The position numbers and the translations under genes were made by a program. A DNA stretch of 44,364 bases, taken from positions 1-44,364 of IMG/VR virus record IMGVR_UViG_3300027697_000033; one strand, 5' to 3'. Shown here piece by piece: positions 1 through 44,364 of this stretch; position 1 is the first letter of the stretch; each line of letters opens with the position of its first letter. The notes beneath the pieces were generated by a model. The model had not been told where the DNA came from. It made no database searches and saw only the letters and a list, made by a program, of their open reading frames with translations. This DNA is from a virus. Lineage: Duplodnaviria > Caudoviricetes.

Positions 1-1
1 C

Positions 2-163
2 AAACAGGTCGTACAGGCCTGCATCGATGGAGGAATACCATTTGACCAGATCATTGAAGAGTTTGGCTCCTGGACGCATATCAGCGTGCCAAACACCAAA
101 GAACAACAACCAAGGCGTCAGGCCTTAATTATTGACAAAAACGGAACAAGACCGTACAATTAG
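2..163 (+). CDS. C-terminal fragment of a peptidase M15A-like endolysin (5' truncated)
   Basis: Hand translation KQVVQACIDGGIPFDQIIEEFGSWTHISVPN...; FDQII-E...W-HIS is the typical C-terminal Zn-ligand motif; TAG at 161-163. Confidence 0.75.
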   Translation, partial: KQVVQACIDGGIPFDQIIEEFGSWTHISVPNTKEQQPRRQALIIDKNGTRPYN

Positions 164-182
164 TCTAAATTAAGGAGACGTT

Positions 183-716
183 ATGCTACGACATCAGTTG
201 GCGGTGTACGCCTGCGCGATCGCGCTTGTTTGGGGAATGTGCTTCCATGATCCCCTGGCTAAGTGGGCTATAGCCCACACCCCATTCCAATGGGTTGCGG
301 ACTCAACCGTTGAGTTAATAGAACACTTTGAAGGAAAGCGCTACCGCGCTTATCAGGATGCTGGCGGTTACTGGACGACTGGGGTGGGGCATTTAATTCG
401 CCAAAAAGACACCCATTTGCTTCACAAAGAGCTTTCTGAAGCCGAGGTAATGGGTATCCTACACCGTGACCTAGAAAAGTGCTCTACGGCCCTGGAATCG
501 GCTTTAAACACCATTCCTAGAAGGCACCAGATTGACGCCCTAATGAGCCTGTGCCACAACATTGGACCTAACAACATTATGCGTTCTGAGGTAGTCAAAC
601 ACCTAAACGATGGTAATGTGCACAAGGCTGGAGATGCGTTCCTTAACTGGAGCACCCCACCAGTACTTAAAAAGCGCCGTCAAATAGAGCGCACATTGTT
701 CTTAGCAGGGGCGTAA
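183..716 (+). CDS. GH24 phage lysozyme with N-terminal hydrophobic (SAR/signal-like) segment
   Basis: FEGKRYRAYQDAGGYWTTGVGH gives the E-x8-D-x5-T triad; RRQIER C-terminus; AAGGAG RBS upstream. Confidence 0.92.
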   Translation: MLRHQLAVYACAIALVWGMCFHDPLAKWAIAHTPFQWVADSTVELIEHFEGKRYRAYQDAGGYWTTGVGHLIRQKDTHLLHKELSEAEVMGILHRDLEKCSTALESALNTIPRRHQIDALMSLCHNIGPNNIMRSEVVKHLNDGNVHKAGDAFLNWSTPPVLKKRRQIERTLFLAGA

Positions 717-739
717 ACCCCTGTATTTTTGCATTAGTA
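709..739 (+). promoter_or_regulatory. Putative phage late promoter GGGCG-N14-TTTGCATTAGTA
   Basis: Same motif and spacing at 7483-7513 (+) and 22937-22967 (-); lies upstream of an operon start. Confidence 0.75.
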
Positions 740-790
740 GATATAAGGGCTGATCACCCTATTCAACAATAAACCTCGAGGAAATACAAA

Positions 791-1960
791 ATGGAAGGCT
801 TTAAATCACTCCCCAAGATGCAATGTTTTAAAGAAGGCGGCTCTGTTAAAGCCATGGCCTACGGCGGCAAAATGAAAAAAGGCGGCCACTCCGAGTCCAA
901 AGAAATGAAAAAGGACATTGTCCAAGACAAGAAAGTTGTCAAGAAGGCATTTGCCATGCACGACAAACAATCCCACGAGGGAGAAAAAACTAACCTATCC
1001 AAGCTCAAAAAAGGTGGGCGGATGAAGAAAGAGGTTGGTACAGTAAAAAAGTATAAAGCCGGCGGCGCTATCGAAATGAAGAAAGACGCCGGTGATAAAG
1101 ATGACATTAAAAAAGTCAAGCAGACCAAGCCCAAAAAGGCAGCCGCTCCTAGCGCCGCAACTAAAGATGTAATGAACACCCCTAAGTTTTTTAAGAAGGG
1201 TGGTAAAGTAAAAAAGTATAGTAACGGCCAGCAAGTAAAAGATCCACAAAAGCTGGTCGATGATATTGCCCTTGAGGAAAACACCCAAGACCGTGAAATG
1301 ATTATGAAACCGGTTCGGGCTGCTGGAAAAATGATCACTAAAGGTATTAGTGCTGCTAAGTCTGCGCTAAAAGGACAAGGCTCCGTATCTGATGCAGAGC
1401 GTGAAGCTGTTGCCAAGAAAAAAGGCGGCAAAATTAAGAAGTTTAACACTGGTGGTTCTACTGGCCCTTTGACTGCTGAAGAAGAAGCATACTTAGGTGG
1501 TGCTGATCGCACCGACCCATTCATCATGGCTCGTATGCGCAGAGCAATCCCACAAAAGCAAAACTACATTCCAAACGCCGTTCCAGCTATGGATAACCGT
1601 GACGTAGGTCAAACTGTTGCACCAGCACTAGCACCAATGGACAGCACTTTGCGTGACGAAACTGGCGCACCATCAACTATGCAGCGTAATGAGTATGGCG
1701 ATTTATATACGCCAATTAATAAGATGACTCCGACTGCACCAGTTAAAGCTCCTGTTCGCCGTCCTGCTGCAGCTCCTGCTGTTCAACAACGCCCCAATGT
1801 TGATGCAGATTCTGGTTTAGCATACCCACAAGAAAATCAATTACGTACTGCTCCTATGGCACCACGTTCATTCTTGAGGGGCACAAAAGGTTATAACTTA
1901 TCCGATTTTTTTGGACCAGGATTTGGCAAATCACAACGCAACCGTGGATACAAGCCTTAA
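791..1960 (+). CDS. Lys-rich low-complexity protein with repeated xxGG motifs, probable internal virion protein
   Basis: FKEGG, MAYGG, MKKGG, LKKGG, YKAGG, FKKGG, KKKGG, FNTGG repeats; GAGG RBS. Confidence 0.8.
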
Positions 1961-1961
1961 T

Positions 1962-2129
1962 ATGCCGATAGAATCTAAACAACAACAGAAGGCAATGTAC
2001 GCCGCCGCGGCTGGTAAATCAACCCTTGGCATCCCAAAGAAGGTTGGCAAGGAGTTTATCAAAGCCGGCAAAGCAAAACCAAACCTTCCACAAAAAGTAA
2101 CTAAACGCGCATCCGGCAGAGGACGTTAA
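1962..2129 (+). CDS. Small basic phage protein ([16 protein letters not shown]...[10 protein letters not shown])
   Basis: ATG at 1962 directly after the upstream stop; fills the gap to the next gene. Confidence 0.75.
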
Positions 2130-2132
2130 TCT

Positions 2133-3212
2133 ATGTCATATTCTGGTACCATCAACCAGACCAAGATCAACGTAGATCAGTTGATCTCGTACGCATATCG
2201 TGATGCTGGTAAGACGGCAGAAGAAATCACGCCTGAGTATATTGATGCAGGCAAACAAGCACTCTACTACATTCTACAAAACCTATCTAACCGTGGCGTT
2301 AACCTATGGCTATTAGAAAATAAAGTCATTGGTGCCCCAACAAACGCACAATGGATTTCGTTGCCAGAGAGCACGATTGACGTGCGTGAGGCAAACTGGG
2401 TTTATATTACTAACCCGTCGTACAGCGGTTTATTGCCAACATCAAACCCAAACGTTGTCAACCTGTTTGACCAAGACGCAAACGACACACTTGATTTGTT
2501 TGCAACCAGTTCATTAGGTAATAACTTTTTTGGTGCGGCGTACAGTAACCAAACACGTTTGTTTTACGTTGGATTTAATGCGTACTGCCCAGGAACAACG
2601 GCAACCTATACCCTAGACTTTGAGGTCAGCAACGACGGAACAAACTGGACGGTGTGGGAGTCGTTCCCATCCACCACACTAGCAGACCGTGAGTGGGCCT
2701 ACTTTAGCATTAACGCCACCCAACAGTTTTATTACTTTAGATTAAAAAACCGAAACACACTAGCAACATTCTCGTTGCGTGCCATCCAGTTCGCACAGAG
2801 TCAGCAGGTTATTCCATTGGCACGACTAAACCGTGACGACTACTGGAACCTACCCAACAAACAATTCCCAAGCCAACGCTCATTGCAATATTGGTACGAT
2901 CGTTTGATCGAACCACGCATGTACTTGTGGCCCGTACCAAATAATAACTACCAAGTGTTTCAATTAATTATAGAGACACAAATGCCAGACGTTGGTTCGC
3001 TAACTGACGAATTATACCTACCAAACCGTTGGATTGGTTCTATCCAAGCCAGCCTATCACACAAGCTGGCAATACAGTTACCACAGATTGATCTGCAACG
3101 TATTGGGTATTTAGAACAACAAGCCGTTAAATTAGAGTACGACGCAGCACAAGAAGAGCGCGACAAGTCGCCTATTTACTTCCAACCTAACTACAGCTAC
3201 TATACACGATGA
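2133..3212 (+). CDS. Putative head-tail adaptor/connector protein with an inserted beta-sandwich (discoidin-like) domain
   Basis: N-terminal helical part (LISYAY...NRGVNLW), FEVSNDGTNW insert, LWPVP motif; position before tail genes. Confidence 0.6.
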   Translation: MSYSGTINQTKINVDQLISYAYRDAGKTAEEITPEYIDAGKQALYYILQNLSNRGVNLWLLENKVIGAPTNAQWISLPESTIDVREANWVYITNPSYSGLLPTSNPNVVNLFDQDANDTLDLFATSSLGNNFFGAAYSNQTRLFYVGFNAYCPGTTATYTLDFEVSNDGTNWTVWESFPSTTLADREWAYFSINATQQFYYFRLKNRNTLATFSLRAIQFAQSQQVIPLARLNRDDYWNLPNKQFPSQRSLQYWYDRLIEPRMYLWPVPNNNYQVFQLIIETQMPDVGSLTDELYLPNRWIGSIQASLSHKLAIQLPQIDLQRIGYLEQQAVKLEYDAAQEERDKSPIYFQPNYSYYTR

Positions 3213-3829
3213 GCGGCGCATACGTAATGACCTACAACAATCTGGTAGATGACGTCCAGCGTTACATGGAACGTGACGACGCCGGGTTTGTTGCACAGAT
3301 CCCCAGCCTAATTGGATTGGCTGAGGCAGCGATTGCGGCAGAGTTAAAGTCGCTACTGCAATTAACTGTCGTAGAAACCACACTGGCAACTAACCAGGAC
3401 GTGCTAGCTAAACCAGCACGCTGGCGTAAAACTGTGTCTATGAAGGTCAACGGCGCGCCAGTATTGTTGCGCTCACAGGATTATATTGCGCAGTACCAAT
3501 CAGAGTCTAGCAACGGGCAGCCAAAGTACTACGGCGAGTATGACTACAACAACTGGAACTTTGCGCCAAAGCCAGACGATGACTACCCAGTAGAAATTAT
3601 TTACTACAGCCTAATCCAGCCATTAGATACATCTAACCAGACCAACTTGTTCACGCGCGAGTGCCCGCAGGCGATGTTGTTTGGAACTTTACTACAGGCC
3701 CAGGGCTATCTAAAGGCGTTGGATAAGCTGCCCGTATGGAAAAGCTACTACACCGAGTCATTAGCCGCGTTGAAGAAGGAAGACAACTCGCGTCGTATTG
3801 ATCGAAATACTACGGTCCAGGAACCATAA
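3209..3829 (+). CDS. Putative tail adaptor / tail tubular protein A-like
   Basis: MTYNNLVDDVQRY...GQPKYY...FAPKPD...YY pattern typical of podoviral adaptors; ATGA overlap. Confidence 0.65.
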   Translation: MSGAYVMTYNNLVDDVQRYMERDDAGFVAQIPSLIGLAEAAIAAELKSLLQLTVVETTLATNQDVLAKPARWRKTVSMKVNGAPVLLRSQDYIAQYQSESSNGQPKYYGEYDYNNWNFAPKPDDDYPVEIIYYSLIQPLDTSNQTNLFTRECPQAMLFGTLLQAQGYLKALDKLPVWKSYYTESLAALKKEDNSRRIDRNTTVQEP

Positions 3830-3832
3830 TAT

Positions 3833-5095
3833 ATGCCAATCTACACATCACCGTTTACCGGCACAGTCGTACAGCCAACCGACGTATCGTACTACGAGCT
3901 TAACTTTAGCGCAAACGTACAACTATATTGGCCGGCGGTTGTTAACCCACAGCAAGTACCCGCCGCTCGTATTATCGACTGCACACCGTCTACTTCTAAC
4001 TTGGTTATTTCATTACCCGAGGCAAACCAAGGAACTACCGGCGCGGATATCTTAATTCGTAACTTTGGTGGCGTAGCATTTACTGTACAAGACTTTGCTG
4101 GCACAGGATCTGTGTCAATCCCCGCAGGAGTGTCTAAATATTTTTATCTATCGGATAACTCTACTTCTGCTGGTGTCTGGCAAAATGTAACCTTTGGCGC
4201 TGGCACATCATCCGCCGATGCCGCTTCGTTAGCTGGAAACGGTTTAGTTGCCCTATCTGGCAAACTAAACACCACGCAAAACGTTGTAGAGGTATCGTCA
4301 ACACCATCAATTACAGACGCAAGCCGTGCCGCTACATTTGTCTGGACGGGTGGTAATGGCACATTTACACTACCAACGGCGGCTAGTTTAACTACCGGCT
4401 GGTATATTGCGTTTAGAAATAACGGAACTGGTGCGATTACAATCACGCCACAAGGCACTTCAACAATTGACAGTCTAGCAAATATAACTGTTAACCCCGC
4501 AGAGTCTGGCTTTATTGTCTTTCAAGAATCCTCTGGTAATTTCTTTACCGTTGGTTTATCTGTACCGTCAAATGTAACCTTTACATCGGCAACGTACGAC
4601 GTGGACTCCGTTGTAGGTAACACATTTAGTTTAGTATCGTACGCACCAATTATCCAGACTTATGTTGCATTAGCCGGCACTCGTGCGGTTGATTTGGATG
4701 TCACCCTACCAGCAACAACTCAGTTGTATGTGTTGGTAAACAATACGGGACAATCTGGATATAATGTTACATTCCAAATTTCTGGCAGTTTACAGACACC
4801 AATTGCGTTAGCTAACGGCGGTGTTGTACTGGCGTTAAGTGATGGTAACCAGTTGTATATTATTAGCCAAACAACCGTGGGTGTCTACTATGCAGACAAC
4901 GGTTCTGCTGCGGCACCATCGTTCTCCTTTACAAATGATACCAACACGGGTATGTACTTAGTTGGTACTAACGTGCTTGGACTATCGGCAAACTCTACGC
5001 TCATGTTGGAGATTGATAACACTAACACGCTAAGTCCACAGGTATCTACACCAGCAACATTTAACGCAGGGTTAATTGGTGGCGGGACGTTCTAA
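3833..5095 (+). CDS. Tail structural protein (fibre/spike-like, beta-rich)
   Basis: Thr/Ser/Gly-rich, repeated TLP..A motifs, GSAAAPSFSF..DTNTGMY motif common in fibre proteins. Confidence 0.65.
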   Translation: MPIYTSPFTGTVVQPTDVSYYELNFSANVQLYWPAVVNPQQVPAARIIDCTPSTSNLVISLPEANQGTTGADILIRNFGGVAFTVQDFAGTGSVSIPAGVSKYFYLSDNSTSAGVWQNVTFGAGTSSADAASLAGNGLVALSGKLNTTQNVVEVSSTPSITDASRAATFVWTGGNGTFTLPTAASLTTGWYIAFRNNGTGAITITPQGTSTIDSLANITVNPAESGFIVFQESSGNFFTVGLSVPSNVTFTSATYDVDSVVGNTFSLVSYAPIIQTYVALAGTRAVDLDVTLPATTQLYVLVNNTGQSGYNVTFQISGSLQTPIALANGGVVLALSDGNQLYIISQTTVGVYYADNGSAAAPSFSFTNDTNTGMYLVGTNVLGLSANSTLMLEIDNTNTLSPQVSTPATFNAGLIGGGTF

Positions 5096-7230
5096 TGGCC
5101 GGAGAAAACAGCTTACCAGAACAGTATAATCTGGTCTACACGCTTGGTGTTCAGCCAGGTATAAAACGAGACGGCACAATATTTGAGTCACGTGAGTTCA
5201 GTGACGGAGAATGGTGCCGTTTTCAACGTGGCACGCCTAGAAAAATGGGTGGCTACCGTGAACTGTTTGCGACGTTTACCGGCATACCAAGAGGTATGAT
5301 ATCTAACTCTTTTAACGGAGTTAACTACATTTTTGTTGGTAACCAGTATGGCTTAGAAGCATTTACAACAGGCACTACGTTTGGCGTTGGCAGTGGTCCG
5401 CTTACTGTAAATATTTTACCTGGCTATGCACCTTTTACATTGGTATCAAACACAACCAGCACCTTTGTAATTGCTGGCGACGTAACCGCGGCGTTTCCTG
5501 CCGCAATGACGGTTATATTTGACGACGACATTACTACCGCAACTACAGTAGTTAGTGCGGTATATTCGTCACCAAATACAACGGTAACTGTAACGGCCTC
5601 CAGTATTGCTGGAACGCCCACAACGGTAGCGTTGTACGATGTTACATTTACACCAGATCCAAATCTGTTGTGGCAGTTTGACTTACAGTATTCGCCTGCG
5701 GGTGGATCGTTACAAGTGTTGGCGCATCCGGGTCAAAACTTAGCAAACATTGACAACGCCATCCAGACCCAAGTATTAACTGGTGGGTTATTGCCAGACT
5801 CATCAAACGAATGGAACTTTTACGGATTAGCCGATACTGGCGGTCAGAATCCAACCTATCGACCAATAGTAGTAGATGGTGGTGTTTGCGTGTTGTATCC
5901 CTACACGTTTGTGTATGGGTCGGATGGCTTTATTGCCAACAACAACGTCGACACCAATACAACGCTAACATTATACAACCAGCAAACAATTACCGACTGG
6001 AACGGCCCAACGTCTAACCAGGTCAACATGGCCTCGTCTAAGATTGTTAAAGGCATACCAGTACGCGGCGGTACTAACTCACCGTCTGGATTGTTCTGGG
6101 CAACTGATAGTTTGATCCGTGTTTCGTTTACCGGCACAACTCCGCTTTACTGGCGCTATGATATTATTTCTAGCCAGATCTCTACCATATCATCCTCGTG
6201 CTTTGTTGAGATGGATGGTATATTTTACTGGATGGGTGTCGACCGTTTCTACCTATACAATGGTGCGGTCTCTGTACTGCCAAATGATAAAAACGTAAAC
6301 TGGCTATTTGATAACCTCAACTTTGTACAGCGCCAAAAGGTATGGGCAACCAAAGTACCTAGGTATAATGAGATCTGGTTTTTTTATCCCCGCGGCGATG
6401 CCACAGAATGCACCGACGCAATTGTATACAACGTCAAAGACAAAATCTGGTACGACGCCGGAAGCGCGCCTGGATCACGTAGATCGTGTGGATATACCAC
6501 CGAGGTGTTCCCAACACCAATCTGGGCTGGATGGGAAGACATTAATACATTTAGCGTACCGTTTGAAGTTATTGACGAGCCACCCAGTGAATCGCCACCG
6601 AATAATAACCAGGTATATATTAATGGTGACGTGACGGCTACTTTTGGCGCGGGTGACTATATCTCGCTGACAAATACGGGAAGCCCTGTTGTTTATAAAA
6701 TTGTAACAAGTGTTTTTATGTTTACCTCTGCAATTACAGCAACAAACCCAGAGGGTGTGACATTAATTACTGTAGATGTAAACTTTGACCCAATTCAAGT
6801 AGCCGGCGATTACATATATTATATTGAAGGTGGATATCCACTATGGCAGCATGAGTTTGGCACAAACGCTATTACGTTTAACCAAGAGTTTGCCATTACA
6901 TCTAGCATCACGACTTGCGACATTAGCTGGGTTGGTGGGATACCATCACAAGACAGCGCCACTGGCGTTAACCGGCGTATGCACTTAAGACGTATTGAGC
7001 CAGACTTTGTACAGTCCGGCACAATGGCTATGACCATATTGGGCCGTAAATTTGCCCGCGGAGATACAGAGACCTCGGGGCCATTTTACTTTGACCCAGA
7101 CACCGGTAAGATTGACCTGCGCGTAGAGCACCGCGAAGTACGCCTCAAGTTTGAGTCCAACGTATTGGACGGTAACTTTGAAATGGGCCGCCTGCTTATT
7201 ACTGCAGAGTACGGCGACGAGCGTCCGTGA
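5095..7230 (+). CDS. Tail nozzle / stabilisation protein (P22 gp10 / T7 gp12-like beta-propeller)
   Basis: 711 aa; FYWMGVDRFYLYNGAV, NEIWFFYP, YNVKDKIWY motifs; synteny. Confidence 0.7.
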   Translation: MAGENSLPEQYNLVYTLGVQPGIKRDGTIFESREFSDGEWCRFQRGTPRKMGGYRELFATFTGIPRGMISNSFNGVNYIFVGNQYGLEAFTTGTTFGVGSGPLTVNILPGYAPFTLVSNTTSTFVIAGDVTAAFPAAMTVIFDDDITTATTVVSAVYSSPNTTVTVTASSIAGTPTTVALYDVTFTPDPNLLWQFDLQYSPAGGSLQVLAHPGQNLANIDNAIQTQVLTGGLLPDSSNEWNFYGLADTGGQNPTYRPIVVDGGVCVLYPYTFVYGSDGFIANNNVDTNTTLTLYNQQTITDWNGPTSNQVNMASSKIVKGIPVRGGTNSPSGLFWATDSLIRVSFTGTTPLYWRYDIISSQISTISSSCFVEMDGIFYWMGVDRFYLYNGAVSVLPNDKNVNWLFDNLNFVQRQKVWATKVPRYNEIWFFYPRGDATECTDAIVYNVKDKIWYDAGSAPGSRRSCGYTTEVFPTPIWAGWEDINTFSVPFEVIDEPPSESPPNNNQVYINGDVTATFGAGDYISLTNTGSPVVYKIVTSVFMFTSAITATNPEGVTLITVDVNFDPIQVAGDYIYYIEGGYPLWQHEFGTNAITFNQEFAITSSITTCDISWVGGIPSQDSATGVNRRMHLRRIEPDFVQSGTMAMTILGRKFARGDTETSGPFYFDPDTGKIDLRVEHREVRLKFESNVLDGNFEMGRLLITAEYGDERP

Positions 7231-7478
7231 GTATCCAAACATTCTTCCCAATCAACCCAGAGTATATGTCTTGGGATGATTGGAACGGCAACTTCCTACA
7301 TTACTTTGGCGAAGAGCCAATTATGTATGACAACGAGGATAATTGGAAACTAGTAGCTAAAAACATTAGCCAACTAACTACATTTGAAAGCTATCCGGTC
7401 CCAGACCCGGAAGCATTTGAGACTTGGCAAGACTGGGCCTCAGCCCTTAGCTTTATTTTAAACGGCCCAACCACTTGA
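7227..7478 (+). CDS. Small Trp-rich hypothetical virion protein
   Basis: GTGA overlap with upstream gene; 83 aa. Confidence 0.7.
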   Translation: MSIQTFFPINPEYMSWDDWNGNFLHYFGEEPIMYDNEDNWKLVAKNISQLTTFESYPVPDPEAFETWQDWASALSFILNGPTT

Positions 7479-7482
7479 TTTA

Positions 7483-7513
7483 GGGCGATAAATGCAATAT
7501 TTTTGCATTAGTA
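7483..7513 (+). promoter_or_regulatory. Putative phage late promoter GGGCG-N14-TTTGCATTAGTA
   Basis: Second copy of the motif, in the intergenic gap before the ejection-protein operon. Confidence 0.75.
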
Positions 7514-7548
7514 TATGTAAGAATCATACCTTTTAAACAGGAACAGCT

Positions 7549-8016
7549 ATGACTCAAATGGTCGACAGCAAACAAGAAGAACTAGGCACAGACATGATCG
7601 TAAAGATCGCGGCTGAAAACACTCGTTCGCCGTATCCATTTAAACAAGTTTTTTTGTTTTTTACGGCAGAATTAGGATTGCCTAACGCCAGATTGTATAA
7701 GTTTGGCAATACTGTTTTTGTAATCCACCCTTCCGAACAACGTGAAGAGTTCGGTGTGTTCCGTGCCCTTAATGCAGACACCGCTGAAAACTTTATACAA
7801 AACAGCAAAATGTTTGTAGACAAAGCAATTGAAGATGGTTTTACTGGACTGCAGACTACTTTCTCCGACCCTTCCCTTTTAAATATTTTTAAATATATCG
7901 CCCGAGAAGAACAAGAACTGGGAAACCCCAATATGGGATACACCGTACAAAAGTCAACTGACGGCAAACAAATTCGAGTAACTCTTGTATTGCAAGGTGA
8001 AAGGATGGGTGCGTAA
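7549..8016 (+). CDS. Hypothetical protein (alpha/beta; occupies the slot often held by GNAT-like virion assembly proteins)
   Basis: AGGA RBS; 155 aa; function inferred from position only. Confidence 0.7.
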   Translation: MTQMVDSKQEELGTDMIVKIAAENTRSPYPFKQVFLFFTAELGLPNARLYKFGNTVFVIHPSEQREEFGVFRALNADTAENFIQNSKMFVDKAIEDGFTGLQTTFSDPSLLNIFKYIAREEQELGNPNMGYTVQKSTDGKQIRVTLVLQGERMGA

Positions 8017-10040
8017 TGGCTGCCGTCGTTGAAGTTGTATCAGATACATTTGAAGCGGTTGGTGACGCAGTTGGCGCGGTTGGTGAAGCCATTGGCGACG
8101 CTGCCCAAGAAGTAGGTAATTTTGTTGAAGATACAGCTCAATCTGTTGGTAGAACAGTAGAAGCAATTGCTAACGACCCAGCTAAAGCGTTACCGCTTAT
8201 TGCTGTTGCTATTGCGGCACCATATGTAGCGCCTTATCTTTGGGCTGGTGCAACTACCGCCCAAGCGGCTATGGTATTAAACACTGGCTTGGCATTAGCA
8301 AACGGCGCCGACCCAATGCAAGTGGCGCAAAACATTGGCACTAGCATGATAACCCAGGGCATTACAGCTAATTTACCAGTTGATCTTAGCACTGGTTCAA
8401 GTTTTGCTGACCAAGCAATTGCCAATACCGCAGTTGCTGCAGCTCAAGGAAGAGATCCTGCTCAAGCACTGGGTTCTATGATTGGCAACGCAGCTATTAG
8501 ATACGGTACTAATGAAATAGCTGGCGGTGTTAGAGATTATGCCGGTCTGGATGACAGAACTGCCCCCGTAATTGACAGAAGTGAGCCTTACACACCACCA
8601 ACTGAAACAATACAAACCGCAGAAACAAATATTCCTTCTGATGAAATAACAATGTCTCAAACATTTAGAGACGCTATTCAAAACGGTTTTTCACCAGAAG
8701 AATCATACGCAATTGCTAAAGGGCAAGCGGACGCAGAACAATCTGGCCCATCGCCCTACGCTAAAACAGCAAGCACAATAACTAGCGATCAACCACAAGC
8801 ATCTGTTACCGTAACTGGCGCAGAGGATGTTGAGGGTGAAGGTGTATCTTTACCTGCGCCAACTAAAGAAGAATTAGACCAGCAATTAGCTGATGGTGAG
8901 ATTACTCAAGAAGAGTATGACCGCATGTTGCCAACTGCTGGTGAATCAAGATCTACATTAGATTATGTTGACCCATATCAAGAAGAATCACCAATAGACG
9001 CAACCGGTGAAGATTTTGATATGAGTGCGCCTATTCCAGAACCAAAAGAAATTGTTTCGGATGGATTGGAAAACCAAAAACCTGACACGCGCGGTAATCT
9101 AATATATACTTATGATGACGGATCCACGCTTACAATGTCACCAGACGGTGAAGTTATTGATGTTACTGAAGCAACTAGTACGGGTGGTTTAGGTAGTTTA
9201 GAAGGCACCGGCGAAGACTTTGACATGAGTGATAAAGGCACCGGCGAAGACTTTGACATGAGCGGTGAGTATCAAGAAGAAGAATACACAGAAATTCCTG
9301 ATGAAAAATCTGGTTCTGGTTTTGCTGTAAAAATTGGTAGACCTGGTTTGTCAAGAGCAGCAACTATTCGCAAAGGCATGGTTAAAAAACCAACACCTGG
9401 CGCAAATCAAACTGCGGCCGATCCTGGTTTAATGTTAAACTCACAATACGGTTCACAACTAACATCTAACGTATTAACTGGAGATCCAAATTATAGTTTA
9501 ATTGGTTCGGCGCCAGAACAAGAACCTCAAGAAATGGCAACCGGCGGCAGACCTGCTACTGACACACAAGGTGTTTATGATTTAAGCTACACTGGCACTT
9601 CACCATTTTTAAGCAGCGGTTCTAGTATTATGGCGTTAAAACCAGGAATAGTTAAACCAAAAACATTAAATTATGAATTGGCAGGTTACCCATTTGGTAA
9701 AGAATGGAAAGCTGCAAAAGAAGGTGGTCCTATTGGACACAATCCTGAGTTCTTTAGCGAAGGTGGTTTAAACTCGTTAAAGAACAGTTACGTAAAAGGT
9801 AAGGGTGATGGTACTAGCGATAGTATCCCAGCAATGTTAGCAAACGGTGAGTTTGTAATTCCCGCAGATGTTGTATCATCATTAGGTAACGGCAGTAATG
9901 ATAGTGGTGCAGAAATATTAAGCGAATTTTTAAAAACAATTCGTGAACATAAACGTAAAGCAGATTCAAGAAAATTACCGCCAGATAGTAAAGGCGCGTT
10001 GGGATACCTAACGGAAGCGAAAAAGAAGGTGAAAAAATAA
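8016..10040 (+). CDS. Internal virion / ejection protein
   Basis: Hydrophobic Ala-rich N-terminus, acidic middle, C-terminal GKGDGTSDSIPAMLANGEFVIPADVV motif seen in phage virion proteins. Confidence 0.7.
   Translation: MAAVVEVVSDTFEAVGDAVGAVGEAIGDAAQEVGNFVEDTAQSVGRTVEAIANDPAKALPLIAVAIAAPYVAPYLWAGATTAQAAMVLNTGLALANGADPMQVAQNIGTSMITQGITANLPVDLSTGSSFADQAIANTAVAAAQGRDPAQALGSMIGNAAIRYGTNEIAGGVRDYAGLDDRTAPVIDRSEPYTPPTETIQTAETNIPSDEITMSQTFRDAIQNGFSPEESYAIAKGQADAEQSGPSPYAKTASTITSDQPQASVTVTGAEDVEGEGVSLPAPTKEELDQQLADGEITQEEYDRMLPTAGESRSTLDYVDPYQEESPIDATGEDFDMSAPIPEPKEIVSDGLENQKPDTRGNLIYTYDDGSTLTMSPDGEVIDVTEATSTGGLGSLEGTGEDFDMSDKGTGEDFDMSGEYQEEEYTEIPDEKSGSGFAVKIGRPGLSRAATIRKGMVKKPTPGANQTAADPGLMLNSQYGSQLTSNVLTGDPNYSLIGSAPEQEPQEMATGGRPATDTQGVYDLSYTGTSPFLSSGSSIMALKPGIVKPKTLNYELAGYPFGKEWKAAKEGGPIGHNPEFFSEGGLNSLKNSYVKGKGDGTSDSIPAMLANGEFVIPADVVSSLGNGSNDSGAEILSEFLKTIREHKRKADSRKLPPDSKGALGYLTEAKKKVKK
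9203..9262 (+). repeat. In-frame tandem duplication encoding GTGEDFDMS
   Basis: AAGGCACCGGCGAAGACTTTGACATGAG twice, 33-bp period; diverged copies near 9004 and 10985. Confidence 0.85.
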
Positions 10041-11104
10041 TGGCTGGCTTATCTAATTTTATATCAAACGAGGCGGTTCAATCCACCTCAATGCCATCGT
10101 GGTTTGATACCGCGCAACAGAATGTTGTAAACCAAGCAACCACTGCGGCTGGTAATGTTCCTAGTTTACAAAACACTGTTGCTGGTCAAGCTATTAATCA
10201 ACTTAGCGGTTCACAAAATCCTTTTACTCAAGCTCAAGGAACCCTAAACCAAATTGCTTCTGGTGCTGCTAATCCTTGGCTTGTTAGTGACACAGGTCAA
10301 GTTACTCCCAATGTAGCCACTCCAATGGGTGGTTTATTCCAAGCTCAAAACCAAGCATTAGAACAATTAATGCCTCAATATACTGCTCCCGTTGAAGGGG
10401 GTAATATTGCTTCTGGTAATTTTGGTAGTTTGCGTGGGCAGACTGCAGTTAATAAAGCCATGGCCGACGCACAGTCTAAGTTGTTTGCCGACCAAATGAA
10501 CGCAGCCTTACAAGCTCAAGGCGTTGGCGCACAAGCCGCCGGCGCACTAGGTCAAGTAGGAAGTCAAGGCGTTCAGTCTATGACGTCATTAGGACAGGCC
10601 CAACAGTCTGATCCGTTCTTTGCCTCATCTGCTCTAGGTAAAATCCTTGGCGGTATGCAGATCCCAACTACAACCAAAAACGTTACCAACCTATCACCTC
10701 TTAACCAAATTGGTTCTATTGTTTCTGCTCTTGGTGGTTCTATTAGTGGTACTGATAAGTTACTCAAAGAGCTATTCCCTGCGGTAGGAAAACCTGGAGA
10801 ACCCGGCTACAAACCTGCTGGTGGCTTAATGGATTTCTTTAAACGTGCTGGAATTAACATTGGTGGCACCGGAGGCGGAAGTGGTGATGTATATGTACCT
10901 GGAGGTGGTGGTGGCGGTGGAACATACATACCAAACCCAAATCCAGATTTAGATAACAGGGATGTTGGTGGCGGTACCGGCGATACCGGAGAAGATTTTG
11001 ATATGGGTGGCGGCGGTGGCGGCGGATCTGATTTTGATTGGAATACTTACGAACCATCAAACCCATATGAAGGTTATAATAACATAGAGAATTACGAACC
11101 ATAA
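10040..11104 (+). CDS. DNA transfer / ejection protein
   Basis: Gln/Ala/Gly-rich, GNFGSLRGQ motif, Gly-rich tail; synteny. Confidence 0.65.
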   Translation: MAGLSNFISNEAVQSTSMPSWFDTAQQNVVNQATTAAGNVPSLQNTVAGQAINQLSGSQNPFTQAQGTLNQIASGAANPWLVSDTGQVTPNVATPMGGLFQAQNQALEQLMPQYTAPVEGGNIASGNFGSLRGQTAVNKAMADAQSKLFADQMNAALQAQGVGAQAAGALGQVGSQGVQSMTSLGQAQQSDPFFASSALGKILGGMQIPTTTKNVTNLSPLNQIGSIVSALGGSISGTDKLLKELFPAVGKPGEPGYKPAGGLMDFFKRAGINIGGTGGGSGDVYVPGGGGGGGTYIPNPNPDLDNRDVGGGTGDTGEDFDMGGGGGGGSDFDWNTYEPSNPYEGYNNIENYEP

Positions 11105-11106
11105 TT

Positions 11107-13134
11107 ATGACAACACCCGGACTTGATACCTTAGAAGAAGACGAAAAACCCACTGCTACTGGTGCTGCTGTAAAAGCCACTGGCAAAGGTTTGTCACCTG
11201 TTGGCACCATTGCTATGGACCCAACTCAAACTGAAGAGTTATTAGCCAATATGCAAGGTATGGTTAATGAACGAACAGGCGCATTTAGTACATTTGAGCG
11301 TGGTTTACAACGTGCGGCTGCTTGGGGATCCGGTGGTGAAAAAGGGCCATCTGCTGCGTTGACAGCTATGGACCAACAAAAATTAGCAGAAGATCGTGAG
11401 TTATTTAACATGCGCCAACAAATGGCTGCATTACGTTCATCTGCTGCACAACAAAAAGCCTTTAACGAGCGTAAACAAGCTGAGTTAACTGGCGGCGTCC
11501 CAACCGGTGGTGCCGGTGGTGCCGGTGCTCCTGGTGGTGCTAGTATGCGCCAGTCTGTATTTGATCAAATGCCTGCTGAAATTAAAAGAGCATTAAGCAA
11601 CGCAAGAACACAAGAAGAGTGGAACAGCATTTACAATCCATACGCTCAAAAAATGGCGCAAATACAAGCGCAATTTAGATACAACCCAGCAACTTACGAA
11701 AACAAAATTAAATTTGTTGATCCCCAAACTGGTGAACTTGATTATATTGACGCGGAAACTGCTAAACGTTATAAAGAAATAGGTTATGGTGACAGGATTA
11801 TTATGCCTACATCTAAGCCAAGTGCAGCAAAAGCTCCGGCAGACACGCTGTCTGCAATTAAAACCGGCATATTTAACCAAGAAAGTTTAGGCGGTAAACT
11901 AGATACTTCTAAACCAAACTACGCTGGTGCTGTTGGTCCTATGCAAATTCTACCTGATACATTTGAAGGACTTAAGAAAGAAGGATTAATTCCCCAAAAC
12001 TATGATATTAACAACCCCCAGCACAACAAAACTGCTGGTGATGCGTTAATTGATAAATACTATAAACAGTACAAAGGTGATCCAGATAAAGTTATGGCTG
12101 CCTATTATGGCGGTCCTGGTGCTATTAAAGCAGACGGCACTATTGATGTAAACCGTCGTGATCCACGTAATCCAAATGCCCCAACTGTTGGTGAGTATAT
12201 TGCGCAAGCAAAACAAAAAGCTGGTTTAACTACAGCTCCGGCTGAAGTTGTAGTTGGTGCACCACAACGGAAAACTATACCGCAAGCTGAAGTTGAATTA
12301 AAAGGTACAGAAGCTAAAGAAGTTGCCGCAGGCACTGCTTCTGGTAAATATATTGGTGGTAAAGAAGCTGAGATACTTGAAGCCGGTAGTACTTCTGGTA
12401 CAAGACTTGCATCTATTGTAAATATTGAAAAATACGTTACAGATCCAAGAACGAATCGTGTTTTTGGTGTATTTGAAAAACCTGGATTTTGGAACGGTGT
12501 TGGTGCATTAGTTCAAAGCGCTGTGAAGGCTGGAAATTATTCTATTGGTATTACAGACTTTGATAAATTAATAGCGTCCACAATGAAAGACGCTAGTCAA
12601 GCTGAAAAAGATGCAGCTCAAATTGTAGGTCGTGAATTTGCTAAAATGAAATTGCAAGAAGCTAAAGTACTTCTTGCCGGTCAAGGTGCGGTATCTGATG
12701 CTGAACGTGGCTTAATTGCAGAACTTACTGGTAGTAGACTTAACTCACCAGGTGCAATTAAAGAATATCTTGCATGGGGCAAAATGCGCGCTGAATACGA
12801 TCAAAAAGTTGGCGACAGTTACGATACTTGGAAAGGCAGTAATCCAAGGGGTAATTTTGATCAGTATAGAGTTACTAAAGAAGCCCGCGCATTGCGTGAA
12901 GATTATAACAACAGAATGATGGATTTTGCTAATAGTGTCAACATTGACATGGGTAAAGCTAAAAATGTTGGTGCCTCATTAAATGAAAAAGATAGATCTG
13001 GTAATAGCGTTGTAATGGGCACTGGAGAAGCTCAATCTTCTGCAGCAAAACCAGCTGCATCTCCATTTGTTTATAAAGACGCAGATAAAGAAAAAAGATA
13101 TCAGTTGTATTTACAACAAAGGGGCCCTAAGTAA
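11107..13134 (+). CDS. Internal virion protein with lytic transglycosylase (SLT) domain
   Basis: QESLGG...GAVGPMQILPDT...AAYYGGPG SLT motifs I-III; GAVSDAE motif. Confidence 0.85.
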   Translation: MTTPGLDTLEEDEKPTATGAAVKATGKGLSPVGTIAMDPTQTEELLANMQGMVNERTGAFSTFERGLQRAAAWGSGGEKGPSAALTAMDQQKLAEDRELFNMRQQMAALRSSAAQQKAFNERKQAELTGGVPTGGAGGAGAPGGASMRQSVFDQMPAEIKRALSNARTQEEWNSIYNPYAQKMAQIQAQFRYNPATYENKIKFVDPQTGELDYIDAETAKRYKEIGYGDRIIMPTSKPSAAKAPADTLSAIKTGIFNQESLGGKLDTSKPNYAGAVGPMQILPDTFEGLKKEGLIPQNYDINNPQHNKTAGDALIDKYYKQYKGDPDKVMAAYYGGPGAIKADGTIDVNRRDPRNPNAPTVGEYIAQAKQKAGLTTAPAEVVVGAPQRKTIPQAEVELKGTEAKEVAAGTASGKYIGGKEAEILEAGSTSGTRLASIVNIEKYVTDPRTNRVFGVFEKPGFWNGVGALVQSAVKAGNYSIGITDFDKLIASTMKDASQAEKDAAQIVGREFAKMKLQEAKVLLAGQGAVSDAERGLIAELTGSRLNSPGAIKEYLAWGKMRAEYDQKVGDSYDTWKGSNPRGNFDQYRVTKEARALREDYNNRMMDFANSVNIDMGKAKNVGASLNEKDRSGNSVVMGTGEAQSSAAKPAASPFVYKDADKEKRYQLYLQQRGPK

Positions 13135-15509
13135 TGTCTCAATTTACTGCTCAAGAACTAGAAGAATTTGAATTTAGGCAGCGGGCTGAACAAGAGCTTG
13201 CTGCGTCAAAACAAACAGAGTCAGCACCTCCTTCTCCTGACGCAGCTACTGAAGCCGTAAATCAAGTTATGATGGGTGGTGCAGGAGCTGCAGTTGGAGC
13301 CGCCGCTGGTCCCGTTGTAAATGTTGGGGCAAAAGAAAGACAACGTACTAGCATTGCAAAACAAATGGGTGTTAATCCTGCTGATTTAGAATGGGATTCA
13401 GCCGGTCAAAAATGGGCAAGAAAAACTGGCTTTGGTGCTGGTGAAGGTAAAACAGTTCAAGAAGTAAATGAAGAATTTAAACGCATACAGGCCGAAAAAA
13501 ATAAGCCTGTAGGTAGAGGTAAAATTGCTTCTAAGATGACTGGCCCTTACAATGTTGAAAAAGCCGCTGAACTAGCAGATGCAGAAACTGCCCGTCAAGC
13601 TCGCTTTGCTGCACAACGTCAAGCAGAAATGGACGCCTTAAAAAACCAACAAACTGCAGCAAAAGCTCCTAGAGGTTTTAAATCCGCATTAACTGCGCCA
13701 ATGGGTATGCTTGGTCGTGGTGCTGTTGGACTTGGTGCTGGTCTGCAAGGTTCAGATGCGCTTAATCGTTACAACGCTGGTGACACCAGCGGTTCAATAA
13801 TTAGCGGTATTGGTGCGTTAGGTACTGCAGCGGCTATGATCCCACACCCTGTAACACGTATTGGTGGTACGGCTATTGGACTAGGTGCTGAGGGTTTAAA
13901 TACGTTCCTTGATTATCTTAAAAAGAAAAGTCAAAATCCTGCACAGGCTCAACCCCAGCAGCCACAACAGATGGCTGAAGGTGGGTCAGCAAAGAATAAA
14001 ATGTCTAAGGCTGAACGCGCAGCTAAAGCAATACGGGAAAATAATAAAAAAAAAGTTCCGCATTTAAGTAAGGGTGGTTTGCCGCCGGCTGAGAATGCAG
14101 CCCGCACTCAAATCATTGGCACTTTGCCAACATACGAAAAAGCTGAAGAAGAATTAAAAAAACGCGGCGCACAGGGTAGAGCACTAGACTTTGGTGCTGG
14201 TCTTGGTGAAGGTGCTAAGATTCTAAAAGCAGATACCTATGAGCCGTTTCCAAAAGGTTGGAAGCCAACGTTCATTGATCCTAAACAAATCCCCACAGAA
14301 GCATACGGCAAACTGACTAACTTAAATGTTATGAATGTTGTGCCGCCTAAAGTTAGAGATGAGATTGCAAGCCACATCGGCAGAGTAATTGAACCGGGCG
14401 GTCAGGGCATTGTAACAACACGTGGCGCCGATGTAATGAAAGCAAAAGGCAGACCCGGCCCAGAACCAATGTCAATCATCACAAGCCGTGATACGTACCA
14501 AAAAGGTTTTACCAAGCAGGAGTTAGAAGATTACATGAAACGCATGCTGGGTGAAAAGTATGACGTTAATAAAGTAAACCTTGGCCCCGCTGGCGTACAT
14601 GTGCAAAAGAAAAAACCCACCATTTATACAGGCGGTGGAATAGCAATACCTGTCAATGCCCCTGTCGGCAGTCGTGCTCAAGAAACAACCGGTCAAGGCG
14701 CTGCTCAGATACTGAACCCACTTAATCTAAACTTTAAAGAAGGTGGACAAGTAAAACATTATCTTACGGGCGGTTTGGTTCAATCTACTGAACAAACAAA
14801 TTCTAACCCATATGGATTTACGGCTCCGACGGGTCCTTCTACACAGGCCTTAGTGCCTTATTACAATAAAGCAACTGGTGAAACCTGGAATGCTCCTAGC
14901 GGTGGATACACACCCCCATCTGCTGATTGGCTTCAAGGTTCTCCTGGTAATTCACAAGTAGCACCGTTGCCAACTTTTGCTCCTGGCACGGATCCTATAA
15001 ATAATTTTGATAAATCTGGGTCGCCAGTTGTAACTAACACACCTAGTGTTGGATCAGGTTTAAATAGTTTAGCTCCTGTTGCGCCAACAACCGCACCAAA
15101 ACCTGTTGCACCAATAACACCGCAACAGCCGTTTCAACAAAGACGTGTTGCGCCTCCGTTAAGTGGTAATATAAACCCATCGTTTGCTAAAAGAGCCCTG
15201 CCTTATACTCCAAAGCCAATACCAAAACCTATGCCTAGAAGAAGAATGTTTGCTGAGGGTGGCAGTACTACACCAGCATGGCAACGTTCTGAAGGCAAAA
15301 GCCCATCGGGCGGTTTAAACGCTTTAGGTCGTGCGTCATACAAGCGTGAGACTGGTGGCACATTGAAGGCACCACAGCCAGAAGGCGGCTCACGTAAGAA
15401 GTCATTTTGCGCTAGGATGGGCGGCATGAAGAAAAAACTAACTTCTTCAAAGACCGCCAACGATCCGGATTCACGCATCAACAAAGCACTCCGCAAGTGG
15501 AAGTGCTAA
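13134..15509 (+). CDS. Modular internal virion protein: ejection-like N-terminus, class I SAM methyltransferase, Pro-rich linker, C-terminal small basic domain (DUF6321-like)
   Basis: LDFGAGLG...YEPF...LNVMNVV...TYQKGFTKQEL; C-terminal PAWQRSEGK...GGLN...KSFCARM...LRKWKC. Confidence 0.75.
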   Translation: MSQFTAQELEEFEFRQRAEQELAASKQTESAPPSPDAATEAVNQVMMGGAGAAVGAAAGPVVNVGAKERQRTSIAKQMGVNPADLEWDSAGQKWARKTGFGAGEGKTVQEVNEEFKRIQAEKNKPVGRGKIASKMTGPYNVEKAAELADAETARQARFAAQRQAEMDALKNQQTAAKAPRGFKSALTAPMGMLGRGAVGLGAGLQGSDALNRYNAGDTSGSIISGIGALGTAAAMIPHPVTRIGGTAIGLGAEGLNTFLDYLKKKSQNPAQAQPQQPQQMAEGGSAKNKMSKAERAAKAIRENNKKKVPHLSKGGLPPAENAARTQIIGTLPTYEKAEEELKKRGAQGRALDFGAGLGEGAKILKADTYEPFPKGWKPTFIDPKQIPTEAYGKLTNLNVMNVVPPKVRDEIASHIGRVIEPGGQGIVTTRGADVMKAKGRPGPEPMSIITSRDTYQKGFTKQELEDYMKRMLGEKYDVNKVNLGPAGVHVQKKKPTIYTGGGIAIPVNAPVGSRAQETTGQGAAQILNPLNLNFKEGGQVKHYLTGGLVQSTEQTNSNPYGFTAPTGPSTQALVPYYNKATGETWNAPSGGYTPPSADWLQGSPGNSQVAPLPTFAPGTDPINNFDKSGSPVVTNTPSVGSGLNSLAPVAPTTAPKPVAPITPQQPFQQRRVAPPLSGNINPSFAKRALPYTPKPIPKPMPRRRMFAEGGSTTPAWQRSEGKSPSGGLNALGRASYKRETGGTLKAPQPEGGSRKKSFCARMGGMKKKLTSSKTANDPDSRINKALRKWKC

Positions 15510-15510
15510 C

Positions 15511-17445
15511 TTACTTCCTGTAACGTTTACCGTACCAACCCTCCGCAGCAAGAGGAAAATCGGGAGCCCATGATGGTGGCGTGGTCATAATACGAACCAC
15601 ATCACTCATTGCGGACTCCCCGTTTTGTTCTTCCACAAGAAGGAGTACCTCGTCATGGATGCTGTTTATAACGCTATATCCCGCATTTTCAAGATTGAGC
15701 ATGGCATTAGCCAAGAAGTCCCTAGCAGTAGCCTGAACGGCGGACTGGAAGATACTGCTACCAATCAAAGCATTTCTACTCCACTGCCGAGTGTAAGTGT
15801 TTTGGGAATGGACAGTAACACCCATCTTTTGCGCGCCCCATGGTGTGGTCAGCAACTCGAGCTCTGGCCTTTGCCAGCAGATCAATCTACCACTTGGTAA
15901 TCTCATCCACAGTGCGTTCTTTGTGACTTTCATTTTAATCTTACTGCCGGCATCAAACGTTGTGCCAGGATTTTGTACGGCTTGAATTGAAGCGGTCTCA
16001 CACTTAGTCCATAAGTTCTTAACCATCAGATACGACGCCCGGTAGTTGTCTACCGCACTCTTAGCTTGGGTCTCGGTTATGTTGACGCCCATGCCTGCCG
16101 CATACTTAACTAAGCCCTTAGCACCCTGACCAAACATTGCGCCCAGAACCGCCGACTTAGCAATTTGTCTTTGATCCTTCGTAACTTCTTCATACGGGAC
16201 TCGGTACAGGGATGTGGAGGCGAATACTTTATACTCATCTAATCCTTTCCTGAATAGTTCTATCTTGTCTTTTTGATCCGCAAGATATACGCCAACTCGG
16301 TTTTCAATGCTTGAAAAATCCACATCCACGAATGTACGGCCTTGTGGCGCCCTAATAGCAGATCGAACGAGTGAGGACAGTTCGTCCATCGATCCATTTG
16401 CCTCGCCAAAAAGTCGTGGTATCGCCGCCTCAATCTCTGTATCACTGATAGTGGGGCGAGCAATATTTTGAAGATTAAGTCCACCGCGAGAAGCCCAGCG
16501 ACCAGTAGAAGCCCCGTGATAGACGAGCGTGTTTCGTATCCTGCCATTCCTTTGTACCTCCAACATTTTAGCGTACTTAGCCACGCTAGTTTGGCTTCCT
16601 TCTTGGCGCAACTCTAGCGCCCTTTTAACATCTTCCCCTGAAAACAAATTATCAAAGTTAGTGTTCACTAACTTCTTTGAAACGGTCTCGGCGGTCAAGT
16701 CTTCCATGTCGGCGCCTTGTTCATTAAGCCAGTCCAGTAACTTCTGGCGTTCAGATGGCTTACAGCCGGTTAGTTCAAGGCATTCCTGGTCTAAGGCTGC
16801 TTGGGCTTTCTCACATGCTAATACGGCGTTTCTAAGCTCGTCTGGATCGACCGGTACGCCTCTTGTATTGATCCGCTGGGTGAGGGTCCAGACTACCTGT
16901 TCGGCGTCTTCTAGGGGCCTTAAAACGCTTCCTATGGCCATCTCTGTGCGGACGTCTTGGGCACAGTAATCACATAGCTGTATCATCAGTTCCGGGTCGT
17001 TATTAAAGACTCCTTTATTATTGGGTTTGCATAGCTTCTGAATAAGCCTCTTGCCAATAGGGTCTTTCTGGTACTGGGCGTTCATAAACAAACCGGCATC
17101 ATCAAGGCTCTGTGGCACGTTGTTAGCCGCCGCTACGGCCATGGTGTCAATACACTGCTCCAGCTTTAACTCAGGCCAACCATACTTAGGCACGCAGACA
17201 CAGTTCCATATTGCGTATTCAAACATGGCGTTCCATGCGGCAATCTTGCCACCATTTCTAACGTGCGATATAAGTTCATGCTCCTCGTCTTCTAAAACAT
17301 CAGGAGTTGCAACACAAACGTTATCTGGTGATGTGCCCCACGCAATACACAACACTTCGGTGGATAGGCAGTTAGCGTATTTGTCGAGTCCTACTTCTGG
17401 TAGATCGGCAAAGCTACGGGTTTCAAAGTCAATGCTGTAAATCAT
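15511..17445 (-). CDS. DNA polymerase family A with 3'-5' exonuclease
   Basis: IDFET exo I; DFSSIENR motif A; RQIAKSAVLGAMFG motif B; IHDE motif C. Confidence 0.95.
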   Translation of the reverse strand: MIYSIDFETRSFADLPEVGLDKYANCLSTEVLCIAWGTSPDNVCVATPDVLEDEEHELISHVRNGGKIAAWNAMFEYAIWNCVCVPKYGWPELKLEQCIDTMAVAAANNVPQSLDDAGLFMNAQYQKDPIGKRLIQKLCKPNNKGVFNNDPELMIQLCDYCAQDVRTEMAIGSVLRPLEDAEQVVWTLTQRINTRGVPVDPDELRNAVLACEKAQAALDQECLELTGCKPSERQKLLDWLNEQGADMEDLTAETVSKKLVNTNFDNLFSGEDVKRALELRQEGSQTSVAKYAKMLEVQRNGRIRNTLVYHGASTGRWASRGGLNLQNIARPTISDTEIEAAIPRLFGEANGSMDELSSLVRSAIRAPQGRTFVDVDFSSIENRVGVYLADQKDKIELFRKGLDEYKVFASTSLYRVPYEEVTKDQRQIAKSAVLGAMFGQGAKGLVKYAAGMGVNITETQAKSAVDNYRASYLMVKNLWTKCETASIQAVQNPGTTFDAGSKIKMKVTKNALWMRLPSGRLICWQRPELELLTTPWGAQKMGVTVHSQNTYTRQWSRNALIGSSIFQSAVQATARDFLANAMLNLENAGYSVINSIHDEVLLLVEEQNGESAMSDVVRIMTTPPSWAPDFPLAAEGWYGKRYRK

Positions 17446-17485
17446 AATCGCTCCTTAGGCAAGCCGACGTATCGGCGATAAAACT

Positions 17486-17514
17486 ATTATACATAAAAAA
17501 GGGGGCCTGTGCAA
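17486..17514 (-). promoter_or_regulatory. Putative sigma70 promoter for the polymerase gene
   Basis: TTGCAC-N17-TATAAT on the minus strand. Confidence 0.65.
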
Positions 17515-17522
17515 GCGCCCCC
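17495..17522 (-). terminator. Intrinsic terminator after RNR
   Basis: GGGGGC...GCCCCC stem followed by T6 on the minus strand. Confidence 0.7.
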
Positions 17523-17604
17523 AATCACCACCACGTGAAACTATTTACGCCACCGCCACGCAATACTCCAGTTAAAGAGATTGAGTGGCGGGCACTTCCA
17601 TGGA

Positions 17605-19479
17605 TCAGATCTCACAAGATCCAGCGCTACATGCTAGCTGTTGCGCTCCTTCCACATTGTCTGTTACTTCTTTGAACTCGTTCCAGTTGATCGTTGGGAC
17701 CTTGGCTTTTAGCTCGTTGTACTCTGCTTCGGTGCACTCTTCGTACGGGGCTTGACGGTAGGTTCCGCCATCGTACGGTAGATAACTAACTCCTGAGATT
17801 TCGCTGAAGTTATCCCAGGTCCAAGCGCCAACTGAAGGCCAGTCTTTTTCTTCCACTGAGATGGTGACGCTAGGTTTATGCTCACACCAATGTCGTTGGA
17901 ATGTAAGCCATAGGGAAAGATGATCCATTGGTGTGACGTCTGCTCTGGTGATTCCTGCTGGGGCTTTAATTGGAAAGCTGAACACAGTCGTCTGAGTAGG
18001 TTTGTAAACATCGTCTTCACTTGGTATTCCTTGGCTGACTAAGAACTGAGTTAAAGGGTCTTTCTTATCTCCTCTAACTCTGCGGATGTAATACTTAGAG
18101 TGTCGAGGGTGGATTCCAGAAGCGCTATCAACGAGTTGGGAGACGGTGCCGCTTGGCTTGACGCAAGTAATTGCAGCACTCTTAGGTATTCCAAGCAGTA
18201 TTGCAAATTCCTCATTGGCTCTTCGAGCTTCCTCCCGCAGTCTGGTAAGTAGGGCATTTAGTTTGTCTCCTTGTGTTGTGAGCAATGGGTTATCGTAAAT
18301 TCCTGTAAGCGACACTCCCAGCAATCTTTCTTCCTCGGTGTTGCGCTGCCACACTTTGCGCAGATACGGAAACTTTGTAAAGGTGGCCTGTATTGTGCCA
18401 AGAATCGAAGCAATTCGTACTTTTCTAAGAAGCGTTTCCTCAGTGTCGTCATGTCTTACCACCGCCTCAGTGAGATTACAGAACTGATACGGCCTGAGCA
18501 CGATCTCTGAGCAAGGATTAGTTCCGAATTCAAAATTGGGATCACGATGCCCGTATTTTTCAACCGTCTTTCTAGCAGCCTCGCGATTAAAAATGCCTCG
18601 CTCTCCGGAATGTGAGTTGTAAAGTGAGAGCCATTCTTCCATGAATTTTCCGACAGTAGGTGTTTCGTTATACACCGCACTGTTGTTCGCAAGCGCACGA
18701 TGCGGCGCAGTGTCCCACCAGGGTCCAGCTTTTGCATGACGAATCCTTTCATCATCAAGATCAGATAACGAGATCATTGCAGAGCGACGTACGCCACCCA
18801 CTACAACTACCTCACCAATTTTGCACATTATATCATGGCACTCCAAACTGTTCAAGCGGCGCCCTTGTGCGTGTTTAAACGTATTGACAACAAACTTAAA
18901 TAAATCTACTAATGGTTCCGGCCCGGAAGCTCTTCCACCAAATGTTTTGAGTCTTGTTCCCGCAGGTCTAACCCCGCTAACATCCCACTTTGGGACTTCG
19001 CCTGCCCAAAGGTGCGCAAGGAGTAAGCGGAGTGATTTCGCCCAGCCTTCTTTGCTGTCGTGTACGACGATGGTGTGCTCTGAATCAAACAAAGTTTCTG
19101 GCACTTCTGGCAAGTTGTTAATGTACTTGGATTCAACTGAGAATCCAACGCCAGTACCGCAGAGCAAGATGAACATGGCTTCGTCAAAGGACTTGGGGTC
19201 ATCCACTGGGAGATACGAGCAATTATATACGCAAGTGTTATCACGATCGGCACTCTTTCCTGCCGTCATCATGGCGCGCATGGACGGCATCAAATCTAGG
19301 TTATGGATAGCATCAAAAATTTCATTTCGTAATTCGGTCTTACCTTGTATTGCTGGGGTGCGACTAAAAATATAGTCGACATAGCGATCTACTGTTTCTG
19401 CCCACGTTTCTCTGCGTTGCTTGTCATCTACAAAACGTGCGTAACGGCTGGCGGCTATATATTCTTGATACTGATCCAT
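17605..19479 (-). CDS. nrdJ: Class II (adenosylcobalamin-dependent) ribonucleotide reductase
   Basis: YNCSY, GGVRRSA, TNPCSEI, TCVKPSGT, C-terminal CSAGSC redox pair; no beta subunit gene. Confidence 0.93.
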   Translation of the reverse strand: MDQYQEYIAASRYARFVDDKQRRETWAETVDRYVDYIFSRTPAIQGKTELRNEIFDAIHNLDLMPSMRAMMTAGKSADRDNTCVYNCSYLPVDDPKSFDEAMFILLCGTGVGFSVESKYINNLPEVPETLFDSEHTIVVHDSKEGWAKSLRLLLAHLWAGEVPKWDVSGVRPAGTRLKTFGGRASGPEPLVDLFKFVVNTFKHAQGRRLNSLECHDIMCKIGEVVVVGGVRRSAMISLSDLDDERIRHAKAGPWWDTAPHRALANNSAVYNETPTVGKFMEEWLSLYNSHSGERGIFNREAARKTVEKYGHRDPNFEFGTNPCSEIVLRPYQFCNLTEAVVRHDDTEETLLRKVRIASILGTIQATFTKFPYLRKVWQRNTEEERLLGVSLTGIYDNPLLTTQGDKLNALLTRLREEARRANEEFAILLGIPKSAAITCVKPSGTVSQLVDSASGIHPRHSKYYIRRVRGDKKDPLTQFLVSQGIPSEDDVYKPTQTTVFSFPIKAPAGITRADVTPMDHLSLWLTFQRHWCEHKPSVTISVEEKDWPSVGAWTWDNFSEISGVSYLPYDGGTYRQAPYEECTEAEYNELKAKVPTINWNEFKEVTDNVEGAQQLACSAGSCEI

Positions 19480-19509
19480 GTGTTGTTCTCTATGTTATAT
19501 GGGTTGATG

Positions 19510-19543
19510 AAAAAGGGAGGCCGTAGTTTCTACGGACACTCCC
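19510..19543 (-). terminator. Intrinsic terminator after SSB
   Basis: GGGAG-CCGTAG-aaa-CTACGG-CTCCC-TTTTT on the minus strand. Confidence 0.7.
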
Positions 19544-19570
19544 CGGACTACCTACTACCGAAAGGACTAC

Positions 19571-20089
19571 TTATACTGCGAAATCTGCTGCAGCGGATGT
19601 AGCACCGCCTAACTTATTGCCGTCCTCTAACTTTTGAACGTTGTTTAAACCTGCTGCAATACCTTTGGAACCGCTTGTATCGTAAGCATACAACGTGATT
19701 GAAGCACGACCATAGCAGCCACTATAAAACTCAGATGGATCCAAGATTGGGTTGAGATCTGCATCTACAACACCAGGTTTCTCATTAGAGTTAGCGTTGA
19801 TAAAATAATGACCAGCATATGTTGCGTCATCTTTTTCTGCATCGCCATCACGCAAACCGCCTTTGAGCATCTTAGGAACTGTGCCGCCCCATACAGAAGC
19901 ATTGGCTGTTTTGGTATCTTCAAAAGCCTTATTAAAGCGAGCAATAGTATCTTTATCTGTTTTAGGGATAAGGATTGACACAGAGTATTTCATTGTGCCA
20001 TTGGGTGTTTCTGCTGGTTGAAAAACGTGCGCATAAGAAAAACGCACTTTACCTGTTACAAATTTAGTTTTTACTGATTTTGCTGGCAT
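19571..20089 (-). CDS. Single-stranded DNA-binding protein (DUF2815 / gp2.5-like)
   Basis: VRFSYAHVF, KYSVSILIPK, LRDGD, YSGCYGRASI, GLNNVQKLEDG. Confidence 0.9.
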   Translation of the reverse strand: MPAKSVKTKFVTGKVRFSYAHVFQPAETPNGTMKYSVSILIPKTDKDTIARFNKAFEDTKTANASVWGGTVPKMLKGGLRDGDAEKDDATYAGHYFINANSNEKPGVVDADLNPILDPSEFYSGCYGRASITLYAYDTSGSKGIAAGLNNVQKLEDGNKLGGATSAAADFAV

Positions 20090-20158
20090 AAAATTACCTT
20101 TTTAACGTTAGAGACTGGGCTTCAATAGGGGCCAATCTGTCTACCCTTTACTACAAAA

Positions 20159-20416
20159 CTATGCGTCGTACATAACACCATGATGTTTTAAAGCGTGTTG
20201 CATTGCAATGGCTTGTAAAAAATCTTGACGACATTCGTAATCATACAACATTTCTGGATCTTCTGCAACTGCTTCCAAAACTTCTTCAATGTTGTATCTT
20301 AATTGTAACACCGATTCTCTGTTTTTGCCACCGGCTAAACCGTCAAAATCTTTAATAAATTTTTCAATTACAAATTCAGGAATATCAAATTCGGCATCAT
20401 AAAATTTTAATAACAT
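20159..20416 (-). CDS. Hypothetical protein
   Basis: 85 aa; AAAGG RBS; in operon. Confidence 0.75.
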   Translation of the reverse strand: MLLKFYDAEFDIPEFVIEKFIKDFDGLAGGKNRESVLQLRYNIEEVLEAVAEDPEMLYDYECRQDFLQAIAMQHALKHHGVMYDA

Positions 20417-20430
20417 ATTTGCCTTTCTTG

Positions 20431-20574
20431 TTATTTTGCTACCATTACTAATCCTACGTTACCGAGTGCGTACCCGATAAACATAATGCCAGTGCCGACG
20501 CCACCTTTCATAAACTGATCAATGGCTACTATAAAATAAACAAACCCCATTGCAGCTATTAGCCATGTGCTCAT
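20431..20574 (-). CDS. Small two-TM membrane protein (47 aa, not in ORF track)
   Basis: Hand translation MSTWLIAAMGFVYFIVAIDQFMKGGVGTGIMFIGYALGNVGLVMVAK; ATGA overlap with upstream gene. Confidence 0.7.
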   Translation of the reverse strand: MSTWLIAAMGFVYFIVAIDQFMKGGVGTGIMFIGYALGNVGLVMVAK

Positions 20575-21704
20575 TGGAAGTCCTCTTTAGCAGTTTCTTT
20601 TGCTCTGACTAATTTAGGAGCTCCTTCAGGGCGTTGAACCAAACCGCCAAGCCACGCCATAACCTGTCCTTTAGCGCCTAGTTTTTCCAATGAGGCAATT
20701 GATTTTATTTTACGTGGCTCCCATATTTGTTCTTCTGGTACACCCTTTTCTTTTAAAATCTCAGCGGCTAGTTGAGAATCAGCAATTTTACGATGCGTAA
20801 TTGTTGTCCCTAATTCAAAACCCTTTGGTATTACATTTTCTGTAACCGCTCTTTCCAAAGCAAACTCTTCTACATCGTTAACCCAAGTGCGTAGGTTCTG
20901 AGCTTTTACTAAAACGTCGCTTACTTCTTCTTGGCTGAGGAGCGGGGGCGCCCTGAACTCGAGCTTTGCGAGCTCGTTGTTGAAGTCCGAGCGGGCGCGG
21001 CATTGCGCTTTGGCTTTGCAGAACTGGCACCATTCGCCTGGGAGGAAGTCGCCTGAGCCACTCCATGCTTTTTTGGCTTTTGGTTTGACGAAGTACTGCG
21101 CCCAGTCGACGAGTTTCGTGATGGTTGTGCCGTCTGTTGAGATGCTTTCGAGGCGCGGTTGGTGGATTGTGTAGCTGACTTCTTTGATGTCCGGGTATTC
21201 GTCTTTGAACTTGGAGTACGCACCGAGGGCGTAGAGTCTGAGCTGTGTGTTGTCTTGCGCTGAGACTGGGATGCCTTTTCCAAACTTGAGGTCGATGACC
21301 CGAATGGAGTGCTGAGAAAGTATAACCACATCGGCTGTACCAAAGCCATCAGGAACCCAGTCAGAGAAGTCCACACGTTGCTCAAAAAGCGGCGTGTCCG
21401 ACTCCCCGATTTGGCTACGCACGTAGAGTACGTAATTATCCACGTAATCAGCGAGTTCGTCGGTGAAATATTTGTTTCTTTGTATTTCTTGCAGATCTTG
21501 TTCATATTGCTCCTGTGTGATTTGTGTGTAGTGCAAGCGCAATTTGATTTCTGCCAGGGAATGGGCAAGAGTGCCTTCCGCTGAAAAATCAAATGACCCT
21601 GATGGTTTTTTAGGTTCTGGGAGTGTTGCTTCAAGTCTAGCACTGGGCGTGCAAGAAATCCATCTTTTAGATGATGAAGCGGATAGTATAGCGTGTGCAG
21701 TCAT
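20571..21704 (-). CDS. Cas4-like PD-(D/E)xK exonuclease (DUF2800)
   Basis: HAILSASSSKRWISC, EGTLAH, GFGTAD, IDLKFG, QLRLYALG, CQFC...C. Confidence 0.9.
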   Translation of the reverse strand: MTAHAILSASSSKRWISCTPSARLEATLPEPKKPSGSFDFSAEGTLAHSLAEIKLRLHYTQITQEQYEQDLQEIQRNKYFTDELADYVDNYVLYVRSQIGESDTPLFEQRVDFSDWVPDGFGTADVVILSQHSIRVIDLKFGKGIPVSAQDNTQLRLYALGAYSKFKDEYPDIKEVSYTIHQPRLESISTDGTTITKLVDWAQYFVKPKAKKAWSGSGDFLPGEWCQFCKAKAQCRARSDFNNELAKLEFRAPPLLSQEEVSDVLVKAQNLRTWVNDVEEFALERAVTENVIPKGFELGTTITHRKIADSQLAAEILKEKGVPEEQIWEPRKIKSIASLEKLGAKGQVMAWLGGLVQRPEGAPKLVRAKETAKEDFQ

Positions 21705-21734
21705 ATTAGCCTTTTTAGTCAGATTAGTGTATAT

Positions 21735-21763
21735 ATACTAATGCAAAAAATGGGACCTGTCAA
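21735..21763 (-). promoter_or_regulatory. Promoter TTGACA-N17-TAGTAT containing the TTTGCATTAGTA motif
   Basis: TGTCAA at 21758-21763 and TACTAATGCAAA at 21736-21747 on the + strand. Confidence 0.75.
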
Positions 21764-21774
21764 GTCCCATTTTG
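21745..21774 (-). terminator. Intrinsic (possibly bidirectional) terminator
   Basis: AAAATGGGAC-loop-GTCCCATTTT. Confidence 0.7.
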
Positions 21775-21788
21775 ACTAAATATCTTTT

Positions 21789-22178
21789 TTATGACTTTAG
21801 GGCGGAAATTAGGTTAGCTATCTCTTTGTTAAAATCGACTACAACTTCCGCTTTAAGATCTACTTTGGTATCGCGGGTTTCGCGATAGTCTTGCTGGAAC
21901 TGGCCTCTGAGGGCAATCTCGGCTAGACGGCTATTATAGTTCTTATTGTCCACATTGGCTAGGAGTTCCCGTTCCCAAAAGGCTTGGGCATGGACTAGGG
22001 AAAGATCTAAGGCTTCGGCAAACTCTGGATACTTCTTTTTCCAGGCTTCTGCCGTTCCTTTTGATATGCCCAATTCGGACCATATCATTTTTTGCGATGC
22101 GCCCAGCTTACCTAGTTCGATCATACGATCGCACATGTCTGGGTCATACTTAGATTGGGGGTGTTTTTTGGTTGCCAT
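21789..22178 (-). CDS. Terminase small subunit-like HTH protein
   Basis: SKYDPDMC...LGISKGT..AWKKKYPEFAEAL...QAFWE pattern of P22 gp3-like TerS. Confidence 0.7.
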   Translation of the reverse strand: MATKKHPQSKYDPDMCDRMIELGKLGASQKMIWSELGISKGTAEAWKKKYPEFAEALDLSLVHAQAFWERELLANVDNKNYNSRLAEIALRGQFQQDYRETRDTKVDLKAEVVVDFNKEIANLISALKS

Positions 22179-22360
22179 TATTTTTTAGCTGTCTTTGCAG
22201 ACTGAACAAATGCGTCCTTGGTTGGTGCGCCTTTGGCACCGGGTTTACGCATCTTCTCACCGGAGCCGGCTTTGATGCGCTCTCGTTTGGCGTGGATGTT
22301 GGCATAAAGGCCGACTGGGCCGCCAGATTTCATTTTGGGAAGGCACTTAAAATCATCCAT
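22178..22360 (-). CDS. Small basic phage protein (GLYANIHAKRERIKAGSGEKMRKPG)
   Basis: 60 aa, very basic; N-terminus resembles that of 791..1960. Confidence 0.8.
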   Translation of the reverse strand: MDDFKCLPKMKSGGPVGLYANIHAKRERIKAGSGEKMRKPGAKGAPTKDAFVQSAKTAKK

Positions 22361-22463
22361 AAATTAACCCATAAGTTATACACCACAGCTCCAATAGTAA
22401 CTTATAAGTTACTAACATAGCTACTGGCACGGTTGTTAAATAAAAAATGTCTTTTGTTGTCAT
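22353..22463 (-). CDS. Small hydrophobic peptide (36 aa)
   Basis: MTTKDIFYLTTVPVAMLVTYKLLLELWCITYGLIYG; starts 6 nt after the CCA end of the RNA gene. Confidence 0.45.
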   Translation of the reverse strand: MTTKDIFYLTTVPVAMLVTYKLLLELWCITYGLIYG

Positions 22464-22468
22464 GTGTT

Positions 22469-22549
22469 TGGTGGAGTAGCACGGTACTGCCCCGTGGTCC
22501 GCTGGGTTGCATATCAGCCTTGGCCCCTCGTCGAAACTATACCTACCCC
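22469..22549 (-). ncRNA. Mini tmRNA-like RNA (tRNA-like domain only, Ala identity)
   Basis: GGGGTAG/CTACTCC acceptor stem with G3:U70, ACCA end, stemless D-loop ending TTCGAC, GGAC then T-arm CACGG-GGCAGTA-CCGTG; 81 nt. Confidence 0.8.
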
Positions 22550-22554
22550 ATTGT

Positions 22555-22600
22555 AAAAAAGTCGCGACTTTTTTGTAAATTGGTTCAAAAAAGTCGCAAC
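22555..22600. repeat. 20-bp perfect palindrome plus partial copy upstream of the RNA gene
   Basis: AAAAAAGTCGCGACTTTTTT (22555-22574) and AAAAAAGTCGCAAC (22587-22600). Confidence 0.8.
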
Positions 22601-22605
22601 CGATA

Positions 22606-22863
22606 CTAAAATACTGCAGTGATACGGTTAAAGCGCTTGACGCCGTCAACCAATTGAGCCTCAATTGTGGTGCTGATAAACTTGTTCATCTCAATTGCGT
22701 TGTCAATGATTTCGTGCATTGTGGGGAACTGGGGCGCTTGCTCAAGCAGTTTTTTACCAGCTTCGTCAGCTACTTCCCAGGCTTTTAGCTGGGCGTTGTA
22801 CTGCTCGGTTAAGAACTCCTTGGAGGTCTTGAGTAAGTCATAGCGTAATTCAAATGGATTCAT
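22606..22863 (-). CDS. Conserved hypothetical phage protein (NPFELRYDLLK...FPT..EII..A)
   Basis: Strong AGGAG RBS; first gene after a late-type promoter. Confidence 0.8.
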   Translation of the reverse strand: MNPFELRYDLLKTSKEFLTEQYNAQLKAWEVADEAGKKLLEQAPQFPTMHEIIDNAIEMNKFISTTIEAQLVDGVKRFNRITAVF

Positions 22864-22936
22864 ATAATTCTCCTGTGTTTGTGTATGTAAAATGGGGGTT
22901 CCGGGCGCCTCCCGGCGAGACGTACTACCCTATACT

Positions 22937-22967
22937 TACTAATGCAAAATCTACTGCTTTTCCGCCC
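22937..22967 (-). promoter_or_regulatory. Putative phage late promoter GGGCG-N14-TTTGCATTAGTA
   Basis: CGCCC at 22963-22967 and TACTAATGCAAA at 22937-22948 on the + strand. Confidence 0.75.
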
Positions 22968-23163
22968 CATTTGGTTTAATTAGGAGTTTATCGCGCTCTT
23001 CAGCGCGAGCCTTGGCCTCCCTAAGTGACTCATTGATAATGAGTCGGGTTACTGCTCCAGCCATTTCCTGGATCTGTTTCTCCTTGGCTGCTTCTTTGTC
23101 CTCCAGCGCCTTGTCTATATCGTTACGGATACCGGCCCGGTCCAACAAATCTTTAAGTTTCAT
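22951..23163 (-). CDS. Hypothetical helical protein
   Basis: Likely start MKLKDLL at 23163; packed operon. Confidence 0.65.
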   Translation of the reverse strand: MKLKDLLDRAGIRNDIDKALEDKEAAKEKQIQEMAGAVTRLIINESLREAKARAEERDKLLIKPNGAEKQ

Positions 23164-23359
23164 CTTTTTGCGCTTTCTCAACCGCCTCTAGGTTTTTCTT
23201 TGCTTGCTCAACCTGAGGACCTGCTTGTATTTGAATTGCATTAATAATGTTAACAACTTGAATAAACGGTGACTGTGCCAACACATTTAACAGCGTGTTG
23301 ATGTCCTTTACAGAAAACTCTAGTGTCACATTAAAATCATCTAATAAATCTTTGCTCAC
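23153..23359 (-). CDS. Hypothetical protein
   Basis: 68 aa, overlapping stop/start junctions. Confidence 0.7.
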   Translation of the reverse strand: MSKDLLDDFNVTLEFSVKDINTLLNVLAQSPFIQVVNIINAIQIQAGPQVEQAKKNLEAVEKAQKDET

Positions 23360-23649
23360 TTCTTACCTTTCTTTATTTTAAGTTCTACGTCCACATCCGG
23401 CTTATATTTGTCTAGTTGCACAAAATGACCGTTTCCTACCATTTGTTCAAAGCCATCCCACAGCCGTTGGTTCTGAAGTTTTGCGGCGTACTTGATCCCG
23501 CTGATATAGTTATATACCTCATCTTCGGTCATGTGCTCGGGCTTATCTAAATACTGCCGTAAGAACTCGTCAAGGTATTCCTCAATCTGAGAACACTTTA
23601 TAATATCTTGCTCCAGGTCAAAGCGGTCGTATTCACTCCACAGATTCAT
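23356..23649 (-). CDS. Hypothetical protein (DRFDLEQDII motif)
   Basis: 97 aa, ATGA coupling. Confidence 0.75.
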   Translation of the reverse strand: MNLWSEYDRFDLEQDIIKCSQIEEYLDEFLRQYLDKPEHMTEDEVYNYISGIKYAAKLQNQRLWDGFEQMVGNGHFVQLDKYKPDVDVELKIKKGKK

Positions 23650-23885
23650 TTTTTACCTTTCTTTTTTGGTTCATCATCACGAATAGTTTCAAACAGATTT
23701 TGAAAGTCCGCAGCAATACGTTCTTGTAAATCTATTAATTGCTTTTCAACATTCCAATACGCTAGTTGCATTTCTTCTGCGCTGAGTTCTTTAATTGCAC
23801 AGTTAACTGCTTTGAACGTTGCTACCGCACTTTCTAATTCAATTGACGCATTTTCTAACTGCATTAATTCTGTCCAGTATTTCAT
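23646..23885 (-). CDS. Hypothetical helical protein
   Basis: 79 aa, ATGA coupling. Confidence 0.7.
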   Translation of the reverse strand: MKYWTELMQLENASIELESAVATFKAVNCAIKELSAEEMQLAYWNVEKQLIDLQERIAADFQNLFETIRDDEPKKKGKK

Positions 23886-24070
23886 ACATTTTTTCCTTGA
23901 TTAAATCTCATACACTGAGCGGCGGCTAGGGTTATTTCTGGTTTAAACGGCAATGTTAAAAACTGTTCTTTCATTTTAATACAATGAGTTTCTGGAACAG
24001 CTATATCGCTTGCCATGAAATCACATTTAGTTCCTATGCACATAATGGCTACAAAGATGAACTCCATCAT
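23882..24070 (-). CDS. Small four-Cys protein with hydrophobic N-terminus
   Basis: 62 aa, ATGA coupling. Confidence 0.65.
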   Translation of the reverse strand: MMEFIFVAIMCIGTKCDFMASDIAVPETHCIKMKEQFLTLPFKPEITLAAAQCMRFNQGKNV

Positions 24071-24276
24071 TGGACTCCCAATCTGCGTTCAATTTCACGA
24101 TCAATATACCAACGAGCTTTGCGCAAGTCTTCAATGGTATCGATTTTTAAATCAGCGCGCCAAATATATTTAATAGCATTACCTAAGCAAAAATTCATAT
24201 GCTCAGTAATCTGTATGCAGTCTACACCGCTGGGGTGTGCCGTATAGTGCTTAGGCTTGTTTACTGGATCGTTCAC
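24067..24276 (-). CDS. DUF3310 / T7 gp1.7-like nucleotide kinase domain protein
   Basis: DPVNKPKHY...FCLGNAIKYIWRA..K...EDLRKARWYI. Confidence 0.9.
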   Translation of the reverse strand: MNDPVNKPKHYTAHPSGVDCIQITEHMNFCLGNAIKYIWRADLKIDTIEDLRKARWYIDREIERRLGVQ

Positions 24277-24451
24277 GTCTCATCTCCCTTAAATGTTCAT
24301 GCAAAATTTTAACTTCTTCCATTGTTGAGCATTCCCAAACACCCATCAACTCCCCAAAACGTTTTTCGCTTAAATCAACGTCTTCAACACCCATAAGTGT
24401 TTCCATCATGTAACACCCGTCGTATAAGTATTCAATTACAAAATGGCTCAT
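24251..24451 (-). CDS. Hypothetical protein
   Basis: Likely start MSHFVIEY at 24451 with AGGA RBS. Confidence 0.65.
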   Translation of the reverse strand: MSHFVIEYLYDGCYMMETLMGVEDVDLSEKRFGELMGVWECSTMEEVKILHEHLREMRRERSSKQA

Positions 24452-24753
24452 AGTCCTAATTCCTTTTTGATAAACTCTACACCTTTTGAGAAATGGTAAC
24501 GCCAATGTTTTTCGGTTACATGTATTTCATTATAACTCTGTCCATTTAAAAAAGCAAGCAAAACCTCCCGTTGTTTAAACGGCATGTTGTTTTCTATCAA
24601 ATTACGGATGTCTTGGATGTCATCTGGTTCCCAGGGTAGCCAGCCTTCAATAAGTTGGGTGGATGTGCCCTCCACGTCATCTTGCTCTAATGGATCTGGG
24701 TCTTCGTCTGATAGTCTTGGAGTAACTGCTTGGATTTTATGTTTTGTTATCAT
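24448..24753 (-). CDS. Stand-alone sigma70 region 4-like protein with acidic N-terminus
   Basis: LIENNMPFKQREVLLAFLNGQSYNEI...KGVEFIKKEL resembles L..LP.RQREV....G.SY.EI; HTH turn appears about 4 aa short. Confidence 0.55.
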   Translation of the reverse strand: MITKHKIQAVTPRLSDEDPDPLEQDDVEGTSTQLIEGWLPWEPDDIQDIRNLIENNMPFKQREVLLAFLNGQSYNEIHVTEKHWRYHFSKGVEFIKKELGL

Positions 24754-25859
24754 ACTCGTGTGTCAAAAATTGCGGCTGCGTAAATGTTCCCCATACCTGC
24801 GGCTAGGCTTAAAATCTTTGGCTTGCGTTTAATCATCATGGGTTCAGACAAATAAACATCATCTTTTTGGGTACGGTTTGGAATGGCTGGCACTATACCT
24901 GATTGCAAACTATCTAATAGCAAACAGGTCTCCAACAAACCTGACGCGCCCATTGTATGTCCTATTATTTGTTTAAAGGATGTCGCAATAAACGGCGTAT
25001 GAAACAACGCCTGTAAAGCCGCTTTCTCAGACATGTTATTTGACTTAGTCCCTGTACCATGCGTTTTAACAATTTGTATCTCCTCTGTGCTTATGTTACC
25101 TGATCGTAATGCTAGGGCGGCGGCTTTTACAAAACCTTGCCCATCTTCACGTTGCCCGATTGCGTTGGTGCTTTGTTCACTAGCCACACCAGCGCTTATT
25201 AGTTTTGCTTTTGGTTTATTAACTAATACATTCTCATTCTCAAAGACGGCAAACACTGCGCCCTGACCGATGTAAAACCCGCCGTTATGGTGGTCAAACG
25301 CAGATGGTTTAATTCCTTGCTGTTCTTTATCGTATGTCAAACACGCGCCCGATTCGCCAAAGAAATGCAATACCTTGTCGTTGATAGTGTCCTCTACGCC
25401 CAACACGCACACCCGATCAAACCCTTGGTATGTCATCAGTTGGCACACGTCCGACATAACTTTGAGGCTGGATGCACAAGCGCTGGCATCGGTTGTGATC
25501 AAATCGTCCGCCCCGCACATCTGCCCGATACGACCAGCGTACACCTGCGTCAGTGTGAGTGGTAGTAGTTTGTAGTCATAGGTCAAACGGCTTTTCTTAA
25601 TAGCGTATGGGTTGATACCGGCAAAGTGTGCGTTACCAGATGCCAAGATAAAAGCAGTCTTGCCTTTGCGCTCTCTAAGTGATCTAAGTAGTTCCACATC
25701 TAACACACGGTCAGCCAGCTTGTGCGGCACGTAAACTAATCCGCTATCTTTTTTGGCAAACAATTCTGGAAACCAGAATGCTCTTTGCGGATAAGACATT
25801 TCATCGAATAAATCAGTATGGGTTGCCGCCACTGTGCGGTAGTCTGTTAAGTAGATCAT
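24750..25859 (-). CDS. Beta-ketoacyl-ACP synthase (FabB/FabF-like ketosynthase)
   Basis: Cys-His-His triad: SACASS, KTHGTGT, FKQIIGHTMGASG; divergent short N-terminus. Confidence 0.92.
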   Translation of the reverse strand: MIYLTDYRTVAATHTDLFDEMSYPQRAFWFPELFAKKDSGLVYVPHKLADRVLDVELLRSLRERKGKTAFILASGNAHFAGINPYAIKKSRLTYDYKLLPLTLTQVYAGRIGQMCGADDLITTDASACASSLKVMSDVCQLMTYQGFDRVCVLGVEDTINDKVLHFFGESGACLTYDKEQQGIKPSAFDHHNGGFYIGQGAVFAVFENENVLVNKPKAKLISAGVASEQSTNAIGQREDGQGFVKAAALALRSGNISTEEIQIVKTHGTGTKSNNMSEKAALQALFHTPFIATSFKQIIGHTMGASGLLETCLLLDSLQSGIVPAIPNRTQKDDVYLSEPMMIKRKPKILSLAAGMGNIYAAAIFDTRV

Positions 25860-26155
25860 TTTACGTTTTCAAGTGCCTCTTCTACGGTCTTTGGTGTTTG
25901 TGTGGAGTGTTTAAACATAAACTCAAATACATCGCGGATTGTGCTTTCTTCCGTGAGTTTCATTAGTTTGACGTCTTCCTCAGACACACCATAGATGTCG
26001 GACAAATAAACACCGACCATCAAGAAGTCCAGGCTATCAAGACCAGTGTCTTTAATTAATGTGTCGAGGCTTTCTATCTTTAATTCATCGGCACTCACAG
26101 GTCTTGCAACCTTTACGATGCCGTTCATAATTAGTAGCAGTTCTTGGTCTGTCAT
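25856..26155 (-). CDS. Acyl carrier protein
   Basis: Acidic 99 aa, GLDSLD phosphopantetheine Ser motif, IYGV..E, TIRDV. Confidence 0.88.
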   Translation of the reverse strand: MTDQELLLIMNGIVKVARPVSADELKIESLDTLIKDTGLDSLDFLMVGVYLSDIYGVSEEDVKLMKLTEESTIRDVFEFMFKHSTQTPKTVEEALENVK

Positions 26156-27495
26156 GCTGTTTCTTTCATGTTAAGTGATTCTAATAACGCTTCTTGTAAA
26201 CTTATTTTACCATTTAAAACTCGTATCACTTGTTCATCAATTGTTTTACTAATTGTCAAATGATGAATGATAACCGGTTTTTCCTGCCCTTGCCTGTAAA
26301 TCCGTGCGTTGGCTTGGATGTAGTTTTCTGAGCTCCATGGTAAATCAAACCACACAGTCTGTGCTGTTTCTCCAACGTTGCACTGTAGATTGAGCCCAAT
26401 ACCCCCGGACTGGGGATGGGCAAGGAGCATACGAATTTTGCCATCACGCCACGCTTGGATGTTGTCATCATCCAGCACCACTGCTTCGGGAAACTTCTCT
26501 TGGATTCTCGCAAGCGCATGCTTGAAGTGGTAGAACACGAGTGTGGGGGACGAGGACTCTTCCATGATCGACTCAAGGTATTCCAATTTAACATCGTGTA
26601 CTTTTTGCCAGCTTCCGTCTTCTGCATACACCGCGCCTGATGTGAACTGTAAGAGTTTGCCCGCCAGTGCTGCCGCTGTTGGAGCCGTGATGAGTTCACC
26701 ATTGATACTAGCGACCATGTCTTTTGTAAGTGTGTCATATTGTTTACGCTCCGCCGGGTTTATGTCTATTTTGTGATACAACTTAGTTAGTTTGGGTAGT
26801 GTCAAATAATCCTCAGCCCGCAGACTAAAACATATGTCACTAATCTTATCCTGTATCCTTTTGTCTGCCCCTGGCTGGAGCGCCCACTTATACACAACGT
26901 GTGTATGCCTGTTCATCTGCCCCGGTGTCAGGTACTTTGACCTGAACGCCGTTAAGCTCGTTTCTAATCTTTGCCCCAAATCCAAAATACCTACCTGTGA
27001 CCACAAGTCAGCCATCCCTTGAGGTGTCGGGGTCCCTGTCAGAATAATACGTCGCTCGAAGCTCTTTAAGTGTTTCTTCAAGCTCTTGAATCTTTTCGTC
27101 GAAGGATCTTTGAAGCGACTCGACTCGTCGATTATCAGATTGTTGAATTGCATCTTTGGTTGATCCAACAACCATATCAAGTTCTCGAGATTGACTACGT
27201 ACACGCTCGAAGAACTCTTCAACGCTGCTAACCGTTGACTCGGGGTGCCCAATATCTTGGCTACCTTCAGGTGTTGTAGGTGTTCCCATTTCTGTGTTTC
27301 CTGTTCCCATACTGTTTCCGCTACCCTCTTTGGCGCTACGATAAGAGTTTTCCCCTTGAGTTGCTCCGCGATAATCGTTAGCGTCGTCGCTGTCTTTCCA
27401 AGTCCAGGGGGTAGAAACAGACCCAAGTTCGGCACCGACTGCGCCCGGGATATAATCTCCTGCTGATACTGATGTAGTTGTGTTCTCTTTAGCAC
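26152..27495 (-). CDS. SNF2-like DEAD/H helicase
   Basis: PGLGKT, IIDESS, LTGTP, GIGLNLQ, QANARIYRQGQ. Confidence 0.93.
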   Translation of the reverse strand: MLKRTQLHQYQQEIISRAQSVPNLGLFLPPGLGKTATTLTIIAEQLKGKTLIVAPKRVAETVWEQETQKWEHLQHLKVAKILGTPSQRLAALKSSSSVYVVNLENLIWLLDQPKMQFNNLIIDESSRFKDPSTKRFKSLKKHLKSFERRIILTGTPTPQGMADLWSQVGILDLGQRLETSLTAFRSKYLTPGQMNRHTHVVYKWALQPGADKRIQDKISDICFSLRAEDYLTLPKLTKLYHKIDINPAERKQYDTLTKDMVASINGELITAPTAAALAGKLLQFTSGAVYAEDGSWQKVHDVKLEYLESIMEESSSPTLVFYHFKHALARIQEKFPEAVVLDDDNIQAWRDGKIRMLLAHPQSGGIGLNLQCNVGETAQTVWFDLPWSSENYIQANARIYRQGQEKPVIIHHLTISKTIDEQVIRVLNGKISLQEALLESLNMKETA

Positions 27496-27898
27496 GTCGG
27501 TTTCCTTTTGATGCGTTTTCTTTTTTAGTAAGCAAGGTTAGATTCCATGGAACGTGTAATCCGCATACATCTTTTCCTTGCAACGGTTCAATATGTTCAA
27601 CTTCATATAATTCCTCCATAAAAATTGTGGCTAGTTGTGCTCGGCGATACCATACTTCTATTTCCGGTTTTAAATGCAACTTGCCCCATTTTAACATGCG
27701 GTTTAATTTTGCAACACGATACCGACTACGTTTAGCATTTGCTTTGTCTCTATTATTTTTAGACCAGCTTGCTGAGTATTCCCGATCACAAAGTTTACAA
27801 TACGTTTTTAATTCATCTTGTCTGTATTTGTCTTTATTAAATTCGCTATAGCTTTTTAACTGTTTGCATTTTGGGCATTGCTTGTTTAATAAAATCAT
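27008..27898 (-). CDS. HNH endonuclease (homing-type) with long C-terminal extension overlapping the helicase gene
   Basis: CPKC...CKLC zinc finger; EVEHIEPLQG..VCGLHVPWNL...N..KGN. Confidence 0.8.
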   Translation of the reverse strand: MILLNKQCPKCKQLKSYSEFNKDKYRQDELKTYCKLCDREYSASWSKNNRDKANAKRSRYRVAKLNRMLKWGKLHLKPEIEVWYRRAQLATIFMEELYEVEHIEPLQGKDVCGLHVPWNLTLLTKKENASKGNRRAKENTTTSVSAGDYIPGAVGAELGSVSTPWTWKDSDDANDYRGATQGENSYRSAKEGSGNSMGTGNTEMGTPTTPEGSQDIGHPESTVSSVEEFFERVRSQSRELDMVVGSTKDAIQQSDNRRVESLQRSFDEKIQELEETLKELRATYYSDRDPDTSRDG

Positions 27899-35903: not shown

Positions 35904-36839
35904 TTAGTTCCAATTAGCATATTTATCATAAGACAACTTACCCAATTCCACCTCAGTCAATTTGAATGGTCTTACCAATCGATAGAGATCGTTTTGAATC
36001 TTTTTTGCAAGTAAATGAGTTTTGTATTCTACAACTTGCTTATACTCATCATTAACACGCACATAAGACGAACTTCTGATCCTGTCTTTGTAGTTTTCCA
36101 ATACCCCTAGCCAACTTTCACTTGGGTCTTGTTTAAACAGTTCCTCTTTTGATATATTAGTGAGTGGATTACCACTTGACCATTTTTCAGTTTCAATAAT
36201 ATTGATCATGGCTTTAGCGTAGTCTAAGAATGGCTTGATGTTTTGATTAGCCACCTTGGTCTGATCTTTATCTAAAGATCGCACATATTCCCTGTGAACT
36301 TGATGTGGCTTAAAGTGTGAATCACCTTTTCTTTTAATAAAAACTATATCACCCTTAGCCATTATGTAGTATTTTGTTAGTTCCTCGACTGTGTGGGCGA
36401 TATACTTTTTGCCTCTGTGGTTATGCACTCCAAATTCTCTTGGTAATTTGTAGTGGTAAAAATAAAGCATAGAGGGTGAGTTTAACCAATGAGGATTCAT
36501 TGTCCCATAACTGCCTGTTGGTGTGTGGATAATAATAGTTTCAGTATCGTAGCACATTCTAAATGTGATCGCCCTACAATGGTTGTCATGCTCTTTTTTG
36601 TCTTTGCTAACATACGCATAAGAATTGCAAGTTAAGTAATATTCCTCATCACTCACCTTAATAACTCTATCCTGTGTTCGACCCCTTTCACCGACAGGGC
36701 GAATGTTTAAACACTCCCGCTTACCCCTGATCGGTTTTGTGTTTTCGTAAATCTCTTTAACCTTTTCAAAGTTTAAGTATTTATTGGGGCTTTCACTTTG
36801 AACTTGAGATGATGACCTCATGCCTTTCCAATGTCCCAT
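35904..36839 (-). CDS. Hypothetical early protein
   Basis: 311 aa; AAAGG RBS. Confidence 0.8.
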   Translation of the reverse strand: MGHWKGMRSSSQVQSESPNKYLNFEKVKEIYENTKPIRGKRECLNIRPVGERGRTQDRVIKVSDEEYYLTCNSYAYVSKDKKEHDNHCRAITFRMCYDTETIIIHTPTGSYGTMNPHWLNSPSMLYFYHYKLPREFGVHNHRGKKYIAHTVEELTKYYIMAKGDIVFIKRKGDSHFKPHQVHREYVRSLDKDQTKVANQNIKPFLDYAKAMINIIETEKWSSGNPLTNISKEELFKQDPSESWLGVLENYKDRIRSSSYVRVNDEYKQVVEYKTHLLAKKIQNDLYRLVRPFKLTEVELGKLSYDKYANWN

Positions 36840-36953
36840 TTTATTTGCCTTTCAATGCTTGTTTATAAGAATAAAACTCTAAAAATTTGCTAACTAATTG
36901 CGGGTGAAATAGGTATAGCCAATCCCACAATTCCTCGGTCATTTTTTCCTGAT

Positions 36954-38156
36954 TCATAAATCCCCCATTTCAATATGAATTGTTGATCCCACATTGGGAT
37001 TAGCATCTTTGTTATCAAGTATGCACCACAATACAGGGCAACTCCATTCACCCCATGAACATACATAACCATCTGTAAACACAATGGCACACTCAGGCAC
37101 GATATTGTTTTTGGTCATGTATTTGCCAATACAATCGGGATCAGTTCCACCACCACCTTTGGGTTTTGTGGATTGTGTCATTTTGTCGAACTCGTTTAAA
37201 CCATATACCTCATGCCCCGCAACTCTTGTATCCCAATAAAGTAGATCGACCAATTCGGGGTTTACATTTTCCATCATGTTGGCAACTTCAGATATAAAAC
37301 GATTCAATATGTAATTATTAATAGACCCTGATGTATCAATAGCGACCACCACTCGACCCATTGTTTCACTTACGCTAGAGGGCATATAAATATCGTGTTG
37401 TAGCCACCTACGATTTGGTTTAGCCCATGTGCTATCGTCTTTGCCTTTGCATACTGCACTAACGAACTCAGCAAGGGCGGTTTTCCAATCGACCTTGGCA
37501 CTCATAAGATCAGTAAATGCTCTGTTTTGATTCCCGCCTACTTTACCCGCTAAAATTGCACCTTGTCGTATGGCTTGATCAATCTCTTTGGCTAATTCTT
37601 TTTTCTCTTGCTCGGTTAGTTTTTCTGCGTTTTCCCAATCGTGGTGATCCATTGGTTTAAACGCACCACCCTCGCCATCACCCTTGCCACCACCCCCGCC
37701 ACCTTGGTAGTCAGGCAACAATGCGAACACATCTGCGGTGCTTAAACCTCTAAACTTTTCGTCATATAACCCGCCCTCGGGCAACACGCAAAATGGTTTG
37801 CCATGATTGTCGAGATTTTGTTTACCCTCATCTACGATCTCAATGTTAATCACAAAATCACAAGCCACATTGGTCTTAATTGGGTTGATCTTGGCTAAGT
37901 GTTTCCATGTATCTAAATGGCGATACATCTTGTGCTTTGCCTCATGCAAGATTAGCCCTCTTAGTTCGTTGTCGGTTAGCGAATCTACGAACTTGCGACC
38001 ATACCAAATATCCCGCCCATTAGTTCTAGCGGTTGGCTCGTTGTCATCAATCTTGGTATCGCCCACCATGATTAGGTTTGTGTATGCCACAAACCCACCA
38101 TGCCTCATAATCTCAATGTGTGCTTTTTCAATGCGTTGTTCTGCGGTTAGTGCCAT
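36954..38156 (-). CDS. HExxH metallopeptidase + VWA domain protein (DUF2201-like)
   Basis: TARTNG, LHEAKH, NVACD..IN, DTSGS MIDAS, GGGGTD, FTDG; likely start MALTAEQR. Confidence 0.9.
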   Translation of the reverse strand: MALTAEQRIEKAHIEIMRHGGFVAYTNLIMVGDTKIDDNEPTARTNGRDIWYGRKFVDSLTDNELRGLILHEAKHKMYRHLDTWKHLAKINPIKTNVACDFVINIEIVDEGKQNLDNHGKPFCVLPEGGLYDEKFRGLSTADVFALLPDYQGGGGGGKGDGEGGAFKPMDHHDWENAEKLTEQEKKELAKEIDQAIRQGAILAGKVGGNQNRAFTDLMSAKVDWKTALAEFVSAVCKGKDDSTWAKPNRRWLQHDIYMPSSVSETMGRVVVAIDTSGSINNYILNRFISEVANMMENVNPELVDLLYWDTRVAGHEVYGLNEFDKMTQSTKPKGGGGTDPDCIGKYMTKNNIVPECAIVFTDGYVCSWGEWSCPVLWCILDNKDANPNVGSTIHIEMGDL

Positions 38157-38157
38157 G

Positions 38158-38592
38158 TTAAACCTTTCCCCAATATCCATAAACCATCTTGTTTGAGCAA
38201 TCCCAAATATCATTGGGAATACCATCTATTACTGCCACATAATGCCCCGCTTGTCTAGCAATTACAATTCCACTTGGCATATCTGAACATTTCGCTTTTC
38301 GTCCAAATAAAACTTTGCCCTCTGAATTTTTATACCCCTCAAGCACTTTAAATTTTGGTGCTGAGTGCCAAACCCACCCATGCCTTTTTAATACATCAGA
38401 ATACACATCTTTATAAATGCCGTTCCTTGCGGATTTTGTAAACCCTTTGTCTTTGTTGGCTTGGGCTAATTCGTTGTAGGCGGTTTGGTAATCAATACCT
38501 AACGCTATTGCCATAGCCCTTGCCCCACAATCACCCGCTTTGCCTTTATAACCCGCTTTGGATCGACCACCATCATTAAATATAAAATTCAT
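38158..38592 (-). CDS. Putative papain/C39-like fold protein
   Basis: GDCGARAMAIA...GHYVAVIDG...DIWD suggests Cys-His-Asp. Confidence 0.6.
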   Translation of the reverse strand: MNFIFNDGGRSKAGYKGKAGDCGARAMAIALGIDYQTAYNELAQANKDKGFTKSARNGIYKDVYSDVLKRHGWVWHSAPKFKVLEGYKNSEGKVLFGRKAKCSDMPSGIVIARQAGHYVAVIDGIPNDIWDCSNKMVYGYWGKV

Positions 38593-38746
38593 AATTGCCT
38601 TTCATCAAATCCATACTATATTTTCGCCCACCTTGCTTGGAAAATATATTAGGGCAAACCCTAAGTTTGTCATGTCTTGGTTTCACAATGTGAAATAGTT
38701 TCATGTCAATAGGTGTTTACCCTACCCCCATGTTTAAACATTACTT

Positions 38747-38983
38747 TCAATCTTCGGATTGGCAAAGCACTTCGTAAAATTCATTTTCTAAATCTTGAAT
38801 TTCATCTTCGGTTAAATCTACATAACAAGGGGTTAGGTCATAATCCCACCCACTTCGTTCACCATCATTACCATCAAAGGTATAAGTGGCAATTATTTTC
38901 TTACCCTCTACATCTACCTCATAAAATTTTTGATACGAGCCAAAAATTTGATCAATCAACAATGGGTCTTTAATCTTAGGCAT
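38747..38983 (-). CDS. Small acidic hypothetical protein
   Basis: 78 aa. Confidence 0.7.
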   Translation of the reverse strand: MPKIKDPLLIDQIFGSYQKFYEVDVEGKKIIATYTFDGNDGERSGWDYDLTPCYVDLTEDEIQDLENEFYEVLCQSED

Positions 38984-38986
38984 AGT

Positions 38987-39169
38987 TTAAACATTGTCCT
39001 CATAGGTTAGGTATGGTTTGTATGGTTTGAGTGCTTTACCAAAAGCCATGAGCATTGGGTTAGCCTCGTCAATGAGTTTGGTTTTTTCCTCAATCGTCTT
39101 AACCAATCTCAACTTATATTGCATGGTGTTGGATAGATCGAGTTCAATTTTGCTTTTTGGGTTTGGCAT
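38987..39169 (-). CDS. Hypothetical protein
   Basis: 60 aa. Confidence 0.6.
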   Translation of the reverse strand: MPNPKSKIELDLSNTMQYKLRLVKTIEEKTKLIDEANPMLMAFGKALKPYKPYLTYEDNV

Positions 39170-39171
39170 GG

Positions 39172-39318
39172 TTATTTTGCTTTCCTTTGTTGGTCAATAA
39201 ATGCTTGTGCCTCATTGAGTTTGTCATTGAATCCATACATCTCAGCAAATTCCTGATCGGGTGCTAGGTCAATGGCTAAGTTCATAAGCATATCAATAAT
39301 TTTAATTGCCTGATCCAT
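39172..39318 (-). CDS. Hypothetical protein (48 aa, not in ORF track)
   Basis: MDQAIKIIDMLMNLAIDL...; GGGAG RBS. Confidence 0.6.
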   Translation of the reverse strand: MDQAIKIIDMLMNLAIDLAPDQEFAEMYGFNDKLNEAQAFIDQQRKAK

Positions 39319-39320
39319 GT

Positions 39321-40403
39321 TTAAACACTCCCAGAGAACATATAGTTATTATCGGTAGCCCACTTTACGAACTCTTTATTGGTTGCAACAATGGCTTTTT
39401 TCTGTGTTCGCATAGCACTCGTAGCAAATAAACCCTGTGATTCTTTGCTTAATCGGTTCATGTATGTAAGCCACTTGGGTAATGTTTCCTTGTCGATCTG
39501 TTGAACTGCCGAATACACAAGCATACAAACTGCTGAGGGCGATTTGGGAATGGGTGCTTTTGTTGGCTCTTTAATAATGCTTTCCCAATCAGGCAACTGC
39601 TCTGACAACTGCACAATGGTCAATGTGTCATAGGTTGCACGATCCCCAATAGTGCCTTTAAGTGCGTGTCCGAGAATGTCGATCCCCAATGGTTTGACCT
39701 TTTTAATAATGTCGCTTGCCTTTGACAAACTGCGAGGGGTTGCAAAAGCGGGGCGGGGTGTGCGTGGATCGTAGATATACTCATTATCTTTTGGGTTAGT
39801 GTAATCCTCGAAACTCGCTAACATCTGCGGGAATTGCTTTACAGTCTGCAAGATTTCAGGGGCTATGTCGTTATCCAATGCAAAGTTTTCGAGCCACTCG
39901 TCAGCCGTAGGTTTACGCACCTTTACAACTGTTAGGCGGTTGCGTGCATGAGGGGGCAACATATCGCCTATGCCCTCATTGGCTAGGTTAGTGGTTGCAA
40001 ATACAATCGATCCATTCGGTAGTGAGTAAGTGCCTAGTTTGCGTTCTAGCATTAATCGTAAACAAGCATTCATAACTGCCTTACTTGCCTTGCCGATCTC
40101 ATCAAGCATTAATACGATTGGTTTGTCATGGTGAAAACCAAATTCCTCATTAGGAATAAATGAGCATACCTCTGCCCCGTTTAAACTGCGTATCTTCGGC
40201 ACTAGAAAATCGCCTACATCTTTGGTTGTCATATCACCATAACAATAATGATATTTTTCCCCTAATTTTGCTCTTAATGCGTGTAGGATTGATGATTTAC
40301 CGATACCCATCTCACCCTGAGCCAATACAGTCGTATGCGTTCCTACTGCTTGAATAAGGTTGGTTGTATCCTGTAATGAAATGGTTTTATATAAGTTTGC
40401 CAT
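39321..40403 (-). CDS. MoxR-like AAA+ ATPase
   Basis: GEMGIGKS Walker A, LMLDE Walker B, ATTN, NRL arginine finger, TPRS sensor 2. Confidence 0.9.
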   Translation of the reverse strand: MANLYKTISLQDTTNLIQAVGTHTTVLAQGEMGIGKSSILHALRAKLGEKYHYCYGDMTTKDVGDFLVPKIRSLNGAEVCSFIPNEEFGFHHDKPIVLMLDEIGKASKAVMNACLRLMLERKLGTYSLPNGSIVFATTNLANEGIGDMLPPHARNRLTVVKVRKPTADEWLENFALDNDIAPEILQTVKQFPQMLASFEDYTNPKDNEYIYDPRTPRPAFATPRSLSKASDIIKKVKPLGIDILGHALKGTIGDRATYDTLTIVQLSEQLPDWESIIKEPTKAPIPKSPSAVCMLVYSAVQQIDKETLPKWLTYMNRLSKESQGLFATSAMRTQKKAIVATNKEFVKWATDNNYMFSGSV

Positions 40404-40536
40404 ATGGCTTTGCCTTTCGTTTCGTGGTTGGTAATTTGATAATGCCTAATAATGTTAATAATGCTTTCATACGCTAAGAATAATGCCTAAAAATAAAATA
40501 AACAATATGGTCAATGCAATTTTTTCTAATAAAGTT

Positions 40537-40752
40537 TCATTGTTCATGTTTAAACGCACCCCCTCTTAGTATGTCTAAATAAATGTCATTGATCTTAAAC
40601 ACAATGTTGTCGATCACTTGCTTACCATATCTGTCGCACATCTTGTAATAAGTTTTATAGTCATCATAATCTTTGCCAATGTCGGCTATGGTTTGCACGA
40701 TCTCATAAAACTGTGGCTCTGTGAGTGTCGGTCTATGTTGGTCAATAATCAC
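40537..40752 (-). CDS. Hypothetical early protein
   Basis: 71 aa. Confidence 0.65.
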   Translation of the reverse strand: MIIDQHRPTLTEPQFYEIVQTIADIGKDYDDYKTYYKMCDRYGKQVIDNIVFKINDIYLDILRGGAFKHEQ

Positions 40753-40927
40753 GATCTAACCCCTCGATCAGTTCATTTATGCGGGTTTGGTATAGTTCGC
40801 CTACCCTTTCCAATTCCTCAGAATCAGCCCCATAAATGTAAAAGGTTTCGTCTAATATTGCCTGTGCCTCTTTCACATCATCACACACCCGCAAATCGTC
40901 TAGGATTTTATTAATTGGGTTAGCCAT
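40742..40927 (-). CDS. Small acidic early protein
   Basis: Start MANPINK after GGGAG RBS. Confidence 0.65.
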   Translation of the reverse strand: MANPINKILDDLRVCDDVKEAQAILDETFYIYGADSEELERVGELYQTRINELIEGLDRDY

Positions 40928-40929
40928 GT

Positions 40930-41073
40930 TTAAACACTCCCTATAAGTTCGTTGTCCCAATAGCGTTTAACTGTGTAGCCTAATAATTCAATTTGGGTAG
41001 CCATTAAACTATTGACCCCCATATAAATTAAATTGCCACTTTCACAAAAAACCTCAAATCTAAACTTAGTCAT
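40930..41073 (-). CDS. Hypothetical protein (47 aa, not in ORF track)
   Basis: MTKFRFEVFCESG...IGSV; GGGGAG RBS. Confidence 0.6.
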   Translation of the reverse strand: MTKFRFEVFCESGNLIYMGVNSLMATQIELLGYTVKRYWDNELIGSV

Positions 41074-41087
41074 GTTTAAACACTCCC

Positions 41088-41303
41088 CTATTCGGTTTCG
41101 GTTTCGAGTTCACTCGGATCAGTCGTTAGGTCGCAACTGTCGAGCCAATCATTAAACCCGCATTGATACGCTATTGGGTCTAATTCCTTTAACACTCTGC
41201 TAGGGTCGAACTCTATGCCCGCTATGTTTATGGGTGAGTAGAGTTCGTCTAGCATCTCGTCATAAAGTTCATACGCTTTTGATTCGTCAATATATTCAAT
41301 CAT
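41088..41303 (-). CDS. Small acidic early protein (YDEMLDE...VLKELDPIAY.CGFNDW)
   Basis: Likely start MIEYID at 41303 with GAGG RBS. Confidence 0.75.
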   Translation of the reverse strand: MIEYIDESKAYELYDEMLDELYSPINIAGIEFDPSRVLKELDPIAYQCGFNDWLDSCDLTTDPSELETETE

Positions 41304-41434
41304 AATCTGCCTCTTTGGTTGTAATGGTTTACTGCCCCCGCTTGTATAGGCGGGTCTAGGTTGGTTCACATAATTTGCCTCTTTGGTTGTAATGGTTTAA
41401 TGCCCCCGCTTATCTAGGCGGGTCTAGGTTGGTT
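41301..41434 (-). repeat. Tandem duplicated 66-bp gene leader (hairpin + RBS + ATG)
   Basis: Units 41301-41366 and 41369-41434, 4 mismatches. Confidence 0.9.
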
Positions 41435-41462
41435 TAGAAAATAGCCCCCTGTGGTTGGTTGG

Positions 41463-41729
41463 TCATAACTGATATTTAACTGTCAAATCGTATTCCTCTT
41501 GTCGTTCCTTTTCGGAATCGATCTTAGCAATACGCACCTTGAATTGAATCGTGGTGAGTAATTGGCTTGCGGTCTTTGGCTCAATATCCAAATCGGTAAG
41601 CATGGAATATGCACCCCTGTAAAATTCGGTATTGTCGGGGTCTTGTTTAAACGCTACCTTGTATAGTTCCAAAACCTCTGCCACTCTTACGATTTCATTT
41701 ATTGATAATGTGATTCTGTTGTTCCTCAT
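41463..41729 (-). CDS. Hypothetical early protein
   Basis: 88 aa; AGGGG RBS. Confidence 0.7.
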   Translation of the reverse strand: MRNNRITLSINEIVRVAEVLELYKVAFKQDPDNTEFYRGAYSMLTDLDIEPKTASQLLTTIQFKVRIAKIDSEKERQEEYDLTVKYQL

Positions 41730-41739
41730 GTTTTCCCCT

Positions 41740-41898
41740 TTAGTTTAAATCATCTCTAACGATATACCCAAAAGCAAAAGATGTAAAGATTAACCCTACT
41801 ACGCATATGGCTAATGCCTTTTCTAGCACCACATACAGGCACAAAACGAATATGGCGGTGAGAATAACTGTGGTGATGATCAATGGTAAATTACGCAT
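41740..41898 (-). CDS. Small two-TM membrane protein (52 aa, not in ORF track)
   Basis: MRNLPLIITTVILTAIFVLCLYVVL...; AGGGG RBS. Confidence 0.6.
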   Translation of the reverse strand: MRNLPLIITTVILTAIFVLCLYVVLEKALAICVVGLIFTSFAFGYIVRDDLN

Positions 41899-41909
41899 TT
41901 TGTTGCCCC

Positions 41910-42176
41910 TTATTGTTCGTAAATGAAAACTGTCCCGCCATCATAAAACTCGGCATATAACCCCATTTTGTTTAGGGTCTTTTCTAGTTTCGGGTGTATC
42001 CCCAATGTGTCGGGGTAGCCGTAAAAACTAAACGCATAATCCCCCTCTATTTCACTCCCCTCACCTGTCCAAATTGAATTGGCATGGCTAGAGGCAAACT
42101 CGCCCCCATCTTTAAACCACACACTCGGATAGAGTTTGGTTAATTTGTCTAATCTGTTTTTTAGTTTTGTTTTCAT
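41910..42176 (-). CDS. Hypothetical early protein
   Basis: 88 aa; IWTGEG...GIHPKL...GLYAEFYD.GT. Confidence 0.75.
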   Translation of the reverse strand: MKTKLKNRLDKLTKLYPSVWFKDGGEFASSHANSIWTGEGSEIEGDYAFSFYGYPDTLGIHPKLEKTLNKMGLYAEFYDGGTVFIYEQ

Positions 42177-42227
42177 AACTGCCCCTATGTTTAAACAATG
42201 CGGGGAAAATCCCCGCCCTGTGGTTGA

Positions 42228-42479
42228 TTAAATAAAACCTGTCAATTCGTCAAAGAATACCTGTGGCTTTTCTGTGGTTTTCTCTGTTGCGTGTCGATCC
42301 GCTAACCATTGGTTAATGTGTCGGCTAGTGGTTTTTGACCACTTTTGAGATGTCCTGTAATAGTTCCCTGTGTTCATCTCATAAAACGCAACAGGGGTCT
42401 TATAACTAAACAGAATATCCCCCATTGGTAGCGTTAGAACATTAATATTTTTGCTGATTGGGTTGAGTTCGATTGTCAT
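42228..42479 (-). CDS. Conserved small phage protein (LFSY.TPVA...WS.TTSRHIN.W)
   Basis: 83 aa; AAGGA RBS. Confidence 0.78.
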   Translation of the reverse strand: MTIELNPISKNINVLTLPMGDILFSYKTPVAFYEMNTGNYYRTSQKWSKTTSRHINQWLADRHATEKTTEKPQVFFDELTGFI

Positions 42480-42491
42480 GTTTTCAGTTCC

Positions 42492-42677
42492 TTAAAATGT
42501 GGTTTCGGGTTGTTTAACTTCAATGGTATAGCCTAACTCTTTGGCGGTCAATATCGTTGATCTCAATAGGGTTTTAGTATTGGCGATCTTTGCAAATAGT
42601 TTGGCTTGCTCGTTTACAGGGTAAAAAACCTCATTCCCATAAACTTGCTTTTTCTCAATGATTAATGTCTGTGTCAT
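42492..42677 (-). CDS. Conserved small phage protein (VYGN...YPVN..AK.FA.IA.TKTL)
   Basis: 61 aa; AGGA RBS. Confidence 0.75.
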   Translation of the reverse strand: MTQTLIIEKKQVYGNEVFYPVNEQAKLFAKIANTKTLLRSTILTAKELGYTIEVKQPETTF

Positions 42678-42735
42678 GTTTTTAGTTCCTATATGGTGTG
42701 TTTAAACATGGCGGGGGATAGCCCCGCCCTGTGGT

Positions 42736-42984
42736 TTACTCGTAAATAATGCCCTCATCTAATGCCACTTGGTAGGCTTGCTCATGCCCTAAAGTTTTTA
42801 CGAGTTCCCATTCATCTTCACCGAACTCATAAACCTCAAGGGTGAATTGCTTAGTGGTGCGGTCATATTCCAAAACATCAGAATCATTAACTTGCCATGT
42901 GAACCCGTTAGGGGTTTGATCGCCTAACAATTTGGCGGGGACAACTTTTTTCTCTTTGATCAGTTTTAAGATTGTGAATTTCAT
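42736..42984 (-). CDS. Hypothetical early protein
   Basis: 82 aa; AGGA RBS. Confidence 0.7.
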   Translation of the reverse strand: MKFTILKLIKEKKVVPAKLLGDQTPNGFTWQVNDSDVLEYDRTTKQFTLEVYEFGEDEWELVKTLGHEQAYQVALDEGIIYE

Positions 42985-43046
42985 GGTTTTGTTTTCCTAT
43001 TGGTTGGTGTGTTTAAACATGGCGGGGGTTTGCCCCGCCCTGTGGT

Positions 43047-43655
43047 TTATTCCTCTGTGTCCTCATCATCTGAGGCGAAATCGTGCAACATCTCACCATG
43101 ACCTAAAGGACAACGGGGGGTAGCGAGTTTGAGCCATTTACTACTTATCCGCATGGTGTAACCACAATGGACACAATCACACTTATGTAAGCGGGTAGAT
43201 TGCTTTTTATAGGTAGCGTTTAGGGTAGCGTGTGGATATTCGCCCTCATATTTGACCCATTGTAGAATCGCCTGTTTTAAACCCTCTGTTGCATTGGTTG
43301 AGGTTGGTTTGCCCTCTAAACCTACGGCATAGGCACAATCAGCGAAAACCTTGTTATGCCCCTCTTTGTTGCCGACAGTAGCGTGACAAAGTTCATGAAT
43401 CAAAACATCAACTACCCGCACCGAATCGGACAAACTCGGCACAATGATAATCTCAGTAGTGTTATCGCTACTCATTGAGGCGGGATAGCATTGACCCAAT
43501 GTGAATCGCTTTTGATGTTTTTTGGTGTGAATCCCTTTGCTAGATTGTGAGCATGAAAGCCTAATATTGGCGGGGATTGTGTAGCCCTTACTAGCAAAAT
43601 GGGGGCGAAGATATTTATTAGTAATGGTGTTGAGCCATTGTTCTCTATTGTTCAT
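43047..43655 (-). CDS. SprT-like zinc metalloprotease with C-terminal zinc ribbon
   Basis: LIHELCH...GH...F; C..CGY..R...W....P.C. Confidence 0.8.
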   Translation of the reverse strand: MNNREQWLNTITNKYLRPHFASKGYTIPANIRLSCSQSSKGIHTKKHQKRFTLGQCYPASMSSDNTTEIIIVPSLSDSVRVVDVLIHELCHATVGNKEGHNKVFADCAYAVGLEGKPTSTNATEGLKQAILQWVKYEGEYPHATLNATYKKQSTRLHKCDCVHCGYTMRISSKWLKLATPRCPLGHGEMLHDFASDDEDTEE

Positions 43656-44027
43656 AAGTTCTATTCCTTAAAGGTTAGTAATCAAATAGCAAAATTGCTA
43701 TACCTCAATCGTATAGATATGGTGTAGGAAAACAAGGGTTTTCATTCCACAATGTGAGAAAAATTACAGTTGGCGGTTATAACTTTTAGTTATGGTTTCG
43801 GCTCTCTTTATACTTAGGGTTTACCCTCGAAAATCGAGATCGCCTATCGTCTGAGGATACCCCCTTACCTCATTTCAAAAATGGCTTGTATGGGGCTTTA
43901 AATGCGTTTAAATGGATTTTCACATTATGAAATAATGGGCAATCGCTGGCTCGGCAAAATGCCACTATCTCGCCTCACCGCCTGATCGCCCCTCGCACCC
44001 GCATGGTTATTCATCTATATGCCTCAA

Positions 44028-44190
44028 TGCGTATATACGCACCTACGCATATTGCACCGCAACATGATGCACCATATTGGTGCATTGTTTAAACGGGGCG
44101 GGCTGGTTATATGCATATGTGCGTATATACGCAAGCACGCATATTGCACCGCAACATGATGCACCATATTGGTGCATTGTTTAAACGGGG
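44028..44190. repeat. Two 71-bp direct repeats built from nested palindromes
   Basis: 44028-44098 and 44120-44190; contain TGCGTATATACGCA, TTGCACCGCAA, ATGCACCA-tat-TGGTGCAT, GTTTAAAC. Confidence 0.9.
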
Positions 44191-44193
44191 GTT

Positions 44194-44225
44194 ATGTTGC
44201 ACCGCACCAATGTTGCACCGCACCA
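44194..44225. repeat. Tandem 16-mer ATGTTGCACCGCACCA x2
   Basis: Exact tandem copy. Confidence 0.9.
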
Positions 44226-44364
44226 ATTAGGGGTTGCGTTTCACAATGTGAAATCGCATCTCACAATGCGGAATAGGGGGCTTTTCCTATTTGTCGATAC
44301 CCCTTTTTTAGACCCCCACCCCCCACGGCCCGGGGGCCCCACAAAGCGCAAGTTTGTATATTTT

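Follow-up and report, generated by a model that had tools for sequence, protein, structure and literature searches.

The closest described counterpart of the gene analysed here is the tmRNA of Mycobacterium phage DS6A, which consists of the tRNA-like domain (TLD) and is listed as 'TLD only' (PMC4131195; also PMC11915505); the form itself had already been published, and novelty is not supported. Among the 97,179 genes of the 2025 tmRNA database, 9 are entered as 'standard, no CDS' (PMC11915505, Table 3), and the same account also describes CDS-less organelle tmRNAs, including plastid genes. In E. coli, a DS6A-like TLD is reported to be a strong inhibitor of tmRNA (Mao et al. 2009, as related in PMC4131195 and PMC11915505), and the model RNA is reported to have done so 'whether or not chargeable', 'perhaps acting by titrating SmpB' (PMC4131195). 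The literature searched held no account of a broad phage TLD-only family; it included part of the PMC10690425 supplements, so that an unnamed candidate RNA there could represent this family.

The window considered here is a viral DNA of 44,364 nucleotides (IMG/VR record IMGVR_UViG_3300027697_000033, positions 1 to 44,364), whose minus strand carries at 22469-22549 an 81-nt tmRNA TLD gene, with letters and coordinates just as originally reported. Its predicted minimum-energy fold comprises a 7-bp acceptor stem with G3·U70, an unpaired D-loop ending in UUCGAC, a GAC linker, a 5-bp T-arm and a terminal ACCA, and so contains every element that had been read from the letters, discriminator A and encoded CCA included. 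The 5' strand of the acceptor stem lies at 22543-22549, with G3 at 22547, and its 3' strand at 22469-22479, together with U70 (22475), the discriminator A and the CCA; G3·U70 is the established identity mark of alanine. Helix P2a and its capped interior occupy 22500-22530, where nucleotides 22530-22524 pair with 22506-22500 around two purine mismatches and enclose an A-rich internal loop and a 2-bp P2b stub with a 6-nt closing loop (22523-22507). These are followed at 22480-22499 by the GAC linker and the T-arm with its GGCAGUA loop, supported by the fold, covariation and the freed-position scan described below; the linker A at 22498 we take to be the equivalent of E. coli A334. In the stemless D-loop (22531-22542), U 22534 and G 22532 correspond to E. 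coli U17 and G19, which, like A334, contact SmpB, and G19C abolishes trans-translation, according to PMC8363625.

The insert between D-loop and linker had been counted as 29 nt replacing the tag region. It is 30 nt long, and because 13 of these form P2a, only 17 nt stand for the message region; these lie within P2a, and neither a tag frame nor pseudoknots are present inside helix 2. The feature is real, a tmRNA TLD whose pseudoknot and tag region is replaced by a 17-nt capped helix 2 stub. A hairpin with UGC as an alanine anticodon had also been proposed within the insert, but this GCUG/CAGC pairing closes a 10-nt loop, reaches −20.4 kcal/mol versus −24.5 kcal/mol for the P2a fold and is disrupted in 22 of the 34 close relatives; two bases of the UGC, its G and its C, are instead paired within the small P2b stem. 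Since the predicted fold is no more stable than that of shuffled sequences (z 0.37), the case for the TLD is a comparative one. A degenerate TLD pattern matched the window once and none of 200 resampled windows.

Standard annotation overlooks the gene. ARAGORN, run on the window, did not call it, and Rfam at family cut-offs left it unmatched, the sole match in the window being a DUF2815 RNA motif elsewhere (20087-20147, minus strand), upstream of a gene for a single-stranded DNA-binding protein. Run singly, the models for standard tmRNA (RF00023), mt-tmRNA (RF02544) and tRNA (RF00005) also gave no match. Of the comparison with Rfam models suggested originally, what came through was a weak alpha_tmRNA match in a permissive scan, which covers only the 3' end, from the T-arm into downstream DNA, and scores 15.4 bits (E 0.022) against an RF01849 cut-off of 50. 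A permuted two-piece tmRNA was rejected given this score, the standard order of the parts and the lack of conservation in the downstream DNA; a standard tmRNA, given the absence of an mRNA-like domain with a tag frame; an mt-tmRNA, given the unmatched family model; and a tRNA-Ala, given that neither a D-stem nor a conserved UGC-bearing anticodon loop of 7 nt was found. That the gene might score better as tRNA-Ala is countered by the lack of a match to RF00005 and ARAGORN. Among 49 records carrying TLD-only genes, RF00023 scored above the Rfam cut-off in 34 and missed the window and its 7 nearest relatives. A BLASTN search with two family members against INPHARED phages returned no real match.

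The comparative evidence comes from a family far larger than the published set. The exact 3' 25-mer of the gene recurs in 34 IMG/VR stretches, and conservation among these relatives stops at the CCA, beyond which two unrelated sequences follow. For wider scans, a degenerate pattern was used in which the TLD motifs stand 15-45 nt apart, pairing is not imposed and position 70 may be C or U. In the 21 IMG/VR collection parts scanned, out of 64, it matched at least 120 viral loci, from which about 400 matching stretches are estimated overall. Although pairing had been left free, a 7/7 acceptor stem was present in 118 of the 120 viral matches listed, versus 25 of the 120 listed from GTDB, most of which are 3' ends of ordinary tmRNAs. 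These scans gave at least 119 distinct TLD-only genes, 98 viral and 21 in bacterial or archaeal assemblies; left out of this number were a permuted full tmRNA (L109), two loci overlapping an ARAGORN tmRNA call (L045, L085), four 3' ends of full tmRNAs (L189, L194, L221, L231) and 94 GTDB matches that failed the pairing filter.

By size, the 119 genes fall into two classes: 40 are short and form a simple hairpin, and the other 79, including that of the window, are long and mostly have P2a, an A-rich internal loop and a P2b stub of 2-4 bp. An AAR motif in the internal loop is found in 61 of the 79 long genes, whereas shuffled sequences gave a mean of 20 and a maximum of 33. The stems covary strongly in a homolog collection of the kind originally proposed as a check: across 28 sequences, 96.8% of the cells in the acceptor, P2a and T stems are paired, with 137 double changes, a result matched by 0 of 500 shuffles, and the acceptor helix alone is 100% paired; across 74 sequences, P2a and the T stem are 93.8% paired, with 332 double changes. 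Together with the fold anatomy and the relatives, this bears out the central claim of the original prediction, a tmRNA TLD without a message; with model R2, whose training set includes the window gene, the latter scores 76 bits. By eye, the region where P2a passes through the internal loop into P2b looks like the corresponding helix 2a/2b junction of one-piece tmRNAs of full length, a likeness from which we infer that TLD-only genes may have arisen by internal deletion. An 80-nt form in an Achromobacter assembly (L275:301-380, G055), which is the sole RF00023 match there at 91 bits, may represent an intermediate of deletion or else a collapsed assembly.

The GGCAGUA T-loop, regarded at the outset as an alphaproteobacterial mark, proved uninformative in this respect. 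The syntenic phages L060, L074 and L079 use TTCGACA, TGCGAAT or TGCGACT instead, and loops of GGC type also occur at loci in Tissierellia, Clostridiaceae and Marinilabiliaceae assemblies; GG-type T-loops are present in 17 of the 119 genes, some of them in non-alphaproteobacterial assemblies.

Selection on DETERMINANTS was probed by rescanning with pattern positions left free. U70 is present in all 98 distinct viral sequences, although the pattern permitted C. When positions 3, 4, 69 and 70 were freed, 37 of the 120 loci listed were new; 6 of these have a fully paired acceptor, and all 6 carry G3·U70, whereas the remainder look like full-tmRNA ends or a mis-anchored repeat. With G19 and the linker A freed, both were kept in 116 of 120 listed matches. 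Of the four exceptions, a single one is a TLD-only gene, in which G19 is replaced by U (G19U); the others are a tRNA-Ala and two sequences that are not TLDs. In these searches G3·U70 and the bases predicted to contact SmpB were retained, which agrees with the AlaRS and SmpB determinants assigned originally, and supports the view that selection maintains the alanine identity pair of the TLD as well as these bases. Locus L388 is a TLD-only gene with U at the SmpB-contact G19 position.

The window phage, whose record is 67% complete, encodes a DNA polymerase, ribonucleotide reductase, primase, helicase, terminase small subunit and endolysin; neither an integrase nor SmpB was found among the ORFs scanned (60 against PHROGs, 45 against Pfam). 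As its best DNA polymerase matches are just 33-36% identical, the host is left unassigned. Elsewhere on the minus strand, a beta-ketoacyl synthase (24750-25859), a weak acyl-carrier-like protein (25856-26155, E 0.0076) and a phosphopantetheinyl transferase (30083-30448) make up a small fatty-acid or polyketide module, and 36954-40403 and 33779-34405 encode, respectively, an AAA ATPase with a DUF2201 metallopeptidase/VWA partner and a sigma-70-like factor.

The TLD gene lies upstream of that for the terminase small subunit. It is flanked on one side by an 85-aa ORF (22606-22863, minus strand; no PHROG or Pfam match), behind which stands a terminator-like hairpin, and on the other by a hydrophobic ORF of 36 aa (22353-22463, minus strand) that lies directly after the CCA and is kept in close relatives without the RNA. 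The hairpin and its U-run (22555-22600, minus strand; −19.8 kcal/mol), located between the upstream ORF and the RNA, are not listed by a terminator scan with a loop limit of 8 and are bridged by contigs from RNA libraries. The 85-aa ORF is likely co-transcribed with the RNA. It is not an obligate partner, since the RNA is missing at 46 of 80 loci of its relatives: where the ORF is at least 85% identical, the RNA is present at 34 of 48 loci and absent from 14, and at 44-62% identity it is present at 0 of 32. The TLD gene is accessory, gained or lost among close relatives. At six loci (L353, L354, L355, L363, L364 and L366), a non-coding stretch of about 100 nt, common to them and apparently containing inverted repeats, sits just after the relative of the 85-aa ORF, in the slot that the mini-tmRNA takes up in the group of the window, and is possibly another structured RNA.

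No recurrent partner gene emerged, as no neighbour family is common to more than 5 of 55 RNA subfamilies (91 loci), and an Atlas look-up returned clusters of hypothetical proteins only, under 0.9. In one relative the TLD gene starts 5 nt after a tRNA-Thr gene, and tRNA genes stand within 1.5 kb at 15 of 80 viral loci and within 150 nt at 10 of 80, an adjacency that fits tRNA-like processing. A search for SmpB in the 49 carrier records, 15 of them at least 90% complete, found none, and searches of the 49 for RF-1/ArfB-family genes and for Pth gave the same result, so that the RNA would depend on host factors.

A sigma-70-like site at 22579-22550 was rejected as the promoter of the RNA, because it abuts G1 and transcription would start inside the acceptor stem; moreover, 7 of 34 relatives do not preserve its -10 box. 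The TLD gene is covered by contigs from 7 of 8 freshwater RNA libraries (X5 being the exception), and these continue into the upstream hairpin, which is compatible with read-through transcription; they give no information on RNA ends, strand or level, and may stem from carried-over DNA. The 85-aa ORF is covered, at least partly, in all 8 libraries; as these were found with this stretch, the coverage is no more than a lead.

TLD-only genes also occur in cellular assemblies. Of 12 GTDB loci scanned for neighbours, 4 lie beside phage head or packaging genes, and at four Saccharibacteria loci the gene stands amid housekeeping genes. Three of the latter (L376:4950-5014, L377:4777-4841 and L378:5423-5487), from three assemblies, are 65-nt genes near uridine kinase/CYTH and TrmB genes, and each of these assemblies also has a full tmRNA elsewhere. 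The fourth (L375:3324-3396, G004:C12) is a 73-nt gene about 570 bp from smpB, and no full tmRNA was found in its assembly G004 (0.5 Mb, incomplete). Surveys for relatives of the Saccharibacteria gave back the centre genome alone. The two forms also coexist in a complete 123-kb phage (G018), with a 392-nt tmRNA (L374:1089-1480), part of a tRNA cluster, as well as an 82-nt TLD-only gene (L055:1501-1582), and in two cyanobacteria and a Pirellulales assembly; the Pirellulales copy is beside phage portal and terminase genes, so that coexistence there amounts to host plus prophage.

For the function of the RNA, we put at about even chances a model in which the alanine-charged TLD binds host SmpB, displaces host tmRNA at stalled ribosomes and lowers tagging. 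The RNA would be made by read-through transcription from the upstream 85-aa ORF, cut at its 5' end by RNase P and trimmed at its 3' end to the encoded CCA; host AlaRS would then charge it with alanine, and the Ala-TLD, bound to host SmpB and EF-Tu, would take the empty A site of a non-stop ribosome ahead of host tmRNA and accept the nascent chain. As there would be no message to load, no tag would be added, and release would be left to host ArfA/ArfB or drop-off; in tmRNA, tag and stop codon come from the part that is missing here (PMC8012679). What is conserved is what charging and SmpB binding require, the carrier records searched contain no SmpB, and the cited E. coli experiment, in which a similar RNA inhibited tmRNA, speaks for the model. 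The phage might benefit, at a guess, by having its own proteins or mRNAs spared tmRNA-linked decay. Counted against this charged competitor are the terminator-like hairpin directly upstream of the gene and the fact that ARAGORN labelled 2 of 80 viral TLDs as tRNAs. Furthermore, inhibition 'whether or not chargeable' (PMC4131195) implies that ribosome entry is unnecessary for inhibition, an observation that speaks for a passive sponge that titrates SmpB off the ribosome, with charging merely protecting the 3' end. Conservation of the SmpB-contact bases fits such a sponge as well; nevertheless we consider it unlikely, because it leaves the invariant G3·U70, of which no loss was seen among the paired genes sampled, unexplained, and because the internal-loop motif of helix 2, kept in 61 of the 79 long genes, lies outside the SmpB contacts named in the available text of PMC8363625.

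Coexistence of TLD-only and full tmRNA, as in G018 and the three Saccharibacteria assemblies, would be odd for an antagonist and is more readily accommodated if the charged TLD-SmpB takes over the peptide and ejects the broken mRNA, adding to host rescue without a tag, in the way supposed for those mitochondrial and plastid tmRNAs that have no tag frame. To this possibility, the chief alternative, which we hold only tentatively, also point the invariance of G3·U70, the further cases of coexistence in the cyanobacteria and Pirellulales, the gene near smpB in G004, the neighbouring tRNA genes and the existence of CDS-less organelle tmRNAs (PMC11915505). It is weakened by the lack of a stop codon in the RNA, the absence of RF-1/ArfB-family and Pth genes from the carrier records, the incompleteness of G004, the prophage explanation for Pirellulales and the one cited experiment, which saw inhibition (PMC4131195, PMC11915505). 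Its broadest form, in which TLD-only RNAs constitute a widespread unannotated branch of tag-free ribosome rescue in phages and some small-genome bacteria (Saccharibacteria) and are not inhibitors, is doubtful; Ala-TLD and SmpB would there free ribosomes without condemning the protein, as a bacterial counterpart of the CDS-less organelle tmRNAs. The patchy presence of the gene in close relatives (34 of 48 loci), which we infer to be typical of counter-defence genes, raises the alternative of a decoy absorbing tRNA- or tmRNA-cleaving nucleases, RNase R or SmpB-like sensor domains; such domains are predicted in CoCoNuT systems (PMC10542128), and RNase R-binding fragments of tRNA and tmRNA co-purify with the anti-CRISPR AcrIIIA1 (PMC11662646). 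This appears improbable, as the TLD offers no anticodon loop to anticodon nucleases, nothing was found that ties it directly to a defence system, and the available portions of these two sources do not mention phage TLD-only genes. Finally, the gene might not specify a functional TLD and might instead be an attP site left over from the 3' end of a host tmRNA, one half of a permuted tmRNA, a tRNA-Ala in decay or a piece of coding sequence. Although the alpha_tmRNA match, an overlapping 103-aa ORF and the unremarkable fold z-score lean this way, the covariation of both acceptor strands largely refutes it, and the failure of RF00005 and ARAGORN to match, the differences between relatives both in the DNA after the CCA and in the frame of the downstream ORF relative to the RNA, and the lack of an integrase among the 60 ORFs scanned (in a record 67% complete) make it very improbable.

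Set against the 9 genes of the database, at least 119 distinct genes here and about 400 stretches estimated indicate a recurring phage gene and not a one-off curiosity. If the charged competitor does block tagging, phages would possess an RNA-based handle on trans-translation; if rescue proceeds without tagging, the role of CDS-less tmRNAs would become testable. Since the gene is present in some close phage relatives and absent from others, these provide a natural comparison.

With respect to known systems, the window gene joins the TLD-only kind represented by DS6A, all of whose sequence-testable features it has. The DS6A gene (tmRNA Website tmID 11587; JN698994 28478-28560) scores 58.1 bits with R2 (E 1.5e-11, a rough value), from whose training set it was absent, and true tRNAs score 16-24 bits in the same search. 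Both genes are in one piece and share G3·U70, a D-loop ending in UCGAC, P2a, an A-rich internal loop and a capped P2b. They differ in length (83 nt in DS6A and 81 nt in the window), in the encoded CCA, which DS6A lacks, in the linker (CAC versus GAC) and in the T-loop (UUCGAUU versus GGCAGUA); in addition, the DS6A phage bears an integrase, whereas none was seen among the window-phage ORFs scanned. Judging by sequence, the TLD-only form, published from one other phage, is common in uncultured phages. Standard one-piece tmRNAs (RF00023) have the same TLD determinants, together with the pseudoknots, resume codon and tag frame that the window gene lacks, and full-length phage tmRNAs, such as the two-piece ssrA of Methylophage Melnitz, are complete genes (bioRxiv 10.1101/2021.08.24.457595), unlike the message-less one described here. 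Mt-tmRNA (RF02544) and the plastid genes of about 65 bp in Mallomonadaceae are, like the window gene, TLDs without a tag frame (PMC11915505); however, these organelle CDS-less genes replace the organelle tmRNA, whereas the phage RNA must work alongside the full tmRNA of its host.
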